Sequence record: NC_054916.1 | Strand: one strand, 5' to 3' | DNA: 64,000 bases | From: Escherichia phage vB_EcoM-G28 | Shown: piece after piece, positions 1-64,000 of the stretch | Layout: each line of letters begins with the position of its first letter | Position numbering within the stretch: position 1 is the first letter of the stretch | Notes under the pieces: generated by a model | What the model saw: the letters and a program-made list of their open reading frames with translations, nothing else | What the model was told of the DNA's origin: nothing | The model's database searches: none | Made by a program: the position numbers and the translations under genes

Positions 1-1
1 A

Positions 2-1177
<1,176 letters not shown>

Positions 1178-1205
1178 TATTAAAGCATATTAAAGAGGAT
1201 TAAAA

Positions 1206-3185
1206 ATGACTTTATTATCTCCGGGCATTGAGCTCAAAGAAACTACGGTTCAAAGCACCGTGGTTAATAACTCTACTGGTACAGCAGCTTTGGCCGGTAA
1301 ATTCCAGTGGGGTCCTGCTTTTCAGATTAAACAGGTTACAAATGAAGTAGATTTAGTTAATACTTTTGGTCAACCAACCGCTGAAACTGCTGACTATTTT
1401 ATGTCTGCGATGAATTTCTTGCAGTACGGAAATGACTTACGAGTAGTTCGTGCTGTTGATAGAGATACCGCTAAAAACTCATCACCAATTGCTGGTAATA
1501 TTGAATACACAATTTCTACCCCAGGTAGTAACTATGCGGTTGGAGATAAAATCACGGTCAAATATGTTTCAGATGATATTGAAACTGAAGGTAAAATTAC
1601 TGAAGTAGACGCAGATGGAAAAATTAAGAAAATTAATATTCCTACTGCAAAAATTATCGCTAAAGCTAAAGAAGTCGGTGAATATCCAGAATTAGGTTCT
1701 AACTGGACTGCGGAAATTTCTTCGTCTTCCTCTGGTTTAGCTGCAGTAATAACTCTTGGAAAAATTATTACTGATTCTGGTATTTTATTAGCTGAAATTG
1801 AAAATGCTGAAGCTGCTATGACAGCGGTTGACTTTCAAGCAAATCTCGAAAAATACGGAATTCCAGGAGTAGTAGCTCTTTATCCAGGCGAATTAGGCGA
1901 TAAAATTGAAATTGAAATCGTATCTAAAGCTGACTATGCAAAAGGAGCTTCTGCATTACTCCCAATTTATCCGGGCGGTGGTACTCGCGCATCTACTGCT
2001 AAAGCAGTGTTTGGATATGGACCACAAACTGATTCACAGTACGCTATTATAGTTCGTCGAAATGATGCTATTGTTCAAAGCGTTGTTCTTTCAACTAAGC
2101 GTGGTGAAAAAGATATTTACGATAGTAACATCTATATCGATGACTTTTTCGCAAAAGGTGGTTCAGAATATATTTTTGCAACTGCACAAAACTGGCCAGA
2201 AGGCTTCTCTGGAATTTTAACTCTGTCTGGTGGATTATCATCAAATGCTGAAGTAACAGCAGGAGATTTGATGGAAGCTTGGGACTTCTTTGCTGACCGT
2301 GAATCTGTTGACGTTCAACTGTTTATTGCGGGTTCTTGTGCTGGTGAATCTTTAGAAACAGCATCTACTGTCCAAAAACACGTCGTTTCAATTGGTGATG
2401 CTCGTCAAGATTGCTTAGTATTGTGCTCACCACCGCGTGAAACTGTAGTTGGAATTCCTGTAACCCGTGCTGTTGATAACTTAGTCAATTGGAGAACTGC
2501 AGCAGGTTCATACACTGATAATAACTTTAATATCAGTTCAACCTACGCAGCAATTGATGGTAACTACAAATATCAGTATGACAAATATAATGATGTGAAT
2601 CGTTGGGTCCCATTAGCAGCTGATATTGCTGGATTGTGTGCAAGAACCGATAACGTTTCTCAGACTTGGATGTCTCCAGCTGGTTATAATCGTGGCCAGA
2701 TTCTTAACGTTATTAAACTTGCTATTGAAACTCGCCAGGCTCAGCGCGACCGTTTATACCAAGAAGCTATCAACCCGGTAACTGGTACAGGTGGTGATGG
2801 TTACGTATTGTATGGTGATAAAACAGCTACTTCTGTTCCTTCTCCATTTGATCGTATTAACGTTCGTCGTCTGTTTAATATGTTGAAAACGAATATCGGA
2901 CGCAGTTCAAAATATCGTTTGTTCGAATTAAACAATGCGTTTACTCGTTCTTCATTCCGTACAGAAACTGCTCAGTACTTGCAAGGAATTAAAGCTCTTG
3001 GCGGAATTTATGAATATCGTGTAGTTTGCGATACAACAAATAACACTCCGTCAGTAATTGATAGAAATGAGTTTGTTGCAACATTCTACATCCAACCGGC
3101 TCGTAGTATAAATTATATCCAACTTAATTTCGTCGCAACTGCTACTGGTGCAGATTTCGATGAGTTAACTGGTCTTGCAGGTTAA
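1206..3185 (+). CDS. 18: Tail sheath protein gp18
   Basis: 659-aa ORF, size and position as T4 gp18; ATG start at 1206. Confidence 0.9.
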   Translation: MTLLSPGIELKETTVQSTVVNNSTGTAALAGKFQWGPAFQIKQVTNEVDLVNTFGQPTAETADYFMSAMNFLQYGNDLRVVRAVDRDTAKNSSPIAGNIEYTISTPGSNYAVGDKITVKYVSDDIETEGKITEVDADGKIKKINIPTAKIIAKAKEVGEYPELGSNWTAEISSSSSGLAAVITLGKIITDSGILLAEIENAEAAMTAVDFQANLEKYGIPGVVALYPGELGDKIEIEIVSKADYAKGASALLPIYPGGGTRASTAKAVFGYGPQTDSQYAIIVRRNDAIVQSVVLSTKRGEKDIYDSNIYIDDFFAKGGSEYIFATAQNWPEGFSGILTLSGGLSSNAEVTAGDLMEAWDFFADRESVDVQLFIAGSCAGESLETASTVQKHVVSIGDARQDCLVLCSPPRETVVGIPVTRAVDNLVNWRTAAGSYTDNNFNISSTYAAIDGNYKYQYDKYNDVNRWVPLAADIAGLCARTDNVSQTWMSPAGYNRGQILNVIKLAIETRQAQRDRLYQEAINPVTGTGGDGYVLYGDKTATSVPSPFDRINVRRLFNMLKTNIGRSSKYRLFELNNAFTRSSFRTETAQYLQGIKALGGIYEYRVVCDTTNNTPSVIDRNEFVATFYIQPARSINYIQLNFVATATGADFDELTGLAG

Positions 3186-3201
3186 TACAGTGCATTCTAA
3201 A

Positions 3202-3219
3202 GGCCTGTTTCGACAGGCC
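3202..3219 (+). terminator. GC-rich stem-loop with UUCG loop downstream of gene 18
   Basis: ggcctgt-ttcg-acaggcc immediately after the gene 18 stop. Confidence 0.55.
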
Positions 3220-3220
3220 A

Positions 3221-3228
3221 TATAAATA
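3221..3228 (+). promoter_or_regulatory. T4-type late promoter (TATAAATA), first of two upstream of gene 19
   Basis: Exact TATAAATA. Confidence 0.55.
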
Positions 3229-3279
3229 CACTATATCCTTAATTCTTTAATTCTATATGCCCTAGGTTAAACATAGGGA

Positions 3280-3287
3280 TATAAATA
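3280..3287 (+). promoter_or_regulatory. T4-type late promoter (TATAAATA), proximal to gene 19
   Basis: Exact TATAAATA about 15 nt upstream of the gene 19 ATG. Confidence 0.6.
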
Positions 3288-3301
3288 CTACAGAGGTTAA
3301 T

Positions 3302-3793
3302 ATGTTTGTAGATGATGTAACACGAGCGTTTGAATCTGGTGATTTTGCTCGACCTAACTTATTCCAAGTAGAAATTTCTTATCTTGGACAAAATTTTACG
3401 TTCCAATGTAAAGCCACTGCTTTACCAGCTGGTATTGTAGAAAAAATTCCAGTCGGATTTATGAACCGTAAAATTAACGTGGCAGGCGATCGTACATTCG
3501 ATGACTGGACTGTTACAGTAATGAACGATGAAGCTCATGATGCTCGCCAGAAGTTTGTTGATTGGCAAAGCATTGCTGCTGGTCAAGGAAACGAAATTAC
3601 TGGTGGAAAACCTGCAGAGTATAAAAAGAGCGCTATTGTTCGTCAATATGCTCGTGATGCTAAAACAGTAACAAAAGAAATTGAAATTAAAGGTCTGTGG
3701 CCTACTAACGTGGGTGAACTTCAATTAGATTGGGATTCAAACAATGAAATCCAAACCTTTGAAGTAACTCTTGCTCTCGATTATTGGGAATAA
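3302..3793 (+). CDS. 19: Tail tube protein gp19
   Basis: 163-aa ORF between sheath and portal genes, size as T4 gp19. Confidence 0.9.
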   Translation: MFVDDVTRAFESGDFARPNLFQVEISYLGQNFTFQCKATALPAGIVEKIPVGFMNRKINVAGDRTFDDWTVTVMNDEAHDARQKFVDWQSIAAGQGNEITGGKPAEYKKSAIVRQYARDAKTVTKEIEIKGLWPTNVGELQLDWDSNNEIQTFEVTLALDYWE

Positions 3794-3800
3794 AATGAAT

Positions 3801-3814
3801 GGGGAGAAATCCCC
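3801..3814 (+). terminator. Stem-loop with GAAA loop after gene 19
   Basis: gggga-gaaa-tcccc. Confidence 0.45.
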
Positions 3815-3825
3815 ATCCTGCTTAA

Positions 3826-5450
<1,625 letters not shown>

Positions 5451-5451
<1 letters not shown>

Positions 5452-5696
5452 TGGAAGGTTTAATTGAAGCTATTAAATCAAACGACCTCGTAGCCGCTCG
5501 TAAATTATTTGCTGAAGCCATGGCTGCAAGAACGATTGATTTAATTAAAGAAGAAAAAATCGCTATCGCTCGTAATTTCTTAATCGAAGGTGAAGAACCT
5601 GAAGACGAGGATGAAGATGAAGATGATGACGAAGATAGCGATGATAAAGACAACAAAAAAGACAAAGACTCTGACGAAGACGAGGATGATGAATAA
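5451..5696 (+). CDS. 67: Prohead core protein gp67 (acidic C-terminal tail)
   Basis: 81 aa with a poly-Asp/Glu C-terminus; position between 20 and 68. Confidence 0.8.
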
Positions 5697-6121
5697 TGCT
5701 TCTGATCCCTGAAACTCATGAATTAGTTCTCGAGAATGTCGAAGCACTTATTCCTGAAGCACAGGGTCGCTTTGACGAATTGTCTTCTGCTTTAAATAAA
5801 GACGATATAAATACAATTGTCGAGAATATGCTTGATGATGAAACTGATTTAGCGGTTGCATTAGCTTCTATTAATGAAAATATGCCGTTAAATGAATTCA
5901 TCGTTAAACATGTTTCCGCCCGTGGTGAAATTACTCGCACTAAAGACCGCAAAACGCGTGAACGTAATGCATTTCAAACCACTGGGCTGTCTAAAGCAAA
6001 ACGTAGACAAATTGCTCGTAAAGCTACCAAAACGAAGATTGCCAATCCAGCAGGTCAATCTCGTGCTCAGCGTAAGCGTAAAAAAGCTCTTAAACGCCGT
6101 AAAGCATTAGGATTAAGCTAA
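5696..6121 (+). CDS. 68: Prohead core protein gp68
   Basis: 141 aa with a basic C-terminus; synteny. Confidence 0.8.
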
Positions 6122-6759
6122 TGAATGAACCCCAATTACTAATTGAAACTTGGGGTCAACCTGGCGAAATTATTGATGGCGTGCCAATGCTTGAATCTCA
6201 TGATGGAAAAGACTTAGGTTTAAAACCGGGTTTATACATCGAAGGAATATTCATGCAAGCGGAAGTCGTCAATAGAAATAAACGTCTTTATCCAAAACGC
6301 ATATTAGAAAAAGCGGTAAAAGACTATATTAATGAGCAAGTTTTAACTAAACAAGCTCTCGGAGAATTAAATCATCCTCCACGCGCTAATGTTGACCCAA
6401 TGCAAGCCGCTATCATTATAGAAGATATGTGGTGGAAAGGAAATGACGTATACGGACGAGCTCGTGTTATTGAAGGTGACCACGGTCCTGGAGATAAATT
6501 AGCAGCTAATATTCGTGCCGGATGGATTCCAGGAGTTTCTTCTCGTGGATTAGGTTCATTGACTGACACAAATAAAGGTTATCGTATCGTAAACGAAGGA
6601 TTCAAATTAACTGTAGGTGTTGATGCAGTATGGGGTCCAAGTGCTCCAGATGCATGGGTAACTCCTAAGGAAATTACCGAATCACAGACGGCGGAAGCCG
6701 ATACAAGTGCCGATGACGCCTATATGGCTCTCGCAGAGGCCATGAAAAAAGCGTTATAA
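6121..6759 (+). CDS. 21: Prohead protease gp21
   Basis: 212 aa; position and size as T4 gp21. Confidence 0.9.
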   Translation: MNEPQLLIETWGQPGEIIDGVPMLESHDGKDLGLKPGLYIEGIFMQAEVVNRNKRLYPKRILEKAVKDYINEQVLTKQALGELNHPPRANVDPMQAAIIIEDMWWKGNDVYGRARVIEGDHGPGDKLAANIRAGWIPGVSSRGLGSLTDTNKGYRIVNEGFKLTVGVDAVWGPSAPDAWVTPKEITESQTAEADTSADDAYMALAEAMKKAL

Positions 6760-6789
6760 ATATTATTATCTAAACAACAGGACTACAAA

Positions 6790-7599
6790 ATGCTTAAAGA
6801 ACAACTGATTGCTGAAGCGCAAAAAATTGATGCTTCCGTTGCTCTTGATAGTATTTTCGAATCAGTTAATATTTCTCCGGAAGCAAAAGAAACTTTCGGC
6901 ACTGTATTCGAAGCTACCGTCAAGCAGCACGCCGTTAAATTAGCTGAATCTCATATCGCTAAAATTGCTGAAAAGGCAGAAGAAGAAGTAGAAAAAAATA
7001 AAGAAGAAGCCGAAGAAAAAGCTGAGAAGAAAATCGCTGAGCAAGCTTCTAAATTCATCGACCATCTTGCAAAAGAATGGCTCGCCGAAAATAAATTAGC
7101 AGTTGATAAAGGCATCAAAGCCGAACTGTTTGAATCCATGCTTGGTGGATTAAAAGAGCTCTTTGTTGAACACAACGTTGTTGTTCCAGAAGAATCAGTT
7201 GATGTTGTAGCTGAAATGGAAGAAGAGCTGCAAGAACATAAAGAAGAATCAGCTCGTCTGTTCGAAGAACTCAATATGCGCGACGCATATATCAATTATG
7301 TGCAGCGTGAAGTGGCATTGAGCGAAAGTACTAAAGATCTGACTGAGTCTCAAAAAGAAAAAGTCTCTGCTCTGGTCGAAGGTATGGATTATTCAGATGC
7401 ATTCTCAAGTAAATTGAGTGCAATCGTAGAAATGGTGAAGAAATCTAATAAAGATGAAAGCACTATTACTGAGGGTATAAATACTCCTGATACTGAAGCA
7501 GCCGGACTGAATTTCGTCACTGAAGCTGTAGAAGATAAAGCTGCACAGGGTGCAGAAGATATTGTAAGTGTATATGCGAAAGTCGCATCTCGTTTCTAA
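6790..7599 (+). CDS. 22: Prohead core scaffold protein gp22
   Basis: 269 aa, acidic and helical; synteny. Confidence 0.9.
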   Translation: MLKEQLIAEAQKIDASVALDSIFESVNISPEAKETFGTVFEATVKQHAVKLAESHIAKIAEKAEEEVEKNKEEAEEKAEKKIAEQASKFIDHLAKEWLAENKLAVDKGIKAELFESMLGGLKELFVEHNVVVPEESVDVVAEMEEELQEHKEESARLFEELNMRDAYINYVQREVALSESTKDLTESQKEKVSALVEGMDYSDAFSSKLSAIVEMVKKSNKDESTITEGINTPDTEAAGLNFVTEAVEDKAAQGAEDIVSVYAKVASRF

Positions 7600-7617
7600 T
7601 TTTAAAGGTTAACACAA

Positions 7618-9183
7618 ATGACTATCAAAACTAAAGCTGAACTTTTGAACAAATGGAAGCCATTACTGGAAGGTGAAGGTTTACCGGAAATTGCTAATAG
7701 CAAACAAGCGATTATCGCTAAAATCTTTGAAAACCAGGAAAAAGATTTCCAGACAGCTCCGGAATATAAAGACGAAAAAATTGCTCAGGCATTCGGTTCT
7801 TTCTTAACAGAAGCTGAAATCGGTGGTGACCACGGTTACAATGCTACTAACATCGCTGCAGGTCAGACTTCTGGCGCAGTAACTCAGATTGGCCCAGCTG
7901 TTATGGGTATGGTACGTCGTGCTATTCCTAACCTGATTGCTTTCGATATTTGCGGTGTTCAGCCGATGAACAGCCCGACCGGTCAGGTATTCGCACTGCG
8001 CGCAGTATATGGTAAAGACCCAATCGCTTCCGGTGCTAAAGAAGCATTCCACCCAATGTATGGTCCAGATGCAATGTTCTCTGGTCAGGGTGCTGCTAAG
8101 AAATTCCCGGCGCTGGCTGCTAGCACAGAAACCACAGTAGGTGATATCTATACTCACTTCTTCCAGGACACTGGTACTGTGTATCTGCAGGCTTCTGCTC
8201 AAGTAACAATTAGTGCAAGCGCAACTGATGCAGCTAAATTAGATGCTGAAATTAAGAAACAAATGGAAGCTGGTGTACTAGTAGAAATCGCTGAAGGTAT
8301 GGCTACTTCTATCGCTGAACTTCAGGAAGGTTTCAACGGTTCTACCGATAACCCATGGAATGAAATGGGCTTCCGTATCGATAAACAAGTTATCGAAGCT
8401 AAATCTCGCCAGCTGAAAGCTGCTTACTCTATCGAATTAGCACAAGACCTCCGCGCTGTTCACGGTATGGATGCTGATGCTGAACTGTCTGGTATTCTGG
8501 CTACCGAAATCATGCTGGAAATCAACCGTGAAGTTGTTGATTGGATTAACTACTCAGCTCAGGTTGGTAAATCTGGTATGACCCTGACTCCGGGTTCTAA
8601 AGCTGGTGTATTTGACTTCCAGGATCCGATTGATATTCGTGGTGCTCGCTGGGCGGGTGAATCCTTTAAAGCTCTGTTGTTCCAGATTGACAAAGAAGCA
8701 GTTGAAATTGCTCGTCAGACCGGTCGTGGTGAAGGTAACTTCATTATCGCTTCCCGTAACGTAGTTAACGTTCTGGCTTCAGTTGATACTGGCATTTCTT
8801 ATGCTGCACAGGGTCTGGCTACCGGCTTTAACACTGATACTACCAAGTCAGTATTTGCTGGCGTTCTGGGTGGTAAATACCGTGTATATATCGACCAGTA
8901 TGCTAAACAGGATTATTTCACTGTAGGTTATAAAGGTCCGAACGAAATGGATGCTGGTATTTACTATGCTCCATATGTAGCTCTGACTCCGCTGCGTGGT
9001 TCCGATCCGAAGAACTTCCAACCAGTAATGGGATTCAAAACTCGTTACGGTATCGGTATCAACCCATTTGCAGAATCCGCTGCTCAGGCTCCGGCTTCTC
9101 GCATCCAGAGCGGTATGCCTTCTATTCTGAATAGCCTTGGTAAAAACGCTTACTTCCGCCGTGTATATGTTAAAGGTATCTAA
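7618..9183 (+). CDS. 23: Major capsid protein gp23
   Basis: 521 aa; N-terminal propeptide-like region; synteny. Confidence 0.95.
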   Translation: MTIKTKAELLNKWKPLLEGEGLPEIANSKQAIIAKIFENQEKDFQTAPEYKDEKIAQAFGSFLTEAEIGGDHGYNATNIAAGQTSGAVTQIGPAVMGMVRRAIPNLIAFDICGVQPMNSPTGQVFALRAVYGKDPIASGAKEAFHPMYGPDAMFSGQGAAKKFPALAASTETTVGDIYTHFFQDTGTVYLQASAQVTISASATDAAKLDAEIKKQMEAGVLVEIAEGMATSIAELQEGFNGSTDNPWNEMGFRIDKQVIEAKSRQLKAAYSIELAQDLRAVHGMDADAELSGILATEIMLEINREVVDWINYSAQVGKSGMTLTPGSKAGVFDFQDPIDIRGARWAGESFKALLFQIDKEAVEIARQTGRGEGNFIIASRNVVNVLASVDTGISYAAQGLATGFNTDTTKSVFAGVLGGKYRVYIDQYAKQDYFTVGYKGPNEMDAGIYYAPYVALTPLRGSDPKNFQPVMGFKTRYGIGINPFAESAAQAPASRIQSGMPSILNSLGKNAYFRRVYVKGI

Positions 9184-9199
9184 GATATAACCTTATTAT

Positions 9200-9217
9200 G
9201 GGAGACTTCGGTCTCCC
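9200..9217. terminator. Stem-loop (UUCG loop) between gene 23 and the convergent small ORF
   Basis: gggagac-ttcg-gtctccc, can serve both convergent transcripts. Confidence 0.6.
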
Positions 9218-9232
9218 ATTCTTGTTTCTATA

Positions 9233-9499
9233 CTACGCAATCTTAACTCGACGGTTGATGATGTCACGGAAGTCAATACGATTTTCTTGGATTTTCAGCC
9301 AGTTACCAGATTTGTCTTTGGTATGGGTAGAATATTCACCGTTCCACCAGAAGTCAGTAGCATAAGCCATGGTTTCATATTTCTTAACTAGGGCATTCAC
9401 TGCATTACCGTTAGGATTGGAACCATATTTTTCTACCAGGGCTTTGATGTCTTTATCAAGAGCGGACAGAGTAGTACGAATAAAGTTTAACTTGTTCAT
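9233..9499 (-). CDS. Hypothetical 88-aa protein, antisense to the late head genes (the ORF track extends it to 9514)
   Basis: ORF with GAGGAG Shine-Dalgarno before the ATG at 9499 and its own early-type promoter; no recognisable motif. Confidence 0.55.
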   Translation of the reverse strand: MNKLNFIRTTLSALDKDIKALVEKYGSNPNGNAVNALVKKYETMAYATDFWWNGEYSTHTKDKSGNWLKIQENRIDFRDIINRRVKIA

Positions 9500-9529
9500 T
9501 TTTAATCTCCTCATGTTTTTGATAGGTCT

Positions 9530-9559
9530 ATAGTAACATGTGATAACCTTGCTGTAAAC
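9530..9559 (-). promoter_or_regulatory. Sigma70/T4 early-type promoter for the 88-aa ORF
   Basis: Minus strand reads GTTTACA, a 17-nt spacer, then TACTAT. Confidence 0.45.
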
Positions 9560-9565
9560 AACTTT

Positions 9566-9573
9566 TATAAATA
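9566..9573 (+). promoter_or_regulatory. T4-type late promoter for gene 24
   Basis: Exact TATAAATA about 30 nt upstream of the ATG. Confidence 0.6.
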
Positions 9574-9601
9574 AACATATACTCTCAACAAGGAAAGCGC
9601 A

Positions 9602-10885
9602 ATGGCTAAAATCAACGAACTTCTGCGCGAATCAACCACAACGAATAGCAACTCAATCGGTCGCCCAAATCTCGTTGCTTTGACTCGCGCTACCACTAAA
9701 TTAATATATTCTGACATTGTAGCAACGCAAAGAACTAATCAACCTGTTGCTGCTTTTTATGGTATTAAATACCTTAACCCAGATAACGAATTTACATTTA
9801 AAACTGGTGCTACTTACGCTGGCGAAGCTGGGTATGTAGACCGAGAACAAATCACAGAATTAACAGAAGAGTCTAAATTAACTCTCAATAAAGGCGATTT
9901 ATTCAAATATAATAATATCGTTTATAAAGTATTAGAAGATACACCATTTGCTACCATTGAAGAAAGCGATTTAGAATTAGCTCTTCAGATTGCAATTGTT
10001 CTTTTAAAGGTTCGTCTATTTTCTGACGCAGCGTCAACGAGCAAATTTGAAAGCTCTGATAGCGAAATTGCGGATGCTAGATTCCAGATTAATAAATGGC
10101 AAACCGCAGTTAAATCTCGTAAACTTAAAACTGGCATCACAGTTGAATTAGCACAAGATTTAGAAGCAAATGGATTCGATGCTCCTAATTTCTTGGAAGA
10201 TTTGCTTGCAACTGAAATGGCGGATGAAATCAATAAAGATATTCTACAGTCTTTGATTACAGTGTCAAAACGCTATAAAGTTACAGGAATTACTGATACT
10301 GGATTCATTGATTTGAGTTATGCATCTGCACCTGAAGCTGGTCGTTCATTATACCGAATGGTATGTGAAATGGTTTCACATATCCAAAAAGAATCAACTT
10401 ATACAGCAACGTTCTGTGTTGCTTCAGCTCGTGCTGCTGCGATTCTTGCTGCATCAGGTTGGTTAAAACATAAACCAGAAGATGATAAATATCTTTCACA
10501 AAATGCCTACGGGTTCTTAGCTAATGGTTTACCGCTTTATTGCGATACTAACAGCCCATTAGATTATGTAATCGTTGGCGTGGTAGAAAATATTGGCGAA
10601 AAAGAAATTGTTGGATCAATTTTCTATGCTCCGTATACAGAAGGTCTTGACTTAGATGACCCTGAACATGTAGGTGCATTTAAAGTTGTAGTTGATCCAG
10701 AAAGTTTGCAGCCATCTATCGGTTTATTGGTTAGATATGCTTTATCTGCAAATCCTTACACTGTAGCAAAAGATGAAAAAGAAGCAAGAATAATTGATGG
10801 TGGAGACATGGATAAAATGGCGGGTCGTTCAGATTTGTCTGTTTTATTAGGTGTTAAGCTACCAAAAATTATCGTTGATGAATAA
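9602..10885 (+). CDS. 24: Head vertex protein gp24
   Basis: 427 aa; synteny and size as T4 gp24. Confidence 0.9.
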   Translation: MAKINELLRESTTTNSNSIGRPNLVALTRATTKLIYSDIVATQRTNQPVAAFYGIKYLNPDNEFTFKTGATYAGEAGYVDREQITELTEESKLTLNKGDLFKYNNIVYKVLEDTPFATIEESDLELALQIAIVLLKVRLFSDAASTSKFESSDSEIADARFQINKWQTAVKSRKLKTGITVELAQDLEANGFDAPNFLEDLLATEMADEINKDILQSLITVSKRYKVTGITDTGFIDLSYASAPEAGRSLYRMVCEMVSHIQKESTYTATFCVASARAAAILAASGWLKHKPEDDKYLSQNAYGFLANGLPLYCDTNSPLDYVIVGVVENIGEKEIVGSIFYAPYTEGLDLDDPEHVGAFKVVVDPESLQPSIGLLVRYALSANPYTVAKDEKEARIIDGGDMDKMAGRSDLSVLLGVKLPKIIVDE

Positions 10886-10891
10886 AACAAA

Positions 10892-10907
10892 GGGACCTTT
10901 CGGTCCC
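10892..10907. terminator. Bidirectional stem-loop between gene 24 and rnlB
   Basis: gggacc-tttc-ggtccc flanked by A/T runs on both sides. Confidence 0.6.
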
Positions 10908-10914
10908 TTTTTAT

Positions 10915-11919
10915 TTAACTTACCAATTCAATCCAAGCCGGACGAAGTACATCTTGTACCATTTTAACTAATTCCTTTTTAACCAAAGAAGGATTATCTG
11001 CTTGAGTTAGAGTAATACCTTCACGAGAAGTTTCTTCCAAAATATCTTGAACAGTTAGTCCCATCACCTTTCCAAAATCTTTTGGACCAATTTCGCCAAT
11101 TTTAGAAATAACGTTATTTACTCGGTTCAGTGTAACGTAACAAGCTAAAATTCCCACCAATTTGTTATCAGCTTCTGACAGTTCAACTTTAGCTTTAATA
11201 GGCTTATCAGACTTTTTCTTTTCACTAAATTTAGAATTCTTGCATTTAATCGCTACGCGATTGCCATTAGGCATCCAAGAAGGATAACAAGGTTTCAATA
11301 CATAACCTTCAGCGGTAAATACTTCGCCTTTTGCTTCGGCATTCCAAACGCATTTATTTGCATCAACTAATCCAGCATGGTCTACTGTAAAATTATAATC
11401 TTGGACGACAGAATCTAAATCATTTGGCAATTTAATAAGCTCTTCAAATTTACCGCGACCTAAAAGTGGAGCCATTTTAAATTTAAATGTATTACAGAAT
11501 GATTCCATCATATAATCATCGACATAAGTCACATCACCACTTTCGGTAGTAACAATAATGTCAAATACATAAAAATCTTTATCGCCATAATCGACATTCT
11601 TCTGAATGCCAGGTCCAGCAAATTCGCCAAAGACTTGATAAGATACAACTGCTGAAGTTTCCATAATATCTTGTACTGCTTTAATGGAATCAGCGTAATT
11701 CTTTAGAATAATTTCATACCCAAAGAAATCTTCAGCAGGAAGAATAGGACCAGTACGTTTAGCACAAGTTGCTTTATCGCGCTCAATAATCAACGAAAAA
11801 TTTGTACCATGAATCTTTTCACGAGCTACCCATTCGCCGCCAGTCAATCCTAAACTATAAAGTTTTTCAATGAATTTAGAATTGTAATGATTTTCAAGAC
11901 TGCTATACTTTTTAAACAT
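10915..11919 (-). CDS. rnlB: RNA ligase 2 (RnlB)
   Basis: 334 aa; N-terminal KIHGTN nucleotidyltransferase motif I; size and position as T4 Rnl2. Confidence 0.9.
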
Positions 11920-11928
11920 AATTAATCC

Positions 11929-12207
11929 TCAAAATGTAATTTCTAACCAATCACCATCACGCTGGTCACTATTGACTTTAAAGCTAAATCCTTCTTTTCT
12001 CAGCCAATCACCAATTTCTTCAGTAATCAATTTATCGCGAGCAGTGCAATAATAACTAAAATATGTTTTACCTTGTTCAGCTGCTTTATTAGCAAGTTCC
12101 GAAAAATCTTTAATAAAACACTCTAGTTTAAACTGTTTACTTTTAAGTGCTTTTTCACGTAATTGATTAGCAAAAGATTCATTTTCATAAAGATCATACT
12201 GTTCCAT
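11929..12207 (-). CDS. Hypothetical protein (T4 24.2 position)
   Basis: 92-aa ORF; synteny. Confidence 0.6.
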   Translation of the reverse strand: MEQYDLYENESFANQLREKALKSKQFKLECFIKDFSELANKAAEQGKTYFSYYCTARDKLITEEIGDWLRKEGFSFKVNSDQRDGDWLEITF

Positions 12208-12409
12208 TTTTCACCTTTTTATTAATATGTCTTTTTCTATAGACAACTTTTTCTCGAGTCTCAAATTTATTTTTAGCAGTCATAGCTCGAGCCCATAATA
12301 CAGCCACTTCTTTTGCCTGTAAGTTCAATTCACGAGCAATTTCAATGAATGACTTTCCAGACTCATGAAGAGTAAACACCACAACCTCAGTTCTCATAAT
12401 CAATCTCAT
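12194..12409 (-). CDS. Hypothetical small protein (T4 24.3 position), possible helix-turn-helix
   Basis: 71-aa ORF; the segment SGKSFIEIARELNLQAKEVAVLW resembles an HTH. Confidence 0.5.
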   Translation of the reverse strand: MRLIMRTEVVVFTLHESGKSFIEIARELNLQAKEVAVLWARAMTAKNKFETREKVVYRKRHINKKVKNGTV

Positions 12410-12478
12410 GTTATCGAGTTGGTGCCATTATATACATCATTTTCTGATTGTGTTTTGTGTGCTTTCAAAATGAAGAAA

Positions 12479-12492
12479 GGGGCCGAAGCCCC
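12479..12492 (-). terminator. Stem-loop downstream of the 24.3-position ORF / upstream of hoc
   Basis: ggggc-cgaa-gcccc. Confidence 0.4.
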
Positions 12493-12497
12493 TAAGA

Positions 12498-13916
12498 TTA
12501 TGGATAGGTATAGATGATACCAGTTTCTAAAGCAGTTTTATGAATGATGTATCCATTACGCGATTCTTGAACATCAACTTCCGGATAGTCTTTCATCATC
12601 TTCTGAAGGGTGTAACGATGCAGGTAATATTTACTATCTGGATCGTCAGTTTTCCAATCTTTACCTTCTTCAGTCATTTTTTGGATTTCATCCATAACCC
12701 ACCAACCGCACCAGATGTAAGCTGAAGTACGGTGTGGAAGAGGATGAACATAAGGCAATTCACCTTCTGGTTCCGGAGCAACTTTATCAGTCACTTGAAC
12801 TTGACCTGTTGTTTTAACTGTTTTGCTATCATAATCAGTTGCTGCAACGACAGCAGTAACTTCAATAGTTTGACTTCCAACAGATGAGGTATCGACAGTA
12901 TATACGTTAGTTGACCCTTCTACAGGAGAAGAATCTTTCTTCCACGAGTAAGTAATTTGTGCTTCTTCTGGAGCATCCGTAACATTAGCAGTAAATGTAG
13001 CCGAAGCATCTTGCTGAACGTTAATAGAAGGAGGAGTCAATGTAACCTGTGGATTCATTGTCTTCTTATTAACTGTCAATGATACTTCATTAGAAGTAAC
13101 TTCCTTTTCATTGTAATTTTCTGCTGTTACTTGGGCTACGCATTTAATTCTTTTTACTCCACTTGTAGTTGGAGTATAGCTAAATGTAGAGCTAGTTTCT
13201 CCACCAACTTGTGAATCATCTACATACCACTGATACGTAGCAGATGCTCCATCAGGTTGAGAAGCTAAGGCAGCAGTAAATTGAACTGGGGTTCCAATTA
13301 CTCCAGCTGAAGGACTAGCAGGAGTTACTGCCAATGTAGTTGTCTGTGTCTTTTTATTAACAGTCAGTGATACTTCATTAGAAGTAACGGTTTTTTCATC
13401 ATAATTTGTCGCGGTTACTTGAGCTACACACTTGATTTTTTTAACTCCGCTTGCGGCAGGAGTGTAATTGAATGTAGCAGAAGTCGCTTCGTCTACAGGA
13501 GAACTGTCAACGTACCATTGATACGTAGCAGATGCACCTGATGGCTGCGAAGCTAAAGCAGCGGTAAATTTAACAGCTGTTCCAATTACTCCTGCTGGAG
13601 GACTATTGGGAGTTACGGCTAAGGTAGTCGTCTGAGTTTTGTTTTTGACTGTGATAGTTGTAGTAGCTTCTGCTGTTTCAGCATCAGTATCTGGAACTGT
13701 GTTTGTTGCAACTACTTTAATAGTCTTTTGACCGGCAGGTCCTTTTAGTACATAACTAAAAGTTGCTTCAGCTCCATCCTGTGGAACATCGTCTACAGTC
13801 CAAGCATAGGTAATAGTTCCACCTCCAGTTTCACCACTGGGTGTAGCAGTAAACTGCTGAGTCTGATCTATAACTCCAGTAGGTGTTTTAGGAGTTATAT
13901 CAACTGTAAAAGCCAT
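12498..13916 (-). CDS. hoc: Hoc (highly immunogenic outer capsid protein), extended to 472 aa
   Basis: Ig-like domain repeats plus C-terminal capsid-binding region; T4 Hoc is 376 aa as I recall. Confidence 0.85.
   Translation of the reverse strand: MAFTVDITPKTPTGVIDQTQQFTATPSGETGGGTITYAWTVDDVPQDGAEATFSYVLKGPAGQKTIKVVATNTVPDTDAETAEATTTITVKNKTQTTTLAVTPNSPPAGVIGTAVKFTAALASQPSGASATYQWYVDSSPVDEATSATFNYTPAASGVKKIKCVAQVTATNYDEKTVTSNEVSLTVNKKTQTTTLAVTPASPSAGVIGTPVQFTAALASQPDGASATYQWYVDDSQVGGETSSTFSYTPTTSGVKRIKCVAQVTAENYNEKEVTSNEVSLTVNKKTMNPQVTLTPPSINVQQDASATFTANVTDAPEEAQITYSWKKDSSPVEGSTNVYTVDTSSVGSQTIEVTAVVAATDYDSKTVKTTGQVQVTDKVAPEPEGELPYVHPLPHRTSAYIWCGWWVMDEIQKMTEEGKDWKTDDPDSKYYLHRYTLQKMMKDYPEVDVQESRNGYIIHKTALETGIIYTYP
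13064..13640 (-). repeat. Tandem, diverged duplication of a ~96-codon Ig-like domain inside hoc
   Basis: Two consecutive protein blocks KTQTTTLAVTP...SNEVSLTVNK are near-identical; the DNA copies are diverged. Confidence 0.75.
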
Positions 13917-13925
13917 AAGTTATCC

Positions 13926-14606
13926 TTATTTTAATGTTACGAAAGAAGAATTGCGTGTTTCACGAATTAAAACTGATCCGTCGCGATTAATGTAATAAAT
14001 TAAGCTAAACAAAGTTTGGTGTGCTGACGCGTGTTCAAAACTAGTTGGATGAGATTTCCAATCAGGAGTTTCAGCGATCCATTGATAAATCCACCAAGGA
14101 ACCGTACAGAATCCTGGATTTTTCCCCAATAATTGAAGATTCGGACTAAAGTTTTCCGGAAGAGTAAATACAGACGGCTTTTCAGATTCAATAATCTCAG
14201 CTACAGCTTGTTCAAACTTTTCTTCAACAAAAGGAGTGTCTTCAATCAAAACATCGGTATTTTCAGGAATTTTATCCGTTTCGACTACTTCAATTTTAAT
14301 ATCAGATTTAACCGGAGAATCAATCAGAAGTGCTGCTTCTGGATTAACTTCTTCATCGTCATATTTTAATCCCTCTGCAGCATCAGCAGCATTGATTAAG
14401 TCTTTAATAGATAACCCATCAGTCTCTGGCATAGGTTCACTAGCGAGCTTCTGGAGGGCTTCTTCAATATCAACAACGATATTATCAAAAGATTTATTCT
14501 TTTTGACCTTTATACCAAACTGTTCAGCGTATTCAGCTAATTTAGCTTTAGCTTCTTTATTATCATCAAGAGCCTTCAACTCTGCAATATAATCTTTATC
14601 TATCAT
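13926..14606 (-). CDS. inh: Inhibitor of prohead protease (Inh)
   Basis: 226 aa; position next to hoc as in T4. Confidence 0.8.
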   Translation of the reverse strand: MIDKDYIAELKALDDNKEAKAKLAEYAEQFGIKVKKNKSFDNIVVDIEEALQKLASEPMPETDGLSIKDLINAADAAEGLKYDDEEVNPEAALLIDSPVKSDIKIEVVETDKIPENTDVLIEDTPFVEEKFEQAVAEIIESEKPSVFTLPENFSPNLQLLGKNPGFCTVPWWIYQWIAETPDWKSHPTSFEHASAHQTLFSLIYYINRDGSVLIRETRNSSFVTLK

Positions 14607-14655
14607 AATATTTCCTCAGTATAAATATAGATATATTTATTACTCGGAAAATAGT

Positions 14656-15273
14656 ATGTACCACTTTGTATATGAAACAACAAATCTAATAAATGGTAAA
14701 AAGTATATAGGAAAACACTCTACTGATGACTTGAATGATGGTTACCTTGGTTCCGGTAAGGCAATTCAGCAGGCTATAAAGAAATATGGTGAAAACAATT
14801 TTTCTAGAACAATACTAAAAGAGTTTAAAACTTCCGAAGAAGCGTACATGTATGAAGAAGAAATTATAACTCCTGAAATAATAAAAAGCAAAAATTATTA
14901 TAATATGAAACCTGGTGGAATTGGTGGAATTGTTATGACTACAGAGGTTATAGCAAAGATGAAAGAATCTTCCGCTAAGAGATTTGAAAACTCACCGGGC
15001 ACGGTATTAGGTACAACTTGTTACACTAATGGAACTAAAAATATTTTTATTAAACCTGGAGAACTTGTTCCAGAAGGATTTGTAAAAGGGATGGTTCATC
15101 CTAATAGAAAGTCCAGAAAAGGATGTAAAGTCAAACCGACTACCACAGGAACTTTTTGGGTCAATAATGGTGCAATAAATAAATTAATACAACCAGACGG
15201 TATTATTCCCGACGGATTTATTAAAGGTCGTCTCATGAAAAGAGATTCTAAAGGCAAATTTAGTAAGGCATAA
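14656..15273 (+). CDS. segE: GIY-YIG homing endonuclease SegE
   Basis: 205 aa; N-terminal GIY-YIG motif (YHFVYET...KKYIGKH); position upstream of uvsW. Confidence 0.85.
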   Translation: MYHFVYETTNLINGKKYIGKHSTDDLNDGYLGSGKAIQQAIKKYGENNFSRTILKEFKTSEEAYMYEEEIITPEIIKSKNYYNMKPGGIGGIVMTTEVIAKMKESSAKRFENSPGTVLGTTCYTNGTKNIFIKPGELVPEGFVKGMVHPNRKSRKGCKVKPTTTGTFWVNNGAINKLIQPDGIIPDGFIKGRLMKRDSKGKFSKA

Positions 15274-15275
15274 TT

Positions 15276-16784
15276 ATGGATATTAAAGTACATTTTCACG
15301 ACTTCAGTCATGTACGCATCGATTGTGAAGAGAGCACGTTCCACGAATTAAGAGATTTCTTTTCGTTTGAGGCCGATGGATATAGATTTAACCCTCGCTT
15401 CAGATATGGCAACTGGGATGGACGAATCCGTCTTTTAGATTATAATCGTCTTCTTCCATTCGGCTTAGTCGGGCAAATTAAAAAGTTCTGTGATAACTTT
15501 GGCTATAAAGCCTGGATTGACCCACAAATTAACGAAAAAGAAGAATTATCAAGAAAAGATTTTGATGAATGGCTTTCTAAATTAGAAATCTATTCAGGAA
15601 ATAAAAGAATTGAACCACACTGGTATCAAAAAGATGCAGTGTTCGAAGGATTAGTTAATCGTCGTAGAATTCTTAATCTTCCAACATCTGCAGGTAAATC
15701 TTTAATTCAGGCTCTGCTTGCGCGATATTATTTGGAAAATTATGAAGGTAAAATTCTTATCATTGTTCCAACAACTGCTCTGACAACTCAGATGGCTGAT
15801 GACTTTGTTGATTATCGTTTATTCAGTCACGCAATGATAAAGAAAATTGGTGGCGGAGCATCAAAAGATGATAAATATAAAAATGATGCACCAGTCGTTG
15901 TTGGTACATGGCAAACTGTAGTAAAACAACCAAAAGAATGGTTCTCACAGTTTGGAATGATGATGAATGATGAATGCCATCTTGCTACAGGAAAAAGTAT
16001 TTCATCTATCATATCAGGTTTAAATAACTGCATGTTCAAATTTGGTCTATCTGGTTCATTACGTGACGGCAAAGCCAATATCATGCAGTATGTTGGAATG
16101 TTTGGCGAAATATTTAAGCCAGTAACGACTTCTAAGTTAATGGAAGATGGGCAAGTAACTGAGCTAAAAATTAATAGTATTTTTCTTCGTTATCCTGATG
16201 AGTTCACTACTAAATTAAAGGGAAAAACTTACCAAGAAGAAATAAAAATTATTACTGGGCTCAGTAAAAGAAATAAATGGATAGCTAAATTAGCTATTAA
16301 GCTTGCGCAAAAAGATGAAAACGCTTTTGTCATGTTTAAACATGTATCACATGGTAAAGCTATTTTCGATTTAATTAAAAATGAATACGATAAAGTTTAT
16401 TACGTATCAGGGGAAGTTGATACCGAAACCCGCAATATAATGAAAACCTTAGCTGAAAATGGCAAAGGAATAATTATAGTAGCTAGTTATGGTGTATTTT
16501 CTACTGGTATTTCAGTTAAAAATCTGCATCACGTTGTTTTAGCGCACGGTGTTAAATCAAAAATCATTGTATTACAAACAATCGGTCGTGTATTACGTAA
16601 GCATGGTTCTAAGACAATAGCAACAGTCTGGGATCTTATAGATGACGCGGGCGTAGTTTCTAAATCAAAAACATCTTCTAAAAAATACTCGCATTTAAAC
16701 TATCTTTTAAAACATGGACTTGATCGTATTCAGCGTTATGCTGATGAAAAGTTTAATTATGTGATGAAAGAGGTTAAACTTTGA
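15276..16784 (+). CDS. uvsW: UvsW DNA/RNA helicase
   Basis: 502 aa; size and position as T4 UvsW. Confidence 0.9.
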   Translation: MDIKVHFHDFSHVRIDCEESTFHELRDFFSFEADGYRFNPRFRYGNWDGRIRLLDYNRLLPFGLVGQIKKFCDNFGYKAWIDPQINEKEELSRKDFDEWLSKLEIYSGNKRIEPHWYQKDAVFEGLVNRRRILNLPTSAGKSLIQALLARYYLENYEGKILIIVPTTALTTQMADDFVDYRLFSHAMIKKIGGGASKDDKYKNDAPVVVGTWQTVVKQPKEWFSQFGMMMNDECHLATGKSISSIISGLNNCMFKFGLSGSLRDGKANIMQYVGMFGEIFKPVTTSKLMEDGQVTELKINSIFLRYPDEFTTKLKGKTYQEEIKIITGLSKRNKWIAKLAIKLAQKDENAFVMFKHVSHGKAIFDLIKNEYDKVYYVSGEVDTETRNIMKTLAENGKGIIIVASYGVFSTGISVKNLHHVVLAHGVKSKIIVLQTIGRVLRKHGSKTIATVWDLIDDAGVVSKSKTSSKKYSHLNYLLKHGLDRIQRYADEKFNYVMKEVKL

Positions 16785-17473
16785 ATTATAAATTAATATA
16801 TGATAATTTAATTAATAGAGCCCAGAATCGGGCTCGCCTTAATGGATACACTGAAACACATCATATAATTCCTAGATGTATGGGTGGTACAAATGATAAG
16901 TGTAATTTAGTAGAACTAACGGCTGAAGAACATTTTATAGCCCATAAACTTTTAGCTAAAATTCATCCAAACCATTACGGTATAATTAAAGCTGTTATAT
17001 GTATGGGGATGAATTCAAATACTCATGAAAGACACGTCAATAAATCTTACGCATGGGAACGTCGTAAAATGGCAGAACTTCAATCCGGCGAAGGTAATCC
17101 ATTTTACGGAAAACACCATACGGAAGAACATAAACAATATATGTCAAAACTCATGAAAAGTCGTCCAATTACATGGGGAAATAAAATTAGTAAAACTAAA
17201 AGAATGAACCCAACGAAATGGACTGAAGAAGCTAAAAGATTACATTCAATCAATCAATCGGGTAAAAATAACGGCATGTATGGAAGGAAACATTCCGCTA
17301 AATCTATTCAGAAAATTAAAGATAACATGCCAGATAATTCAGGAGCTAATAACCCAGCTGCTAAACCTATAGAAGTAAATGGTGTTAAGTATAAATGTAT
17401 GAAAGATGCTTCTAAAGCTACTGGATTATCAATGTACAAACTAAGAATACTTAGAAAAACAGTTAATTTATAA
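16781..17473 (+). CDS. HNH-family free-standing homing endonuclease (MobE paralog), TTG start overlapping the uvsW stop
   Basis: 230 aa; N-terminus ETHHIIPRCMGG...N...EH is an HNH motif and aligns residue-for-residue with the ORF at 45047..45778; first codon is TTG. Confidence 0.75.
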   Translation: MNYKLIYDNLINRAQNRARLNGYTETHHIIPRCMGGTNDKCNLVELTAEEHFIAHKLLAKIHPNHYGIIKAVICMGMNSNTHERHVNKSYAWERRKMAELQSGEGNPFYGKHHTEEHKQYMSKLMKSRPITWGNKISKTKRMNPTKWTEEAKRLHSINQSGKNNGMYGRKHSAKSIQKIKDNMPDNSGANNPAAKPIEVNGVKYKCMKDASKATGLSMYKLRILRKTVNL

Positions 17474-17478
17474 GGGCT
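17467..17478 (+). terminator. Stem-loop (UUCG loop) after the HNH gene
   Basis: gggc-ttcg-gccc. Confidence 0.4.
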
Positions 17479-17486
17479 TCGGCCCT

Positions 17487-17732
17487 TTGGAGAAAAAGAT
17501 GTTACTAGAATTTAAACAATTTCTTTATGAAGCTTCTATTGATGAATTTATGGGTAAAATTGCCTCTTGTCAAACATTAGAAGGTTTAGAAGAACTTGAA
17601 GCTTATTATAAGAAAAGAGTCAAAGAAACTGAATTAAAAGACACTGATGACATCTCTGTGAGAGATGCTTTGGCAGGAAAAAGAGCTGAATTAGAAGATT
17701 CAGACGATGATGAAGTAGAAGAAAGCTTTTAA
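17487..17732 (+). CDS. uvsW.1: Small acidic helical protein (UvsW.1-like)
   Basis: 81-aa ORF downstream of uvsW; synteny. Confidence 0.6.
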   Translation: MEKKMLLEFKQFLYEASIDEFMGKIASCQTLEGLEELEAYYKKRVKETELKDTDDISVRDALAGKRAELEDSDDDEVEESF

Positions 17733-17787
17733 ATTAAAAAAGGCCCAACCGAAAAGGAAGGGCCAAAACTATAGACTAAAGGTCACA

Positions 17788-17955
17788 CTATAGCAAAAGT
17801 TGTGTTTCATTTAATTGTTCTTCCGAACTTTCTGAAACTGGTAGTTCTTTAATGTAATTATAGCAAGGCCCAGGATGTACAGGACCTTTGTCTGTTTCAA
17901 CAACCAATGCAGAATCGATTGGAGTTTTACAGACAACACAAATCTTATCTGACAT
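17788..17955 (-). CDS. 55-aa Cys-containing small protein (T4 uvsY.-2 position), not in the ORF track
   Basis: ATG preceded by GAGGAG; translation MSDKICVVCKTPIDSALVVETDKGPVHPGPCYNY... has CxxC...C spacing; below the 60-aa track cutoff. Confidence 0.55.
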   Translation of the reverse strand: MSDKICVVCKTPIDSALVVETDKGPVHPGPCYNYIKELPVSESSEEQLNETQLLL

Positions 17956-17983
17956 GATTGTCTCCTCTGAATTATATATCTAT

Positions 17984-18208
17984 TTATACAACTCTCATAT
18001 GCATATCAATGCCCATATCTTTAGAATAAAAATATTCATCAAGATATCCAGCAAATTTTCCTTTAATATAAAGGACATCTTCACCACATGGATGGTCGGC
18101 CAGGATACGAATATCCTGACGCTTAAGATTATACTTTTTCATTAAGAATTGAATTTCCGTTTCAAATTCTTCTTCATAATTAAAAGCATCATCAATGTTA
18201 TATCTCAT
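17984..18208 (-). CDS. Hypothetical protein (T4 uvsY.-1 position)
   Basis: 74-aa ORF immediately downstream of uvsY. Confidence 0.6.
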   Translation of the reverse strand: MRYNIDDAFNYEEEFETEIQFLMKKYNLKRQDIRILADHPCGEDVLYIKGKFAGYLDEYFYSKDMGIDMHMRVV

Positions 18209-18621
18209 TATTTTCCAGCCTCAAATGCCCGCATGTCTTGAATATGCTTAATAGCAAATCCACGTGATTTAATAGCATCAAGAGCTCCGCTACAGAAATC
18301 CAATAAAATCCCCCAATACTGTAACGATGTATCAACCTTTAAAACATCCTTATCAGCTGATAGAACTGTCTTCATTTCTGATTTCTCGTAACGATCCATA
18401 CTAAATTCATCACCATCTCCTCGTCCCGAGTAGTAGTCTAATTTAGCTTTAAGAGCAACTTTTTTCTGTGCTTCAATTCTAAGCATTTCCTTTTTAATAC
18501 TTGAATGCTTATTAAGCCATTTACTATATAACATCACATTATTAGCTGCTTCATACTGTAATTTAGTCGAATCTATAAACACATCTTTCTTCAATTCTTC
18601 TTGAAGATCTTCTAATCTCAT
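18208..18621 (-). CDS. uvsY: UvsY recombination mediator
   Basis: 137 aa; size and position as T4 UvsY. Confidence 0.9.
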   Translation of the reverse strand: MRLEDLQEELKKDVFIDSTKLQYEAANNVMLYSKWLNKHSSIKKEMLRIEAQKKVALKAKLDYYSGRGDGDEFSMDRYEKSEMKTVLSADKDVLKVDTSLQYWGILLDFCSGALDAIKSRGFAIKHIQDMRAFEAGK

Positions 18622-18662
18622 ATTGTTCTCTATTCAATTGTTATTGGATGGACTTAGATTCA

Positions 18663-18688
18663 TTATACCACGTTTATACGTGAAGCAT
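18663..18688 (-). promoter_or_regulatory. T4 middle-mode promoter (MotA box plus -10) for uvsY
   Basis: Minus strand reads ATGCTTCA (MotA box), 13 nt, then TATAAT. Confidence 0.5.
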
Positions 18689-19086
18689 TATACTCTGTTA
18701 CTGGAAGCCAGTTGTAGTTTTATCTGCTCAATATCATCAGGATTATCGATGACCGAAAAGCGTATTTCTACTATCAGAGTATAATCATCATAAACTGGTA
18801 TTACATTAACTGCTAATTTATCAATACGTGGCTCATAGTTTCTTACTGCGCTTTCGATGTTACGCTCAACAGTATCAGCAGTAAGAGGAGTCATATTCTC
18901 AAAAAGTTGATCAGATAAATCGCATCCAAATTCTGGGTCAAACGGTCTCGACCCTTTTCTGGTTGTGATAATTCCCAAAAGGCTATTTTTAATTGACCTT
19001 AATCCAAGAGATCTAGAAACATCTTTGTCCCAATCCATTTTCATTTCTGGGTCAATGTCAGAATAAAGCTTATTAATATTTGCCAT
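18688..19086 (-). CDS. 25: Baseplate wedge protein gp25
   Basis: 132 aa; synteny. Confidence 0.85.
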   Translation of the reverse strand: MANINKLYSDIDPEMKMDWDKDVSRSLGLRSIKNSLLGIITTRKGSRPFDPEFGCDLSDQLFENMTPLTADTVERNIESAVRNYEPRIDKLAVNVIPVYDDYTLIVEIRFSVIDNPDDIEQIKLQLASSNRV

Positions 19087-19712
19087 TACAATAGCTCAAA
19101 GAATTCTTTGAGTCCTCTTATTACATGAGCGTGAGATTTTCCACACTCTGGACACTTAATTGGAACAGCCAAATAAACAGTAGGCTTTAAAAGCATATCT
19201 TTTATAGCTACAATATCTGACTCTGTGATGATAGAATATAAATCTTCCAGTTCTTTTTCATTTAAGTCTTCAATTGGAATGCTTTCCCCGTTAGCATGAA
19301 TCGTTTCTATGCATGATACTATCATGTGGGCTATATTTTTATCATCAAAAATTTTAGGGTAATGGAACTTAATTTTAATGTCACCCAGTGTATACCAGAG
19401 GTCTTCTGGTGCATCTATTTGTGTATGTAATAGATTTATATGGGTTGGTATTTCAGTTCCGCAGGTGCACTTCCAGGAGTTTTCGTGATTAACTTCGCCA
19501 AGAGAATGTGCCCATAAATGAATCAACAATAGTTCTGATTCTTGACGATTTAAATCTTTTGCATTTGTGCAGTCTTTGATTAGCTTTTTAACAATTACTT
19601 CTACGGAACCATTATTTTTGGCAGTAATAAGTTCTAGATATTCTTTAAGAGTAAATGCACGACAGTTGATTATTTTAGAACCAACTCTCACGTCAAATTT
19701 GTATTCATACAT
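19086..19712 (-). CDS. 26: Baseplate hub protein gp26
   Basis: 208 aa; synteny. Confidence 0.85.
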
Positions 19713-19737
19713 ATTTAGCTCCTTTATTTATCATATT

Positions 19738-19745
19738 TATAAATA
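19738..19745 (+). promoter_or_regulatory. T4-type late promoter for gene 51, in the divergent 26/51 control region
   Basis: Exact TATAAATA 18 nt upstream of the ATG. Confidence 0.55.
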
Positions 19746-19762
19746 GAATAAAAGGAGCATCT

Positions 19763-20512
19763 ATGGCAAACATTATTCGTTGTAAATTACCAGATGGTGT
19801 TCATCGTTTTAAACCATTTACGGTAGAAGATTATCGAGATTTTTTGTTAGTTCGAAACGATATAGAACATCGGTCACCACAAGAACAAAAAGAAATAATT
19901 GCTGATTTAATTGCCGATTATTTTGGAGACTATCCGAAGACTTGGCAACCATTTATATTTTTGCAGGTATTTGTAGGGTCAATAGGTAAAACTAAAGTAC
20001 CGGTCACATTTGTATGTCCAAAATGTAAAAAAGAAAAGACGGTTCCATTTGAAATATATCAAAAAGAATTAAAGGAACCTGTTTTTGATGTAGCTAATGT
20101 TAAAATTAAATTAAAGTTTCCTTCTGAGTTTTATGAAAATAAAGCAAAGATGATTACTGAAAATATTCATTCTGTTCAAGTAGATGAAACATGGTATGAT
20201 TGGAAGGAAATTAGTGAATCAAGTCAAATAGAACTTGTTGATGCCATCGAGATAGAAACATTAGAAAAAATTCTCGATGCATTGAATCCTATTAATTTAA
20301 CGCTACATATGTCCTGCTGTGATAAGTATGTAAAAAAATACACTGATATAGTAGATGTGTTTAAGCTATTAGTTAACCCAGATGAGATATTTACTTTTTA
20401 TCAAATTAATCACACACTCGTAAAAAGTAATTATAGTTTAAATTCAATAATGAAAATGATTCCTGCCGAGCGCGGATTCGTATTAAAACTGATTGAGAAG
20501 GATAAACAATAA
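19763..20512 (+). CDS. 51: Baseplate hub assembly protein gp51
   Basis: 249 aa; synteny. Confidence 0.85.
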
Positions 20513-21687
20513 TGAGTATGTTGCAACGCCCAGGATATCCAAATCTCAGCGTTAAATTATTTGATAGCTACGACGCTTGGAGTAATAATAGATTTGTTGA
20601 ATTAGCTGCTACTATTACCACATTAACTATGCGGGATTCTCTTTATGGCCGAAATGAAGGAATGCTGCAGTTTTATGATTCTAAAAACATCCATACAAAA
20701 ATGGATGGAAATGAAATAATTCAGATTTCTGTAGCTAATGCAAACGATATTAATAATGTTAAAACAAGAATTTATGGATGTAAGCATTTTTCCGTGTCAG
20801 TAGATTCAAAAGGTGATAACATCATTGCTATTGAATTGGGAACTATTCATTCTATAGAAAATCTTAAATTTGGCAGACCGTTTTTTCCTGATGCAGGTGA
20901 ATCTATAAAGGAAATGCTTGGCGTCATTTATCAAGACCGTACGCTATTGACTCCAGCAATAAATGCTATAAATGCTTATGTTCCTGATATTCCGTGGACT
21001 AGTACATTTGAAAACTATTTGTCATATGTCAGAGAAGTTGCTCTAGCTGTAGGAAGTGACAAATTTGTATTTGTGTGGCAAGACATCATGGGAGTTAACA
21101 TGATGGACTATGATATGATGATAAATCAAGAACCATATCCAATGATTGTCGGTGAGCCATCTTTAATAGGTCAATTCATCCAAGAATTAAAATATCCATT
21201 AGCGTATGATTTCGTTTGGTTGACTAAATCGAATCCCCACAAACGTGACCCAATGAAAAACGCTACTATCTACGCTCATTCATTTTTAGATTCTTCATTG
21301 CCAATGATTACTACAGGAAAAGGCGAAAACTCTATTGTAGTGTCAAGGTCAGGTGCTTATTCTGAAATGACTTATAGGAATGGATATGAAGAAGCTATTC
21401 GTCTTCAAACTATGGCACAATACGATGGCTATGCTAAATGTTCTACTGTCGGTAATTTTAACTTGACTCCTGGCGTTAAAATTATTTTTAATGATAGTAA
21501 AAACCAATTTAAAACAGAATTTTACGTTGATGAAGTTATTCATGAATTATCCAATAATAATTCAGTAACTCATCTATATATGTTCACTAATGCAACGAAA
21601 CTGGAAACAATAGACCCAGTTAAGGTTAAAAATGAATTTAAATCTGATACTACCACTGAAGAAAGTAGTTCTTCCAATAAGCAATAA
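20512..21687 (+). CDS. 27: Baseplate hub protein gp27
   Basis: 391 aa; synteny. Confidence 0.9.
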
Positions 21688-22165
21688 AGAAGTTTCTATT
21701 CCTAAAATGGGTCTTAAACATTATAACATTTTGAAAGATGTTAAAGGTCCTGATGAAAATTTAAAACTTCTTATTGATTCTATTTGTCCGAATTTATCAC
21801 CGGCAGAAGTTGATTTCGTTTCTATTCATTTATTGGAATTTAATGGAAAGATTAAATCTCGCAAAGAAATAGATGGCTATACTTATGACATTAATGATGT
21901 TTACGTGTGTCAAAGATTAGAATTTCAATACCAAGGAAATACATTTTATTTTAGACCTCCTGGAAAATTTGAACAATTTTTAACTGTGAGCGATATGTTA
22001 TCTAAATGCTTGCTTAAGGTCAATGATGAAGTTAAAGAAATTAATTTTCTTGAGATGCCAGCATTCGTTTTAAAATGGGCAAATGATATTTTTACAACTT
22101 TAGCAATTCCTGGCCCTAATGGTCCAATAACTGGAATTGGCAATATTATTGGATTATTTGAATGA
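21632..22165 (+). CDS. 28: Baseplate hub distal protein gp28
   Basis: 177 aa; overlaps the end of gene 27. Confidence 0.75.
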
Positions 22166-23934
22166 AAAAGCCACAAGAAATGCAAACGATGCGTAGAAAA
22201 GTTATTTCAGATAATAAACCAACACAGGAAGCGGCTAAATCCGCTTCTAACACTTTATCTGGACTTAACGATATATCTACGAAATTGGATGATGCTCAAG
22301 CTGCTTCTGAATTAATTGCTCAAACTGTCGAAGAAAAATCGAATGAAATAATTGGAGCAATTGACAACGTAGAAAACGCAGTGAGTGATACTACTGCCGG
22401 TTCTGAGTTAATTGCTGAAACTGTCGAAATTGGCAACAATATTAATAAAGAAATTGGTGAATCGCTCGGGAGCAAATTAGATAAATTAACAAGTTTACTA
22501 GAGCAAAAAATTCAGACAGCCGGAATTCAACAGACGGGAACTAGTTTAGCCACGGTTGAAAGCGCTATTCCTGTTAAAGTTGTTGAGGATGATACAGCTG
22601 AATCTGTGGGTCCTTTATTACCGGCTCCTGAAGCAGTTAATAATGATCCTGATGCTGATTTTTTCCCTACCCCTCAGCCAGTTGAGCCCAAACAAGAATC
22701 GCCAGAAGAAAAACAGAAAAAAGACGCATTTAACTTAAAATTATCTCAAGCTTTAGATAAATTAACAAAGACTGTTGATTTCGGATTTAAGAAATCTATT
22801 TCAATTACTGATAAAATATCAAGCATGCTATTTAAGTATACCGTCAGTGCTGCTATTGAAGCTGCTAAAATGACAGCAATGATATTGGCTGTTGTTGTCG
22901 GAATAGACCTGTTGATGGTTCATTTCAAATATTGGTCAGATAAATTTTCACAAGCTTGGGATTTGTTTAGTACAGACTTTACTAAATTCTCTAGCGAAAC
23001 CGGAACATGGGGTCCTTTATTACAAAGCATCTTTAGTTCTATCGATGAAATTAAAAAATTCTGGGAAGCGGGAGACTGGGGTGGTTTGACTGTAGCTATT
23101 GTAGAAGGGCTTGGAAAGGTTCTTTTTAATTTAGGAGAGCTTATTCAATTAGGTATGGCTAAATTATCTGCTGCAATTCTTCGAGTCATTCCTGGCATGA
23201 AGGATACCGCTGATGAAGTAGAAGGAAGAGCACTAGAAAATTTCCAAAATACTACAAATGCTTCTCTTAACAAAGAAGACCAAGAAAAAGTTGCAAACTA
23301 TCAATATAAAAGAATGAATGGAGAACTTGGTCCGATAGCAAAAGGACTAGACAAAATTGCGAACTGGAAAACTCGTGCATCTAACTGGATTCGTGGTGTT
23401 GATAATAAAGAAGCACTAACGACTGTTGAAGAGAGGGCAGAGGAAGAAGAAAAATTAAAGCAACTTTCTCCGGAGGAAGCTAAAATTGCTTTAATGAAAG
23501 CTAATGAAGCTCGTGCTGCTATGAATCGTTTTGATCAATATGCCGATTCAGCTGATATGAGTAAAGACTCAACAGTTAAATCAGTTGAAGCTGCCTATGA
23601 AGACCTTAAAAAACGGATGGATGACCCGGATTTAAATAATTCACCGGCAGTTAAAAAAGAGCTTGCTGCTAGATTTTCTAAAATTGATGCTACTTATCAA
23701 GAGCTCAAGAAAAATCAGCCTAATGCCAAACCTGAAACTTCTGCTAAATCGCCAGAAGCAAAACAAGTCCAGGTAATAGAAAAGAACAAAGCACAGCAAG
23801 CTCCTGTTCAACAAGCATCTCCTTCGATCAATAATACTAATAATGTTATTAAGAAAAATACTGTCGTTCATAATATGACACCTGTCACGAGCACGACTGC
23901 TCCTGGTGTATTCGATGCGACTGGAGTTAATTAA
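22162..23934 (+). CDS. 29: Baseplate hub / tail length determinant gp29
   Basis: 590 aa; synteny. Confidence 0.9.
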   Translation: MKKPQEMQTMRRKVISDNKPTQEAAKSASNTLSGLNDISTKLDDAQAASELIAQTVEEKSNEIIGAIDNVENAVSDTTAGSELIAETVEIGNNINKEIGESLGSKLDKLTSLLEQKIQTAGIQQTGTSLATVESAIPVKVVEDDTAESVGPLLPAPEAVNNDPDADFFPTPQPVEPKQESPEEKQKKDAFNLKLSQALDKLTKTVDFGFKKSISITDKISSMLFKYTVSAAIEAAKMTAMILAVVVGIDLLMVHFKYWSDKFSQAWDLFSTDFTKFSSETGTWGPLLQSIFSSIDEIKKFWEAGDWGGLTVAIVEGLGKVLFNLGELIQLGMAKLSAAILRVIPGMKDTADEVEGRALENFQNTTNASLNKEDQEKVANYQYKRMNGELGPIAKGLDKIANWKTRASNWIRGVDNKEALTTVEERAEEEEKLKQLSPEEAKIALMKANEARAAMNRFDQYADSADMSKDSTVKSVEAAYEDLKKRMDDPDLNNSPAVKKELAARFSKIDATYQELKKNQPNAKPETSAKSPEAKQVQVIEKNKAQQAPVQQASPSINNTNNVIKKNTVVHNMTPVTSTTAPGVFDATGVN

Positions 23935-23942
23935 GGAATAAT

Positions 23943-25037
23943 ATGGCAATTGTTAAAGAAATAACTGCTGATTTAATTAAAAAGTCCGGTGAGAAAATTT
24001 CAGCCGGACAGAGTACTAAATCAGAAGTAGGAACTAAAACATACACAGCCCAGTTTCCAACTGGGCGTGCTAGTGGTAATGACACTACAGGGGACTTCCA
24101 GGTAACAGATCTATATAAGAATGGATTATTATTTACTGCATACAATATGTCATCTAGGGATTCTGGAAGTCTTAGATCGATGAGATCTAACTACTCTTCT
24201 TCATCTTCGAGTATTTTACGTACAGCTAGAAACACTATTAGTAGTACAGTATCAAAACTATCAAATGGATTAATATCAAATAATAATTCAGGAACAATAA
24301 GTAAATCTCCTATCGCAAACATTCTTTTACCGAGATCTAAATCTGATGTTGATACATCATCACATAGATTTAATGATGTTCAAGAAAGCCTCATCAGTAG
24401 AGGCGGAGGTACTGCTACTGGTGTGCTAAGTAATATTGCTTCAACTGCAGTATTTGGGGCGTTGGAAAGTATAACACAAGGTATAATGGCTGATAATAAT
24501 GAACAGATTTATACGACAGCCAGAAGTATGTATGGTGGTGCTGAAAATAGAACTAAAGTGTTTACATGGGATTTGACTCCACGTTCAACAGAAGATTTAA
24601 TGGCTATTATTAATATCTATCAATATTTTAACTATTTTTCTTATGGTGAAACGGGTAAATCTCAATATGCTGCTGAAATAAAGGGGTATTTAGATGATTG
24701 GTATCGTTCTACGTTAATTGAACCTTTATCTCCGGAAGACGCAGCTAAAAATAAAACACTATTTGAGAAAATGACATCGAGTTTAACCAACGTTCTAGTA
24801 GTTTCAAACCCGACAGTTTGGATGGTGAAAAACTTTGGTGCAACATCTAAGTTTGATGGAAAAACGGAAATATTTGGTCCATGCCAAATCCAGAGCATCA
24901 GATTTGATAAAACACCTAATGGTAACTTTAACGGATTAGCTATTGCTCCAAACCTCCCTAGTACATTTACTCTCGAGATTACTATGAGAGAAATTATCAC
25001 GTTAAACCGTGCTTCTTTATATGCGGGGACTTTTTAA
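23943..25037 (+). CDS. 48: Baseplate tail-tube cap gp48
   Basis: 364 aa; synteny. Confidence 0.9.
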   Translation: MAIVKEITADLIKKSGEKISAGQSTKSEVGTKTYTAQFPTGRASGNDTTGDFQVTDLYKNGLLFTAYNMSSRDSGSLRSMRSNYSSSSSSILRTARNTISSTVSKLSNGLISNNNSGTISKSPIANILLPRSKSDVDTSSHRFNDVQESLISRGGGTATGVLSNIASTAVFGALESITQGIMADNNEQIYTTARSMYGGAENRTKVFTWDLTPRSTEDLMAIINIYQYFNYFSYGETGKSQYAAEIKGYLDDWYRSTLIEPLSPEDAAKNKTLFEKMTSSLTNVLVVSNPTVWMVKNFGATSKFDGKTEIFGPCQIQSIRFDKTPNGNFNGLAIAPNLPSTFTLEITMREIITLNRASLYAGTF

Positions 25038-26002
25038 TGTATTCTTTAGAGGAATTTAATAATCAAGCAATAAACGCAGATTTCCAACGTAATAATATGT
25101 TTAGCTGCGTTTTTGCAACAACTCCATCAACTAAAAGCTCTTCGTTGATAAGTTCAATTAGCAACTTTTCTTATAATAACTTGGGCCTAAATTCAGATTG
25201 GTTAGGATTAACTCAAGGTGATATTAATCAGGGAATTACCACGCTAATTACAGCTGGCACACAAAAACTGATAAGAAAATCAGGGGTTAGTAAATATCTT
25301 ATTGGTGCCATGAGTCAACGTACAGTTCAAAGTTTATTGGGCTCATTTACAGTTGGTACATATTTAATTGACTTCTTTAACATGGCATATAACTCATCTG
25401 GATTGATGATATATTCAGTAAAAATGCCAGAGAATAGATTATCCTATGAAACTGACTGGAACTATAATTCTCCTAATATTCGTATAACTGGGAGAGAATT
25501 AGACCCTTTGGTTATTTCATTTAGAATGGATTCAGAAGCATGTAACTATCGTGCAATGCAAGACTGGGTTAACTCTGTTCAAGACCCAGTAACTGGATTG
25601 CGTGCTTTGCCACAAGATGTCGAGGCAGATATTCAGGTTAATCTTCATTCTCGTAATGGACTGCCTCATACTGCGGTGATGTTCACCGGATGCATTCCAA
25701 TATCAGTGAGCGCTCCTGAGTTATCATATGATGGAGATAACCAAATAACTACATTTGATGTTACTTTTGCGTACAGAGTGATGCAGGCTGGAGCAGTTGA
25801 TAGGCAAGCTGCGCTTGAATGGCTTGAATCTGCTGCTATAAATGGTATTCAAAGCGTTCTTGGAAATAGTGGAGGTGTTACTGGACTATCTAATTCGCTT
25901 TCACGATTTAGTAGATTAGGAGGAACTGCAGGAAGCATTTCAAACATTAATACTATGACAGGGATTGTCAATTCACAGAGTAAAATATTAGGAGCAATAT
26001 AA
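25037..26002 (+). CDS. 54: Baseplate tail-tube initiator gp54
   Basis: 321 aa; synteny. Confidence 0.9.
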   Translation: MYSLEEFNNQAINADFQRNNMFSCVFATTPSTKSSSLISSISNFSYNNLGLNSDWLGLTQGDINQGITTLITAGTQKLIRKSGVSKYLIGAMSQRTVQSLLGSFTVGTYLIDFFNMAYNSSGLMIYSVKMPENRLSYETDWNYNSPNIRITGRELDPLVISFRMDSEACNYRAMQDWVNSVQDPVTGLRALPQDVEADIQVNLHSRNGLPHTAVMFTGCIPISVSAPELSYDGDNQITTFDVTFAYRVMQAGAVDRQAALEWLESAAINGIQSVLGNSGGVTGLSNSLSRFSRLGGTAGSISNINTMTGIVNSQSKILGAI

Positions 26003-26006
26003 CAAT

Positions 26007-26024
26007 GGGGACCGAAAGGTCCCC
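26007..26024. terminator. Bidirectional stem-loop (GAAA loop) between gene 54 and the convergent early operon
   Basis: ggggacc-gaaa-ggtcccc followed by a T run. Confidence 0.6.
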
Positions 26025-26030
26025 ATATTT

Positions 26031-26321
26031 TTATTTACGGAATGAAATAAAAGCAGCAACTGAAGCAACTAAACTGTCTTCAATATAAACTTCAATTTTT
26101 ACCGGAGCTTCTGACTCAAATTTACCTGTTACTACACCTTGGAAAATGCTTTCAGTCTGTTCTGGCTTTGAAAAATTTTCAGAAGGAAAAATTCCGAACT
26201 TTTTATCTGTTCCAAAAATTTTGATAAATTCATCGTAAACCGCTTCATTAAAAGCGTTATCAGCAGGAATAACGCCTTCAACTACGAGTTCTTGACCTAA
26301 AAAGCGCAAAGAAGATTTCAT
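26031..26321 (-). CDS. Hypothetical early protein (T4 alt.-3 position)
   Basis: 96-aa ORF with its own early promoter module. Confidence 0.6.
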   Translation of the reverse strand: MKSSLRFLGQELVVEGVIPADNAFNEAVYDEFIKIFGTDKKFGIFPSENFSKPEQTESIFQGVVTGKFESEAPVKIEVYIEDSLVASVAAFISFRK

Positions 26322-26328
26322 TTTGTGT

Positions 26329-26382
26329 TCCTCATGTTATGTCAGTAAGATTATTATAACACAACACGAGGGACTTGTAAAC
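26329..26382 (-). promoter_or_regulatory. Early promoter plus leader module (54 bp) identical to the one upstream of alc
   Basis: Minus strand carries GTTTACA, a 17-nt spacer, TATAAT and a GAGGA Shine-Dalgarno; same 54-mer at 41844..41897 and 42195..42248. Confidence 0.6.
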
Positions 26383-28439
26383 TATATTTTGAACTTTTTA
26401 GACATTTCGTTGATGTTAACCAAAGAAGCCAAGATTTGAGAAACTTCGTTTTCCTCTTCTTTTGATTCTTCTACAAGGAATTGATTAAATCCAGCCATTG
26501 GACGAACTTCACCAGTTTCCATTAGATGGTCGCCATCATATACCGATTCTTCTAACTGTTCAGAAGGAGGAACGATTGTGCCTTCGATTAGATACTTGTT
26601 ATAAGCAGTTTCTTTCATCATGTACGTACTCACTTTATTAATCTTCAGCAAAATTCCACGCGGTAGAATAACTTCAGCTTCTGATGGAAATCCTGATAAA
26701 TGACCTGGAACGATAACTTTGATTCGCTCAGCTCCTTTAATTACCATACCCGCGCTAGTTTCAGCATCTTCATTGGCATACGTAGAATGACTGCCCATAT
26801 GCATCAAATCTTCAGCATCAACTGAACCTTCTCCTTCACCAGAAAATACTGTGCCGGAATCATCTAGAGCCATATAGTTTTTACCATACTCACCGAAGAT
26901 ATTTGGTTTAAGCGATGTGGATACGAAGTTCTTGAAGTAGAACATTTTATTTTCAATATTATGACGTAAAGTTTTAAAGGTAACTTCTTGTCCACGGTAA
27001 AGTGTAGTTCCTGGAGGAAGAACTGATCCTTTGGCAAAGGCAGAATCCATTGTCTCGATGTGTTTAATAGCTCGTTCCATATATTCTTCACGGGTAGAAT
27101 CCGGTTTACCTAAAAGGAACGAGTTCATTTCAACATATGAATCTGCACAATAATCTTCAATTACATCAGACTCAGCTTGAGTTAATCCTTTTGGAGTTAC
27201 TTCAGTACTTGCATATTCATACGCTTGAGAAGCAGACTCATTAATCAATTTATAAATGCCATTCATGACAAATTGAACAATAGCTACCTTTTCATCTGGT
27301 GTAGCTTTAGAACCTTTAACTAAATCATTGACGATTTTCTTAATAACATCAAAGCTATTAGAAATATTAATGTCAGCAAGATCACTTAAAATTTTATCAG
27401 TTTTATAATCAAAAAATTCTTTATTCTTTAAATATTCTTGAGAACCTTGATATGATATATCGCTCTGTAACTTGATAGATGGATCACGTAAACGCGCATG
27501 AGCCAATGCAATATGATTTCGGAAGCTTTCTAATTCATAATCGCTAGATTTAAAACGGGAAGCACTTCTCATACCACCGATAGCTCCTTTGCTGAAGTTT
27601 GAACCAACCTGAATAACGCCAGAGTTCATTGGTCCTTCTGCTTTATATACCGGAACTTTAGATTCAAACTCTTGATATTTCTTAGCAGCGAAGCTATCAC
27701 CCTGAAGTGAAGCATCGACAGTAGAATATTGAGCTTGTGCTGCTAATCGACGACTAATTTTAGTTTTCTGAATAACAGCTTGATCCGTACGCTTATCATT
27801 TTCTAAAGCAATAGAAGCAGCAACAGCAACAGCTTTAGGAACAGCATTGCCTGTTTTAACATCTACATAAACATCACCAACCTTTGATTCAACTTTTGTG
27901 AATAACTCAGTTGAAATAGGAGGTACACCTGGAATGTCTTCTAAATTGGCATTTTTACGGTAAACCATAATATATGCATATTTCTTATCATAGTCCCAGA
28001 TTTCCTTTAAAAGAACATATCGACCTGCTCCTTTAGTACGTACTAAACGGTCGGCAATAACTTGCATTTGACGAGCTGCACCGTTTGTTTTACTCTTTAG
28101 TACGCGGAATAAGCATGCGTCAATTTTGTACTGTTTCATTGTCTGAAGAGCAGTATCAAAAACCGCATTAATAACACCAATTGGATTTCCACCCAAGTTT
28201 TTAAGTTTAACGAGCGATAGTTTCTCATTAACACCTATCATTACGATATGCATCATTTTATCGCCTGGCTTAACGTTTTTATTTGTATCACCGCCAGAGG
28301 TGTATGTACAAAATCTAAATCCAGGAAGCACGCTTTCTTCACCGGCTTGAATAGCAAAAATTTGAGGTATTTTATGCTTAGGATTTAAGTTAACAACCGG
28401 CGCCGAAGCGCCGTCAAATAATTCTGTAATAAGTTCCAT
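26382..28439 (-). CDS. Alt-family mono-ADP-ribosyltransferase, paralog 1
   Basis: 685 aa; C-terminal R-S-E signature (LYRG, FVSTSL, EAEVILPRG); N-terminus MELITELFD shared with the neighbouring paralog. Confidence 0.8.
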   Translation of the reverse strand: MELITELFDGASAPVVNLNPKHKIPQIFAIQAGEESVLPGFRFCTYTSGGDTNKNVKPGDKMMHIVMIGVNEKLSLVKLKNLGGNPIGVINAVFDTALQTMKQYKIDACLFRVLKSKTNGAARQMQVIADRLVRTKGAGRYVLLKEIWDYDKKYAYIMVYRKNANLEDIPGVPPISTELFTKVESKVGDVYVDVKTGNAVPKAVAVAASIALENDKRTDQAVIQKTKISRRLAAQAQYSTVDASLQGDSFAAKKYQEFESKVPVYKAEGPMNSGVIQVGSNFSKGAIGGMRSASRFKSSDYELESFRNHIALAHARLRDPSIKLQSDISYQGSQEYLKNKEFFDYKTDKILSDLADINISNSFDVIKKIVNDLVKGSKATPDEKVAIVQFVMNGIYKLINESASQAYEYASTEVTPKGLTQAESDVIEDYCADSYVEMNSFLLGKPDSTREEYMERAIKHIETMDSAFAKGSVLPPGTTLYRGQEVTFKTLRHNIENKMFYFKNFVSTSLKPNIFGEYGKNYMALDDSGTVFSGEGEGSVDAEDLMHMGSHSTYANEDAETSAGMVIKGAERIKVIVPGHLSGFPSEAEVILPRGILLKINKVSTYMMKETAYNKYLIEGTIVPPSEQLEESVYDGDHLMETGEVRPMAGFNQFLVEESKEEENEVSQILASLVNINEMSKKFKI

Positions 28440-28442
28440 GAT

Positions 28443-30539
28443 TTATCCTTGAACGAACTTGTAAGGCATGTTTGTAATATCTATGCAAGACGCAATAATT
28501 CCAAGAGATGATTCTACTTTCTGTTTAACATTTGATGAAACAAATGATGCAAAGTCAACTCTGTCTTCTATTTCAATATCACCTGTCATTGCAATTACTT
28601 CACCAGTTTCCATTAGACGGTCACCGTCATAAATTACTGATTCGGTGAGTTCTTCCGTAGTCATAACTTCAGCTTGAATGAGTTTTGTATTATTAGATGT
28701 TGTTCCGTCATTATTAGAAGCATCAGTTATTTTATTAACTTTGACCATCAATCCGCGTGGTAGAATAACTTCAGCTTCTGTTGCTATTCCGAGACTTCCT
28801 GGATATACAACATTAACTTTATGAGCTCCATCAATTGCCCATCCTATTTGAACTTTAACGTATTCAGGATTTTCTTTATACGCTCTTATTTCGTTTGGAT
28901 TAATAGTTATTCCTTCTTCATTTTTATCAACTGTTAATTCATTACGAGCTTCTGGTTCTAAAAGACCAATGCCAGCATGTGTAATTCCAAAACGCCCAAA
29001 AATGATAGGAGTTAAAGAAGTAGATACAAAATTTCTGAAATAGAACACTTTATTTTTAACTAGCGCTTCGTATATAGGAGCAGTCATACTTTGAGCACGA
29101 TAAACTGTAATGCTTTCTGGTATACGGTCACCGTTTTCAAAAGCTGAATCTAAGTTATTTATAGCAGATTCAATTTCTTTTTCACTCATTACATCATATC
29201 GTTCTGGATTGTAGCGTCCTAAAAGAAGATTATTGATGTCAGTATATCCTGAACCGCAATACTCTCTAATGCCGCGCTTTTGTGATGGAGTATATTTAGA
29301 ACCATCACGGGCAATAGTAATATCAATCATTGGACCTGCACCAATTCCAGAAAAACTATAAATCATTCGTTTGATGAATTTAGTTTTTGCTGCGTTCCAG
29401 GAATTTTTAGTTATTTCTTCCCAGACTTCATCTGGCTGCCCTTTACGAGTTTTATTATGTTTATCAAGCCAAGTATCTTTATATTCTTCAAAGAATTTAT
29501 TAATAGCTGCTGCATACTTCTCTAAACATTTTATTGAAGTAGTTGGTTCATTTTTGATCGCGTTAAAAATTACGTCTTTAATTTTTTCAGAAACTTCATT
29601 AACCTCACTTTTTGAAAAGAATTTATAATCATAGTGAAGTTCATCTGCAGTTCCTTCGGCAATAATTTTTGCTGCTTTAGTTTTAGAAGCTAATGAATTA
29701 ATTCCAAGCTTCATTTCTTCTGCTTCGGGAATTAAAGGAGCGGTAGCAGGTTTATTGAAATTAGCTGCGGTAGATTCATACTTCTGGAATAATTCGCTTT
29801 CAAATCTAGAAGATTCCAATGACTGACTTTGCGCAATTGCTCTACGGGAAATTTTAACTTTAACGATTACAGCTTGGTCAGAACGTTTATCATTTTCTTG
29901 CGCAATAGATGCAGCAATTGCCTCATTTTTAGTTACTTGAGCTCCAGTATCTTTATTGATATAAACATCGCCGACTTTCGATTCAACTTTAGTAAAGAGC
30001 TCGGTACTAATTTCCGGAACTCCTGGAATGTCTTCTAGTGATACATTTTTGCGATGTATAAGAATATATGCATACTTTTTATCATAATCCCAGAGTTCCT
30101 TAAGAAGGACGTATCTGCCACCTGAACGACTACGGATAAGTCTATCAGCAATAACTTGAATTTGTTGAGCTTGACCAGCAGTTTTAGACTTAAGAATACG
30201 GAGCATACAGGCATCAATTTTATACTGACGCATCGTCTGCATTGCAACAGTAAAAACTGAATTGATATAATTAATTGGGCTTGGACCAAGACCTTTTAAT
30301 TTGGCAATTGAACCTTTAGCAGTTAATGTAAAAGGAACAATATGCATCATTTTATCGCCCATTTTTAAATCGCGATTAGTATCACCTCCAGATGTATAGG
30401 TACATAAACGAAAGCCCGGTTGTTCAATTGCATCATCAACGTGAACTGAAAAAATTTGTGGTATTTTCTTCTTTGGATTTAAGTTTGTAATCGGAAGAGT
30501 AGTATCTTCGTCAAATAATTCTGTAATGAGTTCCATCAT
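28443..30539 (-). CDS. alt: Alt-family mono-ADP-ribosyltransferase, paralog 2 (gene adjacent to the ligase side)
   Basis: 698 aa; C-terminal R-S-E signature (VYRAQ, FVSTSL, EAEVILPRG); position upstream of gene 30 cluster. Confidence 0.8.
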   Translation of the reverse strand: MMELITELFDEDTTLPITNLNPKKKIPQIFSVHVDDAIEQPGFRLCTYTSGGDTNRDLKMGDKMMHIVPFTLTAKGSIAKLKGLGPSPINYINSVFTVAMQTMRQYKIDACMLRILKSKTAGQAQQIQVIADRLIRSRSGGRYVLLKELWDYDKKYAYILIHRKNVSLEDIPGVPEISTELFTKVESKVGDVYINKDTGAQVTKNEAIAASIAQENDKRSDQAVIVKVKISRRAIAQSQSLESSRFESELFQKYESTAANFNKPATAPLIPEAEEMKLGINSLASKTKAAKIIAEGTADELHYDYKFFSKSEVNEVSEKIKDVIFNAIKNEPTTSIKCLEKYAAAINKFFEEYKDTWLDKHNKTRKGQPDEVWEEITKNSWNAAKTKFIKRMIYSFSGIGAGPMIDITIARDGSKYTPSQKRGIREYCGSGYTDINNLLLGRYNPERYDVMSEKEIESAINNLDSAFENGDRIPESITVYRAQSMTAPIYEALVKNKVFYFRNFVSTSLTPIIFGRFGITHAGIGLLEPEARNELTVDKNEEGITINPNEIRAYKENPEYVKVQIGWAIDGAHKVNVVYPGSLGIATEAEVILPRGLMVKVNKITDASNNDGTTSNNTKLIQAEVMTTEELTESVIYDGDRLMETGEVIAMTGDIEIEDRVDFASFVSSNVKQKVESSLGIIASCIDITNMPYKFVQG

Positions 30540-30574
30540 ATCCTCTCTAGTGTTTATTCTATTTATAAAATTAA

Positions 30575-30588
30575 AGGCCCGAAGGCCT
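30575..30588 (-). terminator. Stem-loop between the 62-aa ORF and the alt genes
   Basis: aggcc-cgaa-ggcct. Confidence 0.4.
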
Positions 30589-30777
30589 TTAATAATCTAT
30601 TGGTAAGAGAGTACGATATATTTCAAACTTTGGACCTTTTTCATAAGCATCAAAAGTTTCTGTGAATTTATTATAAGCATATGCATCTATAAATTCAATC
30701 ATGATTTGTGATACAGAAGTAGAAACATCTCCACCTTCTTTTTGAGCCACGACAATTGTTTCTAAGTAAGCTTTCAT
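30589..30777 (-). CDS. Hypothetical 62-aa protein
   Basis: ORF overlapping the gene 30 stop. Confidence 0.45.
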   Translation of the reverse strand: MKAYLETIVVAQKEGGDVSTSVSQIMIEFIDAYAYNKFTETFDAYEKGPKFEIYRTLLPIDY

Positions 30778-32237
30778 AAACCAGTTACCTCATGAAAATC
30801 ACCAAATACATCTTCGAATGTATTAGCTTTAGTTTTATCTTCGCGTAAACGAATCGCAATCGGAAGAAATAATTTAACGTAATCAGTGCGGCCATCAGAT
30901 TTTAACCAACCGTTGCATTCGCACTCTAGAATTTTTCCAATATAATAATTTTGGTTTTCCATAATGCGAGTACGGTCAAGTTCATGCGATTTTACACCGG
31001 CTTTATCTTTTAAGCCTGAACCAGCATTTACTTTAATTTTTCCACACTCTGACTCAAGAATAAATCCACCTGCTTTAGTAGGGTCTTTACGGTGAGGATA
31101 AATTCCTACAATTTTTAAATCAACATCAATTACTTCTTTAAATTTATAGAGATTTTTTGAACGAGCATTTTCCCATAATCCATCGATATTTTTGAGAATA
31201 ATACCTTCAAGACCTTGGTCAATATACTTTTTATAAATTACCTTAGCTTCATCTAGGTTATTTACTACCTGGTTTTCAATTAAAATTACTTTATCATATC
31301 CAGATGTCATTTGTTCTAGTTTAGAAAAACGTACATCATATTTCAAACGAAATGCAGGAAGACCGTATATTTCTACCAACGGTACATAATCCCAGACCTG
31401 AAACTTCATGCATTGAGCTTCTTTTTCAGAAATGGTTCCTTTTAAGGATTTATTGGCGATTCCATTAGAAGTAGTACGAGATTCCGCTACTTCGGCGAAT
31501 TCTTTAGCTTTACTAATTTCAGGATAAGCATCAAAAAGAAAATCTAGTCCTTCTGGTTCCTTTTTAACTTGCTCATGGTATACCAATTCGCCATCAATTA
31601 ACACACCTTCTGGATGAATCTGGCGGGCTTCAGCAGTCATTTTGATTAACTCTTCCTTAAGAAGATCTAATCCTAGATATTCATTACCAGCTCGCGATAA
31701 AAGACGAACATCATCTAATTCATCGCCTCGGACTTCAGCAAAACACCGAGCTCCATCTGCTTTTAACTGCGCAAAAGCTGGAAACTTGATATTCTTACTA
31801 ATGCCTTTTTCATCATAAGAACTTGCCAGCATTTGAGGTTGTTCAGGAATTAAACCCGGCCAAACTTTGTTTGCAATAGATACTGAAGCACCACATTCAA
31901 GGTCTCGCATCATAACTCGACGCAAAACTTCAACATCATCCTTTTTACCATCGGTGATATATCCAGTTAATTCCTCAATTGCTGCATTGCCAGTTAATTT
32001 CCGAGTAGCTAACGTGAATTCAATGAAGTCAAGCATATCGGTAATAGTCAGCATTCCAAAACTCTGGGTAGCAATACCAGGTTTAGGCCATTTCTTGATA
32101 TAATACTGTAACCCACGAGAATAAGTCAGACGATATACTCGTTTAAGCAATTCATTATCTTTATTCTTTTCAAGAATTGCTTGCTTCTGTTTAGTTGATC
32201 CAATAGATGCTATTTCATTCAGAATTTTAAGAATCAT
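30774..32237 (-). CDS. 30: ATP-dependent DNA ligase gp30
   Basis: 487 aa; KADGAR adenylation motif; size as T4 DNA ligase. Confidence 0.95.
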   Translation of the reverse strand: MILKILNEIASIGSTKQKQAILEKNKDNELLKRVYRLTYSRGLQYYIKKWPKPGIATQSFGMLTITDMLDFIEFTLATRKLTGNAAIEELTGYITDGKKDDVEVLRRVMMRDLECGASVSIANKVWPGLIPEQPQMLASSYDEKGISKNIKFPAFAQLKADGARCFAEVRGDELDDVRLLSRAGNEYLGLDLLKEELIKMTAEARQIHPEGVLIDGELVYHEQVKKEPEGLDFLFDAYPEISKAKEFAEVAESRTTSNGIANKSLKGTISEKEAQCMKFQVWDYVPLVEIYGLPAFRLKYDVRFSKLEQMTSGYDKVILIENQVVNNLDEAKVIYKKYIDQGLEGIILKNIDGLWENARSKNLYKFKEVIDVDLKIVGIYPHRKDPTKAGGFILESECGKIKVNAGSGLKDKAGVKSHELDRTRIMENQNYYIGKILECECNGWLKSDGRTDYVKLFLPIAIRLREDKTKANTFEDVFGDFHEVTGL

Positions 32238-32503
32238 TGTTCATCCTTCAGAGTTTGATTTACATCTCTATTATAAATCAATTCATCATTAAGCTCAGGC
32301 AAAGACTTATGATATGTAGTTCTAACTTTATTTCCTTGCATCCAGTGCTTGACGTAAATGAAACCTTGCTCTACACATTTTTTAAAAATTCGTTCGTCTT
32401 TTTGAGCACGGAATTCTGGATTGCATCTAAAAAATTGATTTACGTGTCCATAATCACGTGTAGTATTACCTTCATTTTCATAAATAGTATGAACAACAAA
32501 CAT
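32234..32503 (-). CDS. Hypothetical protein (T4 30.1 position)
   Basis: 89-aa ORF; synteny. Confidence 0.55.
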   Translation of the reverse strand: MFVVHTIYENEGNTTRDYGHVNQFFRCNPEFRAQKDERIFKKCVEQGFIYVKHWMQGNKVRTTYHKSLPELNDELIYNRDVNQTLKDEQ

Positions 32504-33339
32504 TAGAATGCTCCTTGAAAAATATTATCACCACAAGTAGGTCTATTATACAAATACTCTATGCCGCCGGGTTTAATATAGTTCCATGTCTGAAACGGAT
32601 GTGTCTGATATGGATGATATGGATTATAAGGATTAAATCCAGGAGTTCTCCAGGTAGTGTTCCAAGGAAAAGAATCGTTTTTAACCATCTTCTCAATTAC
32701 ATCTTTTATAGCTTTTTCACTATCAAAACTTTCTTTATTTTCCTTTGGCGAAAAAAGCTTATTTTCTACATCATTCCATGTATAAACTCGCTGAGCAGTT
32801 TTTGGAATATTGTCACGCTCTCCTCGAGCCATCCAATAAACAGGAACATTTAATATTTCACTCGCGTGATCGCAGTGGTGAGCGAGATCGTCAATATAAC
32901 AAATTACGTTATATTTCTCTTTTGCCTTTTTGAACAACTCTTCTTTTGAAGAATCATGACCACACATCAATACTTCTGAGAAGGCACCAGGAAAAAGAGC
33001 ATTCAAATTAAATTGACGATTCAGCAGAGCGTCAATAGAATCACCCAGTGCTGTAACAGCTACAAAATTATAATCTTCTTTTAATTTGTTAATTACACAC
33101 AGGGCATCTTTATATGGAGACAAATAGCGAATAAAATCTGAACGATTATACTTTTCGATTAATTTAACACCAAGTTCTTCATCGCAATTAAAGAGCTTAC
33201 CAGGAGAAATAAATTTTTCGTCCTGAATCATTTTTAAAATATGTTCCAACGGAAGATTATATTTTTGGGCAAAATAAGGAAGGCCTGATTGCCAGCTTAA
33301 ACATACTCCATCAATATCAGTTAAAATAGTAGGCTTCAT
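32503..33339 (-). CDS. HAD-superfamily hydrolase-like protein (T4 30.2 position)
   Basis: 278 aa; N-terminal ILTDIDGV matches HAD motif I (DxDG). Confidence 0.55.
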   Translation of the reverse strand: MKPTILTDIDGVCLSWQSGLPYFAQKYNLPLEHILKMIQDEKFISPGKLFNCDEELGVKLIEKYNRSDFIRYLSPYKDALCVINKLKEDYNFVAVTALGDSIDALLNRQFNLNALFPGAFSEVLMCGHDSSKEELFKKAKEKYNVICYIDDLAHHCDHASEILNVPVYWMARGERDNIPKTAQRVYTWNDVENKLFSPKENKESFDSEKAIKDVIEKMVKNDSFPWNTTWRTPGFNPYNPYHPYQTHPFQTWNYIKPGGIEYLYNRPTCGDNIFQGAF

Positions 33340-33800
33340 AGAGAGTCTCTTAATAGGTTTAACACATCAATAAATTCAGCTTCGGTTAGTATTGTATCAT
33401 CTTTTGTTAGACCACTAGCCATGCTGTGCTTCAAAACTTTTCCTTTCGAGGCTTGTAATGCATCGCGAAAGCCCTTGTTTTGAATCGCTGCTTCAAAATA
33501 TGCATTTGTGTATAATTCTTTCCACGCTGGGGAGTATCTTGAAAATGGAACTCCAAGCCAGAAGAGGGTTCCGCGGTCCTGAGCTCTTGCATAAGACCTT
33601 CCAGCTTGTTGGGCGGCAAGCCCGGATAACCCAAATATACGACGTTGTTGTTCAACATTTTTCACCTTGCATCCTTGGAGGAATCCTTCAAGACCTCCAA
33701 ATTGAATACCATCCATAACGAAAGGCCAATGGGCGAAATTACTTAATGCACATGATGGCCACCTAAAATTACTTCTAATCTCTAACTCAGACATTTTCAA
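33336..33800 (-). CDS. NADAR/YbiA-like (DUF1768) protein (T4 30.3 position)
   Basis: 154 aa; LSNFAHWPFVMDGIQFGGLEGFLQGCKV matches the NADAR signature as I remember it. Confidence 0.6.
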   Translation of the reverse strand: MKMSELEIRSNFRWPSCALSNFAHWPFVMDGIQFGGLEGFLQGCKVKNVEQQRRIFGLSGLAAQQAGRSYARAQDRGTLFWLGVPFSRYSPAWKELYTNAYFEAAIQNKGFRDALQASKGKVLKHSMASGLTKDDTILTEAEFIDVLNLLRDSL

Positions 33801-33993
33801 TGCTTATAATTTCAACATCAGCCCAATGACCATAGTTTGGTAGACGAAATTCAACTGGCCAGTCACTGCCTTTTTCTAATATAATAGACTTAACTTGTGG
33901 TTCTTCGTGTTCATCAGTATACGGATTTTTATCTGTTACTTTATATGTGACCTTAATGTACTGAATTCCAAAAATCTTATTAATTATATTCAT
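33787..33993 (-). CDS. Hypothetical small protein (30.x block)
   Basis: 68-aa ORF; synteny. Confidence 0.5.
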   Translation of the reverse strand: MNIINKIFGIQYIKVTYKVTDKNPYTDEHEEPQVKSIILEKGSDWPVEFRLPNYGHWADVEIISIENV

Positions 33994-34187
33994 ACTAATT
34001 CCTTTAATCCGTAGATAGGAGATAATTCATCGCCCATACGAAGGTCTTCATTCCCATCTACCCAAGAAACAATATAAGCCTCTTTTACTTGAACATCTCC
34101 CAATTTAAATGCGGGTAAAACCTTAGAAATTAATCCAGGTATACCAACTCCCTTTAATTCAACGGTTTGGCCTAAAAAGAATTTCAT
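33990..34187 (-). CDS. Hypothetical small protein (30.x block)
   Basis: 65-aa ORF; start overlaps the upstream stop. Confidence 0.5.
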   Translation of the reverse strand: MKFFLGQTVELKGVGIPGLISKVLPAFKLGDVQVKEAYIVSWVDGNEDLRMGDELSPIYGLKELV

Positions 34188-34474
34188 TAGAACCTCATCT
34201 GAAAACCATGTGATTTAACATTACCGCCATTAATATCAGAACTATTAATTTCACGTGCAATTGAGGGATCAATGTCAATTTCGCCATTAAGTTTAATGAT
34301 AGACAAAGTATCACGCCCATTTACTGTGCGGAACTCTAAAGGACAAACCACATCAACGTAGTTTTTAATCGATTCACTGGTAGGTTGCAAATGGGCAGGA
34401 AGGTCTTTAGGCGCCTTTGAGAAAACTACTTCACAGAAGTTTTTACGAGTATCAAAATAAGTGGTCATAAACAT
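34187..34474 (-). CDS. Hypothetical protein (30.x block)
   Basis: 95-aa ORF. Confidence 0.5.
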   Translation of the reverse strand: MFMTTYFDTRKNFCEVVFSKAPKDLPAHLQPTSESIKNYVDVVCPLEFRTVNGRDTLSIIKLNGEIDIDPSIAREINSSDINGGNVKSHGFQMRF

Positions 34475-34489
34475 AATATTTTCCTCAGT

Positions 34490-34503
34490 AGGGGCCGAAG
34501 CCC
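34490..34503 (-). terminator. Stem-loop within the 30.x block
   Basis: ggggc-cgaa-gcccc. Confidence 0.4.
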
Positions 34504-34514
34504 CTCATTTTATT

Positions 34515-34892
34515 TTAAATATCAAATTCGTTAAGAACTACATCAAAGATTGCTTCAAGATGATCAGGTTTAGCTCTGTTACTCAGAATATGACGAATCC
34601 AAGTTTTAACTAAGAGTTTACGATTAGCACCATTCCAGCAAGGATGAGTCCCTAAATCGCGTTGACGGAAATCATCATCCAGAGCGATTTTAAAGTTGGA
34701 ACCTTCCATCGTGATTGAAACCGTGATACCGTTTTCAAATCGTATATAAACGTAATTAGGAGTCATATACTGTTCAATTTCGCATACTGATCCATTTTGA
34801 TGTTTCCAAAGGCAAATAGTATCAATAGAACCTGCAATACCATTAGAAACATATTTACGTTCAAAGTTGATGTAGTTCATTTTATTCTCCAA
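34515..34892 (-). CDS. Hypothetical protein (30.x block)
   Basis: 125-aa ORF with an early promoter upstream. Confidence 0.55.
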   Translation of the reverse strand: MENKMNYINFERKYVSNGIAGSIDTICLWKHQNGSVCEIEQYMTPNYVYIRFENGITVSITMEGSNFKIALDDDFRQRDLGTHPCWNGANRKLLVKTWIRHILSNRAKPDHLEAIFDVVLNEFDI

Positions 34893-34916
34893 GATGTTTA
34901 ATTGCGGTACAGGTAT

Positions 34917-34945
34917 ATAATATCATATCCTGTACCAAAGTAAAC
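34917..34945 (-). promoter_or_regulatory. Early-type promoter inside an inverted repeat
   Basis: Minus strand reads GTTTAC, 17 nt, TATTAT; flanked by GGTACAGG / CCTGTACC. Confidence 0.45.
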
Positions 34946-34947
34946 AA

Positions 34948-35280
34948 TTATTTTACTACTTTCCAATGCTGCATGTCAAGTTTACCAACTTTTTTCATCT
35001 TCTCAATTAAGCGTTCGGCACGTTGGCGAGCTGTAACATAATGCCATTCGCCTAATTCATTTTGTTCAATTTTTCCAACGATTACTGTATTCAATTCATA
35101 AATCCAACCAGTAAAGAAATTATGAACTTGAATTGTAAAGGTGAAATCTGTTCCCATACCTTCTGTTGTTTCTACTTCAATAATATCACCTTCAACTGCC
35201 ATTAAGAACCACATAGTTTCATCATATTTACCATTGAAGCATTTAGTTTTAACTGCAGCGTTCAGATTAATCGTTTTCAT
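34948..35280 (-). CDS. Hypothetical protein (30.x block)
   Basis: 110-aa ORF. Confidence 0.55.
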   Translation of the reverse strand: MKTINLNAAVKTKCFNGKYDETMWFLMAVEGDIIEVETTEGMGTDFTFTIQVHNFFTGWIYELNTVIVGKIEQNELGEWHYVTARQRAERLIEKMKKVGKLDMQHWKVVK

Positions 35281-35367
35281 TTTATTCTCCTTTGTTTGTG
35301 TAAGATAATACTATCACAAAGGAACCATACTGTAAACAACTTTGTGCAATCTTTGGAAAATAAAAAA

Positions 35368-35385
35368 GGACTCCCGAAGGAGTCC
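35368..35385 (-). terminator. Stem-loop downstream of the basic small ORF
   Basis: ggactcc-cgaa-ggagtcc. Confidence 0.5.
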
Positions 35386-35390
35386 TCAAC

Positions 35391-35567
35391 TTATGCTTTC
35401 TGCTTACCAAAACGAGAAGCATCATCTCGAAGAACCGCACGTGCTCGGCGCATGATCTTCTCAACAGTTTGATTGATACGAGAGTTCGACCCACGCTTGT
35501 AGCCAGCGCGTTTAGAATCACCAACTTTCTTTTCAACTGCTTTCTTTGCTTTAACTTGTTTTGCCAT
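35391..35567 (-). CDS. Small basic protein, about 58 aa from the MAKQVKAKK start (ORF track extends to 35609)
   Basis: Lys/Arg-rich ORF; the internal ATG has a better-placed ribosome-binding site than the track start. Confidence 0.45.
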   Translation of the reverse strand: MAKQVKAKKAVEKKVGDSKRAGYKRGSNSRINQTVEKIMRRARAVLRDDASRFGKQKA

Positions 35568-35855
35568 TATAAATTCTCTTTTAAATGAAAATGCAGGACT
35601 TATTGGCATTGCCTGCGCAAGCCCTCAAGGGGAACATAGGTTTTGAATATTTACCGACAGGATAACCATAAACCTCGTCATCATACCACCAAGACTTACA
35701 CAGATAACACTTTTCTGACGCATGATAGTAACATTCAAGAGGTACACCATAAAACTGCCGGGGTCTTAAAACTATAATGATTCGCAAATCAATAATCAGA
35801 CAGTTCGATGGCTCCTCGATTTTAGCTCACACTAAGGCAGTGAATCTCCAATAAA

Positions 35856-36104
35856 TTACTTCAATGTTACCACAAAGTGACGAACTGCTTTTCGTGCAGC
35901 AGAAGCCAGAGGCTTAGCATATTTAAGTTCATCTTTTTCCTGAAGCTCAGCAGCTAATGCAGTTTGAGCAGGATTCAGATGTTTGAAATAACGCAGGATT
36001 TCAAGAGCTTCGGCTTCAACATCAATAGATGCGCCATAGTTTTCGTGACCATTATTCCATGCGTTTCGTTGCAGTTCAAGAGCGTGTTGTAATTGTTTAA
36101 TCAT
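35856..36104 (-). CDS. rIII: rIII lysis-inhibition accessory protein
   Basis: 82 aa; position next to gene 31; size as T4 rIII. Confidence 0.8.
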   Translation of the reverse strand: MIKQLQHALELQRNAWNNGHENYGASIDVEAEALEILRYFKHLNPAQTALAAELQEKDELKYAKPLASAARKAVRHFVVTLK

Positions 36105-36251
36105 TTAAAAATTCTCGTTAGAGATTAAAACTCGGTAGTCACGTTCTTCTGAATTTCATCTTCTTTCGACAGATCTCTCAGTTGTAGACTACCACGTAGA
36201 ATTGTTCGGTTAACTTATTATTCCGACACCCAATTCATATTATTATTTATA

Positions 36252-36587
36252 TCACTTATAAAGACATGGAATAGCTTTATAATGACATGTTACGAATTTT
36301 TGTTTAATTTCTTTTGGCTGCTTAAGACCCAGAGCTACAAAAGGATGCGGAACGTTTCGAATTTGACCAACTGGCAGAGAAGTCAAATCACCAACTTCGC
36401 AGAAACCTTCAGGAACATCAGGACCAACAGAGTGAACTACACACAGTTCAGGAACTTCACCTTGAACACGTTTACCGATAATAAGTCCTGATTCTGTAAC
36501 TTCTTCATCACCGGCTTGCGCAGGTTCAGAAACTAAAATAACATATTCACCGACAGCACGAATTGGTAGCTGTTGTACTTCAGACAT
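36252..36587 (-). CDS. 31: Co-chaperonin gp31 (GroES analogue)
   Basis: 111 aa; size and position as T4 gp31. Confidence 0.9.
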
Positions 36588-36643
36588 CGTTTTTCCTTTT
36601 TATTAACAGATGAATTAATAATAACAAATAATTCTTAAAGCAT

Positions 36644-36952
36644 TTATTTACCAATAAATTGAAGCAAATGCTCAACTTTCATACCATTAACGGAAATCAA
36701 CTTATCAATAGAAAAACCTCGCCATGCACCAAGCTCAACATCAAATACTGGAATCATATCAGTAGATTCTTTCCGAGTAGATTCAGTCAATTTACCGGTT
36801 TGCATGGTTGGCATAAAGTCTGCATCACGAGTACCTTTCATAGTACGAATAGTACCATCAGACTTTTCAAAAACTACGTTTGAAATACCCATGGACAATT
36901 TAGTTTTCAAAATTTCACGAATTGCTACTTTCTGTTCAGTCGTCAGTTTCAT
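36644..36952 (-). CDS. Hypothetical protein (T4 31.1 position)
   Basis: 102-aa ORF. Confidence 0.55.
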   Translation of the reverse strand: MKLTTEQKVAIREILKTKLSMGISNVVFEKSDGTIRTMKGTRDADFMPTMQTGKLTESTRKESTDMIPVFDVELGAWRGFSIDKLISVNGMKVEHLLQFIGK

Positions 36953-37189
36953 TTATTTACCTATCACAGTTTTAATATGAGTTGTTCCACGTTCTTTAAG
37001 GGTGGAAAGTAATTTTTGGCATTTTTCTAAATCAGATTTCCAACTATATGGTCTATCAATACTAGTCCAATCAGTTTTATAATACTGTTTCCATTTAGAG
37101 AAAAAATATTTCTTAAACTCTACAGCAAATGAGATGTTCTCGTTAGAATAAGAACTAATTGCTGTGAGCTTTACCAAACGAAATTTCAT
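36953..37189 (-). CDS. Hypothetical protein (T4 31.2 position)
   Basis: 78-aa ORF. Confidence 0.5.
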   Translation of the reverse strand: MKFRLVKLTAISSYSNENISFAVEFKKYFFSKWKQYYKTDWTSIDRPYSWKSDLEKCQKLLSTLKERGTTHIKTVIGK

Positions 37190-37770
37190 TATTCACCACA
37201 GAATTCGTTGATATTTTCCCAGTTTAACTTATTCAAGTTTTTCTTAGGAACATTAAACACTTCAATACCTGCATTTCGCAGAATATCATCCCAGCCAGGT
37301 TTATTTTTATCATATGTTTCGCAGTAAACCAGCTTTTTAATACCAGATTGAGCTATCGCTTTTGCGCAATCTGGACATGGAGAAAGTGTTACATACATAG
37401 TAGCACCTTCAATAGAAGAACCATTTCGCGCAGCAAACAAAATTGCATTTAGTTCAGCATGAATTTCATTTTTAGATGACCATTCCGAGTGAGCACTACG
37501 ATGTTCTTTCGCCAAGACAAAACGATCAATTGAACCAAATGATACGCATTCAGGCTTATGACCTTGAATGATAGTATGTTTAGGCTTATTCAACAACCAA
37601 CCTTGCTCAGCAGCATAATCACAACAGTTCACACCCCCTGCGGGTGAACCATTATACCCAGTAGAAATAATACGTCCATTCTTTTCAATTACTGCTCCTA
37701 CCTTCCAGGAGCAACATTTTGATTCCTGTGATACTAAATATGCAATTTGAAGTACTGTACTCGCTTTCAT
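37189..37770 (-). CDS. cd: dCMP deaminase
   Basis: 193 aa; zinc-binding deaminase motifs (HAE...PCPDC); size as T4 Cd. Confidence 0.9.
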   Translation of the reverse strand: MKASTVLQIAYLVSQESKCCSWKVGAVIEKNGRIISTGYNGSPAGGVNCCDYAAEQGWLLNKPKHTIIQGHKPECVSFGSIDRFVLAKEHRSAHSEWSSKNEIHAELNAILFAARNGSSIEGATMYVTLSPCPDCAKAIAQSGIKKLVYCETYDKNKPGWDDILRNAGIEVFNVPKKNLNKLNWENINEFCGE

Positions 37771-38105
37771 TTCATAATCACCAGATAAGCAGATTTAGCA
37801 GTTTCAACACGATAAATTTCGTGACGAAGTTTAGTTATACTTTTAATAACAGAACTAATTATATTCTGCCCATCTTTAAAGCGGTTTTTCTTATCAATAA
37901 AAACTGCGCCAGTCATCTTTTTGTGAAGCTCAACTGGATACTTCGTCACAATAATAGCATCATACACAGAAGGATGAATACTATTCACCAGAGTATCATT
38001 CATTAAAGTTATTCTAATGAACTGTGCTGTTTCAGAATCAAGCGCTCTATGATCGCCAGTATCATTTTCAAGACAATTATCAATTATATCAGTTAAATTC
38101 ATCAT
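37767..38105 (-). CDS. Hypothetical protein (cd.x block)
   Basis: 112-aa ORF. Confidence 0.5.
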   Translation of the reverse strand: MMNLTDIIDNCLENDTGDHRALDSETAQFIRITLMNDTLVNSIHPSVYDAIIVTKYPVELHKKMTGAVFIDKKNRFKDGQNIISSVIKSITKLRHEIYRVETAKSAYLVIMK

Positions 38106-38338
38106 AGTACGCCATACACCCTTTGTGCTTCAACTAATCCATCAAAATCCAGTTTAAGATGCGATATTTGATCGCCATCACCTGGATTCACAATTACTAA
38201 TACTGAACGAGGAGTTTCGGTAATAACACGAACCGATGTTTCAGGAAATCGTTCAGAAACCTTATTTACTAATTCCTGTGCAAATAGTTTAACTTTTTCT
38301 TGGAATTCTTTAACAGTAATCGGTTTTTCACTTAGCAT
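38102..38338 (-). CDS. Hypothetical protein (cd.x block)
   Basis: 78-aa ORF. Confidence 0.5.
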   Translation of the reverse strand: MLSEKPITVKEFQEKVKLFAQELVNKVSERFPETSVRVITETPRSVLVIVNPGDGDQISHLKLDFDGLVEAQRVYGVL

Positions 38339-38859
38339 GTTGATCCCAGCTCCTTACTTTCAACGTTTTTAACTAATTTGACAGAAACTAATTCAGCATC
38401 TTGAGTAATCATTACCGGACCTTCTTCATACTCTTCAAGATATTCTAGAGCTTTCTTTTTAGCTTCTTCCTTCGTATCAGTTTGAGCATAGATATAAAAC
38501 ATACAACCAGTAATACCTACTACTTTCCACTTAATTTCTTTATCAGCTTTAATTTCAAATTTACTGACAGAATCATCTTTTTGAACTTCTTCGAAAAAAG
38601 AATATTCTAACATATAAGCAATTGAAAATAACGGGCTATCTTTATAGGATTCGCCCATTACATCAATAGCTTTATACCAGCAGTCATCAATTTCGCGTTT
38701 AATGCTAATAACATTCTTTGCAGGGTCAATTTTTACTTTAAATGAATTTTCATCAATAAACTGAGCGATTCGTTTATTAGCCCTGCAAGTTTCATTAAAA
38801 ATATCTTTATACCCAGTTTTAAAGCGATAAACCTTATCTTCTTCAAACCATTCGCTCAT
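38332..38859 (-). CDS. Hypothetical protein (cd.x block)
   Basis: 175-aa ORF with an early promoter at about 38878..38909. Confidence 0.55.
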   Translation of the reverse strand: MSEWFEEDKVYRFKTGYKDIFNETCRANKRIAQFIDENSFKVKIDPAKNVISIKREIDDCWYKAIDVMGESYKDSPLFSIAYMLEYSFFEEVQKDDSVSKFEIKADKEIKWKVVGITGCMFYIYAQTDTKEEAKKKALEYLEEYEEGPVMITQDAELVSVKLVKNVESKELGSTC

Positions 38860-38921
38860 TTCAATTTCCTCATTTGTTTTGGTAGAGCTATAATATCACA
38901 ACTCTACCGTAAAGTAAACCA

Positions 38922-39197
38922 TTAAATCGCTTTGAATTCCGCAGTTTGAGATTCAAAGCGAATGTCGCCTTTGATAACTAGCTCAGCATCAAGACCAAAT
39001 ACGACAATGATATGCGCGGAACCTGGATACAACGTGATGGCAACAGAATCCACCTGGTCTGGAAGCAAAGTGTTCAATACATGAGTCACTTGAGCATGAA
39101 TTCGAAGCTCGGCTGCGTTATCAAGTTTTTCAAACATATTATTAGCGATAATTTGACTAAACACTACTTCTACGATTTTAGAGTAAGTCGGAAACAT
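38922..39197 (-). CDS. Hypothetical protein (cd.x block)
   Basis: 91-aa ORF. Confidence 0.5.
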   Translation of the reverse strand: MFPTYSKIVEVVFSQIIANNMFEKLDNAAELRIHAQVTHVLNTLLPDQVDSVAITLYPGSAHIIVVFGLDAELVIKGDIRFESQTAEFKAI

Positions 39198-39261
39198 ATT
39201 TACCTCACATAATTTTCTTCAAGCCAATTAATAATATCCCAAGTTTTATGATGCAAAGCCA

Positions 39262-40465
<1,204 letters not shown>

Positions 40466-40469
<4 letters not shown>

Positions 40470-40696
40470 TTATTTTTCTCAACCAATGATTGAATATAAT
40501 CATGCAGGTCTTTAGATGCTTTACCCCACTTATTTTGGTATTCATTTTTAAGATTAGCCCGAGATTGAGCTAATAAAACATCATTAGTTGGAGGTAAAGA
40601 TTCTAATCGTTGAATCTGGCGTCCATAAATCATTGCAGCCATCTCAGATTCATAAATCAATCCTTTGAGATGTTCAAATTGATGCCATGAAATCAT
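40466..40696 (-). CDS. Hypothetical protein (pseT.x block)
   Basis: 76-aa ORF. Confidence 0.5.
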
Positions 40697-40992
40697 TTAC
40701 ATTTATCCTCTTTTAGCTCTTGACGATAATAACATATCATAGTTTTTTGGTCATGCACATATCGTTTTACATCATTAAGCCAAATACGAAATTCCTGGGA
40801 GTCTTCAAATGGCATACCGACCCAAGCTTTACCATCAATAACTTTAACTTGCCAAGATAGTTTAGCTTCATCATATGACTTTATTTGCACAGGCCAATTA
40901 GGATGAACTGTTTCTTTCTTTACTTCTAGAGGCTTTGTCGAACAACCAACTAGAAGACCAATAGATAATATTACTGCTGATAGTTTAATCAT
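40693..40992 (-). CDS. Outer-membrane spanin lipoprotein (T4 pseT.2 equivalent)
   Basis: 99 aa; N-terminal signal with lipobox LLVGC. Confidence 0.7.
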   Translation of the reverse strand: MIKLSAVILSIGLLVGCSTKPLEVKKETVHPNWPVQIKSYDEAKLSWQVKVIDGKAWVGMPFEDSQEFRIWLNDVKRYVHDQKTMICYYRQELKEDKCK

Positions 40993-41342
40993 TTAGAAAG
41001 GTCCTGGATGTCTTCTGCGAACTTGTTGAAGGAGTTGTTGATTTGTTTTTCAACCAATCCTGGCTTATGAGCCACCACATCCGCCTTCTTTGCATCTTTG
41101 CGCAGTTTTTCATTTTCACGCTCAATAGCAGCAATTGCCTCACGATTTTTATTATTCATCGCATCAATATAATTATACTGAATTCGCAAATTATTTAATG
41201 CTAAAGCGTTTTCATTGGCTGTTTTTGTAATTTCTGCAACAGACGTTTCTAATCTTTCTACCTTATTTTTTAAAATAATAGATGTTCCGCCAAATGCTAT
41301 TACAAGTAATAGCAATCCAGCTGTAAAATTACTTACATGCAT
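40989..41342 (-). CDS. Inner-membrane spanin (T4 pseT.3 equivalent)
   Basis: 117 aa; N-terminal transmembrane helix then predicted coiled coil; directly upstream of the lipoprotein ORF. Confidence 0.7.
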   Translation of the reverse strand: MHVSNFTAGLLLLVIAFGGTSIILKNKVERLETSVAEITKTANENALALNNLRIQYNYIDAMNNKNREAIAAIERENEKLRKDAKKADVVAHKPGLVEKQINNSFNKFAEDIQDLSK

Positions 41343-41839
41343 AAAGTTTTAATAACCTCTATAATATCGTCTTGAGAAAGACCGTTAATTAAAATATGAT
41401 GTTCAGCTGGAGATTTAGAAATTTTAAAGCATGCCTCAACATCTTCTGCCATATCCGATGCACTACGATTTGGATTACTAATTCCAAGACGATGTTTTCC
41501 CGTCAAAGGATTAACGATGATGTAGCATTTACAGCTATTAATGTGAACATTAGGTTGAGTCTGATTAATGAACACATCACAATCATATTTCGCAAGCTGA
41601 TTTTCTAAAAAGACTTTCATCTCCTCAACCGCATCAGGAAGCATATCACGGGCTTGCTCAAGACGACGATTTCGATATTCTTTGATGGTCGTTTTCCGCT
41701 TAACTTGCTTAGCTAAATCTTTCTTAAGATCGGTGATATATCCAACTCGACGATTTCCTTTGAATACAGAAATCCCATCTGTAGTATCACCGTATGCTTC
41801 AACGACCATCTCAGTAGTAATAAGCTGCAAATCCATCAT
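41333..41839 (-). CDS. alc: Alc (host transcription shut-off protein)
   Basis: 168 aa; position between rnlA and the pseT block as in T4. Confidence 0.75.
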   Translation of the reverse strand: MMDLQLITTEMVVEAYGDTTDGISVFKGNRRVGYITDLKKDLAKQVKRKTTIKEYRNRRLEQARDMLPDAVEEMKVFLENQLAKYDCDVFINQTQPNVHINSCKCYIIVNPLTGKHRLGISNPNRSASDMAEDVEACFKISKSPAEHHILINGLSQDDIIEVIKTLCM

Positions 41840-41843
41840 AAAG

Positions 41844-41897
41844 TCCTCATGTTATGTCAGTAAGATTATTATAACACAACACGAGGGACTTGTAAAC
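41844..41897 (-). promoter_or_regulatory. Early promoter plus leader module for alc (copy 1)
   Basis: Identical 54-mer to 26329..26382. Confidence 0.6.
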
Positions 41898-41903
41898 AGC
41901 TTA

Positions 41904-42190
<287 letters not shown>

Positions 42191-42194
42191 AAAG

Positions 42195-42248
42195 TCCTCA
42201 TGTTATGTCAGTAAGATTATTATAACACAACACGAGGGACTTGTAAAC
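42195..42248 (-). promoter_or_regulatory. Early promoter plus leader module, duplicated copy
   Basis: Third identical copy of the 54-mer, inside duplication copy 2. Confidence 0.55.
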
Positions 42249-42251
42249 AGC

Positions 42252-43839
<1,588 letters not shown>

Positions 43840-43847
43840 AATAAAAT

Positions 43848-43861
43848 GGGCCTTGCGGCCC
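43848..43861 (-). terminator. Stem-loop between nrdB and denA
   Basis: gggcc-ttgc-ggccc. Confidence 0.4.
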
Positions 43862-43868
43862 ACACTCC

Positions 43869-45047
43869 TTAAAAATATTTTTTAAAACTCATCATAACTT
43901 TATCATCAACATCATTATCAATCTGTGCAACAAGGTAAGATGACAGTTCTACTTCTTGTGGCGCGGATTGAACATTATCAGAATTAAGATATTCACGAAT
44001 CCAAGGATATGGATGTTTAACCGGAGCATCGGTAATTGGGCATGGAAGACCGCACTGTTTCATACGAGATACAGTTAAGTAATCAATAAAGCTCCACATG
44101 CTATTTGTATTTAATCCAGGAACATCGCCATCTTTAAATAAATGAACTGCCCAATCTTTTTCTTGGCGGTTAACTTCCATGAAAATATCAACTGCTTCTT
44201 GTTCACACTCTTGAGCAATTTTAACCCATTCATCGCCATCAGTACCGGATTGAAGTTGACGAATAATATATTGGGTGCCTTTAAGGTGAAGCTGCTCATC
44301 ACGTGCAATGAACTTCATAATCTTGGCATTACCTTCCATGATTTCCATGTTCTTATGGAAGTTAAAGGTACATGCAAAAGATACATAAAAACGAATAGCT
44401 TCTAAGGCATTAATAACGTGCAAACAGAGGTAAAGAGATTTCATTAGTGCTCGTTTAGCTTCGGCTTCTTGTTTAATAGCTCGATTTAAACGAAAAACAG
44501 CATCAGGAGATTCTTTAGCTAGTTCTGTAAATTCTTTAGCGTTTTCCCATTCACGGGTTTTAGTCAGAACATCATCATAATAACGTCCAATTGATTCAGC
44601 ACGTTTCATGATAGCTTCATCTAATACAATCTCATCAAATACCTTTGACGGATCAGTATAAAGATTTCGCATGATATGTGTATATGAACGACTATGAATA
44701 GTTTCACTAAAAGTCCATGTAGCAACCCATGTATCAAGACTTGGGTCTGAAATTAATGACATAAGTACAGCAGATGGCGCACGACCCTGAATGCTATCTA
44801 GAAGTGATTGATACTTCAGATTATTAGTAAAAATATCTTGCTGATATTGAGGAAGCTTGTTAAATTGTGCAGCATCCATCATTAAGTTTACTTCTTCAGG
44901 ACGCCAGAAAAATGACAACTGCTTTTCGGTTAAATCTTCAAAAACTTTATGACGTTGAATATCATAACGCGCAATACCAAGACCTGAACCGAAGAACATA
45001 GGTTCTTTTAAAACATCAACTGGATTTGTATTAAAAACTGTAGACAT
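43869..45047 (-). CDS. nrdB: Ribonucleotide reductase small subunit, uninterrupted (no intron)
   Basis: 392 aa from MSTVFNTNPVD; continuous reading frame; ATG overlaps the mobE stop. Confidence 0.9.
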   Translation of the reverse strand: MSTVFNTNPVDVLKEPMFFGSGLGIARYDIQRHKVFEDLTEKQLSFFWRPEEVNLMMDAAQFNKLPQYQQDIFTNNLKYQSLLDSIQGRAPSAVLMSLISDPSLDTWVATWTFSETIHSRSYTHIMRNLYTDPSKVFDEIVLDEAIMKRAESIGRYYDDVLTKTREWENAKEFTELAKESPDAVFRLNRAIKQEAEAKRALMKSLYLCLHVINALEAIRFYVSFACTFNFHKNMEIMEGNAKIMKFIARDEQLHLKGTQYIIRQLQSGTDGDEWVKIAQECEQEAVDIFMEVNRQEKDWAVHLFKDGDVPGLNTNSMWSFIDYLTVSRMKQCGLPCPITDAPVKHPYPWIREYLNSDNVQSAPQEVELSSYLVAQIDNDVDDKVMMSFKKYF

Positions 45048-45778
45048 TAATTTTTCCTCTTTAAAATTCTGCCGCGTTTCCAACCTGGCGGTATAATATC
45101 ATCTTTACCTATAAGCGTGCATTCACTTCCATTATTAATCCATTTCTTACCGCGGATTCCTTTATAATCTCTTGGTTGTATTTTGTCAAACTTTGCATCA
45201 AGTTGATATGCCCAACGAAATCCATAGGCATATTGAAATTTACCCTCAGCACAATATTTGATATTTGACCCGTTTCCATTAACTGATCTGGACGCTGCCG
45301 CAATAGAGTGAAAGGTTTCTATGAAATCCCCATCTAATGAGAATTTATGTATTTCGATAGATGGGCATGCATACCTATTCACGTTTGATACATGTTGTTT
45401 AGTTTCGTTTTTATGATGCTTGCCTAACATTCCTCTAGGATGAGGATTATTTTTCCAATATTTCTTAAAGAAATCAGAATTAGCTTTAGCAAATAATTTT
45501 CTGTGCAAGCTATACAATCTGTTATTAATTCTATTACCAGCTTTATCTGTTGCCATTAACGTTAACGCAGAGGCAAGACCAAAATGGCCTTCATTTATCT
45601 TGCATAGTAATAGATGCGCTATAAAATGTTCTCTAGCTGTTAATTCAACTAAATTTTCTTTATCATCAGAACCTCCCATGCATTTAGGGACTATATGATG
45701 TGTCTCTTTATATTCGGATAAAGGTTCCCGAGCCTGAGCTCGGGAAATTAGATCATTATAGATTTTTTGATAATTCAT
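45047..45778 (-). CDS. mobE: HNH-family homing endonuclease in the nrdA-nrdB intergenic position (MobE/Hef-like)
   Basis: 243 aa; HNH motif ETHHIVPKCMGG...N...EH; ATG overlaps the nrdA stop (TAATG). Confidence 0.8.
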   Translation of the reverse strand: MNYQKIYNDLISRAQAREPLSEYKETHHIVPKCMGGSDDKENLVELTAREHFIAHLLLCKINEGHFGLASALTLMATDKAGNRINNRLYSLHRKLFAKANSDFFKKYWKNNPHPRGMLGKHHKNETKQHVSNVNRYACPSIEIHKFSLDGDFIETFHSIAAASRSVNGNGSNIKYCAEGKFQYAYGFRWAYQLDAKFDKIQPRDYKGIRGKKWINNGSECTLIGKDDIIPPGWKRGRILKRKN

Positions 45779-48042
45779 TACAATTTACACGCTGCACAAT
45801 CGTCGGCTTTAGGAGTTTCTATTTCATAATCATCAGTACCAGAACCATCACGGGTATTATGATAATAGAAATTTTTAATGCCATAATACCATCCGTATAG
45901 CATGTCATCAATCATTACAGACATTGGAACCTTTCCTTTTGGAAAAATCTGCGGGTCATAATATGTATTCGCTGAAGCTGATTGACATACCCATTTCAGC
46001 ATAATAGCTACCTGCGTAAGATAAGGTTTATTACCTTTCTTAGCTAATTTCCATGTATAATCATAGAGGTCTATGTTATGCTCAATATTGGGCACGACTT
46101 GATTAAAGGAGCCCTCTTTTGATTCTTTAACACTTACCGGTCCACGTGGAGGCTCGATACCGTTTGTACTGTTAGAAACTTGGGAAGATGACTCACATGG
46201 CATAAGTGCTGATAATGTGCTATTACGGATGCCAAAGAGCTTAAGGTCTTCCCGCAGCGACGACCAGTCACAAACGTATTTTGGAGCTGCGATTTGGTCA
46301 ATCTTTTTATTGTACCAGTCGATAGGTAATTCGCCTCGAGACCAACGAGTGTCTGAATAATATTCGCAAGGTCCTTTTTCTTTGGCGAGCTTAATGGATG
46401 CTTTAATGAGTCCATACTGTAATCTCTCAAATAGTTCATGTGTTAAATCGTTAGCATCTTCATAAGAAGCAAAGTTACTTGCCAGCCAAGCTGCATAGTT
46501 GGTAACACCTACACCGAGGTTACGACGCTTTTTAGCTTTTTCTGCTTCAGGAACTGGATATCCTTGGTAATCCAAAAGATTATCAAGAGCACGAACTTGA
46601 ACTTCTGCCAATTCATTAATTTTATCTTGGTCTTGCCAATCGAAGTTATCCAACACAAATGCAGATAACGTGCACAATCCAATTTCAGCATCAGGACTAT
46701 TCACATCATTTGTTGGAATAGCAATTTCACAACACAGGTTACTCTGACGAATCGGTGCCTTTTCACGAATAAATGGAGTATAGTTATTCGTATTATCAAT
46801 GAACTGTACATAAATCCTTGCTGTTCCTGATCGTTCAGTCATGAGCAATTCAAATAGTTCACGGGCTTTAATACGCTTTTTGCGAATATTAGGGTCTTTT
46901 TCTGCTGCTTCGTATAATTCGCGGAAACGGTCTTGGTCTTTAAAATAAGAATAATAAAGCTCGCCACCCATTTCATGCGGACTGAACAAAGTAATGTAGT
47001 CGTTCTTTCCAAAACGTTCCATCATCAAATCATTCAGCTGGACGCCATAATCCATATGACGGATACGGTTTTCTTCTACACCTTTGTTATTTTTCAAAAC
47101 GAGAAGATTTTCAACTTCCAAATGCCAAATGGGATAATAAGCAGTAGCAGCGCCGCCACGAATTCCGCCCTGTGAACATGATTTAACAGCAGTCTGAAAA
47201 TGTTTCCAAAAAGGAATAACACCAGTATGGCGTACTTCACCCATGCCAATCTTAGAACCTTCGGCACGAATCATACCAACGTTAATACCAATTCCAGCGC
47301 GTTTAGAGATATATTCAACGATTGAAGCGGAAGCCTTATTGATAGACTTCAGCGAATCACCTGCCTCAATAACAACACATGAACTAAACTGTCGAGTCGG
47401 AGTACGGCAACCAGCCATAATAGGAGTTGGCAATGAAATCTGTCGAGTAGATACTGCTTCATAAAAACGGATAACATGTTTTAATCTATCAACAGGTTCA
47501 TCTTGATGTAATGCCATTCCAATAGTCATAAATGCAAACTGTGGAGTTTCATAAATTTGACCAGTGGTTTTATCTTTAACTAGATATTTTTCTTTTAATT
47601 GCATCGCCCCGGAATAAGTAAATTCCATATCCCGCTCGTGCTTAATTTTTGATTCTAAAAATGTAATTTCTTCTGCTGAATATTTTGACAATAATTCAGG
47701 GTCATATTTACCTTCATTTACACAGTAAGAAATATGGTCAATAAATGAACGTGGTTCATACTGCCCATAAACATGCTTACGAAGAGCAAACATTAAACAG
47801 CGTGCAGCTACATATTGATAATCAGGCTCTTCAACCGAAATAGAATTCGCAGCGGCCTTAATGACAATAGTCTGAATATCATCAGTTGTCATTCCATCAC
47901 GGAGATATGATTTAATATTTTCATATAATTCATAAGGATTTACAGATGTTCCTTCAGCTGCCCAAGATAAAACTTTAATAATTTTTTGTGGATCAAAGCT
48001 CTGAGAAACGCCACTACTTTTGATAACATTAATTAATTGCAT
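45778..48042 (-). CDS. nrdA: Ribonucleotide reductase large subunit
   Basis: 754 aa; size as T4 NrdA. Confidence 0.95.
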   Translation of the reverse strand: MQLINVIKSSGVSQSFDPQKIIKVLSWAAEGTSVNPYELYENIKSYLRDGMTTDDIQTIVIKAAANSISVEEPDYQYVAARCLMFALRKHVYGQYEPRSFIDHISYCVNEGKYDPELLSKYSAEEITFLESKIKHERDMEFTYSGAMQLKEKYLVKDKTTGQIYETPQFAFMTIGMALHQDEPVDRLKHVIRFYEAVSTRQISLPTPIMAGCRTPTRQFSSCVVIEAGDSLKSINKASASIVEYISKRAGIGINVGMIRAEGSKIGMGEVRHTGVIPFWKHFQTAVKSCSQGGIRGGAATAYYPIWHLEVENLLVLKNNKGVEENRIRHMDYGVQLNDLMMERFGKNDYITLFSPHEMGGELYYSYFKDQDRFRELYEAAEKDPNIRKKRIKARELFELLMTERSGTARIYVQFIDNTNNYTPFIREKAPIRQSNLCCEIAIPTNDVNSPDAEIGLCTLSAFVLDNFDWQDQDKINELAEVQVRALDNLLDYQGYPVPEAEKAKKRRNLGVGVTNYAAWLASNFASYEDANDLTHELFERLQYGLIKASIKLAKEKGPCEYYSDTRWSRGELPIDWYNKKIDQIAAPKYVCDWSSLREDLKLFGIRNSTLSALMPCESSSQVSNSTNGIEPPRGPVSVKESKEGSFNQVVPNIEHNIDLYDYTWKLAKKGNKPYLTQVAIMLKWVCQSASANTYYDPQIFPKGKVPMSVMIDDMLYGWYYGIKNFYYHNTRDGSGTDDYEIETPKADDCAACKL

Positions 48043-48359
48043 AAGTCCTCAACTTGAAAATCGTCTTTAAACAATCGGTTAACTATATGAGCTATTATAT
48101 CACCATGACACGGCTTTGGTTTACATGTGCATCCTAGCCTCATTCCACGTAAAGGCTCTAAATGTGCTTTAGTTATTTCTCCGGATTTAATTCGACGTAT
48201 AAAATCTTTTTTGAATAATTCAATGGCAGCCTCCCGGCTGCCAGCATCTTTACCGACGTAATTTCCCCAAAATGTACCGCGGTGAATATTAACATCAAAG
48301 TCGGATTTATATTTATTCACTACCCGGCATAGACGGCCCGCGCGGTGATAATTCAGCAT
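48033..48359 (-). CDS. Hypothetical protein (nrdA.x block)
   Basis: 108-aa ORF. Confidence 0.55.
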
Positions 48360-48588
48360 ATTGTTTTTCCGTCAAAACAGTAATATCGTAGTAACAGTCA
48401 GAAGAAGTTTTAACTGTGGAAATTTTATTATCAAAATACTCACGGGTCATTTTATGAGTATAATATTTTTTACCATAAATGATAATAGGCTGATTTGGTC
48501 CTGGAACTTCTAACTCGCTTGGGTTAGGAAGTGTAAAAAGAACGGCACCAGAAGTATCTTTAAATCGTAAAATCATATATCCTCGCAA
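48313..48588 (-). CDS. Hypothetical protein (nrdA.x block)
   Basis: 91-aa ORF. Confidence 0.5.
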
Positions 48589-48599
48589 TTAAATTAAAA

Positions 48600-48911
48600 T
48601 TATACCGCCATTTTTCCTTTCAAGACACCGTGGGATTGATAATCTTTGAGAACGAAATCTTTAGGTCTAAGTTTAAGAACATATTTTAATTGTTCTTTAG
48701 TAGAAAGATATCGGAATTTATAAGGTAGACCACTTATTACCAGCTCACAAAGCTCTTTAGGTTCACGCCTCAAAATTTCTTTACATTGTTCTACGTGATT
48801 CATATAGATATGAGTATTACCACCAGAAAATATCAAATCTCCTGGAATAAGATTACACATCTTAGCTACAATATGAACTAACGTAGCATATGATGCAATA
48901 TTAAACGGTAG
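48600..48911 (-). CDS. td: Thymidylate synthase, exon 2
   Basis: 103 codons from LPFNIASYATLVH; the leading Met in the ORF track is an artefact spanning the intron's last G. Confidence 0.9.
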   Translation of the reverse strand, partial: LPFNIASYATLVHIVAKMCNLIPGDLIFSGGNTHIYMNHVEQCKEILRREPKELCELVISGLPYKFRYLSTKEQLKYVLKLRPKDFVLKDYQSHGVLKGKMAV

Positions 48912-49356
48912 CATTATGTTCAGATAAGGTCGTTAATCTTACCCCGGAATTATATCCAGCTGCATGTCACCATGCAGATCAGACTATATCTCCAACTTGT
49001 TAAAGCAAGTTGTCTATCGTTTCGAGTCACTTGACCCTACTCCCCAAAGGGATAGTCGTTAGGCATTTATGTAGAACCAATTCCATTTATCAGATTTTAC
49101 ACGATAAGTAACTAATCCAGACGAAATTTTAAAATGCCTTTTCCATCTCTTTTCAAAATCTTTAGCACTTCCTACATATACTTTATTGTTTAAAGTATTT
49201 TTAATCTGATAAATTCCGCTTTTCATAAATACCTCTTTAAATATAGAAGTATTATTAAAGGGCAGTCCTACAATTTAGCACGGGATTGTCTACTAGAGAG
49301 GTTCCCCGTTTAGATAGATTACAAGTATAAGTCACCTTATACTCAGGCCTCAATTA
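48912..49356 (-). ncRNA. Group I self-splicing intron of td, about 445 nt, with a deleted endonuclease ORF
   Basis: Intron 5' end TAATTGAGGCCTGAGTATAAGGTGACTTATACTTGTAATC and 3' end ...CTGAACATAATG match the T4 td intron as I recall it; exon 1 ends in U. Confidence 0.85.
49059..49226 (-). pseudogene. I-TevI homing endonuclease remnant (55 aa, internal in-frame deletion)
   Basis: MKSGIYQIKNTLNNKVYVGSAKDFEKRWKRHFK joined directly to ISSGLVTYRVKSDKWNWFYINA; the catalytic and DNA-binding regions between them are missing. Confidence 0.85.
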
Positions 49357-50728
<1,372 letters not shown>

Positions 50729-50740
50729 ATATTATTTTCC

Positions 50741-50983
50741 TTAAACAGACTTTTTCACAATTTTCCAATCAGCTTTAAACTGCTCGACGTCAGAATGGTA
50801 AATCCAGAATCCTGCGCTTTCTCCATCCTCATAAAGAGGGCATCTATCACATTCATCTTCCCATCCCATATCACGCAAAAGATGTTCAGCTTTTTCAACA
50901 AGTTCAGAATCTTTACCGATGATATTAAAATACCATTTACCTCTAACTTCCGAATCTTTGATGCTCTGGCGTTGTAATCTCAT
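50741..50983 (-). CDS. Hypothetical protein (frd.x block)
   Basis: 80-aa ORF with an early promoter at about 51003..51038. Confidence 0.5.
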   Translation of the reverse strand: MRLQRQSIKDSEVRGKWYFNIIGKDSELVEKAEHLLRDMGWEDECDRCPLYEDGESAGFWIYHSDVEQFKADWKIVKKSV

Positions 50984-51037
50984 TTTATTCTCCTTAGTTG
51001 ATAGGGTAATAGTATCACACTACTACCCTTCTGTAAA

Positions 51038-51403
51038 CTACTTTTTGAAAGTTTTTCGCAAAAGTTCAATGATTTCATCTACATTGTTTTCGTCTACAAT
51101 GCAGTGAATTTTTGTTACACCAGAAACCAGGTCTTTGACTTCATCTTCTTCAGAAGTCGGTTCTTTATATTCTCGGAAACAATGAAATTCATCTTCGCAA
51201 ACATTGAAGTAAAAATGCTTTCCATTTGCGCATTCAATGTGTTTTATTACTCTAAATCCATCAACAAAGAAAGCTTCTTTAACTTCAAACCATCCGCCAT
51301 TTTCTTGAATAATTTTAACTATTGATGAATTAGAACGTGGGCGATAATTAATAAATGTATCAATAAGTCTTGGAACAAGCTCATACTTTTTACCGGTATA
51401 CAT
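51038..51403 (-). CDS. Hypothetical protein (frd.x block)
   Basis: 121-aa ORF. Confidence 0.5.
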   Translation of the reverse strand: MYTGKKYELVPRLIDTFINYRPRSNSSIVKIIQENGGWFEVKEAFFVDGFRVIKHIECANGKHFYFNVCEDEFHCFREYKEPTSEEDEVKDLVSGVTKIHCIVDENNVDEIIELLRKTFKK

Positions 51404-51447
51404 TACGTTTTCCTCATTTTAATAGGGGCTTGATAGCCCCTTGATAA

Positions 51448-51738
51448 TTACTGTTCAATAAATCCTGTGTAAAATTCTACATCTTCAGCATCCATACCGT
51501 CGCAGTATTCATTAACCATAAACTGTTTAAGACGATCTAAAGGACCTTCAATAACAACTGAAACATTACAATTAGGATCATTTAGTGCGCTTATGATACT
51601 AAGTTCAGGATAACGATTACGAATAATCTCTTCAATATATTCAAAATCAACAACATCAATATCAATTTTAGCCATATTATTTTCCTCTTTAATCATCAGC
51701 AGTATTGCCGATAGTTGTATAGTACCATGGAAGGACAA
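51448..51738 (-). CDS. Hypothetical protein (frd.x block)
   Basis: 96-aa ORF. Confidence 0.5.
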
Positions 51739-51791
51739 GGATGTAAACAGTTTTGTGAAAAAAATTTTTGAAATAAAAAAAGGGGACCTCT

Positions 51792-51810
51792 AGGGTCCCC
51801 AATTAATTAG
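51792..51810 (-). terminator. Intrinsic terminator after gene 32
   Basis: ggggacc-tctag-ggtcccc followed on the minus strand by a T run. Confidence 0.6.
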
Positions 51811-51822
51811 TAATATAATCTA

Positions 51823-52731
51823 TTAAAGGTCATTCAAAAGGTCATCCAGGTCCGTGTCATCAGCACTAGATGAACTGCCAGAGCTTGAGCTCATAAAATC
51901 ATCTTCAGTTTTTGTATTGAAGTCATCAACATTGAATGCATCCAAATCATCAGCAACCTTATCAGCTTTCTTAGCGGCAGTTGCTGCGGCACCGCCCATC
52001 ACAGCAGTTCCCATAACTTGACTGAATTTAGTGCTCAGTTCTTCAAACGATTTGAATTTATCTTTAGAAGTCATTTCAGAAAGGTCAACCATTTGTTCGA
52101 ACAGTTCTTTCTGGAAAGATTCATCGTCAATGTTTGGAATCGCAGATTGATTCAGGAATTTAGATTCGTCGTAGTTACTAAATCCAGAAACTTGTTTAAC
52201 TTTCAGTACAAAATTAGCACCTTCCCACGGACAAGTTACATCAACCGGAGTTTCACCCATTTCAACATCAACTGCAATCATTGCATTGATTTTATCCCAG
52301 ATTTTCTTACCGAAACGGTATTTAAATACTTTACCTTCGTTTTCTGGAGCAGCTGGGTCTTTTACTACAAGAATGTTAGCCCAGTAAGAAGTTTTACGTT
52401 TAACAAGACTGTACTCTTTATTGTCAGTGTTGTACAGATCATTTTTACTGATGTATTGACATACTGGGCAAGAATCGTAATCACCGTGGGTAGATGAACA
52501 TGTTTCAATATACCATTTACCATTTTTCTTGAAACCGTGATTTACAAGAATTGCGAATGGTGCTTGTTCATCATTTTTAGACGGAAGAAAACGAATTACT
52601 GCTTGACCGTTACCCGCATTATCGAGTTTCAGTTTCCACTCGCCTTTATCTTCAGAAGAAAAACCACCTTTATTTCCAGCCAGTTTAGCCATTTGTGCAG
52701 CGAGTTCAGCAGTAGATTTACGTTTAAACAT
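51823..52731 (-). CDS. 32: Single-stranded DNA-binding protein gp32
   Basis: 302 aa; acidic Ser/Asp-rich C-terminal tail; size as T4 gp32. Confidence 0.95.
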
Positions 52732-52762
52732 TTTTATTTCCTTTTTAATTTAATTAACAGTT

Positions 52763-52797
52763 GGTGCTATGACGATGTATGACCTCATAGCTGGTCA
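52763..52797 (-). promoter_or_regulatory. gp32 translational operator pseudoknot in the gene 32 leader
   Basis: Minus strand reads GACCAGCTATGAGGTCATACATCGTCATAGCACC, followed by an unstructured A/U-rich run before the ATG. Confidence 0.6.
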
Positions 52798-52814
52798 GTG
52801 AGATAATTATAATC

Positions 52815-52822
52815 TATTTATA
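52815..52822 (-). promoter_or_regulatory. T4-type late promoter for gene 32
   Basis: TATAAATA on the minus strand upstream of the leader. Confidence 0.5.
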
Positions 52823-52830
52823 ATAAGCAA

Positions 52831-53484
52831 TTAATACTTGCATGATTTCACAGTTTCAATAAAAACACTTTTAGCTTTCTGTGAATCAATATTTAAAATT
52901 TTTCTATAAGCCTTTAACTTTATAGAATAATTATTCCAGACTAAATTATCAGTCTGTTCATCATGTTTATCAATTATATTTAAAAACGAATCAAGCAAGA
53001 TAAACGTCTCAAACGAAATTATATTCGATTGAAGTAGTTTAAAAATATAACTTGATTGAACTTTTGGATTATACTCAAAGATTTCTTTAAAAGCAGAAAC
53101 TTCAACTTTCTTACTAAAATAATAAATGTTGCGAATATCTTCTTCAAACTTAAATTTAATTTGCTTTAAGCGTCCGATATATTCACGATAAAACACAAGT
53201 GCATCAGCGTCAGAGATGTCACCAATCCAAGCATCCTGGTTAGCAACAAGATTGCTTATAAAGATTAAAGCAAGTTCCTTTAATTTATATTTTTCTGATA
53301 ACTTCTGGAAAAAATACTTATCCCTTCGCTTTTGATAAGCGGCATCAGACACCCGCATGCACCAATTATACTTAATTACATCATACTTTCCATTCATATG
53401 TTGTTTTATCATTAAGTATAATTTATAAACTGATTTACCATCAATATATCTTTCACCACCAGCAGGCATGCGGAGTTTAATCAT
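52831..53484 (-). CDS. 59: Helicase loader gp59
   Basis: 217 aa; size and position as T4 gp59. Confidence 0.9.
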   Translation of the reverse strand: MIKLRMPAGGERYIDGKSVYKLYLMIKQHMNGKYDVIKYNWCMRVSDAAYQKRRDKYFFQKLSEKYKLKELALIFISNLVANQDAWIGDISDADALVFYREYIGRLKQIKFKFEEDIRNIYYFSKKVEVSAFKEIFEYNPKVQSSYIFKLLQSNIISFETFILLDSFLNIIDKHDEQTDNLVWNNYSIKLKAYRKILNIDSQKAKSVFIETVKSCKY

Positions 53485-53819
53485 AGTAGAAAATCTAATG
53501 TATTAGTTTTTTCACAACGAACAATAGAAGGACGTAAAAGATTTTCGTCAATAGCTTCTGACTGAATTTTTTCAATTATACCCGAAGGAATAAATTTAGC
53601 AAATTGAGTTTCAGGAATAGAATTTTCTTCTAAGAATGCTGTTGTAGCTTCAAGATAACTCATTCCAAACTCTTCTACCATTTTTTCAATAATAAATCCA
53701 TTTTCTTGGCGGTCAAGAAGTTTTGCTATTTCATCCTTTTCTTTCTTGATTGAAAGTTCTTTTTCTGAAAGACCGGTCTCATCGACCGGACGAATATCAT
53801 TTAGAGAAAACTGTGTCAT
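53481..53819 (-). CDS. 33: Late transcription co-activator gp33
   Basis: 112 aa from MTQFSLND (track ORF 115 aa). Confidence 0.8.
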   Translation of the reverse strand: MTQFSLNDIRPVDETGLSEKELSIKKEKDEIAKLLDRQENGFIIEKMVEEFGMSYLEATTAFLEENSIPETQFAKFIPSGIIEKIQSEAIDENLLRPSIVRCEKTNTLDFLL

Positions 53820-54066
53820 AAAGTTCAACTACCTCTTCGGTTTCAGCTTCAAACACATCACGGTTATCTTTATGATACAAAGCTAATAGACGATTAAACA
53901 TCTTACCATCAACGCCAAGTTCATCTTTGGCACGAATTCGAATATCTTTAATCAATTCATTATAACCAGAAATTTTCAGTTTATGATCAGATGCTTCTTT
54001 AATAAATTTAGCCAAGTCTTCGCCATGGATAGCTTCATCAAATTCAACCATTTCTTTTTTAGCCAT
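53797..54066 (-). CDS. dsbA: dsDNA-binding protein DsbA
   Basis: 89 aa; position between rnh and 33. Confidence 0.75.
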   Translation of the reverse strand: MAKKEMVEFDEAIHGEDLAKFIKEASDHKLKISGYNELIKDIRIRAKDELGVDGKMFNRLLALYHKDNRDVFEAETEEVVELYDTVFSK

Positions 54067-54074
54067 TATTCACC

Positions 54075-54992
54075 TCAAAATTCATTAATGCTATTAGTTA
54101 ATTTAGAAAGACCCGCTTTTACAAAATATGAATAAATTTTGCCACGCGGTGGTAATTTATATGAATTATAGTAATTCACAATGTTTGAAGCAATATTATC
54201 AGGAATATAATCAAAGTCAATTAGAACTAAATTTTCTTTATATCGATTATATTCAGATTCAGTGAGAAGCACCTTAGCTTGCTCACGGTCATTAGCAATA
54301 GCTTCAACAATAGAAGTTTTCATTGAAGGAGTTCGTTCACCTTCAACTCTGGTAAACCAAAAGTCAGATCGCACTTTAACTGAAGCGACGTTATCTTTTT
54401 TGTCGCCTTTAAGGATTTTAGTCATACAGTCAATTTCAGCAGAACCGCTTTTAATTTTAACCCATTTCTTGTGCATCGGTGACCATTGCTTAACATTTGG
54501 GTATTTGTGAAGTTGAGTAAAGTCACCATCCGACGAAATGATTAAAATCTTATGTCCTTCTAAAGAGAACTTTTTAACAAGAACAGCAATGTGGTCATCT
54601 GCTTCATACTTATCAATATCCATAACAATGTATGGCATATAAGCTTTCAATTCATCTATAACTTTATGGCTGGATTCAAAATAACCTTCCCAGTCCCAAG
54701 TAGATTCTTCTCGTGCTTTTCCACGGTTTTTCTTATAGTAATAAGCGAAATCACGGCGCCAATATCCCGATTTTGCGTTATCGATACACAGTACAATTTT
54801 AGTGTATCCAAGAGTTTTTGCTTTTTTGACATTAAACTTAATTGAGTTCAATATCAAATGACGAACCATTGATAAATTAATTTTTTCTTTATCTGGGAAG
54901 TTTACTAGAGCAGTCGAAAGTGCAATTTGACTAAAGTCAATTAAGCAGATTCCTTCTTTGTAATCTTCATCCAGCATCATTTCTAAATCCAT
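54075..54992 (-). CDS. rnh: RNase H (5'-3' flap exonuclease)
   Basis: 305 aa from MDLEMMLDEDYKEG (track ORF 310 aa). Confidence 0.9.
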   Translation of the reverse strand: MDLEMMLDEDYKEGICLIDFSQIALSTALVNFPDKEKINLSMVRHLILNSIKFNVKKAKTLGYTKIVLCIDNAKSGYWRRDFAYYYKKNRGKAREESTWDWEGYFESSHKVIDELKAYMPYIVMDIDKYEADDHIAVLVKKFSLEGHKILIISSDGDFTQLHKYPNVKQWSPMHKKWVKIKSGSAEIDCMTKILKGDKKDNVASVKVRSDFWFTRVEGERTPSMKTSIVEAIANDREQAKVLLTESEYNRYKENLVLIDFDYIPDNIASNIVNYYNSYKLPPRGKIYSYFVKAGLSKLTNSINEF

Positions 54993-55054
54993 ATGAACCT
55001 CGTTCAATTAGTGAGATTTCTATTATATACTATCCAAATCTTAAAGTAAACAAG

Positions 55055-55062
55055 TATAAATA
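55055..55062 (+). promoter_or_regulatory. T4-type late promoter for gene 34
   Basis: Exact TATAAATA about 35 nt upstream of the ATG. Confidence 0.6.
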
Positions 55063-55096
55063 CTTATTATTGAAAACACAATAGGAGCCCGGGAGA

Positions 55097-58000
55097 ATGG
55101 CCGAGATTAAAAGAAAGTTCAGAGCAGAAGATGGTCTGGACGCAGGTGGCGATAAAATAATCAACGTAGCTTTAGCTGATCGTGCCGTAGGAACTGACGG
55201 TGTTAACGTTGATTACCTAATTCAAGAAAACACAGTTCAACAATACGATCCAACTCGTGGATATTTAAAAGATTTTGTAATCATTTATGATAACCGCTTT
55301 TGGGCTGCTATAAATGATATTCCAAAACCAGCAGGAGCTTTTAATAGTGTACGCTGGAGAGCATTACGTACTGATGCTAATTGGACAACTGTTTCATCAG
55401 GACCTTATCAATTAAAGTCAGGCGAATCAATTTCAGTTGATACTGCAGCTGGTAATGACATTACATTTACTTTACCATCTTCTCCAATTGATGGAGATAC
55501 TATCGTTCTTCAAGATATTGGTGGAAAACCTGGTGTTAACCAAGTTTTAATTACAGCTCCGGTGCAAAGCATTGTAAATTTTAGAGGTCAGCAAGTACGA
55601 TCAGTACTAATGACTCATCCAAAATCACAGATAGTTTTAATTTTTAGTAATCGTCTGTGGCAAATGTATGTTGCTGATTATAGTAGAGAAGCTGTAGTCG
55701 TAACACCGGCAAGTCTTTATCAGGCGCAATCTAACGATTTTATCGTGCGCAGATTTACTTCTGCTTCAGCAATTAATATTAAACTTCCAAGATTTGCTAA
55801 TCATGGCGATATTATTAATTTCGTTGATTTAGATAAACTGAATCCACTTTATCATACAATTGTTACTACATACGATGAAACTACTTCAATACAAGAAGAT
55901 GGAACTCATTCTATTGAAGGTCGTACATCGATTGATGGTTTCTTAATGTATGATGATAATGAAAAATTGTGGAGATTGTTTGACGGGGATAGTAAAGCAC
56001 GTTTACGTATTATAACAACTAATTCTAGTATTCGTCCAAATGAAGAAGTTATGGTATTTGGAGCAAATAACGGAACAACCCAAACAATTGAACTTCAGCT
56101 TCCAACCGATATTTCCATTGGTGATACTGTTAAAATTTCCATGAATTATATGAGAAAAGGACAAACAGTTAAAATCAAAGCTGCCGGTGAAGATAAAATT
56201 GCTTCTTCAGTTCAATTGCTGCAATTCCCAAAACGTTCAGAGTATCCGCCTGAAACTAAATGGGTGACTGTTCAAGAATTAGTTTTTAACGGCGAAACTA
56301 ATTATGTTCCAGTTTTACAGCTTGCTTACATAGAAGATTCTGATGGAAAATACTGGGTTGTGCAACAAAACGTTCCAACAGTTGAAAGAGTTGATTCTTT
56401 AAATGATTCTACTAGAGCAAGATTAGGCGTAATAGCTTTAGCTACACAAGCTCAAGCAAATGCTGATTTAGAAAATTCTCCGCAAAAAGAATTAGCAATT
56501 ACACCAGAAACATTAGCTAACCGTACTGCTACAGAAACTCGTAGAGGTATCGCAAGAATAGCAACTACTGCCCAAGTGAACCAGGATACTACATTCTCTT
56601 TTGCTGATGATATTATCATCACTCCTAAAAAGCTGAATGAAAGAACTGCTACAGAAACTCGTAGAGGTGTTGCTGAAATTGCGACGCAGCAAGAAACTAA
56701 CGCAGGTACTGATGATACTACAATCATCACTCCTAAAAAGCTTCAAGCTCGACAAGGTTCTGAATCATTATCTGGTATTGTAACCTTTGTATCTACTGCA
56801 GGAGCTACTCCAGCTTCTAGCCGTGAATTAAATGGTACAAACGTTTATAATAAAAACACTAATAATTTAGTTGTTTCGCCTAAAGCTTTGGATCAGTATA
56901 AAGCTACTCCAACCCAACAAGGTGCAGTAATTTTAGCAGTTGAAAGTGAAGTAATTGCTGGACAGAGTCAAGAAGGATGGGCAAATGCGGTTGTAACGCC
57001 AGAAACGTTACATAAAAAGACATCAACTGATGCAAGAATTGGTTTAATTGAAATTGCTACGCAAAGTGAAGTTAATACAGGAACTGATTATACTCGCGCA
57101 GTCACTCCTAAAACTTTAAATGACCGTAAAGCAACTGAAAGTTTAAGTGGTATAGCTGAAATTGCTACGCAAGTTGAATTCGACGCAGGCGTCGACGATA
57201 CTCGTATCTCTACACCATTAAAAATTAAAACCAGATTTAATAGTACTGATCGTACTTCTGTTGTTGCTCTATCTGGATTAGTTGAATCAGGAACTCTCTG
57301 GGACCATTATACCCTTAATATTCTTGAAGCAAATGAGACACAACGTGGTACACTTCGTGTAGCTACACAAGTTGAAGCTGCTGCAGGAACATTAGATAAT
57401 GTTTTAATAACTCCTAAAAAGCTTTTAGGTACTAAATCTACTGAAGCACAGGAAGGCGTTATTAAAGTTGCAACTCAGTCTGAAACTGTAGCTGGAACGT
57501 CAGCAAATACTGCTGTATCTCCAAAAAATTTAAAATGGATTGTGCAGAGTGAACCTACTTGGGCAGCTACTACCCTGGTAAGAGGTTTTGTTAAAACTTC
57601 ATCTGGTTCAATTACATTCGTTGGTAATGATACAGTTGGTTCAACACAGTCATTAGAATTATACGAGAAAAATAGCTATGCAGTATCACCATATGAATTA
57701 AACCGTGTATTAGCAAATTATTTGCCGTTAAAAGCAAAAGCCGTAGATAGTAATTTACTGGATGGTCTAGATTCATCTCAGTTCATTCGTAGGGATATTG
57801 CACAAACGGTTAATGGTTCACTAACCTTAACACAACAAACGAATCTGAGTGCCCCTCTTGTATCATCTAGTACTGCTACGTTTGGTGGATCAGTTTCAGC
57901 AAATAGTACACTAACCATTTCTAATACTGATGGAATAGCAACTCGTCTGATTTTTGAGAAAGGACCTCAAACTGGAACGAACCCGGCTCAAACGATGACA

Positions 58001-58969
58001 GTCAGCGTGTGGGGGAATCAATTTAGTGGGGAATCAAACACAACACGTTCTACCGTATTTGAAGTTAGTGATGAAACATCTTATCACTTTTATTCTCAAC
58101 GCGATAAAGATGGTAATATAGCATTTAGCATTAATGGTACTGTAATGCCAATAAATGTGAATGCTTTAGGTTCTTTGAACGCGAACGGCGTTGCAACATT
58201 TGGTAGTTCAGTTACTGCTAATGGCGAATTTATCAGTAAATCGTCGAATGCTTTTAGAGCAATAAACGGTGATTATGGATTCTTTATTCGTAATGATGCT
58301 GCTAACACCTATTTTATGCTTACTGCATCTGGTGATCAGACTGGTGGATTTAATGGATTACGTCCATTATCAATTAATAATCAATCTGGTCAGGTTACAA
58401 TTGGTGAAAGCTTAATCATTGCCAAAGGTGCTACTATAACTTCAGGTGGTTTAACTGTCAACTCGAGAATTCGTTCTCAAGGTACTAAAACTGCTGACCT
58501 ATACACCCGTGCACCAACATCTGATACTGTAGGATTCTGGTCAATTGACATTAATGATTCAGCTACTTATAACCAGTTCCCGGGTTATTTTAAAATGGTT
58601 GAAAAAACTAATGAAGTGACTGGACTTCCATACTTAGAACGTGGCGAAGAAGTTAAATCTCCTGGTACGCTGACTCAGTTTGGTAACACACTCGATTCGC
58701 TTTACCAAGATTGGATTACTTATCCAACGACCCCAGAAGCGCGCACCACTCGCTGGACGCGTACATGGCAGAAAACCAAAAACTCTTGGTCAAGTTTTGT
58801 TCAGGTATTTGATGGGGGTAACCCTCCTCAGCCATCTGATATCGGTGCTTTACCATCTGATAATGCTATAATGGGGAATCTTACTATTCGTGATTTCTTA
58901 CGAATTGGTAATGTTCGCATTATTCCTGACCCAGTGAATAAAACGGTTAAATTTGAATGGGTTGAATAA
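55097..58969 (+). CDS. 34: Long tail fibre proximal subunit gp34
   Basis: 1290 aa; internal ~40-aa repeats (TPKKL...TATETRRG...IAT); size as T4 gp34. Confidence 0.9.
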   Translation: MAEIKRKFRAEDGLDAGGDKIINVALADRAVGTDGVNVDYLIQENTVQQYDPTRGYLKDFVIIYDNRFWAAINDIPKPAGAFNSVRWRALRTDANWTTVSSGPYQLKSGESISVDTAAGNDITFTLPSSPIDGDTIVLQDIGGKPGVNQVLITAPVQSIVNFRGQQVRSVLMTHPKSQIVLIFSNRLWQMYVADYSREAVVVTPASLYQAQSNDFIVRRFTSASAINIKLPRFANHGDIINFVDLDKLNPLYHTIVTTYDETTSIQEDGTHSIEGRTSIDGFLMYDDNEKLWRLFDGDSKARLRIITTNSSIRPNEEVMVFGANNGTTQTIELQLPTDISIGDTVKISMNYMRKGQTVKIKAAGEDKIASSVQLLQFPKRSEYPPETKWVTVQELVFNGETNYVPVLQLAYIEDSDGKYWVVQQNVPTVERVDSLNDSTRARLGVIALATQAQANADLENSPQKELAITPETLANRTATETRRGIARIATTAQVNQDTTFSFADDIIITPKKLNERTATETRRGVAEIATQQETNAGTDDTTIITPKKLQARQGSESLSGIVTFVSTAGATPASSRELNGTNVYNKNTNNLVVSPKALDQYKATPTQQGAVILAVESEVIAGQSQEGWANAVVTPETLHKKTSTDARIGLIEIATQSEVNTGTDYTRAVTPKTLNDRKATESLSGIAEIATQVEFDAGVDDTRISTPLKIKTRFNSTDRTSVVALSGLVESGTLWDHYTLNILEANETQRGTLRVATQVEAAAGTLDNVLITPKKLLGTKSTEAQEGVIKVATQSETVAGTSANTAVSPKNLKWIVQSEPTWAATTLVRGFVKTSSGSITFVGNDTVGSTQSLELYEKNSYAVSPYELNRVLANYLPLKAKAVDSNLLDGLDSSQFIRRDIAQTVNGSLTLTQQTNLSAPLVSSSTATFGGSVSANSTLTISNTDGIATRLIFEKGPQTGTNPAQTMTVSVWGNQFSGESNTTRSTVFEVSDETSYHFYSQRDKDGNIAFSINGTVMPINVNALGSLNANGVATFGSSVTANGEFISKSSNAFRAINGDYGFFIRNDAANTYFMLTASGDQTGGFNGLRPLSINNQSGQVTIGESLIIAKGATITSGGLTVNSRIRSQGTKTADLYTRAPTSDTVGFWSIDINDSATYNQFPGYFKMVEKTNEVTGLPYLERGEEVKSPGTLTQFGNTLDSLYQDWITYPTTPEARTTRWTRTWQKTKNSWSSFVQVFDGGNPPQPSDIGALPSDNAIMGNLTIRDFLRIGNVRIIPDPVNKTVKFEWVE

Positions 58970-58977
58970 GAGGTATT

Positions 58978-60093
58978 ATGGAAAAATTTATGGCAGAGTT
59001 TGGACAAGGATATGTCCAAACGCCATTTTTATCGGAAAGTAATTCAGTAAGATATAAAATAAGTATAGCGGGTTCTTGCCCTCTTTCTGCAGCAGGACCA
59101 TATGTTAAATTTCAGGATAATCCTATCGGAAGCCAAACATTTAACGCAGGTCTTCATTTAAGAGTTTTTGACCCTTCTACAGGAGCATTAGTTGATAGTA
59201 AGTCATATGCTTTTTCGACTTCAAACGATACTACATCAGCTGCTTTTGTCAGTTTCATGAATTCTTTTTCAAACAACAGACTTGTTGCTATATTAACCAG
59301 TGGAAAGGTTAATTTTCCTCCTGAAGTAGTATCTTGGCTAAGAACCGCAGGAACGTCTGCTTTTCCATCTGATTCTATATTGTCAAGATTTGACGTATCA
59401 TATGCCGCTTTTTACACTTCTTCTAAAAGAGCTATTGCATTAGAACATGTTAAACTAAGTAATAGAAAAAGTACAGACGATTATCAAACTATTTTAGATG
59501 TTGTATTTGACAGTTTAGAAGACGTTGGAGCTACAGGATTTCCTAAAAGAACATATGAAAGTGTTGAGCAATTTATGTCAGCGGTTGGTGGAACTAATAA
59601 CGAAATTGCACGTTTACCAACTTCATCCGCGATAAGTAAACTCTCTGATTATAATTTAATTCCTGGCGATGTTCTTTATCTTAAAGCACAGTTATATGCT
59701 GATGCCGATTTACTTGCTCTTGGAACTACAAATATATCTATCCGTTTTTATGATGAATCGAATGGATATATTTCTTCAACACATGCTGAGTTTACTGGAC
59801 AAGCTGGGTCATGGGAATTAAAGGAAGATTATGTAGTTATTCCAGAAACCGCAGCGGGATTTACAATATATGCACAAAGAACTGCTCAAGCTGGTCAAGG
59901 TGGCATGAGAAATTTAAGCTTTTCTGAAGTATCAAGAAATGGCGGAATTTCAAAACCTGCTGAATTTGGCGTCAATGGCATTCGAGTTAATTATGTCTGT
60001 GAATCTGCTTCACCTCCAGATATAATGGTACTTCCTACGCAAGCATCGTCTAAAACTGGTAAAGTGTTTGGACAAGAATTTAGAGAAGTTTAA
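58978..60093 (+). CDS. 35: Long tail fibre hinge connector gp35
   Basis: 371 aa; synteny. Confidence 0.85.
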   Translation: MEKFMAEFGQGYVQTPFLSESNSVRYKISIAGSCPLSAAGPYVKFQDNPIGSQTFNAGLHLRVFDPSTGALVDSKSYAFSTSNDTTSAAFVSFMNSFSNNRLVAILTSGKVNFPPEVVSWLRTAGTSAFPSDSILSRFDVSYAAFYTSSKRAIALEHVKLSNRKSTDDYQTILDVVFDSLEDVGATGFPKRTYESVEQFMSAVGGTNNEIARLPTSSAISKLSDYNLIPGDVLYLKAQLYADADLLALGTTNISIRFYDESNGYISSTHAEFTGQAGSWELKEDYVVIPETAAGFTIYAQRTAQAGQGGMRNLSFSEVSRNGGISKPAEFGVNGIRVNYVCESASPPDIMVLPTQASSKTGKVFGQEFREV

Positions 60094-60098
60094 ATTGA

Positions 60099-60116
60099 GG
60101 GAGCCTTCGGGTTCCC
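60099..60116 (+). terminator. Stem-loop (UUCG loop) after gene 35
   Basis: gggagcc-ttcg-ggttccc followed by a T run. Confidence 0.55.
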
Positions 60117-60124
60117 TTTTTCTT

Positions 60125-60132
60125 TATAAATA
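60125..60132 (+). promoter_or_regulatory. T4-type late promoter for genes 36-37
   Basis: Exact TATAAATA about 25 nt upstream of the gene 36 ATG. Confidence 0.6.
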
Positions 60133-60155
60133 CTATTAAAATAAAGGGGCATACA

Positions 60156-60812
60156 ATGGCTGATTTAAAAGTAGGTTCAACAACTGGAGGCTCTGTCATT
60201 TGGCATCAAGGAAATTTTCCATTGAATCCAGCCGGTGACGATGTACTCTATAAATCATTTAAAATATATTCAGAATACAATAAACCACAAGCTGCTGATA
60301 ACGATTTCGTTTCTAAAGCTAATGGTGGTACTTATTTAAATAGAGTAATTTTTAATAATGGAATAACGATTCCATTAGCAAGTAATTCTGGAAATGGTAT
60401 ATATCCTGGTAATGATGATGGAGCAACATTTGATACTACAAATATGGATATTGTTTCGTGGTATGGTATTGGTTTTAAATCATCACAAGGAACAGCAGGT
60501 AGAACTGTAGTAATTAACACGCGAAATGGAGATATTAGCTCAAAGGGTGTAATTGAAGCATCACAAATACGCGCAACTTCATTATCTCCAGTAAATAATT
60601 ATGACCTTACAAGGAAAGATTATGTTGATGGAGCAATAAATATTGTTACAGCAAACGCAAACTCTAGAGTATTACGCTCTGGAGATACTATGACAGGAAA
60701 TTTAACTGCGCCAAACCTTTTTTCACAGAATCCTGCATCTCAACCTTCGCATGTTCCACGATTTGATCAAATTGTTATTAAGGATTCTGTTCAAGATTTC
60801 GGCTATTATTAA
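60156..60812 (+). CDS. 36: Long tail fibre distal connector gp36
   Basis: 218 aa; synteny. Confidence 0.85.
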   Translation: MADLKVGSTTGGSVIWHQGNFPLNPAGDDVLYKSFKIYSEYNKPQAADNDFVSKANGGTYLNRVIFNNGITIPLASNSGNGIYPGNDDGATFDTTNMDIVSWYGIGFKSSQGTAGRTVVINTRNGDISSKGVIEASQIRATSLSPVNNYDLTRKDYVDGAINIVTANANSRVLRSGDTMTGNLTAPNLFSQNPASQPSHVPRFDQIVIKDSVQDFGYY

Positions 60813-60820
60813 GAGGACTT

Positions 60821-63800
60821 ATGGCTACTTTAAAACAAATACAATTTAAAAGAAGCAAAACTGCAGGAGCACGTCCTGCCGCTTCAGTATTAGCCGAAGG
60901 TGAATTGGCTATAAACTTAAAAGACCGCGTACTTTTTACTAAAGACGACCAAGGAAATATTATTGATCTGGGTTTTGCTAAAGGCGGTAGCATTGACGGG
61001 AATGTTATTCATACAGGAAACTATAATCAAACTGGTGATTATACTTTAAATGGCACTTTCACTCAGACAGGTAATTTTAATTTAACTGGTATTGCTCGAG
61101 TAACTCGCGATATTATTGCCGCCGGGCAGATTATGACCGAAGGCGGAGAACTTATTACAAAAAGTTCAGGTACAGCACATGTTCGTTTTCATGATTCAGC
61201 TGATCGTGAACGTGGAATCATTTATGCCCCGGCTAATGATGGATTAACTACGCAAGTAGTTAATATCCGCGTTCAAGACTACGCCGCTGGTGATGAAAGC
61301 ACCTATGCATTTTCAGGCAGTGGCCTATTTACTTCACCTGAAGTATCAGCATGGAAATCTATGTCAACTCCTCAGATTTTGACAAATAGAGTTATTACTA
61401 ATAATAAATCTACGAGCGATTATGACATTTATTCTATGGCAGACAACGTTCCATTGTCTGAAAGCACTACTGCTATTAATCATCTCCGTGTTATGCGCAA
61501 TGCTGTAGGCGCTGGTGTATTCCATGAAGTTAAAGATAATGATGGAATAACTTGGTATACTGGAGATGGCTTAGACACTTATCTTTGGTCGTTTACCTGG
61601 TCCGGTGGATTGAAAGCAGGCCATTCTATTTCTGTTGGTACTCCTGGTGGCAATAAAGGATACTCTGAATTAGGGACTGCTTCAATTTCTCTTGGCGATA
61701 ATGATACCGGGCTAAAATGGCATCAGGATGGATATTATTTCAGCGTCAATAATGGAACGAAAACATTTTTATTTAGCCCTAGCGAAACAACTAGCCTAAG
61801 AAAATTTGTAGCTGGATATTCTACTAATGGAACAGATTTAACTACTCCTCCGACTGAAAACTATGCATTAGCCACTGTTGTTACTTACCATGATAATAAC
61901 GCGTATGGTGACGGTCAAACTCTTTTAGGTTATTATCAGGGCGGTAATTATCACCACTATTTCCGCGGTAAGGGTACTACAAACATTAATACTCATGGCG
62001 GTTTGTTAGTTACTCCAGGCAATATTGACGTTATTGGTGGTTCGGTTAATATTGATGGTCGTAATAATGCTTCTACGCTGTTGTTTAGAGGTAACACAAC
62101 TGGTGCTAGTTCAGTTGATAATATGACAATTTCTGTATGGGGTAATACCTTTACTAATCCTAGTGTAGGTAATCGTAAAAACGTTATGGAAATTTCTGAC
62201 GCAACTAGTTGGATGAGCTATATTCAAAGACTTACTACCGGTGAAGTAGAAATGAACGTCAATGGTTCATTTGAATCATCTGGTGTTACTGCTGGAAATA
62301 GAGGAGTTCACACAACAGGCGAAATTTCATCTGGAGCAGTGAATGCGCTTCGCATTTGGAACGCAGATTATGGAGCCATTTTTAGACGTTCAGAAGGCAG
62401 TCTTCATATTATTCCAACTGCTTACGGTGAAGGTAAACATGGTGATATCGGTCCACTTCGCCCGTTTAGTATGGCTTTAGATACCGGTAAAGTTACTATT
62501 CCAGATTTACAATCAAGTTACAATACGTTTGCTGCTAACGGTTATATTAAATTTGTTGGTCATGGAGCGGGTGCCGGCGGTTATGACATTCAATATGCTC
62601 AAGCGGCTCCTATTTTCCAGGAAATTGATGATGATGCTATAAGCAAATATTATCCTATTGTTAAACAGAAGTTTTTAAACGGTAAATGCGTTTGGTCTTT
62701 AGGTACTGAAATTAATTCGGGTACATTTGTTTTACACCATATCAAAGAAGATGGATCACAAGGCCATACATCTCGTTTTAATCAAGACGGCACAGTTAAT
62801 TTCCCTGATAATGTTCAGGTTGGTGGTGGTGAAGCTACTATTGCTCGCAATGGTAACATCTGGTCTGATATCTGGAAAACGTTTACTTCTGCCGGTGATA
62901 CTACAAATATTCGCGATGCTATTGCGACTCGTGTTTCGAAAGAAGGCGACACGATGACTGGCAAATTAATCGTTAAAAGAGACTCCGACGCTATTAACTT
63001 AGCTGCGCCTTCAGCGACTGATGCAAGTTACCTTCTTTCTACTGGCGGTGGAGAAAATCAATGGTATATTGGTAAAGGCGGCGCTGATAATACCGTATCA
63101 TTTTACAACTATAAAACCAATGGGGCTGTGCAAATTAACTCTATTGGTGAAATCGCGCTGATTCCACAAGGTGCTGCAACATTTAACTTTAACCGCGATC
63201 GTCTCCATATAAATGGGACTCAATGGACTGCACATCAAGCTGGTGACTGGGTTAACCAATGGCATCAAGAAGCTCCTATATTTGTGGATTTTGGTAGTGT
63301 CGGCAATGACTGCTATTATCCTATTATTAAAGGAAAATCTGTTATTACGAATGAAGGATACGTATCTGGTGTTGATTTCGGTATGCGCCGTATCACTAAC
63401 CAATGGGCTCAGGCTATTATCCGTGTTGGTAACCAGGAAAATGCTAGCGATCCGCAAGCTATCTTCGAATTCCACCATAATGGAAACATGTACGTTCCTG
63501 ACATGGTTAAAGCTGGAGTAAGATTATCAGCTGGTGGAGGTGACCCTGCATGGACAGGCGCATGTGTTGTTATTGGTGATAATGACACTGGGTTAGTTCA
63601 TGGCGGTGATGGACGAATTAACATGGTTGCAAATGGAGTGCATATTGCTTCATGGTCGTCCGCTTACCATCTCCATGAAGGTCTTTGGGATACTACTGGT
63701 GCTTTGTGGACTGAACACGGAAGAGCTATTATTTCTTTTGGTCATTTAATCCAACAAAGCGATGCCTATTCCACATTTGTCCGCGATGTTTATGTCCGTT

Positions 63801-64000
63801 CTGATATTCGTGTTAAAAAAGACCTTGTTAAATTTGAAAATGCTTCTGAGAAGCTTTCTAAAATTAACGGTTACACTTATATGCAGAAGCGAGGCCTAGA
63901 TGAAGAAGGCAATCAGAAATGGGAACCTAACGCCGGTTTGATAGCTCAAGAAGTTCAAGCTATTTTGCCTGAATTAGTTGAAGGTGACCCTGATGGCGAA
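60821..64000 (+). CDS. 37: Long tail fibre distal subunit gp37 (3' end beyond the window)
   Basis: ATG at 60821 after GAGGA; frame open for 1060 codons to the window end; N-terminus MATLKQIQFKRSK as in T4 gp37; absent from the ORF track because no stop lies in the window. Confidence 0.9.
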   Translation, partial: MATLKQIQFKRSKTAGARPAASVLAEGELAINLKDRVLFTKDDQGNIIDLGFAKGGSIDGNVIHTGNYNQTGDYTLNGTFTQTGNFNLTGIARVTRDIIAAGQIMTEGGELITKSSGTAHVRFHDSADRERGIIYAPANDGLTTQVVNIRVQDYAAGDESTYAFSGSGLFTSPEVSAWKSMSTPQILTNRVITNNKSTSDYDIYSMADNVPLSESTTAINHLRVMRNAVGAGVFHEVKDNDGITWYTGDGLDTYLWSFTWSGGLKAGHSISVGTPGGNKGYSELGTASISLGDNDTGLKWHQDGYYFSVNNGTKTFLFSPSETTSLRKFVAGYSTNGTDLTTPPTENYALATVVTYHDNNAYGDGQTLLGYYQGGNYHHYFRGKGTTNINTHGGLLVTPGNIDVIGGSVNIDGRNNASTLLFRGNTTGASSVDNMTISVWGNTFTNPSVGNRKNVMEISDATSWMSYIQRLTTGEVEMNVNGSFESSGVTAGNRGVHTTGEISSGAVNALRIWNADYGAIFRRSEGSLHIIPTAYGEGKHGDIGPLRPFSMALDTGKVTIPDLQSSYNTFAANGYIKFVGHGAGAGGYDIQYAQAAPIFQEIDDDAISKYYPIVKQKFLNGKCVWSLGTEINSGTFVLHHIKEDGSQGHTSRFNQDGTVNFPDNVQVGGGEATIARNGNIWSDIWKTFTSAGDTTNIRDAIATRVSKEGDTMTGKLIVKRDSDAINLAAPSATDASYLLSTGGGENQWYIGKGGADNTVSFYNYKTNGAVQINSIGEIALIPQGAATFNFNRDRLHINGTQWTAHQAGDWVNQWHQEAPIFVDFGSVGNDCYYPIIKGKSVITNEGYVSGVDFGMRRITNQWAQAIIRVGNQENASDPQAIFEFHHNGNMYVPDMVKAGVRLSAGGGDPAWTGACVVIGDNDTGLVHGGDGRINMVANGVHIASWSSAYHLHEGLWDTTGALWTEHGRAIISFGHLIQQSDAYSTFVRDVYVRSDIRVKKDLVKFENASEKLSKINGYTYMQKRGLDEEGNQKWEPNAGLIAQEVQAILPELVEGDPDGE

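Follow-up and report, generated by a model that had tools for sequence, protein, structure and literature searches.

The gap between genes 23 and 24 of Escherichia phage vB_EcoM-G28 (NC_054916.1), analysed here within a stretch of 64,000 nucleotides that we refer to as the window, is occupied by an 88-aa ORF running on the minus strand from 9499 to 9233. Gene order is 21, 22, 23, the 88-aa ORF (minus strand), 24, rnlB, 24.2, 24.3 and hoc, with the last four lying on that strand as well. Across the site, a probe of 601 nt was 100% identical to Escherichia phages GEP001, EP01 (labelled Tequatrovirus), KIT06 and HZ_ZJUN4, and gene 23 was identified from the major capsid annotation of relatives that are 100% identical over this probe, which spans its 3' end. 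The features of the locus are as follows.

7618..9183, plus strand: gene 23, major capsid protein (521-aa ORF; late gene; left neighbour)
9198..9219, both strands: hairpin, predicted gene-23 terminator (terminator scan and folding)
9233..9499, minus strand: 88-aa ORF, phrog_6003 (ORF list, family HMM, AlphaFold2, dN/dS)
9507..9512, minus strand: Shine-Dalgarno sequence GAGGAG (from the sequence; GGAG conserved)
9530..9558, minus strand: predicted early promoter, σ70-type (promoter scan; consensus from PMC4122927; hexamers conserved)
9566..9573, plus strand: late promoter TATAAATA of gene 24 (motif; conserved; annotated as a predicted late promoter in fPS-90)
9602..10885, plus strand: gene 24, capsid vertex protein (427-aa ORF; annotation of relatives; late gene; right neighbour)

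Coding evidence and protein family

The ORF listing gives the minus-strand frame as 9233..9514, which amounts to 93 aa when counted from its first ATG. The 88-aa product begins at the ATG at 9499..9497 and ends at the stop codon at 9235-9233 (minus strand), and this ATG is both the annotated start in all relatives (267-nt CDS) and the sole start conserved across the family. It is preceded by a GAGGAG Shine-Dalgarno sequence at 9512..9507 (minus strand), 7 nt 5' of the ATG, with GGAG kept at the same distance in all T4-like relatives; the opposite-strand ORF of 88 aa with a GAGGAG site that the initial annotation had described was recovered at these positions. The 93-aa start at ATG 9514..9512 was rejected, as it lacks a ribosome-binding site, overlaps GAGGAG and is in-frame but non-conserved in relatives. 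Two plus-strand ORFs, at 9198-9365 (55 aa) and 9369-9533 (54 aa), overlap the gene and are unsupported shadow ORFs.

The 88-aa ORF is a genuine protein-coding gene under purifying selection. Codon-aligned pairwise comparisons, taken from unsaturated pairs (dS < 0.6), gave dN/dS values of 0.03-0.14, and tblastn matched the protein to about 236 phage or T-even records. The phrog_6003 family HMM matched over the full length of the protein (E 5.8e-50, residues 1-88 on profile positions 1-88 of 90), which places it in that family. To our knowledge phrog_6003 has no assigned function, and its orthologues are all annotated as 'hypothetical protein'. Orthologues with the same position, strand and length include JS98 orf173 (YP_001595302), SP18 gp189 and RB69ORF188c/189c (34-99% identity), and the residues invariant across the family (K3, F6, G31, N32, N35 and Q71) include an (N)GNxxN motif.

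Beyond these orthologues the family is small. An exhaustive profile search returned 10 hits among 1.84 billion representatives, and an IMG/VR scan for the family returned known T4-like genomes only. Two giant repeat proteins among the hits (P0022, E 1e-15; P0024, E 9e-8) were rejected as summed-repeat artefacts after re-scoring revealed 9-11 near-identical Ig-like repeats at 2-12 bits each, with per-domain E above 1e4. Three distant homologues were retained, one in the Vequintavirinae record ABPH49, one on a contig of small same-strand ORFs of which one is T7 0.6-like, and one on a contig with a GpJ-like tail gene and a DEAD-box helicase gene. Inspection by eye revealed, in all three, a σ70-like hexamer pair upstream (spaced non-canonically in ABPH49) and a hairpin rich in G+C beyond the stop codon, and from these signals the family appears to behave as a stand-alone promoter-ORF-terminator unit.

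Structure prediction, which had been proposed as a check on the ORF, yielded a confident AlphaFold2 model (mean pLDDT 94) of α-α-β-β-α topology, with helices at 3-25 and 31-48, a β-hairpin at 52-61 / 67-71 and a last helix at 77-87. Superposition on an independent BFVD model, made for a homologue with 40% identity, gave a TM of 0.90. Neither fold nor sequence similarity outside its own family was found in Pfam, PDB or BFVD. Searches of Pfam, NCBIfam and PADLOC with the protein and family members gave sub-threshold matches only (DUF5380 at E 0.085, DUF4859, Ca_bind_SSO6904 and NsnC), a sequence-profile search of the PDB gave nothing below E 0.2, and in PADLOC the window protein and P0010 had no match and P0021 and P0023 chance-level matches only. 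The literature searched by locus tags and PHROG id likewise returned no match. The homology search that had been suggested for this protein was accordingly fruitful in revealing its family and without a functional match in Pfam, PDB or PADLOC, and the earlier impression of a protein without a recognisable motif persisted through the Pfam, NCBIfam, PADLOC and PDB searches. The protein itself is of 10.3 kDa, basic (pI 9.6), hydrophilic and soluble; pI is 9.4-9.7 in 6 of the 7 homologues tested and 8.0 in P0021, cysteine is absent and hydrophilicity extends throughout, with no stretch hydrophobic enough, by eye, to form a signal peptide or membrane segment. Charge and hydrophilicity would suit a protein that binds nucleic acid or an acidic partner in the cytoplasm.

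Transcription signals around the gene

The predicted promoter lies on the minus strand, with a -35 hexamer TTTACA at 9558..9553, a 17-nt spacer and a -10 hexamer TACTAT at 9535..9530, the latter extended by TG at 9538..9537 (TTTACA-17-TG-T-TACTAT overall). It is an exact match to TTTACW-N17-TAYWAT, the consensus given for early promoters in the PST/T4 pair by Comeau et al. (2014, PMC4122927), and has the form of T4 early promoters, which often carry TG, at a suitable distance upstream of the ORF. We counted 9 sites with this consensus in the window, where shuffled sequences would give 0.5; 8 of the 9 are on the minus strand, to which alc, rnlA and other early genes belong, and in most of them a TG precedes the -10. 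Comparison across relatives revealed that the spacer has fully diverged, yet the -35, the 17-nt spacing, the TG and the -10 are retained, with TTTACA as the -35 (TGTACA in the P0017 contig) and TACTAT, TATTAT or CATAAT as the -10. Transcription is predicted to start near 9523 on the minus strand. On that strand we found no late promoter TATAAATA near the 88-aa ORF, and inspection of the promoter region by eye revealed no MotA box of a middle promoter.

The late promoter of gene 24 stands back to back with the early promoter's -35, and its AT-rich DNA occupies the position expected for the early promoter's upstream AT-rich element. The motif TATAAATA is conserved: all locus variants have it immediately beside the -35, and in phages with an empty site it comes straight after the terminator. 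We infer that the 88-aa ORF is expressed early, because the promoter matches the consensus exactly, because its hexamers and spacing are conserved despite diverged spacers, and because an orthologous T4 promoter precedes segD, a gene of the early class. The early-type promoter at 9530..9559 that the initial annotation had proposed was correctly placed (TTTACA-17-TG-TACTAT, exact consensus), and its description of an early gene inside a late structural cluster gains support from the promoter match, the conservation and the class of T4 segD.

Downstream of the ORF lies the hairpin at 9198..9219, with a G+C-rich stem (ATGGGAGAC-TTCG-GTCTCCCAT) and a UUCG loop, which folds at about -15 kcal/mol on both strands (z -3.9 / -3.75) and was the single strong terminator-like hairpin of the terminator scan, on the plus strand at 9198-9219. 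The plus-strand tail after it is T-rich (TCTTGTTTCT, 9220-9229), and the minus-strand tail is AUAAUAAGG, without a U-tract. The stem is preserved through compensatory changes in T4, BMB16, SP18 and VR25; in the Gapriverviruses SP18 and VR25, U-tracts flank the hairpin on both sides, and in JS09 and P0017-type loci it likewise lacks a U-tract in the ORF direction. By these sequence features the hairpin would be the intrinsic terminator of gene 23, canonical in the gene-23 direction only, and would serve as the 3'-end hairpin of the ORF's transcript, whose exact end is uncertain because the hairpin has no U-tract in that direction. The shared bidirectional terminator that had been proposed here therefore stands as a hairpin common to both genes and falls as a canonical terminator for the ORF, given the AUAAUAAGG tail with no U-tract. 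Rfam revealed no RNA families across the whole window.

States of the gene 23/24 junction and the segD locus of T4

Measured with a 2.4-kb probe, the region is about 335 bp shorter in most Tequatroviruses than in the window, and about 390 bp longer in T4 and T6. The aligned gene 23/24 junctions fall into four states, namely empty, ORF, ORF plus segD, and segD alone. In the empty state (BMB16, fPS-90) the hairpin is followed directly by TATAAATA; the window, JS98, SP18 and JS09 carry the ORF only; F2 and LF82-1 carry the ORF followed by a segD-like GIY-YIG gene that begins 3 nt after the ORF stop; and T4 has segD alone. Most Tequatroviruses have the empty site and lack the 88-aa ORF. The antisense position between genes 23 and 24 was common to all T4-like carriers examined, namely JS98 (orf173), JS09 (whose copy is annotated as similar to RB69ORF188c), LF82-1, SP18, VR25, SQ17 and two metagenomic contigs (30-57% identity). 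The carriers belong to the Dhaka-, Gapriver-, Mosig- and some Tequatroviruses, with identity as low as 30% in metagenomic contigs. Downstream of the ORF, gene 24 is present as two tandem paralogues in JS98-type phages (JS98, L001 3451-6015) and in two relatives from metagenomes (L010 and L012), against one copy in the window.

Identity along the locus is mosaic. Genes 23 and 24 of the window are 96-99.7% identical to those of the empty-site Tequatrovirus BMB16 and 64-88% identical to those of JS98, and the intervening segment at 9190-9565 (hairpin, ORF and promoter) is 96.6-100% identical to JS98, with switch points at about 9150-9190 (gene 23 3' end) and about 9566-9601 (gene 24 leader). The window thus holds a JS98-type (Dhakavirus) cassette in a Tequatrovirus backbone, the whole unit having passed from one genus to another by recombination where the ends of the capsid genes are conserved.

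Some copies are broken. In 310Ecol104PP the gene is disrupted by a 10-bp duplication and a 10-bp deletion (L008 506-700), and in the RB69 reference a +1 and a -1 frameshift split it into RB69ORF189c and RB69ORF188c (L029 6292-6532), which may be real decay or old sequencing errors. These broken copies indicate that the 88-aa gene is dispensable, and its lack in most Tequatroviruses together with repeated breakage implies that any benefit is conditional or small. Poor conservation with frameshifts in relatives had been named beforehand as what would speak against the gene; the sequence is conserved (dN/dS as above), and frameshifts or breaks do occur in RB69 and 310Ecol104PP. The broken copies, the insertion/deletion polymorphism and the occupation of the same site by segD in T4 are points beyond the initial annotation.

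The nearest named neighbour of the window locus is the T4 segD locus. T4 segD sits at the same 23/24 site, antisense, behind an orthologous promoter (TTTACA-17-TATTAT; L005 1254-1282, minus strand; NC_000866), and the two loci share their site, orientation, flanking hairpin and back-to-back early and late promoters. They differ in payload, which in T4 is a 220-aa GIY-YIG nuclease unrelated to the 88-aa protein: T4 and F2 SegD match the SegE_GIY-YIG Pfam family, whereas a Pfam search of the 88-aa protein found no GIY-YIG catalytic domain, with DUF5380 at E 0.085 as the only match. A 2010 review reported that no segD-specific promoter had been found and expected vanishingly low transcript levels (PMC2988022). 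Time-resolved omics supplements for T4 class segD as early RNA and middle protein, with SegD peptides rising from the first time points (PMC9697503), and together with the alignment these data argue against a promoterless, barely transcribed T4 segD. When read from its second ATG (MKYLIYQ), T4 SegD aligns with F2 SegD from residue 1 at 59% identity, and this ATG occupies the position of the ORF's ATG relative to the promoter; the annotated T4 segD start is probably 3 codons too long. From its sequence T4 looks like an ORF-plus-segD ancestor after loss of the ORF.

A probable mobile early cassette, its alternatives and related systems

We consider it fairly probable that the locus is a self-contained early cassette, a hairpin-to-promoter unit that is movable by recombination, carries a conditionally useful accessory factor and has at times served as a platform for segD. 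On the minus strand its order would be early promoter, GAGGAG, 88-aa ORF and hairpin, flanked by the terminator of gene 23 and the late promoter of gene 24. Within minutes of infection, as the promoter and its T4 orthologue suggest, host RNA polymerase carrying σ70 would initiate minus-strand transcription near 9523, and an mRNA of about 300 nt would be translated into the 10.3-kDa basic, presumably cytoplasmic α-α-β-β-α protein of phrog_6003. The transcript would end at, or be stabilised by, the hairpin held in common with gene 23. T4 early promoters are switched off before late transcription, and that of the cassette would fall silent with them, ahead of the convergent late transcription that reads genes 23 and 24. 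The cassette would move by recombination in the flanking capsid genes, its protein being helpful in some hosts and dispensable in others; in some lineages it would act as an expression platform for a segD gene just downstream of the ORF, and in T4 segD would have come to stand in place of the ORF behind the same promoter. The protein most likely acts as an early accessory factor through binding to a protein or nucleic acid of the host (E. coli/Shigella), and we propose such a target because of its size, charge, timing and patchy distribution. The host-takeover or anti-defence role raised by the initial annotation stands as a conjecture, as the Pfam, PDB, PADLOC and fold searches gave no match in its favour.

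An extended form of this explanation, which we put forward tentatively and regard as unlikely, is that the 88-aa protein founds a fold-orphan family of early effectors directed against an E. coli/Shigella host process or defence, with the cassette as an ancestral platform that segD invaded. If true, it would explain the early transcription of T4 segD, long thought promoterless.

Several other readings compete with the cassette. The ORF might encode a helper, immunity or DNA-binding partner of SegD, or be the leftover of a homing element, as could be suspected from F2, LF82-1, IME08 and ATK47-type phages, in which a segD-like gene without a promoter of its own begins 3 nt after the ORF stop on the same strand, and from T4, where segD fills the ORF's exact slot behind the same promoter. 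We think this distinctly improbable, since most sampled carriers (JS98, SP18, VR25, JS09 and the window) have the ORF without an endonuclease gene, no endonuclease is annotated next to the distant homologues of other phage types, and T4 SegD works without the ORF; a simpler view is that segD landed in, and uses, a pre-existing cassette. A slighter chance still attaches to RNA as the main product, with the ORF secondary, whether as an antisense transcript into gene 23 ('anti-late RNA') or as transcription opposing read-through from gene 23 to 24. Early 'anti-late' transcripts are known in T4, the hairpins of the window, JS09 and P0017-type loci lack a U-tract in the ORF direction such that read-through into antisense gene 23 would be possible, and the promoter survives in T4 despite the changed payload. 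However, purifying selection acts strongly on the protein sequence, the ribosome-binding site is conserved, the predicted fold is confident and most Tequatroviruses lack the cassette altogether, and the true bidirectional terminator predicted in SP18 and VR25 would block such read-through.

The location between genes 23 and 24, kept in every T4-like carrier, could also suggest a head-morphogenesis or capsid accessory protein, as the head cluster has hoc and inh on the minus strand nearby. This we hold to be very improbable, given an early-type promoter with no late promoter on the minus strand, homologues in other phage types that lie among small early-region ORFs and not head genes, and close relatives with near-identical capsid genes that lack the ORF. 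This genome is AT-rich and has many antisense ORFs of 40-130 aa, which is what would make a chance ORF with chance signals conceivable at all; its probability is next to nil, because dN/dS is far below 1, the 236 homologues are syntenic, the promoter and ribosome-binding site are conserved and the structural model is confident. We regard the feature as an optional, mobile early accessory-gene cassette of an ordinary kind.

By analogy, such a cassette would work like two described kinds of unit, the early cassettes of unknown-function ORFs known as PeSLs and the morons of lambdoid phages. As in PeSLs (Arbiol et al. 2010, PMC2839356; Comeau et al. 2014, PMC4122927), the locus has a strong σ70 early promoter with AT-rich upstream DNA ahead of an ORF without an assigned function, a stem-loop terminator by which late virion genes are insulated, and an association with insertion/deletion differences between close relatives. 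Unlike in PeSLs, promoter and stem-loop are separate here, with about 300 nt between them; the stem-loop, placed at the ORF's opposite end, is the likely terminator of gene 23 itself, and 9500-9601 contains no stable hairpin that could form the composite stem-loop. The exchange breakpoints also fall in the flanking capsid genes and not in repeated PeSL motifs, and the promoter sequence of the ORF is unique in the window. Strict PeSL membership was rejected on these two grounds, namely a stem-loop not composite with the promoter and exchange via flanking genes. Like a moron, the locus has its own promoter and a 3' hairpin (non-canonical in the ORF direction), lies between genes that are adjacent in relatives and is dispensable. 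Unlike for a moron, the window phage is virulent, with no prophage expression, and composition is not deviant (GC 0.373 for the insert, 0.397 for the ORF and 0.363 for the window); strict moron membership was rejected because nucleotide composition is not distinct from that of the window.

At the level of the protein, T4 provides small early proteins that act on host targets, among them AsiA, Alc, Ndd, Arn and Dmd. The 88-aa protein resembles these in its class of about 10 kDa, its early σ70 promoter, its non-essentiality and its patchy distribution, and differs from them in having no sequence or fold match outside its own family in Pfam, PDB or BFVD.

More than 200 genomes already list the 88-aa gene as 'hypothetical protein', and it is in that sense an ordinary phage accessory gene. 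What the locus offers is a clean natural example of a hairpin-ORF-promoter unit of about 375 bp moving between T-even genera, at one site found in empty, filled, endonuclease-invaded and endonuclease-only states, together with a small, confidently modelled family without a fold relative. For T4 segD it also provides a concrete candidate early promoter and a start codon that probably corrects the annotated one. A possible host-range or anti-defence role could readily be probed in naturally occurring isogenic-like pairs, in which one phage carries the gene and the other lacks it.

Elsewhere in the window, a 54-nt promoter-plus-leader module (GTTTACAAGTCCCTCGTGTTGTGTTATAATAATCTTACTGACATAACATGAGGA) is repeated at 26353-26381, 41868-41896 and 42219-42247 (minus strand) before different ORFs, in resemblance to the repeated PeSL-type regulatory cassettes of T4-type phages. 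The rnlA-alc junction contains a perfect 300-nt direct repeat (41696-41995 and 42047-42346, at 351-nt spacing) that duplicates the rnlA 3' end, an early promoter and the 5' part of alc, leaving a 63-aa truncated alc copy (42002-42190) upstream of the full 168-aa alc (41336-41839). The rnlA-alc span is 351 nt shorter in all 15 of the related records listed, out of 497 matching, none of which matched at >=99% identity, and the duplication looks specific to this genome or an assembly artefact. Finally, the Hoc-like ORF at 12498-13916 (minus strand) encodes 472 aa, against 376 aa (1131 nt) in T4, and its internally repeated Ig-like segments suggest an extra decoration domain.

Follow-up and report, generated by a model that had tools for sequence, protein, structure and literature searches.

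The open reading frame at positions 12498-13916 on the minus strand of the window, by which we mean the whole 64,000-nucleotide stretch of Escherichia phage vB_EcoM-G28 (NC_054916.1), is a single 472-aa ORF. With a probability of roughly 0.9, it is hoc in a four-Ig-domain allele, arranged as domain 1 (D1), unit A, unit B, domain 3 (D3) and a C-terminal anchor, and belongs, as one of the common alleles, to an ordered, cassette-like polymorphism in length, most likely generated by repeated loss of units together with some exchange. The extra Hoc domain relative to T4, which a sequence-only reading of the window had noticed, is confirmed. The interpretation offered in that reading is partly supported as a whole.

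Locus and domain architecture

Over its first 25 kb, the window shares about 97% identity with Yersinia phage PST, Escherichia phage KMB39 and T6, and it therefore belongs to a Tequatrovirus (T-even) genome. The gene order gp24, rnlB, 24.2, 24.3, hoc, inh, (segE), uvsW in the window equals that of the T4 annotation and of six other phages. The ATG of hoc lies 9 nt from the stop codon of inh, and the two genes are therefore probably co-transcribed. Candidate late-promoter and terminator elements flank this pair (Table 1). A scan for sigma-70 promoters was uninformative, with 3 matches against 7.7 expected.

Table 1. Features of the hoc region, with positions counted from the first letter of the window.
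Feature	Position	Strand	Evidence and remarks
gp24	9602-10885	+	neighbour gene in the window
rnlB, 24.2, 24.3	downstream of hoc	-	neighbour genes in the window
Terminator-like GC-rich hairpin AGGGGCTTCGGCCCCT, then a T-run	12478-12493	-	5 nt past the hoc stop codon; consensus scan only; putative function
hoc	12498-13916	-	ORF; apart from the 96-aa gap, 91% identity to T4 Hoc; T4 Hoc chains in the PDB (5vf3_Z etc.) matched by phmmer at E = 2e-218, best stretch 189-472 on 93-376; placed between inh and 24.3 as T4 hoc
C-terminal capsid-binding domain, aa 377-472	12501-12788	-	94/96 (98%) identical to T4 Hoc 281-376
Ig-like domain 3 (D3), aa 287-376	12789-13058	-	79/90 identical to T4 D3; AF2 beta-sandwich
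Unit B, aa 191-286, orthologue of T4 Hoc domain 2	13059-13346	-	pI 4.81; 88/96 aa and 92% nt identical to T4 D2
Unit A, aa 95-190, Ig/PKD-like, absent from T4 Hoc	13347-13634	-	repeat copy 1 in gene orientation; pI 8.05; pLDDT 91-96; 76/96 identical to T4 D2
Ig-like domain 1 (D1), aa 1-94	13635-13916	-	82/94 identical to T4 D1; AF2 beta-sandwich, pLDDT 88-94; carries E29 and G33
inh (prohead protease inhibitor)	13926-14606	-	immediately upstream of hoc
Late-promoter-like AATAAATA, 7/8 match	~14633-14640	-	upstream of the inh ATG; read by eye; putative function
GIY-YIG segE-like ORF	14656-15273	+	beyond inh; uvsW next

The hoc gene of T4 is 1131 nt long and encodes 376 aa (NC_000866 110187-111317). 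Pairwise alignment of the window Hoc with T4 Hoc leaves exactly 96 residues unmatched in a single gap, and the rest is 91% identical. Thus the lengths of 472 and 376 aa given in the sequence-only reading hold, and the two proteins, instead of being equally long, differ by exactly one 96-aa unit.

A repeat search and Tandem Repeats Finder agree on one tandem repeat, consisting of two 288-nt copies at 13059-13634 (76-77% identity, TRF score 684). The copies are in frame with the codons. Between units A and B, 219 of the 288 nucleotides (76%) and 78 of the 96 residues (81%) are identical, leaving 18 differing amino acid positions, and the third codon positions are only 55% identical. The differing codons comprise 36 synonymous and 18 non-synonymous ones. 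By the Nei-Gojobori method, dS is 1.20, dN is 0.13 and dN/dS is approximately 0.11, so that the synonymous divergence is near saturation. By these values, units A and B are old paralogues, both under constraint. Two adjacent paralogous domains of about 96 aa had been described earlier as about 85% identical; the adjacency and the paralogy stand, and the protein identity has to be lowered to 81%. The accompanying statement, that the DNA copies are diverged and the duplication is not recent, agrees with the nucleotide identity and with dS.

Assemblers are well known to stumble over tandem repeats, and a mis-assembled repeat might inflate hoc. However, the copies differ at 24% of positions, so an assembler could not confuse them, and the reading frame is intact. 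Full-length 1419-nt matches also occur in many independently sequenced genomes, as well as in metagenome-derived proteins. The likelihood of an assembly or sequencing artefact is therefore negligible.

The Pfam family PKD (PF00801) matches in two stretches and reaches 39.5 bits, against a cutoff (gathering threshold) of 23.5, at residues 197-267 in unit B. Matches to Ig_3, Ig_2, I-set, V-set, PKD_3 and PKD_4 all fall below their cutoffs; those to Ig_3 and I-set locate at 289-356 in D3. An HMM derived from the units scores high on the two units (188 and 196 bits) and low on D1 and D3 (~31-35 bits), so that all four Ig-like domains are distantly related. In the AF2 model, built on a 39-sequence alignment, four beta-sandwich domains extend over residues 1-380 with a pLDDT of ~81-96 in 10-residue blocks, and the strand patterns of residues 95-190 and 191-286 can be overlaid almost exactly. 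The C-terminal domain is poorly modelled (pLDDT <50), and we identify the anchor by its 98% sequence identity to T4.

Searching the PDB with Foldseek returned the four-Ig strings of Dscam1 (Ig1-4), ICAM-5 (D1-D4) and Sidekick (Ig1-4), with E-values of ~1e-12 to 1e-13, together with the RB49 Hoc crystal structure 3SHS (E = 3e-10, probability 1.00). The TM-scores of these matches are low (0.15-0.35) because the inter-domain angles differ, and the fold was assigned from E-values and probabilities only. The alignment, the synteny and the fold evidence, including a PKD match above its cutoff and four predicted beta-sandwiches, bear out the earlier identification of the gene as hoc with one more Ig-like domain than T4 Hoc. 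We notice no evidence contradicting the identity and architecture of the window Hoc.

Hoc length classes in Tequatrovirus

Megablast with the hoc gene matched 655 phage records; a colinear match of 1419 nt is present in each of the first 34, with ECO4 in first place (96.7%). The best 120 cluster representatives in the protein database comprise 79 proteins of 376 aa, 29 of 472 aa, 7 of 568 aa and a few near-variants. Because these representatives were scored against the 472-aa query, their proportions are biased to long forms, and the frequencies were taken from two systematic spread samples instead. In the sample drawn with the unit A query (60 of 615 records), 34 records hold one unit, 22 hold two units, 4 hold three units and none falls outside these classes. 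In the sample drawn with the whole gene (60 of 655 records), 32 records hold one unit (span ~1131 nt, with the degraded 1117-nt hoc of T2 counted here), 20 hold two units (1418-1425 nt) and 2 hold three units; the others are 2 records of ~850 nt (PNJ-9 and AV111) and 4 in which only the C-terminal domain matches. The unit A query found 888 places in the 615 records, implying ~200 two-unit and ~36 three-unit records. We set aside a junction-spanning BLAST count, in which non-colinear pieces join into one place, as seen with H35.

On the basis of the two samples, taken from ~615-655 Tequatrovirus records, the 472-aa class accounts for about 1/3, the 568-aa class for ~3-7% and the 376-aa class for ~55%, along with a few proteins of ~283 aa. 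The classes differ in steps of 96 aa. The four-Ig Hoc is thus real and ordinary, one of four coexisting length classes (~283, 376, 472 and 568 aa). The extra domain had been framed as a noteworthy departure, and this framing is not supported for a form found in about a third of the deposited genomes. All cluster representatives of 472 aa have intact frames. The gene is broken in several deposited genomes, namely T2, T6 and ECML-134.

The 472-aa form is present in RB27, Yersinia phage PST, Sf21, Sf23 and SHFML-11, and the Hocs of these phages and of ECO4, slur02, BF15 and others are identical to the window Hoc in architecture and length. Their DNA is 90-96.7% identical over 1419 nt, with point differences only, and the best full-length protein match is 93-94% identical. 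The proteins are annotated as Hoc, head outer capsid or PKD-domain protein. In hundreds of GenBank records, the 472-aa protein carries the annotation Hoc.

T4 Hoc (NP_049793; PDB 5vf3, 8t1x, 8t9r; model in PMC10385173) occupies the same gene position and is likewise an acidic, monomeric Ig-domain fibre on a C-terminal anchor; the window protein adds the 96-aa Ig/PKD-like unit A (aa 95-190) between D1 and the T4-type D2. The 568-aa (A-B-C) Hoc shares the unit family, D1 and the C-terminal domain with the window Hoc and has one more D2-type unit. The ~283-aa Hoc of PNJ-9 (D1-D2-Cterm) shares the same parts, with a single unit and without D3, the absence of domain 3 having been reported before (PMC11853027). 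The PNJ-9 segments N92-T97, A122-G127, A165-Y172 and N180-T185 map one-to-one onto unit A of the window.

Beyond the genus, Hoc homologues are known to keep the anchor while the Ig string varies from 1 to 10 domains, with ten Ig domains in the Hoc of Serratia phage Muldoon (PMC10385173). A Hoc-like protein of Klebsiella phage PMBT63 has four Ig domains, with one additional Ig-like domain relative to T4 (PMC13435897). RB49 Hoc (3SHS), PMBT63, Muldoon and T5 pb10 share with the window Hoc a design of one capsid-binding domain and a variable Ig string. In contrast, their sequence identity is low (RB49 is ~22% identical to T4), and their extra domains arose independently. The long Hoc form is hence already known in kind and in instance. 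In the openly searchable literature, we found no description of an ordered A/B/C unit polymorphism in Tequatrovirus, of the 376/472/568 series, of the domain-2 duplication or of 376-aa alleles with either A or B; what it contains are broad remarks on varying domain number and isolated cases (PNJ-9, PMBT63 and Muldoon). We regard the ordered A/B/C pattern as a modest population-genetic observation, not a new system.

Order and ancestry of the domain-2 units

Clustering of the 96-aa units of 122 Hocs gave four types: A, which includes a subtype a, B, C and a mosaic D. Single-unit alleles of 376 aa carry A in 48 representatives and B in 26, the latter including T4 and near-variants of 377 and 379 aa, and rarely carry C or D. 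Two-unit alleles are AB or aB (23), aC (3), aD (3), BC (1) and Ax (2, where x is an unclassified second unit), and three-unit alleles are aBC, aBD or aDC. Among the 39 multi-unit representatives, there is no B-A, A-A or B-B arrangement.

Orthologues of unit A occur in many other phages at 84-100% nucleotide identity. The window unit A is 100% identical to the first unit of ECO4, 90% to the sole unit of SH7, 90% to the sole unit of an IMG/VR locus (L005), 90% to the first unit of slur02 and 86% to the first unit of UGKSEcP1. Meanwhile, the window unit B is 92% identical to the T4 unit and 95% to the second unit of slur02. Identity between A and B is 74-81% throughout. At 21 sites, the A and B lineages carry fixed differences, and the two window units are type A at 21/21 and type B at 21/21, respectively. 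An IMG/VR scan for related loci gave 21 loci, few of them close, and the comparison DNA was thus taken from GenBank phage records.

The Nei-Gojobori estimates separate the two kinds of comparison. Between units A and B within a gene, dS is 1.20-1.37 with dN/dS of 0.08-0.11. Between phages, dS is 0.14-0.34 for orthologous units and, for the window against other phages, 0.15-0.40 for the D1 and D3/C-terminal flanks. T4 and SH7 have a dS of 0.07 in domain 1 and of 1.03 in domain 2 (B vs A; dN/dS 0.10). Furthermore, D1 clusters at 96% identity hold mixed architectures, for example A sixteen times, B twice and AB once in one cluster. By these comparisons, the A/B split long predates the diversification of the sampled phages, both units are under purifying selection, and the architecture of Hoc varies independently of the sequence that flanks the units. 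In SH7-type alleles, the one domain 2 is the orthologue of unit A, and the domain 2 of T4 is the orthologue of unit B. T4 is better described as being without unit A, and the SH7-type 376-aa alleles as being without unit B.

The implicit model of the sequence-only reading was a tandem duplication of a T4-type domain 2 in this phage or its close relatives, starting from a three-Ig ancestral Hoc. The units are indeed adjacent, exactly 288 nt each and clearly homologous, and the reference phage T4 has one unit. However, the dS of ~1.2 between the units is four to eight times the divergence of orthologous units between phages, orthologues of unit A are found in many phages, even as the sole domain 2 of 376-aa alleles, and the architecture is common to about 1/3 of the records. 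We therefore consider a lineage-specific duplication very improbable. A recent or private duplication is refuted by the dS of 1.2 and by the occurrence of the two-unit form in about 1/3 of the 615-655 records. A duplication dating back to the origin of the genus is compatible with the data and forms part of the best explanation.

Another possibility is that the two-unit allele was gained, perhaps repeatedly, by unequal crossing-over between co-infecting A-only and B-only phages. Both kinds of allele exist and are common, and T4-type phages recombine easily when the multiplicity of infection is high (PMC9271167). Mosaic units are known in RB33, in the third unit of UGKSEcP1 and in an IMG/VR locus (L004). 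Moreover, runs of up to 21 nt are the same in both units, which at the protein level also begin (QTTTLAVTP) and end (TSNEVSLTVNKKT) identically. Such crossing-over, however, is expected to produce B-A and A-B alleles equally often, along with A-A and B-B ones; the 39 multi-unit representatives include no B-A, A-A or B-B (0/39), and the three-unit alleles keep the colinear order. This origin therefore seems rather unlikely to us. A single unequal exchange followed by spread makes the same prediction in these data as an ancestral array.

The strict A-B-C order favors an old ordered array over unequal exchange. In the simplest and most likely reading, an ancestral multi-unit array, in the order A, B (or mosaic D), C, gave rise to the length polymorphism as whole 288-nt units were repeatedly lost in frame, with some exchange from unit to unit, instead of a unit being gained in this phage; a few alleles are without D3. 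With moderate confidence, the sequences suggest either such an array with repeated unit loss, or a single origin then spread by recombination. The direction of change was read from the unit order and the mixed architectures within D1 clusters; the scheme is unrooted, and recombination would confound a rooted tree.

A sister clade comprises Hoc proteins of ~50% identity that measure 282, 377 and 472 aa. Its extra unit, seen in two IMG/VR loci (L006 and L007), copies the D3-type domain, not the D2 type, and is ~48% identical to its neighbour. Whole-unit changes in copy number thus recur independently in that clade.

Fibre reach, ligand contacts and significance

T4 Hoc has three Ig domains that form an almost linear fibre of ~180 Å (~18 nm). 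By cryo-EM, its C-terminal domain locates at the centre of the gp23* hexamers, with one Hoc monomer per hexamer and 155 per prolate head, and the protein is dispensable for infectivity (PMC10385173). Since the anchor of the window Hoc is 98% identical to that of T4, it should likewise attach at the centre of the gp23* hexamer, and the Ig string would project outward as a monomeric fibre as in T4. An extra beta-sandwich of ~96 aa would lengthen the ~18-nm fibre by ~4-4.5 nm, as estimated from 180 Å for four domains.

Adherence to fucosylated mucin glycans or bacterial surfaces via Ig domains has been reported for the Hocs of T4, phiPNJ-6 and PNJ-9 (PMC9271167; PMC11150434; PMC11853027). In phiPNJ-6 Hoc, E29 and G33 of D1 are needed for MUC2/fucose binding (PMC11150434). 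Both residues are present in D1 of the window Hoc, in which residue 29 is E as in phiPNJ-6, whereas T4 has Q29. In PNJ-9 Hoc, S183, L184 and T185 of domain 2 are needed (PMC11853027). The NEVSLT segment that holds these residues is found in both window units, at 180-185 and 276-281. Because this segment forms the last beta-strand in the AF2 model, the PNJ-9 mutations may have acted by destabilising the fold. The T4 mutation D246N altered the binding to fucosylated glycans (PMC9271167), and the alignment places D342 of the window at the position of T4 D246.

Ten of the 18 differences between A and B fall in residues 138-155, which take in the loop predicted to link strands 129-136 and 148-151 and run into and past the second strand. 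With this and the computed pI values (Table 1), units A and B could plausibly present different binding surfaces. A second domain-2 surface of different charge may alter how the fibre adheres, weakly and multivalently, to fucosylated mucin glycans or bacterial surfaces, and a longer reach with altered adhesion is a plausible consequence of the added unit. The idea of altered adhesion fits published statements that the number of Hoc domains varies and matters for adhesion.

Alternatively, the extra unit may be functionally neutral, a tolerated spacer in a dispensable protein whose length drifts by slippage and recombination. Hoc is non-essential in the laboratory (PMC10385173), the gene is broken in T2, T6 and ECML-134, and every length class is found among phages that infect the same hosts. 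In contrast, the A/B dN/dS of ~0.1 and the intact 472-aa frames indicate long-term purifying selection on both units. The concentration of A/B differences in 138-155, largely a predicted loop, and the unit pI of 4.8 vs 8.1 are typical of a ligand-facing surface. We hold neutrality to be possible though on the unlikely side; the purifying selection and the loop pattern, for their part, fall short of proof of an adaptive difference between the length classes.

A fuller account can be put forward tentatively, and we judge it doubtful as a whole. Under it, the domain-2 paralogues of hoc would have diverged long ago and would form a cassette array of fixed order, in which recurrent unit loss and exchange produce two to five Ig domains, selection by adhesion niche holds the classes at intermediate frequency, and the three-Ig Hoc of T4 is a derived, shortened form.

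The value of the present case as a discovery is small, since the gene, the family, the long form and the variation in Ig number are already in databases and papers. For users of Hoc as a display or vaccine scaffold, and for the selection of therapeutic T-even phages for mucosal retention, it is relevant that natural alleles of 2-5 Ig domains coexist. The T4 allele is not the sole form, nor necessarily the ancestral one. The contrast between A and B in charge and in one largely loop-forming segment provides a natural experiment on which Hoc surface binds what. Meanwhile, in a virus that recombines so freely, the strict order of the units illustrates neatly, on a small scale, how a domain array can evolve by losing units.

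Clustered differences between the two D2-type units

Comparing the tandem units A and B of Hoc reveals that 10 of the 18 amino-acid differences between them fall within a single segment, residues 138–155 of unit A and the counterpart 234–251 of unit B. This segment covers a predicted loop between the strands at residues 129–136 and 148–151, and extends beyond the second strand. The calculated pI is 8.05 for unit A and 4.81 for unit B. The segment may act as a ligand-facing surface.

Features in and around hoc in the window and in related phage records (positions refer to the sequence named)
Feature	Sequence	Positions	Strand	Remark
Hoc residues 138–155 (unit A)	window	13449-13502	-	A/B difference cluster
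Hoc residues 234–251 (unit B)	window	13161-13214	-	counterpart of 138–155
Gene 24.3 homologue	window	12194-12409	-	DUF2774 per ECML-134 annotation
Exact late-promoter motif TATAAATA	window	14620-14627	+	just upstream of segE-like ORF
GIY-YIG segE-like homing endonuclease ORF	window	14656-15273	+	between inh and uvsW
hoc, T2	L030, AP018813	5598-6581		three CDS pieces, about 984 nt annotated; BLAST match 1117 nt
hoc, T6	L029, AP018814	3204-4335		two overlapping CDSs
hoc, ECML-134	L024	1219-2349		two CDSs

Neighboring genes and fragmented hoc annotations

T4, ECO4, slur02 and ECML-134 carry the segE-like ORF at the same inh/uvsW site as the window, whereas SH7, RB33 and UGKSEcP1 lack it, with uvsW directly following inh. 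This mobile endonuclease ORF lies about 700 bp from hoc, and by driving co-conversion it could help to make hoc alleles mosaic. On the downstream side, the gene 24.3 homologue reads as 71 aa in the window and SH7, whereas the annotated length is 56 aa for T4 and, for several other phages, 67 aa (204 nt); the discrepancy probably reflects the choice of start codon.

We notice that hoc is split into pieces in the annotation of several deposited genomes, those of T2, T6 and ECML-134, and the overlapping CDSs of T6 imply a frameshift. Such fragmentation fits the dispensability of Hoc, and sequencing errors in the deposited genomes may also be its source.

Domain number in related Hoc proteins

In the Tequatrovirus-like phages PNJ-9 (PQ100635) and AV111 (OR352941), hoc is only about 850 nt long, and the protein has a single D2-type unit between D1 and the C-terminal domain and lacks D3. 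These two phages bring the natural Hoc series down to two Ig domains. A sister clade of Hoc proteins, represented by IMG/VR loci L006-L013 (match from 1501 onward), is about 50% identical, with the N-terminus MAY[TS]V.IAPL and sizes of 282, 377 and 472 aa. Here the extra unit is a D3-type domain copied in tandem, identical to its neighbor at 43 of 90 positions. The sister-clade Hoc is an independent instance of copy-number change by whole units.

Follow-up and report, generated by a model that had tools for sequence, protein, structure and literature searches.

A T6-type, MobE-like HNH endonuclease gene seated in the 3' end of uvsW in Escherichia phage vB_EcoM-G28, a probable homing element

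Results and discussion

Gene organisation at the uvsW locus

The window analysed here is a stretch of 64,000 nucleotides from Escherichia phage vB_EcoM-G28 (NC_054916.1), and all positions are counted from its first letter. On its + strand, the helicase gene uvsW (15276..16784; 502 aa), taken from the list of open reading frames (ORFs) and named uvsW or DNA helicase in T6, PST and T4, is preceded directly by segE (14656..15273, +), a free-standing homing endonuclease gene of the GIY-YIG family (Pfam SegE_GIY-YIG, E 3e-9) that bears the same name in PST and T4. It is followed by an ORF of 230 aa for a putative HNH homing endonuclease (16781..17473, +; ORF list and sequence) and by uvsW.1 (17499..17732, +; 77 aa; Pfam UvsW-1, E 5.1e-29). 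uvsW, the host gene of the insertion, is thus flanked by two endonuclease genes, an arrangement that had been proposed in a preliminary description made from the sequence alone and is upheld by the Pfam match of the upstream ORF.

The first codon of the endonuclease ORF is TTG (16781-16783) and overlaps the uvsW stop codon TGA (16782-16784) in the form TTGA, as the preliminary description had stated and as both the ORF list and the sequence confirm. A Shine-Dalgarno-like AAGAGGT (16768-16774, +) can be read from the sequence 6 nt (16775-16780) ahead of it. The choice of this start is supported by the conserved N-terminus of the family (MNY...), which begins exactly there, by the orthologues, in which this position is taken by ATG or GTG, and by the presence of TTG in all nine of the nine T6-type copies examined. 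Beyond the endonuclease stop lie a hairpin, GGGCUUCGGCCC (17474..17485, +; read from the sequence), which is identical in T4 strain 147, and the uvsW.1 ribosome-binding site GGAG (17489-17492, +), which is the same as in the genomes with an empty site.

Transcription and RNA features

A pattern search, together with the sequence itself, revealed the T4 late-promoter consensus TATAAATA at 14620..14627 (+), upstream of the segE-uvsW-HNH-uvsW.1 series, and this is the only exact + strand match between positions 9574 and 19737. Scans for sigma-70 promoters and terminators over 14500-18000 gave counts not above those of shuffled sequences and nothing useful upstream of the endonuclease ORF. The gene would have no promoter of its own and be transcribed together with uvsW, probably late in infection and from the consensus upstream of segE, while its translation may proceed at a low level through coupling to the termination of uvsW. 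Low expression plausibly fits a TTG start; the Shine-Dalgarno sequence is strong and is brought by the element itself.

Local folding predicts a GC-rich hairpin, GAGCCC-AGAAUC-GGGCUC, over codons 13-18 of the ORF (16818..16835, +), which at -13.3 kcal/mol exceeds every other local fold of the first 240 nt in stability and is followed by no U-tract. Hairpins of different sequence occupy the same codons in mobE, in the phages Roth77, PSD2002, UPEC01 and PM2 and in three metagenomic relatives, and the internal hairpin/terminator of T4 mobE (PMC2790892) is the positional counterpart. RNA structure hiding the ribosome-binding site or the start codon was also looked for, and the fold of 16735-16830 (-10.2 kcal/mol, z = -0.26) is no better than those of shuffled sequences.

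An HNH nuclease domain joined to an I-TevI-like DNA-binding tail

The 230-aa protein matches PHROG 655, 'homing endonuclease', with an E-value of 3.9e-60. The beta-beta-alpha-metal (HNH) catalytic motif was located in a 21-sequence family alignment at residues 27-55, HHIIPRCMGGTNDKCNLVELTAEEHFIAH (16859..16945, +), with the spacing HH-x13-N-x8-H-x3-H. In the HNH superfamily the catalytic His, a general base, belongs to an HH or DH dyad and is accompanied by a structural Asn and metal-binding His residues. H28, N42, H51 and H55 are invariant in the alignment and H27 is nearly so, and all five of these HNH residues, whose absence the preliminary description had named as grounds for doubt, are present in the protein studied.

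In a profile comparison, each of these residues has its counterpart in the HNH motif of E. coli McrA (6ghc, E 3.5e-4), and the family profile also matches the motif of a group II intron maturase. The score against Pfam HNH (PF01844) stays under the curated cut-off (16.2 bits vs 21.4, E 0.012), and 17/21 relatives match the same model at E<=1 (best 8.6e-5); the model expects CxxC zinc-finger pairs, which this family does not have. An AlphaFold2 model (mean pLDDT 83, pTM 0.50) places strands at residues 24-28 and 43-47 and then a helix at 48-61, which is the beta-beta-alpha order expected of an HNH core. When the whole model was compared with the PDB by Foldseek, the HNH chains (Cas8-HNH, McrA, Gme HNH) were matched weakly (E 0.4-1.3), probably owing to the extended multi-domain chain.

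The C-terminal part, residues ~94-218 (17060..17434, +), was assigned by Pfam and profile searches to DNA binding, with two NUMOD3 motifs (Pfam NUMOD3, E 7.6e-14, two stretches) and an I-TevI-like helix-turn-helix. The DNA-binding domain of I-TevI (1i3j) is matched by phmmer (E 0.006, residues 157-216), by the profile (E 8.7e-5) and by Foldseek with a probability of 0.99 but an E-value of 0.11. Thus, the C-terminal ~120 residues correspond to the NUMOD3 minor-groove helix and the helix-turn-helix of I-TevI, whereas I-TevI itself carries a GIY-YIG catalytic domain and is intron-encoded, the present protein having an HNH domain and a free-standing gene.

Relationship to MobE

A paralogous MobE-like HNH gene of 243 aa lies elsewhere in the window, between nrdA and nrdB (45047..45778), and its product, a member of the same PHROG, aligns with the uvsW-site protein over 134 aa at 46% identity (E 4e-34). 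The paralogy, with the alignment beginning at residue 1, had been noticed in the preliminary description and is borne out; the strand had been misjudged, since the gene lies on the minus strand and the plus-strand translation contains 17 stops. In its first 110 aa the product of this mobE-position gene shares 63% identity with T4 MobE; its C-terminal half, which carries NUMOD1, is different.

T4 MobE is a free-standing HNH homing endonuclease encoded between nrdA and nrdB (Wilson & Edgell 2009, PMC2790892). Its gene lacks a promoter, is coupled in translation to the gene ahead of it and contains an internal hairpin; the enzyme introduces a nick into the gene next door, and mobE shows high-frequency inheritance (PMC2988022, PMC2790892). 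The N-terminal HNH domain of T4 MobE is 51% identical to that of the uvsW-site protein (106 aa, E 2e-32), and the two genes resemble each other in being free-standing and, as predicted for the uvsW-site gene, promoterless members of an operon whose start overlaps the stop of the upstream gene, in a GC-rich hairpin placed over the same early codons and in a patchy distribution among T-even phages. They differ in location and target, mobE being placed between nrdA and nrdB with nrdB as its target and the present gene at the 3' end of uvsW with uvsW as its presumed target; in length and in the C-terminal DNA-binding region, T4 MobE having 141 aa as against 230 aa with two NUMOD3 motifs and an I-TevI-like helix-turn-helix; and in the start codon, ATG as against TTG, with only the uvsW-site ORF fused to the last codons of its host gene. 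The PHROG assignment, the HNH residues and the MobE homology together agree with the earlier identification of an HNH-type free-standing homing endonuclease gene.

Anatomy of the insertion

Comparison with the empty-site alleles places the insertion point inside uvsW, five codons ahead of its stop. Where T4 strain 147, with an empty site, reads ...ATGAAA ACA GTT AAT TTA TAA, the window reads ...ATGAAA GAG GTT AAA CTT TGA, and this element-supplied end of uvsW (16768..16784, +), comprising GAG GTT AAA CTT TGA (E V K L stop, 16770-16784), has the Shine-Dalgarno sequence of the endonuclease embedded in it. The displaced last five codons being replaced by the element's own, UvsW keeps its full 502 aa. 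The resulting tail, KEVKL, is the native UvsW tail in Proteus phage PM2. At the right junction (17459..17473, +), recognised by the identity to empty-site alleles from there onward, the native uvsW tail ACA GTT AAT TTA TAA (T V N L stop) follows; the endonuclease ORF runs into it (KTVNL*) and ends on the native uvsW stop, and the translation signals of uvsW.1 are unaltered. The earlier placement of the gene 'between uvsW and uvsW.1' must accordingly be corrected to an insertion within the uvsW frame that rebuilds its last codons, while the statement that T4 has no endonuclease between the two genes agrees with the T4 comparison.

The cassette extends over ~16649-17458; it opens with ~120 bp from the 3' coding part of uvsW, in diverged form, and continues with the endonuclease ORF. 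In BLAST searches, the left and right homologies overlap by 11 bp on the empty-site genomes. A repeat finder does not pick up the directly repeated uvsW tail in the window, where the two copies have diverged too far; the repeat becomes visible through the empty-site alleles and through UPEC01 (19 nt) and PM2 (16 nt), in which it is exact. A perfect inverted repeat of 11 nt at the ends of the ORF (16786-16796 and 17463-17473) was judged to be a chance occurrence in AT-rich DNA; its left arm, AATTATAAATTA, is not kept in the orthologues, where AATTATCAAAAA or AATTACGAAAAA stands instead.

The structure of the junctions bears on two views that have entered the databases. According to the first, the gene is an intron-encoded endonuclease, a view encouraged by the 'group I intron endonuclease' strings in the GenBank records of G8, G2540-3 and UPEC01 and by the resemblance of the C-terminal domain to that of the intron-encoded I-TevI. 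Against it, a search of 14000-19000 returned zero matches to group I introns or any other Rfam family, even at E<=1, and the ORF starts in overlap with the uvsW stop and ends on the native one. Both flanking frames are complete in the DNA, and UvsW and the endonuclease are therefore read without splicing; an intron is highly improbable here.

The second view holds that the insertion has made a 'gene in pieces' by splitting a single uvsW into uvsW-A and uvsW-B, the names used in the annotations of PST and T6. A single fused uvsW of 587 aa in the T4 RefSeq record would favour it, as would the precedents of Aeh1 nrdA/mobE and T4 39/60/mobA. However, a separate uvsW (502 aa) and uvsW.1 are already present in the endonuclease-less T4 strain 147, wV7, RB6, JoYop, IME339, LH2 and Roth68, and the T4 RefSeq and T4 strain 147 sequences differ by small indels at the junction; the literature describes the split as shared by every T4-like genome under study and puts the fused T4 entry down to a sequencing error. 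The split, found in all endonuclease-less relatives and reported to be universal, was thus rejected as a scar of the element and is, by these comparisons, older than the element; the 'gene in pieces' can hardly be correct. The likeness to the precedents lies in the setting, as mobE in Aeh1 nrdA and mobA in T4 gene 39/60 (PMC2988022) are likewise Mob-type HNH genes within a conserved DNA-metabolism gene, with the difference that in uvsW the last five codons alone are displaced and replaced and the uvsW/uvsW.1 division predates the insertion.

Distribution in Tequatrovirus and in other genera

The gene is found at the same site in 47 of ~498 Tequatrovirus records (~10%), mostly annotated, while ~445 have an empty site. 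The copies in T6 (AP018814 EcT6_00183; NC_054907; MH550421) are 99.9% identical at the nucleotide level, as is that of Yersinia phage PST (KF208315), and several further Tequatrovirus records contain annotated genes with 100% identity. The T6 and PST genes occupy the same place relative to uvsW and uvsW.1, are annotated with the same TTG and show no difference of substance, and by sequence comparison the window carries the T6-type allele. The novelty implied in the preliminary description does not hold, because T6, PST and dozens of relatives already carry the gene. In PST it is called 'mobD' with the note 'MobE'; the former name is an annotation transfer and does not imply orthology with T4 mobD. 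A scan of IMG/VR for carriers yielded only two close relatives, G8 and ZN18, both already in GenBank, the other matches being only remotely related HNH or NUMOD3 proteins with different surroundings, and no paper describing the uvsW-site endonuclease was found in a literature search.

The same junction is occupied in Klebsiella phage Roth77, Dhakavirus PSD2002, Gaprivervirus UPEC01 and Bragavirus PM2, and the corresponding empty junction is seen in the endonuclease-less Roth68. The orthologues share 54-70% identity (57-70% for those placed in genomes). In all four phages, the start codon overlaps the uvsW TGA (ATG in Roth77, TTG in PSD2002 and UPEC01, GTG in PM2) and the last codons of the ORF repeat the uvsW tail of that phage.

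Among the T6-type copies, nine out of nine are intact, and the polymorphic sites include 26 synonymous and 8 non-synonymous ones. Judged from this synonymous excess and the intact copies, the ORF is under purifying selection. The cassette occurs on several uvsW backgrounds, with or without segE.

Diverged uvsW stretches linked to the two endonuclease genes

In a 2.5-kb alignment, all 27 fixed differences between genomes with and without the endonuclease fall in 16649-16763. A hyper-diverged segment of 49 bp (16649..16697, +) accounts for 22 of the 27 and gives UvsW VVSKSKTSSKKYSH in place of VKPKSANTKKKYVH, a peptide motif conserved in T4, PM2, UPEC01 and Roth77; the remaining differences (16718-16763) belong to a moderately diverged, mostly synonymous stretch (16698..16769, +) that is strictly linked to the endonuclease gene. 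Upstream of 16649 the polymorphisms are mosaic and unlinked to the gene, and no endonuclease-linked differences occur downstream of the insertion in the same alignment. LH2 and OES_C-1/2/3 are endonuclease-less, yet carry the 49-bp segment, and in LH2 and OES_C-2 it is combined with T4-type sequence over 16698..16769 and an empty site. A donor of the diverged stretch was sought by distant-mode BLAST with 16640-16784, which gave nothing above ~77% identity outside the carriers, the four recombinant Tequatroviruses excepted; the best full-coverage match outside the carriers is 73%, and PM2, whose UvsW tail resembles the KEVKL tail, has an overall identity of just 68%.

A mirror image of this linkage is seen at the other end of the gene, where the presence of segE is associated with 34 fixed differences, all within 15277-15411, the first 135 bp of uvsW. 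A review lists SegE among the active endonucleases and gives uvsW as its target (PMC2988022, Table 1). The two elements thus resemble each other in adjoining the same host gene, in being present in the window and in being linked to a short, strongly diverged uvsW stretch, and differ in that SegE is a nuclease of the GIY-YIG family located between inh and uvsW. They are inherited independently, as all four combinations of presence and absence were observed.

The linked differences point to 16649-16697 as the candidate recognition or nicking region in endonuclease-less alleles. The diverged stretch could, alternatively, be donor-lineage DNA that arrived with the cassette rather than selected immunity; Roth77, UPEC01 and PM2 bear an orthologue yet keep the ordinary motif VKPKS(A/E)NAKKKY.

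Another reading is that of a decaying or immobile relic, which would have reached the site once and would now be passed on by descent or general recombination alone, homing through the nuclease playing no part. In its favour, the linked uvsW stretch has one and the same left boundary in all nine carriers, which fits a single ancestral acquisition; variable co-conversion tracts are not visible within the stretch, and the TTG start suggests low expression. The intact copies with their synonymous excess and complete set of catalytic residues, the several uvsW backgrounds and the orthologues at the same junction in five genera argue against it, and a relic is considered unlikely.

Probable mode of spread

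Mob-type endonuclease genes are expected to be present in some close relatives and missing from others, always at one position that is cleanly unoccupied in the non-carriers, and this is the pattern seen here. The preferred interpretation, to which we assign a probability of about 0.8, is that the ORF is a free-standing MobE-type HNH homing endonuclease gene, the T6-type allele of a lineage living at the uvsW/uvsW.1 junction of T4-like phages. Homing by the uvsW-site enzyme is suggested by the comparisons above and would proceed in mixed infections, in which the enzyme would nick or cut an endonuclease-less uvsW within the last ~130 bp, the best candidate region being 16649-16697, and recombinational repair of the damaged genome would then bring in a copy of the cassette. 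Through its diverged uvsW stretch the carrier may be immune to its own enzyme with UvsW still functional. The spread over different backgrounds could also owe much to the generally high recombination of T-even phages.

The purifying selection on the ORF and its permanent seat in a recombination/repair operon, presumably co-expressed with uvsW, would also suit a domesticated nuclease that benefits the phage and is not primarily selfish, by excluding co-infecting relatives or by aiding UvsW and UvsW.1 in recombination-dependent replication; Petrov et al. treat homing endonucleases as agents of phage-phage exclusion. Nevertheless, ~90% of the Tequatrovirus genomes manage without the gene, and its patchy distribution and linked diverged flank constitute the signature of a homing element, which segE shows at the other end of uvsW; domestication appears quite improbable. 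Exclusion and homing can go together and are not mutually exclusive.

An extended form of the homing interpretation is put forward tentatively and is, on present comparisons, somewhat doubtful as a whole. One uvsW-junction lineage would span at least five T4-like genera and carry a portable recoded uvsW end with three tasks, namely finishing UvsW, providing the ribosome-binding site with an overlapping, mostly non-AUG start, and conferring immunity; the 49-bp segment would mark the nicking site, and LH2 and OES_C-1/2/3 would represent selected resistant alleles.

Conclusion

The gene, already annotated in T6 and its relatives, is an ordinary, neatly built and probably selfish element, and its value lies in showing cleanly, in a natural setting, how an essential-pathway gene can house a free-standing homing endonuclease gene with no damage. 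The element brings substitute codons, borrows the host stop and would couple its translation to that of the host gene. The analysis corrects two impressions given by the databases, that of a 'uvsW-A/uvsW-B split by an endonuclease' and that of a 'group I intron endonuclease'. On either side of uvsW sits a selfish element, independent of the other and associated with a recoded stretch of its own, and the extended interpretation, if true, would provide a snapshot of the invasion and resistance cycle of a free-standing homing endonuclease, together with a concrete prediction of its target.

Identity and distribution of the HNH gene

The HNH gene, an ORF at the 3' end of uvsW (16781-17473, plus strand, 230 aa), begins with a TTG codon (16781-16783) that overlaps the uvsW stop TGA (16782-16784), as the preliminary description had read it and as the ORF list and the sequence confirm; a good Shine-Dalgarno sequence, AAGAGGT (16768-16774), precedes the TTG by a 6-nt spacer (16775-16780). 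Its product aligns from residue 1 with that of the paralogous HNH ORF between nrdA and nrdB, the mobE-position gene (45047-45778, minus strand, 243 aa), at 46% identity over 134 aa (E 4e-34), and segE, a free-standing GIY-YIG homing endonuclease gene, lies next to uvsW on its upstream side, both as described earlier. The mobE-position product is 63% identical to T4 MobE in the first 110 residues. Its first ~57 residues are nearly identical to T4 MobE (141 aa), beyond which its C-terminal half is unlike that of MobE, longer, and carries a NUMOD1 motif, reflecting either a domain swap or a shortening of T4 MobE.

The novelty implied by that description was not borne out, as the same gene occupies the same site in T6, Yersinia phage PST and others. 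Megablast with the ORF retrieved the full-length gene from 47 phage records (96.8-100% identity), including three T6 records (99.9% identical to the window gene), PST (annotated 'mobD', with the note 'MobE'), ACG-C40, HY03 and UFV-AREG1, and the uvsW helicase gene adjoins it in every record inspected or listed. The identical reading frame, from the TTG, is annotated in T6, PST, EC121, Killian and PYps11T. A T4 probe for the empty site, the uninterrupted junction of endonuclease-less phages, matched 498 Tequatrovirus-level records, with the uninterrupted 652-bp site in about 445 of them and the carriers of the HNH gene as the most diverged class. Thus, about one T-even-type genome in ten carries this accessory gene, which was already known and annotated; T4, as the preliminary description had stated, has no gene between uvsW and uvsW.1. 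A literature search found no paper characterising the HNH gene of the uvsW site, and Petrov et al. 2010 counted three mob-like HNH genes in T6, with nothing more on them.

Protein domains and selection

Pfam detected two NUMOD3 motifs in the product (E 7.6e-14) and an HNH match below threshold (16.2 bits vs 21.4), and the product belongs to PHROG 655, 'homing endonuclease' (E 3.9e-60). The HNH catalytic residues are present and are kept across an alignment of 21 relatives' sequences, with H28, N42, H51 and H55 invariant and H27 nearly so. A profile built from these aligned sequences gave matches to the I-TevI DNA-binding domain (E 8.7e-5) and to two HNH motifs, one in E. coli McrA (E 3.5e-4) and one in a group II intron maturase. 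AlphaFold2 modelled the protein (pLDDT 83) with a strand-strand-helix core, as expected; Foldseek matches of the model in the PDB were all weak, with the DNA-binding domain of I-TevI ranking first. Over its N-terminal 106 residues the protein shares 51% identity with T4 MobE, shown by experiment to be a nicking, mobile endonuclease (PMC2790892). All nine copies compared from different phages are intact with a TTG start, and 26 of their 34 variable sites are synonymous and 8 are not, which indicates purifying selection on the encoded protein. The label 'group I intron endonuclease' in some GenBank records is wrong, because no intron or other RNA family was detected in 14000-19000.

Structure of the insertion site

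In empty-site alleles (T4 strain 147, wV7, RB6, JoYop, KNP5 and IME339), the last codons of uvsW read ...ATG AAA ACA GTT AAT TTA TAA, after which come the hairpin GGGCTTCGGCCC and the ribosome-binding site of uvsW.1. The window has ...ATG AAA GAG GTT AAA CTT TGA at the left junction and ...AGA AAA ACA GTT AAT TTA TAA GGGCTTCGGCCC at the right. Comparison of these ends places the element inside uvsW, five codons before the gene end, so that the placement 'between uvsW and uvsW.1' holds for the junction and not for the exact insertion point. The element supplies a substitute tail, KEVKL for KTVNL, leaving UvsW at 502 residues, and the GAG codon of this tail creates the Shine-Dalgarno sequence of the HNH gene. 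The displaced native tail is fused in frame to the HNH ORF (C-terminus ...LRKTVNL), which terminates at the native uvsW stop, and the sequence downstream is unchanged.

T4 NC_000866 (locus 4180-4200) has TTTAATAAGCTTCGG in place of the TTTATAAGGGCTTCGG shared by T4 strain 147 and all relatives, a net difference of -1 that yields the fused 587-aa uvsW still annotated in RefSeq; this fusion is due only to small sequence errors at the insertion spot, as the literature also supports. In uvsW.1, IME339 carries a 60-bp in-frame insertion homologous to window ~17566 (CDS 291 nt vs 231), probably a tandem duplication, and a 3-nt insertion shared by the window and wV7 adds to the acidic C-terminal tail (17705-17712) an Asp codon (...DSDDDEVEESF) that most relatives lack. 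Elsewhere, the ORF at the position of hoc in T4, wV7, JoYop and Killian (12498-13916, minus strand) encodes 472 aa, compared with 376 aa (1131 nt) for T4 hoc, and within its translation a segment of ~95 aa is repeated (...KTQTTTLAVTP.SP.AGVIGT.V.FTAALASQP.GASATYQWYVD...); the long form is shared by Killian and JoYop.

Orthologues at the same junction

This junction also holds an orthologue in four further lineages; the genome-placed orthologues are 57-70% identical, and clusters reach down to 54%. The start overlapping the uvsW TGA is ATG in Roth77 (a Klebsiella phage whose record gives no genus), TTG in PSD2002 (Dhakavirus) and UPEC01 (Gaprivervirus) and GTG in PM2 (Bragavirus). The last codons of every orthologue ORF copy the tail of the local uvsW, so that the gene is flanked on both sides by a direct repeat of the junction of uvsW stop and uvsW.1 start, exact over 19 nt in UPEC01 and 16 nt in PM2. 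The native uvsW/uvsW.1 overlap in these genera is ATGA, as shown by the endonuclease-less Roth68, and thus the endonuclease start codon stands at the position that a duplicated uvsW.1 start would take. With the window type included, four of five lineages have a non-AUG start, which would fit the tendency of such elements to low-level expression (PMC2988022). In Proteus phage PM2 (locus 745-1620), uvsW is in addition annotated in two pieces separated/overlapped by an 876-nt ORF with no assigned function, which may represent another mobile element inserted into the gene.

Expression

The only exact plus-strand match to the T4 late-promoter consensus near the operon lies upstream of segE (14620-14627), and uvsW is a late gene in T4. 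A promoter scan found no convincing sigma-70-type promoter ahead of the HNH ORF, and folding analysis no RNA structure masking its start; the gene is probably promoterless, co-transcribed with uvsW and translated by coupling to it. A GC-rich hairpin at codons 13-18 (16818-16835, plus strand; stem GAGCCC/GGGCUC) matches the position of the published internal terminator hairpin of mobE and, though without a U-tract, is a candidate counterpart. Many MobE-like genes have such a hairpin at codons ~11-19 with a different stem each time (UCCCGAGC/GCUCGGGA in mobE, GAGAGGC/GCCUCUC in Roth77, AGAAGCC/GGCUUCU in PSD2002, GAGGCCU/AGGCCUC in PM2). It is the strongest local fold of the first 240 nt in 9 of 16 relatives, and mobE's alone has been studied, as a terminator (PMC2790892).

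Diverged uvsW stretches and inferred homing

Nine carriers were compared with six non-carriers over a 2.5-kb alignment, and the 27 fixed differences between the two groups fall without exception within 16649-16763, abutting the insertion; polymorphisms upstream form a mosaic unlinked to the HNH gene, and no endonuclease-linked differences occur downstream. The last 141 nt of the window uvsW (16644-16784) are 72% identical to T4, a gap like that between different genera. The hyper-diverged segment 16649-16697 (plus strand) holds 22 fixed differences and alters a UvsW peptide conserved across genera from VKPKSANTKKKYVH to VVSKSKTSSKKYSH, and the diverged segment 16698-16769 (plus strand) is mostly synonymous in the alignment of carriers with non-carriers. 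Four endonuclease-less Tequatroviruses (LH2 and OES_C-1/2/3) have the first segment together with a T4-type second part, the native tail and an empty site. The T6-type segment (VVSKSKTSSKKYSH) is joined to T4-type sequence at LH2 locus 2001-2145 and OES_C-2 locus 2001-2144, with the crossover in the interval that corresponds to window 16697-16718. These could be resistant alleles from aborted or reversed invasions, or could just as well represent the background that first received the cassette.

The first 135 bp of uvsW (15277-15411) come as two haplotypes, ~73% identical, that co-segregate perfectly with segE presence or absence; every one of the 34 fixed differences linked to segE lies there, with none in the rest of the gene. 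Genomes with both segE and the HNH gene, with either one alone and with neither are all seen. SegE is listed as an active homing endonuclease with uvsW as its target gene (PMC2988022, Table 1), and the stretches linked to the two endonucleases mirror each other at opposite ends of uvsW. This likeness supports, and does not prove, a target for the HNH enzyme in the 3' end of endonuclease-less uvsW, with the diverged stretch protecting carriers. From the anatomy, the population pattern and the MobE and SegE precedents, we infer that the enzyme would nick endonuclease-less uvsW alleles, that repair would copy the cassette into the nicked genome and that the recoded flank would give carriers immunity to their own enzyme. 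The HNH gene, correctly identified at the outset, is thus an accessory gene of T6 type that was already known, as was its class, and only the patching of uvsW by the cassette and the predicted target region may be of specialist interest.

Follow-up and report, generated by a model that had tools for sequence, protein, structure and literature searches.

The alt locus of Escherichia phage vB_EcoM-G28 (NC_054916.1) carries two adjacent Alt-type genes, which raises the question of whether they encode two enzymes with roles of their own or one enzyme and a dispensable copy, and of how this arrangement relates to that of T4, a point that an earlier note on this DNA had left open. We analysed a stretch of 64,000 nucleotides (the window) from this phage, which is a Tequatrovirus (T4/T6-like phage).

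Two intact alt genes behind a single late promoter

The gene pair and its control elements are as follows.

26382–28439, minus strand: AltB, the downstream Alt paralog, ORF of 685 aa
28443–30539, minus strand: AltA, the upstream Alt paralog, ORF of 698 aa from the first ATG
28437–28450, minus strand: AltA–AltB junction (AAGGA 28450–28446, TAA 28445–28443, spacer, ATG 28439–28437)
30560–30567, minus strand: T4-type late promoter box TATAAATA, upstream of AltA
30573–30590, minus strand: GC-rich hairpin AAAGGCCTTCGGGCCTTT, read from the sequence, overlapping the alt.1 stop codon

Neither frame contains a frameshift or an internal stop. The earlier note had described adjacent 685-aa and 698-aa ORFs 3 bp apart, and we indeed observed that the coordinates agree with this and that the junction reads TAA-atc-ATG, with a 3-nt spacer (atc). 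Both proteins start with MELITELFD, the 698-aa ORF having one additional Met. The AltA product is probably 697 aa long, because 5 nt separate its GAGG Shine-Dalgarno sequence from the second ATG (30536), compared with just 2 nt for the first; the 697-aa start also agrees with the annotation in T4, RB32 and T6. The Shine-Dalgarno sequence of AltB, AAGGA, sits within the final AltA codons, a layout compatible with co-transcription and translational coupling.

No box of this type other than TATAAATA occurs from the upstream hairpin to the start of AltA, and AltB comes after AltA behind this single late promoter, with its own ribosome-binding site. We propose that the locus is a two-gene late operon, in which TATAAATA (30567–30560), just past the hairpin, would drive AltA and then AltB. 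The two proteins would be made together late in infection, since AltB starts 3 nt past the AltA stop and has its own AAGGA site. AAAGGCCTTCGGGCCTTT appears to be a terminator-like element that would insulate the operon from upstream early transcription. The same hairpin occurs in JS10, MX01 and SP18, where it is followed by a [C/T]ATAAATA box similar to TATAAATA; a conserved terminator upstream of alt was reported by Nolan 2006 (PMC1524935).

Over their full length, AltA and AltB are 41% identical (BLASTP of the two products, E=9e-162), and this similarity is unevenly distributed: 67% identity over residues 1–238, ~15% in the middle (239–415) and 35% in the catalytic ADP-ribosyltransferase (ART) domain. 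The common N-terminal ~230 residues with the MELITELFD start and the differing middle regions, both noticed earlier, are thus borne out.

Catalytic family and domain organization

Pfam PF03496 (ADPrib_exo_Tox) matches AltA with 129.5 bits (E=1.3e-37) and AltB with a lower 72.5 bits (E=3.9e-20), both exceeding the gathering score of 23.4. PHROG 802 aligns end-to-end with both proteins (AltA, E=1.6e-270; AltB, E=2e-254), and both ORFs are thus full-length Alt-family members. Their domains are located as follows.

29823–30536, minus strand: AltA N-terminal domain, residues 1–238, with the MELITE↓LFD site
28653–29816, minus strand: AltA variable cassette (middle plus ART domain), residues 241–628, T6/RB32-type
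29097–29099, 29016–29024 and 28770–28778, minus strand: AltA catalytic residues R480, S505-T-S507 and E587-A-E589
28446–28643, minus strand: AltA C-terminal cleavage site L630-T-E632↓S (E632 at 28641–28643) and propeptide 633–697, aligning with T4 Alt LTE-619
27726–28439, minus strand: AltB N-terminal domain, residues 1–238, including the MELITE↓LFD prohead-protease site (E6 at 28422–28424)
27195–27725, minus strand: AltB middle helical region, residues 239–415, paralog-specific
26565–27194, minus strand: AltB ART domain, residues 416–625 (Pfam match to residues 416–620)
26994–26996, 26913–26921 and 26673–26681, minus strand: AltB catalytic residues R482, S507-T-S509 and E587-A-E589
26385–26549, minus strand: AltB C-terminal cleavage site L629-E-E631↓S (E631 at 26547–26549, aligning with T4 Alt LTE-619) and presumed propeptide 632–685, YDGDHLMETGEV motif

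[quoted passage not shown] An alignment of 20 sequences (A1) shows them intact and without variation, and they were found in 57–58 of 60 diverse family representatives.

The AF2 model of the AltB N-terminal domain has pLDDT 84 and pTM 0.82. In the AF2 model of AltB (pLDDT 73), the middle region is all-helical (pLDDT ~80–90), confidence is low for the loop that links S-T-S to E-x-E and the C-terminal propeptide region is disordered. The middle region is presumed to be the substrate-recognition part. Foldseek placed Vis, C3bot, CDTa, iota-like toxin and VIP2 (E=6e-7 to 1e-4) at the top of the matches to the catalytic domain. The N-terminal domain corresponds to Pfam PF26846 (Tevenvirinae_ADPRT), according to matches precomputed for near-identical AltB proteins, and occurs solely at the N-terminus of proteins of 600–712 aa, with 69 representatives among 1.84 billion proteins; it is confined to ART proteins of T4-like phages.

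Predicted head packaging and processing

T4 Alt is a head-core protein of ~40 copies that the gp21 protease cuts at ITE-6 and LTE-619 (PMC9958956, PMC9026906, PMC5694885; for LTE-619, PMC5694885). Both of these prohead-protease motifs are retained in AltB, as I4-T-E6 and L629-E-E631↓S, at positions that are conserved family-wide: E6 and E631 are each kept in 57 of 60 representatives, with L, I, M or V at -2 of the latter site in 56 of 60.

Both proteins consist of four modules. A lineage-specific ~238-aa N-terminal domain, opening with the MELITE↓LFD site, leads into a helical middle region that is not the same in AltA and AltB. Next come an ADP-ribosyltransferase domain of the C3/VIP2 type with Arg-Ser-Glu, whose Glu-x-Glu is the arginine-specific signature, and a C-terminal propeptide after the second L-x-E↓ site. 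C3 enzymes have Q-x-E and take asparagine as their target. By analogy with T4 Alt, AltA and AltB would join the prohead core during assembly, be cut near both termini by gp21 to predicted mature sizes of ~70 kDa and ~69 kDa, respectively, and stay in the head. Injected along with the DNA, they would use NAD+ to mono-ADP-ribosylate host proteins on arginine before phage gene expression. We infer packaging, cleavage, injection and enzymatic activity; neither our analysis nor the literature search found direct evidence for AltB being in virions, cleaved, injected or enzymatically active.

AltB is transcribed late, and it could instead be active yet unpackaged, acting late in the producing cell as the unpackaged ModA and ModB act early. 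This seems improbable, given that AltB retains a full N-terminal domain (67% identical to that of AltA) and both conserved gp21-type motifs, whereas ModA and ModB entirely lack the N-terminal domain and the C-terminal propeptide.

Distribution and selection of the second copy

Phages of this group usually carry two intact adjacent alt genes, an arrangement annotated previously; laboratory T4, with its broken second copy, departs from this rule. An AltB-type protein at least 90% identical is encoded in ~397 phage records, ~395 of which reach at least 95% identity along the entire length, and the 4.8-kb two-gene region is covered to at least 80% at the DNA level in 355 records. T6, RB32, AR1 and ZN18 share the layout, and RefSeq labels both genes "Alt-like RNA polymerase ADP-ribosyltransferase". 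Tandem paralogs do carry a risk of mis-assembly, and nothing more specific suggests that the pair results from an error of assembly or annotation in the form of a collapsed or duplicated repeat. AltA and AltB have no exact DNA stretch of more than 20–22 nt in common, and the same pair has been sequenced independently in hundreds of isolates, T6, RB32 and AR1 among them, so that such an origin can practically be dismissed.

AltB is under strong purifying selection. Among orthologs in eight phages its dN/dS is 0.009–0.088 at dS 0.07–0.25, and that of AltA, within its allele class, is 0.03–0.09. The values for AltB (0.01–0.09 when rounded) rule it out as a pseudogene, and neither ORF is the frameshifted pseudogene that the earlier note had considered.

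T4 is nevertheless fully viable and grows well with only a frameshifted, deleted remnant of AltB, and T4 Alt itself is non-essential (PMC9026906); any role of AltB is therefore conditional. In a few isolates (ECML-134, SCS4 and PST), moreover, the two alt genes are collapsed to one hybrid, which arises by recombination between the two N-terminal domains, and two copies are therefore not obligatory. These observations would suit a decaying or catalytically dead duplicate with no function of its own, like the T4 remnant. We regard this as very unlikely: the 685-codon frame is intact with R482, S507, S509, E587 and E589 all present, its low dN/dS holds at dS up to 0.25, hundreds of records preserve it at full length, and the single hybrids retain the catalytic cassette of AltB and drop that of AltA.

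Divergent cassettes and proposed function

AltA and AltB belong to one catalytic family and one operon, and both have the E-x-E arginine signature and the predicted packaging signals. It is conceivable that AltB is functional but redundant, modifying the same targets as AltA (RNA polymerase alpha and others) as an extra dose or a back-up against a host block of one copy. Specificity may also be loose, since numerous host proteins are reported as T4 Alt substrates (Depping 2005, according to the citing account in PMC5512222). We consider redundancy rather unlikely in view of the low identity of the middle (15%) and ART (35%) regions, the maintenance of AltB at 95–99% identity across ~400 phages and the persistence of each cassette type as a distinct lineage across genera; this pattern of divergence and conservation seems to fit separate selected functions better than plain redundancy. 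Since the middle region and the S-T-S/E-x-E loop are unrelated between the paralogs, AltA and AltB would modify sets of host proteins that differ but may overlap, and we infer distinct targets from these sequence differences. Taken together, it is likely that AltA and AltB are two co-expressed, head-packaged and injected arginine-specific mono-ADP-ribosyltransferases with different substrate-recognition regions.

Comparison with known systems

Vis, C3bot, CDTa, iota and VIP2 are the nearest solved folds to the AltB catalytic domain (TM ~0.6 on the target) and have the R-S-E active-site layout in common with it, but they are only 15–21% identical in sequence and are secreted bacterial toxins, not phage head proteins. 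T4 ModA and ModB belong to the same R-S-E ART clade as AltA and AltB, and their R, S-x-S and E-x-E align. Unlike AltA and AltB, these ~200-aa proteins are expressed early and unpackaged (PMC5512222), with no counterpart of the N-terminal domain, the middle region or the C-terminal propeptide.

T6 (AP018814, EcT6_00198/00197) and RB32 (DQ904452, RB32ORF195c/194c) have genes of identical lengths (697 and 685 aa) with 3-nt spacing. The RB32 copy of AltB is 97.5% identical, and the T6/RB32 pair shows no substantive difference, although its second gene is annotated as "hypothetical protein" or "apparent insertion in alt.-2; similar to alt".

AltA is the ortholog of T4 and T6 alt. T4 Alt (gpAlt, NP_049811) is its positional ortholog, between alt.1/gene 30 and alt.-3/gene 54; the R/S-T-S/E-x-E residues, the late promoter and the two gp21 cleavage motifs are common to both. 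The two are 69.5% identical overall, 99% in the N-terminal domain and 93% in the C-terminal region, but residues 241–628 of AltA represent a different allele (middle 31%, ART domain 65% identity). At the DNA level this cassette is 41–79% identical to T4 alt, with flanks at 96–100%. The cassette is 97.7% identical to T6 alt X69894 and 97.7–97.9% to T6 and RB32.

AltB shares the four-module architecture of T4 Alt at only 41% identity overall, and T4 has no intact counterpart of it. T4 alt.-1 (NP_049810) matches AltB residues 1–56 at 95% identity and T4 alt.-2 (NP_049809) residues 62–116 at 98%, and AltB also matches the corresponding families, PHROGs 23015 and 15247, on residues 1–56 and 62–117. 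The two T4 fragments directly follow alt, as AltB follows AltA, with an identical TAA-atc-ATG junction, but lack any catalytic domain. Their reading frame is broken by a -1 frameshift in an A-run, and ~1.69 kb is deleted between imperfect 9-bp repeats, CTAAA(G/A)AGT. AltB is the intact form of a gene that survives in T4 only as these fragments, which answers the question left open earlier: the two-gene arrangement is absent from T4. The T4 record calls alt.-1 and alt.-2 a duplication of the first part of alt; the window shows that they are remains of a full-length paralog.

Head-to-tail Alt paralogs also occupy the same locus in other Tevenvirinae, namely Dhakavirus JS10 (two copies) and MX01 (three), Gaprivervirus SP18 (alta/altb) and Aeromonas phage 44RR (ORF187c; PMC1524935), with copy numbers of 1–3 across these arrays and R/S-x-S/E-x-E intact in all copies. 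The JS10 junction and both MX01 junctions consist of a stop, 3 nt and ATG, like that of AltA–AltB. The N-terminal domains group by genus and are 42–46% identical to those of the window, whereas the cassettes group by type across genera. The AltA ART domain is 94–95% identical in protein and 84–96% in DNA to copy 1 of Dhakavirus JS10 and MX01, while the genes neighbouring alt reach just 64–67% DNA identity. AltB is 44–46% (middle region) and 55–56% (ART domain) identical to JS10 copy 2 and MX01 copy 3, each paralog of the window being nearer to its cross-genus counterparts than to its own neighbour. These comparisons show that the N-terminal domain and the C-terminal propeptide follow the phage lineage, and that the middle-plus-catalytic cassette is swapped between genera. 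The two-gene arrangement was known before; what our analysis adds is this modular pattern of lineage-bound ends versus an exchanged cassette.

Architecture and expression signals of the tandem alt locus

The window is part of a T4-like (Tequatrovirus) genome. Its alt block lies on the minus strand and comprises the following features, in gene order.

30774-32237, minus strand: gene 30, DNA ligase, first in the gene order
30589-30777, minus strand: alt.1 (Pfam Phage_blade)
30590-30573, minus strand: terminator-like hairpin overlapping the alt.1 stop
30567-30560, minus strand: late-promoter box TATAAATA, after the hairpin and ahead of AltA
28443-30539, minus strand: AltA, the upstream Alt paralog, a 698-aa ORF between alt.1 and AltB
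26382-28439, minus strand: AltB, the downstream Alt paralog, a 685-aa ORF between AltA and alt.-3
26031-26321, minus strand: alt.-3 (DUF5498)

The block is met by the convergent plus-strand genes 54 and 48, and both paralogs occupy an Alt-like genomic position, from gene 30/alt.1 to alt.-3/gene 54 with a late promoter ahead. ORF coordinates, the junction sequence and BLASTP confirmed every detail of the earlier note's description of two adjacent long ORFs, 3 nt apart, that share their N-terminal part. The junction reads TAA, atc, ATG, with a spacer of exactly 3 nt, and the products are 41% identical end to end (E=9e-162, BLASTP). By region, identity is 67% in the N-domain (residues 1-238) and ~15% in residues 239-415; the catalytic domain reaches 35% and the C-terminal tail 42%. 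Escherichia phage MX01 (L016 864-7124) has three consecutive Alt paralogs joined by identical junctions (stop, 3 nt, ATG). The AltA ORF opens with two ATGs, and the ribosome-binding core GAGG is 2 nt away from the first ATG and 5 nt away from the second. Given this spacing, and since the MELITELFD start is the one annotated in T4, RB32 and T6, the likely AltA product has 697 aa.

The succession of hairpin, late box and Alt gene is also found in JS10, MX01 and SP18. No promoter of AltB's own was seen at the AltA-AltB junction, and the AltB ribosome-binding site, AAGGA, lies 6 nt upstream of its ATG, inside the last AltA codons. A scan for sigma-70-type promoters gave matches no commoner than in shuffles (14 vs 18.8), so none was taken as an internal AltB promoter. 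We also observed a second exact copy of the late-promoter box inside the AltA coding region (29156-29163, minus strand), some 720 nt ahead of the AltB start codon. Late-promoter boxes number 19 in the window against 9 expected; the copy inside AltA could be due to chance, or it might act as an internal late promoter from which AltB is expressed to some extent on its own.

A near-consensus sigma-70/T4-early-type promoter (26353-26381, minus strand; TTTACA, 17 nt, TATAAT with an upstream TG; 11/12 matches) lies ahead of alt.-3 and begins right at the AltB stop codon. It is plausible as an early promoter of alt.-3 only, and alt.-3 is therefore probably an early gene, regulated apart from the late alt operon. 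T4 mutants whose Alt.-3 is extended at its C-terminus evade the CmdTAC defence (PMC11618068). A perfect GC-rich hairpin with a 9-bp stem (26005-26026, both strands) lies where genes 54 and alt.-3 converge and looks like a bidirectional terminator.

Both paralogs keep the ADP-ribosyltransferase signature

Both proteins show the full Alt-like architecture, with an N-terminal Tevenvirinae_ADPRT domain followed by the ADP-ribosyltransferase (ART) domain and a C-terminal tail. The ART family model PF03496 (ADPrib_exo_Tox) scored 72.5 bits for AltB and 129.5 bits for AltA against a gathering cut-off of 23.4, and PHROG 802, 'Alt-like RNA polymerase ADP-ribosyltransferase', spans AltB residues 1-684 and AltA residues 1-696. 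PF26846 and PF03496 assignments were precomputed on proteins 95-98% identical to AltB and on a cluster of AltA length (697 aa); among NCBIfam models, none fits AltA or AltB. The earlier note had read the R / Ser-Thr-Ser / Glu-x-Glu signature as intact in both paralogs, and in our alignment both copies indeed fall in register with T4 Alt, ModA and ModB.

Catalytic signatures aligned with T4 Alt, ModA and ModB
AltB (685 aa): R482, S507-T-S509, E587-A-E589
AltA (697 aa): R480, S505-T-S507, E587-A-E589

Their T4 Alt counterparts are R478/S503-S505/E574-E576. These catalytic residues do not vary in a 20-sequence alignment. In a set of 60 family representatives with pairwise identities <50%, 57-58 keep them. 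By analogy, the E-x-E motif would predict arginine specificity for NAD+-dependent mono-ADP-ribosylation.

A PDB sequence search with AltB returned nothing at E<=0.01, and therefore there was no solved Alt structure to use. The AF2 model of AltB (mean pLDDT 73, about 70-90 in the ART core) has four parts, namely an alpha/beta N-domain, a helical middle, the ART core and a disordered C-terminus. Foldseek comparison of this model with the PDB gave 74 matches at E<=0.001, the closest being Vis, C3bot, CDTa, iota-like toxins and VIP2 (E=6e-7 to 1e-4).

Four residues ahead of the E-x-E motif, AltB carries an aromatic residue, F583, within PGHLSGFPSEAE (residues 577-589, window 26673-26711). In contrast, neither AltA (PGSLGIATEAE) nor T4 Alt (GGSLAPSNEME) has an aromatic at the equivalent spot. 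The loop that leads up to the catalytic Glu helps substrate recognition in C3-like enzymes. F583 may thus be linked to different targets of AltB.

A catalytically dead mutant of T4 Alt has been named Alt E577A (PMC11404850). In the NC_000866 translation (L001 5455-7503, minus strand), the T4 E-x-E consists of E574 and E576 and residue 577 is Val, which is off by one from that name.

T4 retains the wreck of a full-length second paralog

The earlier note had left open whether T4 has the same arrangement. It does not: T4 encodes alt (682 aa) followed by alt.-1 (61 aa) and alt.-2 (67 aa), which the T4 record describes as an old copy of the opening part of alt. AltA and T4 Alt are orthologs (69.5% identity), and the T4 ART domain is 65% identical to that of AltA and 35% to that of AltB; modification of the RNA polymerase alpha subunit by ADP-ribosylation has been established for T4 Alt alone (PMC5512222, PMC9958956). 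AltB residues 1-56 are 95% identical to T4 alt.-1, and residues 62-116 are 98% identical to alt.-2. Base-level alignment revealed two lesions in T4. One is a frameshift of -1 within an A-run close to codon 55; the other is a deletion of ~1.69 kb, bounded by imperfect 9-bp repeats, CTAAA(G/A)AGT, through which the whole gene beyond codon ~116 was lost. The small T4 ORFs are therefore the remains of a full-length second paralog, whose intact form is present in the window.

The intact pair is widespread and under purifying constraint

IMG/VR yielded only 5 loci when scanned, which is insufficient to analyse a population, and counts were therefore taken from GenBank phage records. By megablast, the 4.8-kb region matched 540 phage records, 355 of which cover >=80% of it at 90-99% identity, and tblastn with AltB found about 395 records at >=95% identity over the full length. 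The same two genes occur in phages T6, RB32, AR1 and ZN18. Tandem alt arrays are also present elsewhere, with two copies in Dhakavirus JS10, three in MX01, and 'alta' plus 'altb' in Gaprivervirus SP18.

AltA falls into two allele classes, the 697-aa T6/RB32 type seen in the window and a 682-685-aa T4/AR1 type, and AltB is found alongside either. At >=90% identity (tblastn), about 317 records have the T6-type cassette (the middle region plus ART domain) and about 175 have the T4-type, counts that are approximate because the database has GenBank/RefSeq duplicates.

The arrangement has been noted before. RefSeq labels both genes 'Alt-like RNA polymerase ADP-ribosyltransferase', the RB32 second copy is annotated 'apparent insertion in alt.-2; similar to alt', and alt duplications were listed for T4 alt.-1/alt.-2 and for a full-length copy in phage 44RR (Nolan et al. 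2006, PMC1524935). With such annotations in many genomes and the 2006 listing, the two-gene arrangement is already known; it is the common state in Tequatrovirus and relatives, and T4 is the degenerate exception. In the literature searched, we found no functional study of the second alt paralog, only Nolan 2006 and genome-annotation notes, and no virion proteomics of it.

Across eight phages (Nei-Gojobori), dN/dS was 0.009-0.088 for AltB at dS 0.07-0.25 and 0.03-0.09 for AltA inside one allele class; between the two AltA classes dN is about 0.2. These ratios and the intact motifs rule out that AltB is a pseudogene. The Shigella phage sb4 record (L011, PQ666542) annotates gp48 and the two alt genes as series of short CDSs, although their sequences match intact counterparts in other records at about 96% identity. 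Indel errors of sequencing or assembly are a likelier cause than true pseudogenes, and sb4 was left out of the dN/dS analysis as a probable sequencing error.

Cassette exchange and hybrid genes

Comparison by domain revealed that the N-domain groups by phage lineage and the middle-plus-ART cassette by type across genera.

Identity by domain
AltA vs AltB, same genome: N-domain 67%, middle 15%, ART 35%
AltA vs T4 Alt: N-domain 99%, middle 31%, ART 65%
AltA vs JS10/MX01 copy 1: N-domain 46%, middle 66-68%, ART 94-95%
AltB vs JS10 copy 2 and MX01 copy 3: N-domain 45%, middle 44-46%, ART 55-56%
AltA or AltB vs Dhakavirus copies in general: N-domain 42-46%

The middle copy of MX01 (copy 2) carries an SP18 altb-type cassette (86% and 76% identity). 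At the DNA level, AltA is 40-63% identical to JS10 copy 1 in the N-domain, 84-96% over residues 419-628 and 49-64% after 629; against T4 alt the values are 96-100% before residue 241, 41-79% between and 88-100% after 629. The flanking genes of the window and JS10 share just 64-67% DNA identity. The AltA ART DNA is thus closer to JS10 than the neighbouring genes are. The cassette has therefore moved between genera, with apparent exchange boundaries near the N-domain end and near the C-terminal cleavage site.

Four database proteins (P0003, P0004, P0006 and P0007) correspond to AltB with its first 53, 108, 190 or 222 residues from AltA. Both contigs examined, those of P0003 and P0007, hold a single alt gene downstream of alt.1, and the P0003 contig reaches alt.-3. 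A single in-frame hybrid alt gene is also present in the isolates ECML-134 and SCS4 and in Yersinia phage PST. Such genes, an AltA N-terminal segment plus the rest of AltB, were located in metagenomic contigs and isolates as follows.

L018, 5001-7061: hybrid alt gene
L019, 5001-7061: hybrid alt gene
L020 (ECML-134), 2501-4561: hybrid alt gene

AltA and AltB have no exact DNA stretch above 20-22 nt in common, so the hybrids are unlikely to be k-mer assembly artefacts; for the tandem pair itself, an assembly artefact was rejected on the lack of any shared stretch over 22 nt. Unequal recombination between the N-domains of the tandem pair appears to have generated the hybrids, and such a process would explain the variation in copy number.

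Putative packaging signals and the N-domain

T4 Alt is a non-essential prohead-core protein of about 40 copies that gp21 trims at ITE-6 and LTE-619 (PMC9958956, PMC9026906, PMC5694885). Both window paralogs carry gp21 prohead-protease motifs (L/I-x-E|) near both ends, at residue 6 and roughly 60 residues before the C-terminus, aligning with these experimentally mapped T4 sites. In AltB they are I4-T-E6 and L629-E-E631|S, the latter followed by YDGDHLMETGEV; in AltA they are ITE6 and LTE632. Among the 60 representatives, 57 keep E6 and the same number keep E631; L/I/M/V occupies the position two residues before in 56. The predicted mature proteins are about 69 kDa for AltB (7-631) and about 70 kDa for AltA (7-632). 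From these conserved signals we infer that AltB would be packaged, cleaved and injected. The N-terminal domain and C-terminal propeptide would direct packaging and processing.

The N-domain, named Tevenvirinae_ADPRT in Pfam, is restricted, with 69 representatives among 1.84 billion proteins. It stands at the N-terminus of full-length matches (about 600-712 aa), the remaining matches being short fragments, and 58 of 60 N-domain representatives contain PF03496. In BFVD, the AltB N-domain model (window 27720-28439) strongly matched Alt homologs. Weak matches also recurred in the same search (E=1e-7 to 1e-4, TM about 0.5, 12-17% identity); their targets were the N-terminal portions of large uncharacterised proteins from unrelated myophages, including phiEa2809, RC-2014, MK-13, VP-1, Kuja and Atu_ph07, some of them annotated with zeta-toxin, deaminase or ParB/Srx domains. 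Judging by these weak matches, the modelled fold may serve as a general module for head packaging, joined to other types of effector in unrelated myophages.

Discussion

Overall, the results support the earlier note's interpretation of the pair. The best-supported mechanism is that of two packaged, injected enzymes: AltA and AltB would be co-transcribed, packaged in the head and injected as arginine-specific mono-ADP-ribosyltransferases with different recognition regions. A broader reading, which we offer tentatively and judge slightly more apt to fail than to hold, is that the alt locus is an array of exchangeable injected effectors, in which a constant frame of N-domain and propeptide receives cassettes swapped through recombination at domain boundaries, also between genera. 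In that case AltB would be injected as a second enzyme directed at host targets of its own, possibly in counter-defence, and the N-domain might be a general packaging module. We count in favour of this reading the DNA identity of AltA's ART to Dhakavirus JS10 (84-96%, against 64-67% in neighbouring genes) and a copy number of 1 to 3 that recombination between tandem N-domains appears to have changed.

As a genome feature the tandem pair is ordinary and already annotated; the interest rests on the second enzyme and the cassette-exchange pattern. Nearly all knowledge of injected phage ADP-ribosyltransferases comes from laboratory T4, with one Alt and a wrecked second copy, and most sequenced relatives, the classic phage T6 included, encode two intact enzymes. 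That AltB is conserved at 95-99% identity in hundreds of isolates suggests a selected role beyond the reach of T4 experiments. If the locus is an effector array, all T4-based work has overlooked AltB, as the gene was lost from laboratory T4. Should AltB act on a different set of host proteins during the first seconds of infection, it would widen the known host-takeover or anti-defence repertoire of therapeutic T4-like phages. The exchange of catalytic cassettes would then be a phage parallel to polymorphic toxin systems.

What the first reader, a model, noticed from the sequence alone, without database searches (positions are those of the whole stretch)
26329..26382. Identical 54-bp early promoter and leader cassette upstream of two unrelated early genes
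The 54-mer containing -35, -10 and the Shine-Dalgarno site is identical at 26329..26382 (upstream of the alt.-3-position ORF) and 41844..41897 (upstream of alc), with a third copy in the duplication. This is longer than consensus conservation alone would give. It suggests promoter-cassette transfer and provides dispersed homology about 15.5 kb apart that could drive deletions or inversions.
Basis: seen in the sequence. Interest (0 to 1): 0.45.

Follow-up and report, generated by a model that had tools for sequence, protein, structure and literature searches.

The report
Shared early promoter-hairpin cassette in T4-like phage
Two unrelated early genes of this T4-like phage (alc and alt.-3) are driven by the same 54-base promoter, leader and ribosome-site cassette, which T4 itself and most of its close relatives also carry, and which folds so that the ribosome site should be hidden on any transcript that does not start at the cassette's own promoter.

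Summary
A 54-mer is identical at 26329-26382, 41844-41897 and 42195-42248, all on the minus strand, and identity stops sharply at both ends. It is a near-consensus T4-type early promoter (TTTACA, 17 nt, TGT-TATAAT) plus leader and Shine-Dalgarno site. One copy lies upstream of alt.-3 (DUF5498) and one upstream of alc.

It is not new to this genome. T4 and at least half of 425 Tequatrovirus records carry both copies. In other Tevenvirinae genera the alt.-3 promoter is a different type, so the alc cassette was most likely copied to alt.-3 in the Tequatrovirus ancestor.

The non-consensus parts form a hairpin (-20.4 kcal/mol, z -5.4). It pairs the promoter spacer and -10 with the leader and Shine-Dalgarno site, and the predicted start site lies in the loop. 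About 26 of 34 distinct alc cassettes from other genera keep this architecture with different stem sequences.

I infer that only self-initiated transcripts are translatable, as at T4 genes e, soc, 49 and I-TevI but with an early promoter.

The repeats are direct, so they cannot cause inversion. Essential genes 30 and 31 lie between them in T4, so a deletion should be lethal.

The third copy lies in an exact 351-bp tandem duplication found in no other record. It may be real or an assembly artefact.

The parts
26329..26382 (-). Cassette copy A, upstream of alt.-3. The -35 TTTACA is at 26381-26376 and the extended -10 TGT-TATAAT at 26361-26353. The predicted start site is near 26346 and the SD GAGGA is at 26333-26329. 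The first base (26382) is the last base of the stop codon of the upstream Alt paralogue.
26330..26371 (-). Hairpin of copy A. The 5' arm (26371-26354) is the promoter spacer plus -10; the 3' arm (26348-26330) is the leader plus SD. The predicted start site lies between the arms.
   Evidence: dG -20.4, z -5.4; SD-region unpaired probability about 0 in a read-through RNA against 0.3-0.85 in the promoter-initiated RNA
26031..26321 (-). alt.-3 homologue, 96 aa, DUF5498. This is the gene served by copy A.
26005..26026 (.). Bidirectional terminator-like hairpin between gp54 and alt.-3. It closes the one-gene alt.-3 unit.
26382..28439 (-). Second full-length Alt paralogue (685 aa, ADP-ribosyltransferase). 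It is the upstream gene whose transcripts would read through copy A.
41844..41897 (-). Cassette copy B, upstream of alc. The -35 is at 41896-41891 and the -10 at 41873-41868. The predicted start site is near 41861 and the SD is at 41848-41844.
41333..41839 (-). alc (inhibitor of host transcription, 168 aa). This is the gene served by copy B.
42195..42248 (-). Cassette copy C, directly after the intact rnlA. It drives a truncated alc' ORF.
41696..42397 (.). Exact 351-bp tandem duplication (41696-42046 and 42047-42397) with 1 bp of junction microhomology. It contains the 5' 144 nt of alc, the cassette and the last 146 nt of rnlA. The junction is contiguous in none of the phage records listed.
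41999..42190 (-). alc' ORF created by the duplication: 63 aa, with residues 2-48 matching Pfam ALC.
42252..43412 (-). rnlA (RNA ligase 1), as the mechanical ORF from a GTG. The T4-like start MQELF... is 12 codons in. It is the upstream gene whose transcripts would read through copies C and B. No terminator-like site lies between it and alc.

Best explanation
The 54-mer is a complete T4-type immediate-early expression cassette. It holds a -35 GTTTACA, a 17-nt spacer, an extended -10 TGT-TATAAT, a start site about 7 nt downstream, a 13-nt leader and the GAGGA ribosome-binding site.

The same cassette serves alc and alt.-3 because the alc version was copied onto the alt.-3 promoter by ectopic recombination or gene conversion. 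The exchange was bounded by the shared GTTTACA and AACATGAGGA blocks. It happened in an ancestor of Tequatrovirus, and both copies have been kept since, in T4 as well.

The parts that are not promoter consensus are constrained by a hairpin. The promoter spacer and -10 (cassette positions 12-29) pair with the leader and Shine-Dalgarno site (35-53). A transcript that arrives from upstream (rnlA, or the Alt paralogue) contains both arms and buries the ribosome site. A transcript that starts at the cassette's own promoter begins in the loop, lacks the 5' arm and is translatable. This would tie Alc and Alt.-3 synthesis to the short period when early promoters fire.

What is shown: the repeat, the promoter match, its distribution among relatives, the predicted hairpin and its co-variation between genera. 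What is inferred: the start site, the translational gating and the direction of copying.

The third copy is a passenger in an unrelated 351-bp tandem duplication.
For: - Repeat and promoter. Baseline of the other early promoters in the window: 18-30 of 54 identical.
- Age: T4 has both copies. Both read TATAGTAGT where this window has TATAATAAT, and they differ from each other at one position. There are 425 phage records with 640 places. In IMG/VR and metagenome scans every copy lies upstream of alc or alt.-3, never at a third locus.
- Direction of copying: alt.-3 promoters of Mosigvirus, Dhakavirus, Karamvirus, Gelderlandvirus and Gaprivervirus lack the anti-SD arm (dG -7 to -11, z about 0 to -1.4). 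alc promoters of Gelderland-, Karam-, Roskilde-, Jiaoda-, Dhaka- and Winklervirus have it (dG -13 to -25, z -2.7 to -5.9).
- Hairpin: dG -20.4 kcal/mol, z -5.4.
- Co-variation: about 26 of 34 distinct alc cassettes pair the SD with the spacer, using different stem sequences, for example CTCCATTTGGTT/AACCAAATGGAG, CCTCTCGTTTTTG/CAAAAACGAGAGG and TCCCATTTTGTT/AACAAAATGGGG. Cognate folds average -20.0 kcal/mol, against -11.7 (sd 4.1) for chimeras of non-cognate halves.
- SD accessibility: the unpaired probability of the SD region is about 0 in read-through RNA and 0.3-0.99 in promoter-initiated RNA.
- No terminator-like site lies between rnlA and alc, so read-through is expected.
- Precedent: T4 e, soc, 49 and I-TevI use a TIR-sequestering helix with a promoter inside it (PMC3014915).
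- Further exchange between the same loci: in VR5 the 3' 29 nt of the two cassettes are identical.
Against: - No transcript 5' ends or translation data for these sites could be retrieved. The T4 dRNA-seq tables are not held as text.
- Sense and antisense folds are equally stable on average across genera (-20.0 against -20.2). The family-wide data therefore do not separate an RNA hairpin from a DNA palindrome. Only Tequatrovirus, with three G-U pairs, favours the sense RNA, by about 9 kcal/mol.
- Some alc promoters (Mosigvirus, L085) lack the anti-SD arm. Others (L067, L084, L073, and the window promoters at 38918 and 34944) have a hairpin around the -10 that leaves the SD free. Hairpins bracketing the -10 may therefore have a more general role than SD masking.
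- The RNAalifold run on a plain MAFFT alignment did not recover the stem, because the arms are out of register. The co-variation rests on my own per-sequence folds.
- Ten Tequatrovirus genomes show no excess within-genome similarity of the two copies (1.6 against 1.76 differences, permutation p 0.5). There is thus no evidence of continuing homogenisation. That sample was chosen with a bias.
Confidence: 0.6

Rival explanations
1. The hairpin is a rho-independent terminator for the upstream gene that overlaps the next promoter. This is the composite promoter-terminator (PeSL) arrangement described for T4-type phages. Masking of the SD would be incidental.
For: PeSLs are defined as strong early promoters plus stem-loops that act as terminators (PMC2839356, PMC4122927). 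The GenBank record of phage ASO78A annotates exactly this stem-loop as a WebGeSTer 'rho-independent terminator' overlapping a 'T4 early promoter'.
Against: No U-tract follows the stem: GAGGAACACAAAAUG at alt.-3, GAGGACUUUAUG at alc, and A-rich spacers in the other genera. The terminator scan found none at either site, while it did find the real bidirectional terminator at 26005-26026. The 3' arm ends at the SD in about 26 of 34 cassettes, which a terminator has no reason to do.
Confidence: 0.12
2. The inverted repeat acts at the DNA level. It could be an operator for a dimeric protein, for example one involved in shutting off early promoters, or a cruciform that presents the -10 region. The RNA structure would be irrelevant.
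For: Sense and antisense strands fold equally well on average across genera. Several early promoters carry inverted repeats centred on the -10 that do not include the SD (window 38918 and 34944, and L067, L084, L073). The mechanism of early-promoter shut-off is described as not completely understood (PMC3014915).
Against: Stem sequences differ almost completely between genera while complementarity is kept. That fits base pairing better than recognition by a conserved protein. In Tequatrovirus three G-T juxtapositions weaken a DNA cruciform and the antisense fold by about 9 kcal/mol. The 3' arm ends consistently in the SD.
Confidence: 0.13
3. The two copies are alike only because each is independently selected to be an optimal promoter and leader. 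This would be convergence, with no transfer and no shared origin.
For: T4 early promoters share an extended consensus (PMC2988021). Both genes are early genes.
Against: The 17-nt spacer and 13-nt leader are not consensus positions, yet they are identical. The other early promoters in the same window share only 33-56% of positions. The alt.-3 promoters of five other genera work with a quite different spacer. The same A/G polymorphisms at positions 29 and 32 segregate at both loci.
Confidence: 0.03
4. The third copy, with the 351-bp tandem duplication, is an assembly or circularisation artefact and not part of the phage genome. It could be an untrimmed terminal overlap of a circularly permuted assembly that was later rotated.
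For: The two units are 100% identical over 351 bp. Their arbitrary end points lie inside coding sequence, with only 1 bp of microhomology. In every record listed the two halves of the junction map about 351 bp apart, so none has it contiguous. The 30 best relatives span the region in 1,050 bp instead of 1,401 bp.
Against: A real recent duplication would look the same. It leaves rnlA and alc intact, so it would be tolerated. N-terminal alc fragments next to a full alc do exist in nature, in Gaprivervirus SP18 and VR26-type phages. No reads are available to decide.
Confidence: 0.45

Closest known systems
PeSL (promoter-early stem-loop) regulatory cassettes of T4-type phages (Arbiol et al. 2010, PMC2839356; Comeau et al. 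2014, PMC4122927)
   Same: Both are compact intergenic cassettes with a strong sigma-70-type early promoter, a stem-loop, an SD and a start codon. The PST/T4 PeSL consensus TTTACW-N17-TAYWAT fits this cassette. Dispersed copies serve as short homologies for recombination. Crossovers mapped between the -10 and the SD or ATG in PeSL mini-circles match the exchange zone seen in VR5.
   Different: Here the stem-loop is not upstream of the promoter and has no U-tract: it spans the -10 and ends in the SD. There are only two loci, 13-15 kb apart with essential genes between them, rather than clusters flanking dispensable ORFans in hyperplastic regions. The held text of the PeSL papers does not mention alc, alt or rnlA.
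TIR-sequestering hairpins with an internal promoter at T4 genes e, soc, 49 and I-TevI (reviewed in PMC3014915)
   Same: The SD is paired in long transcripts coming from upstream. A proximal promoter lies in the DNA that encodes the 5' strand, so its own transcripts lack that strand and are translated (compared).
   Different: The known cases use late promoters (TATAAATA) and delay translation until late infection. Here the internal promoter is a sigma-70 early promoter, so the predicted effect is the reverse: translation only while early promoters fire. The function here is predicted, not tested.
T4 early promoters (consensus GTTTAC-N14-gtggTAttaT; Miller et al. 2003, as cited in the ASO78A record and in PMC2988021)
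   Same: It has the GTTTAC -35, a 17-nt spacer, TGn, a -10 and an A-rich upstream region at copy A. Two related GenBank records annotate it as a predicted early promoter.
   Different: Identity extends through the non-consensus spacer and 24 nt downstream of the -10. The region upstream of -35, where a UP element would lie, is not shared between the copies.

Membership tests
T4-type early (sigma-70) promoter | A -35 GTTTAC/TTTACA, a spacer of about 17 nt, a TGn extended -10 and a TATAAT-like -10 | tested here: met
   TTTACA-17-TATAAT, 11 of 12, with TG present, at all three copies
T4-type early (sigma-70) promoter | Transcription starts there immediately after infection, with no phage factors needed | not testable with these tools
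   No TSS table could be retrieved. Only predicted-promoter annotations exist in related records.
T4-type early (sigma-70) promoter | An A/T-rich UP element upstream of -35 | tested here: inconclusive
   Copy A is preceded by AAAAAGTTCAAAATATA and copy B by CCAGAAGGATACTAAGCT. This region is not part of the repeat.
PeSL cassette | An early promoter followed by an SD and the start codon of the downstream ORF, all in one short intergenic block | tested here: met
   The cassette fills the whole 57-60 nt gap between the upstream stop codon and the downstream ATG
PeSL cassette | A stem-loop that acts as a transcription terminator, placed adjacent to (upstream of) the promoter | tested here: not met
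   The stem-loop overlaps the -10 and the SD, has no U-tract, and was not called by the terminator scan. One related record does call it a terminator with WebGeSTer.
PeSL cassette | Many copies clustered in hyperplastic regions, next to insertions, deletions or replacements between close relatives | tested here: not met
   There are only two loci, found at the same two gene junctions in every genome examined. The T4 alt.-1/alt.-2 deletion ends about 20 nt outside the cassette.
PeSL cassette | Recombination between copies (mini-circles, module exchange) | tested here: inconclusive
   Comparative traces of exchange between the two cassettes exist: the Tequatrovirus full copy, the VR5 3' half, and Mosigvirus shared blocks.
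TIR-sequestering hairpin with internal promoter (T4 e/soc/49/I-TevI type) | The SD and/or AUG are paired in transcripts coming from upstream | tested here: met
   This is a prediction only. The SD region is paired with probability of about 1 in the read-through RNA. The pairing is kept with co-varying stems in about 26 of 34 alc cassettes.
TIR-sequestering hairpin with internal promoter (T4 e/soc/49/I-TevI type) | The proximal promoter is placed so that its transcripts lack the 5' strand of the helix | tested here: met
   The -10 lies in the 5' arm and loop, and the predicted +1 (cassette position about 37) lies at the loop/3'-arm boundary. The self-initiated RNA leaves the SD unpaired in the MFE structure.
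TIR-sequestering hairpin with internal promoter (T4 e/soc/49/I-TevI type) | The internal promoter is a late promoter (TATAAATA), which delays translation to late infection | tested here: not met
   The internal promoter is a sigma-70 early promoter
TIR-sequestering hairpin with internal promoter (T4 e/soc/49/I-TevI type) | A measured drop in translation from long transcripts | not testable with these tools
   Needs reporter fusions or ribosome profiling

The most novel reading that the evidence does not exclude
Across Tevenvirinae, alc carries an early promoter built into a hairpin that masks its own ribosome-binding site. This would be an 'own-promoter-only' translation gate: the mirror image of the late-gene gates at e, soc, 49 and I-TevI, restricting Alc synthesis to the first minutes of infection. 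The gate would also be a mobile unit. It has been exchanged between the alc and alt.-3 loci at least twice independently: the full cassette in Tequatrovirus, the 3' half in VR5, and possibly the reverse direction in Mosigvirus. I found no description of either point in the literature I could search.
Probability: 0.3. Interest if true: 0.55.

Novelty: new member of a known kind. Interest (0 to 1): 0.35.

Why it matters
The repeat is an ordinary, conserved feature of T4 and its close relatives. It is not a rearrangement hazard and not a recent event.

Its value is as a clean natural example of two things. First, a whole promoter, leader and ribosome-site unit was copied from one gene to another inside a phage genome, and the donor and recipient can be identified by outgroup comparison. 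Second, an early promoter is embedded in a hairpin that should make the downstream gene translatable only from its own transcripts. If confirmed, the second point would add an early-gene counterpart to the classic late-gene translational gates of T4. It would also help explain how Alc, a protein that shuts down host transcription, is limited to the start of infection.

The cassette is also a compact, portable regulatory part: 54 nt give a strong promoter, insulation from upstream transcription and an RBS.

Tried and rejected
1. RNAalifold on a plain MAFFT alignment of eight alc cassettes recovered only 5 pairs, because the arms are out of register between genera. I used per-sequence folds and a cognate-versus-chimera control instead.
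2. The sense-versus-antisense energy comparison, meant to decide between RNA and DNA, was inconclusive family-wide.
3. My ungapped walk counting G-T against A-C juxtapositions was too noisy to use.
4. The test for within-genome homogenisation of the two copies in ten Tequatrovirus genomes was negative (p 0.5). The sample is small and was biased towards TATAAT-type hits.
5. The coordinate guess for the second locus of phage ZCEC15 hit the wrong region.
6. IMG/VR and metagenome pattern scans gave only 5 and 9 loci, so there is no large population sample.
7. Miller et al. 2003 (PMC150520) is not held. The T4 dRNA-seq TSS tables are not held as text. Two T4 omics papers say nothing about these promoters, and a literature search for an alc promoter hairpin found nothing relevant.
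8. Rfam has no family for the hairpin.
9. I considered and rejected inversion (the repeats are direct) and the idea that the cassette mediated either the 351-bp duplication or the T4 alt.-1/alt.-2 deletion. The junctions of both lie outside the cassette.

Full report
**Observation.** All genes concerned are on the minus strand. In sense, the repeat reads GTTTACAAGTCCCTCGTGTTGTGTTATAATAATCTTACTGACATAACATGAGGA. It occurs without mismatch at 26329-26382, 41844-41897 and 42195-42248, and none is expected by chance. Identity stops abruptly at both ends. Copy A fills the gap between the stop codon of a 685-aa Alt paralogue (26382-28439) and the ATG of a 96-aa ORF (26031-26321). That ORF is the alt.-3 homologue (DUF5498). 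Copy B fills the gap between rnlA and alc (41333-41839). Copy C lies in an exact 351-bp tandem duplication, 41696-42046 and 42047-42397. The consensus scan scores the cassette as the best sigma-70 site in each region: TTTACA-17-TATAAT, 11 of 12, with TG. The three other GTTTAC-type early promoters in the window share only 18-30 of 54 positions with it.

**What the window is, and how old the repeat is.** The window is a Tequatrovirus, 97-98.5% identical to many T4-like coliphages, with no identical record. The 54-mer matches 425 phage records at 640 places. T4 has both copies. Both read TATAGTAGT where this window has TATAATAAT, and they differ from each other only at position 40. In IMG/VR and metagenome scans every copy found lies upstream of alc or alt.-3, never elsewhere. 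In ten genomes where I could read both copies they differ by 0-4 nt. No difference is fixed between the loci, and the same A/G polymorphisms at positions 29 and 32 occur at both loci. Within-genome similarity is no higher than between-genome similarity (1.6 against 1.76 differences, p 0.5). So the perfect identity in this window is one state of a shared polymorphism in an old duplicated element, not a recent event.

**Direction of the transfer.** I fetched the alc and alt.-3 upstream regions from other Tevenvirinae genera. Outside Tequatrovirus the alt.-3 promoter has a different spacer with a short internal palindrome, for example GTTTACACGCACATGGAAGTGTGTTACTAT, and nothing complementary to the SD. 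I saw this in Karam-, Dhaka-, Gapriver-, Mosig- and Gelderlandvirus (dG -7 to -11 kcal/mol, z near 0). The alc promoter has an anti-SD arm directly after the -35 in Gelderland-, Karam-, Roskilde-, Jiaoda-, Dhaka- and Winklervirus, and in further IMG/VR genomes. The Tequatrovirus alt.-3 promoter is therefore the derived one, and the simplest history is a copy of the alc cassette onto alt.-3. The shared end blocks GTTTACA and AACATGAGGA are present in both promoter types and would have provided the short homologies.

Two further traces of exchange between the same loci exist. In phage VR5 the last 29 nt before the ATG (CCTTACACAAACATGAGGAGAACATT) are identical in its alc and alt.-3 cassettes, whereas Dhakavirus alc differs there. 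In Mosigvirus the alc promoter lacks the anti-SD arm and shares GTTTACAAACAC and ATCAACAACAYGAGGA with its alt.-3 promoter. The Mosigvirus case is suggestive only.

**The hairpin.** Positions 12-29 (spacer plus -10) pair with positions 35-53 (leader plus SD). The energy is -20.4 kcal/mol and z is -5.4 for the 54-mer. With flanks the values are -21.4 and -26.1 kcal/mol. With the usual distance of about 7 nt from the -10, the start site (about position 37) falls at the loop/3'-arm boundary. An RNA that starts upstream has the SD region paired with probability of about 1. An RNA that starts at the cassette promoter leaves it open, with unpaired probability 0.3-0.99 and unpaired in the MFE structure.

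About 26 of 34 distinct alc cassettes from other genera have the same layout with different stem sequences. In one lineage the SD itself changes to GGGGA and the anti-SD changes with it. Cognate folds average -20.0 kcal/mol, against -11.7 (sd 4.1) for chimeras made of non-cognate halves. This co-variation is the main evidence that the pairing is selected. It also explains why the spacer and leader, normally free to vary, are conserved. Rfam holds no such family.

**Mechanism proposed, and its limits.** I infer a translational gate of the kind documented for T4 e, soc, 49 and I-TevI, where long transcripts bury the TIR and a promoter inside the hairpin DNA gives translatable RNA (PMC3014915). 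Here the internal promoter is an early promoter, so the gate would confine Alc and Alt.-3 synthesis to the period when early promoters fire. No terminator-like site separates rnlA from alc, so read-through RNA is expected.

There are four limits.
- I found no TSS or translation data.
- Family-wide, sense and antisense strands fold equally well. Only the three G-U pairs of Tequatrovirus argue specifically for the sense RNA.
- Some alc promoters lack the arm.
- Several early promoters, including those in this window at 38918 and 34944, have inverted repeats around the -10 that leave the SD free. Such repeats may therefore have a more general role.

One related GenBank record annotates this stem-loop as a terminator. 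There is no U-tract, however, and the scan here does not call it.

**Rearrangement potential.** The copies are direct, so inversion is excluded. In T4 the interval holds alt, gene 30 (DNA ligase), rIII, gene 31, cd, pseT, the spanins and about 20 small ORFs. Genes 30 and 31 are essential (my own knowledge), so a deletion would not survive, and a 15-kb duplication would strain headful packaging. I saw no breakpoint at a cassette. The alc region mapped as one contiguous 1,050-bp stretch in the 30 best relatives. Both cassettes sat at the same two gene junctions in every genome examined. The T4 alt.-1/alt.-2 remnant is a deletion inside the second Alt paralogue that ends about 20 nt upstream of the cassette. 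The 351-bp duplication has its junction inside the alc and rnlA coding sequence. Still, the comparative traces above show that the two cassettes do recombine on an evolutionary timescale. That agrees with the PeSL idea of promoter cassettes as recombination substrates (PMC2839356, PMC4122927).

**The third copy.** The duplication is 100% identical over 351 bp and has 1 bp of junction microhomology. It leaves rnlA and alc intact and creates a 63-aa Alc N-terminal ORF behind its own promoter copy. In every record listed the two halves of the junction map about 351 bp apart. It is either a very recent tandem duplication or an untrimmed assembly overlap. Reads or PCR are needed to decide.

**Comparison with the known, and verdict.** The element is a T4-type early promoter: the sequence criteria are met and the start site is untested. 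It resembles a PeSL cassette in composition and in acting as dispersed homology. It fails the PeSL criteria of a terminator stem-loop upstream of the promoter and of clustering in hyperplastic regions. It works like the e/soc/49/I-TevI gates but with an early instead of a late promoter. I file it as a new member of known kinds. The more novel reading is a conserved early-promoter translation gate that has moved between two loci repeatedly. It is not excluded and is testable.

Noticed in passing
window 41696-42397: An exact 351-bp tandem duplication with 1 bp of junction microhomology. It duplicates the 5' end of alc, the promoter cassette and the 3' end of rnlA, and creates a 63-aa Alc N-terminal ORF (41999-42190, minus strand). 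In every phage record listed the two halves of the junction map about 351 bp apart. It may be a recent real event or a circularisation artefact.
   Followed up: partly
window 26382-28439 and 28443-30539 (minus strand): Two full-length Alt-type ADP-ribosyltransferase paralogues lie in tandem (685 and 698 aa). The T4 genes alt.-1 and alt.-2 correspond to the first 342 nt or so of the second paralogue, joined by a deletion to its last few codons.
   Followed up: partly
window 38918-38856 and 34944-34877 (minus strand): Two other GTTTAC-type early promoters also carry inverted repeats bracketing the -10: GGTAGAG...CTCTACC (dG -16.3, z -3.5) and GGTACAGG...CCTGTACC (dG -19.4, z -3.8). These do not include the SD. 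Hairpins around the -10 may be a general trait of T4-type early promoters.
   Followed up: partly
window 12498-13916 (minus strand), repeat 13059-13634: A 472-aa ORF with PKD/Ig-like domains and an internal 288-bp tandem repeat (76% identical units). It looks like a Hoc-type capsid decoration protein with one 96-aa domain more than the 376-aa T4 Hoc; that T4 length is from my own knowledge.
   Followed up: partly
L032 (Shigella phage SP18) 157-390; L058, L059, L086: Gaprivervirus phages of the SP18/VR26 type carry a diverged N-terminal Alc fragment gene (alcb, 77 aa) between rnlA and the full alc. It is preceded by a terminator instead of a GTTTAC promoter. This is a natural parallel to the alc' fragment in this window.
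   Followed up: partly
L071 and L094 (phage VR5, IMG/VR contig 2706795356): The last 29 nt before the ATG are identical in the alc and alt.-3 cassettes of VR5, while the 5' halves are of the alc type and the alt.-3 type respectively. The crossover lies inside the cassette, near the -10.
   Followed up: yes
window 26005-26026: A 9-bp GC-rich hairpin with T-runs on both strands lies between gp54 (plus strand) and alt.-3 (minus strand). It looks like a bidirectional terminator that makes alt.-3 a self-contained one-gene unit.
   Followed up: no
window 55097-58969 (plus strand), repeats 56525-57423: A 1,290-aa ORF whose size and position suggest the proximal long tail fibre protein gp34 (not checked). 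It has short diverged internal direct repeats of 33-41 nt (63-85% identical).
   Followed up: no
window 35352-35435 (minus strand): A weak Rfam match to the Rhizobiales sRNA Atu_C8 (31.4 bits against a gathering score of 50, E 0.0066). It is probably chance.
   Followed up: no
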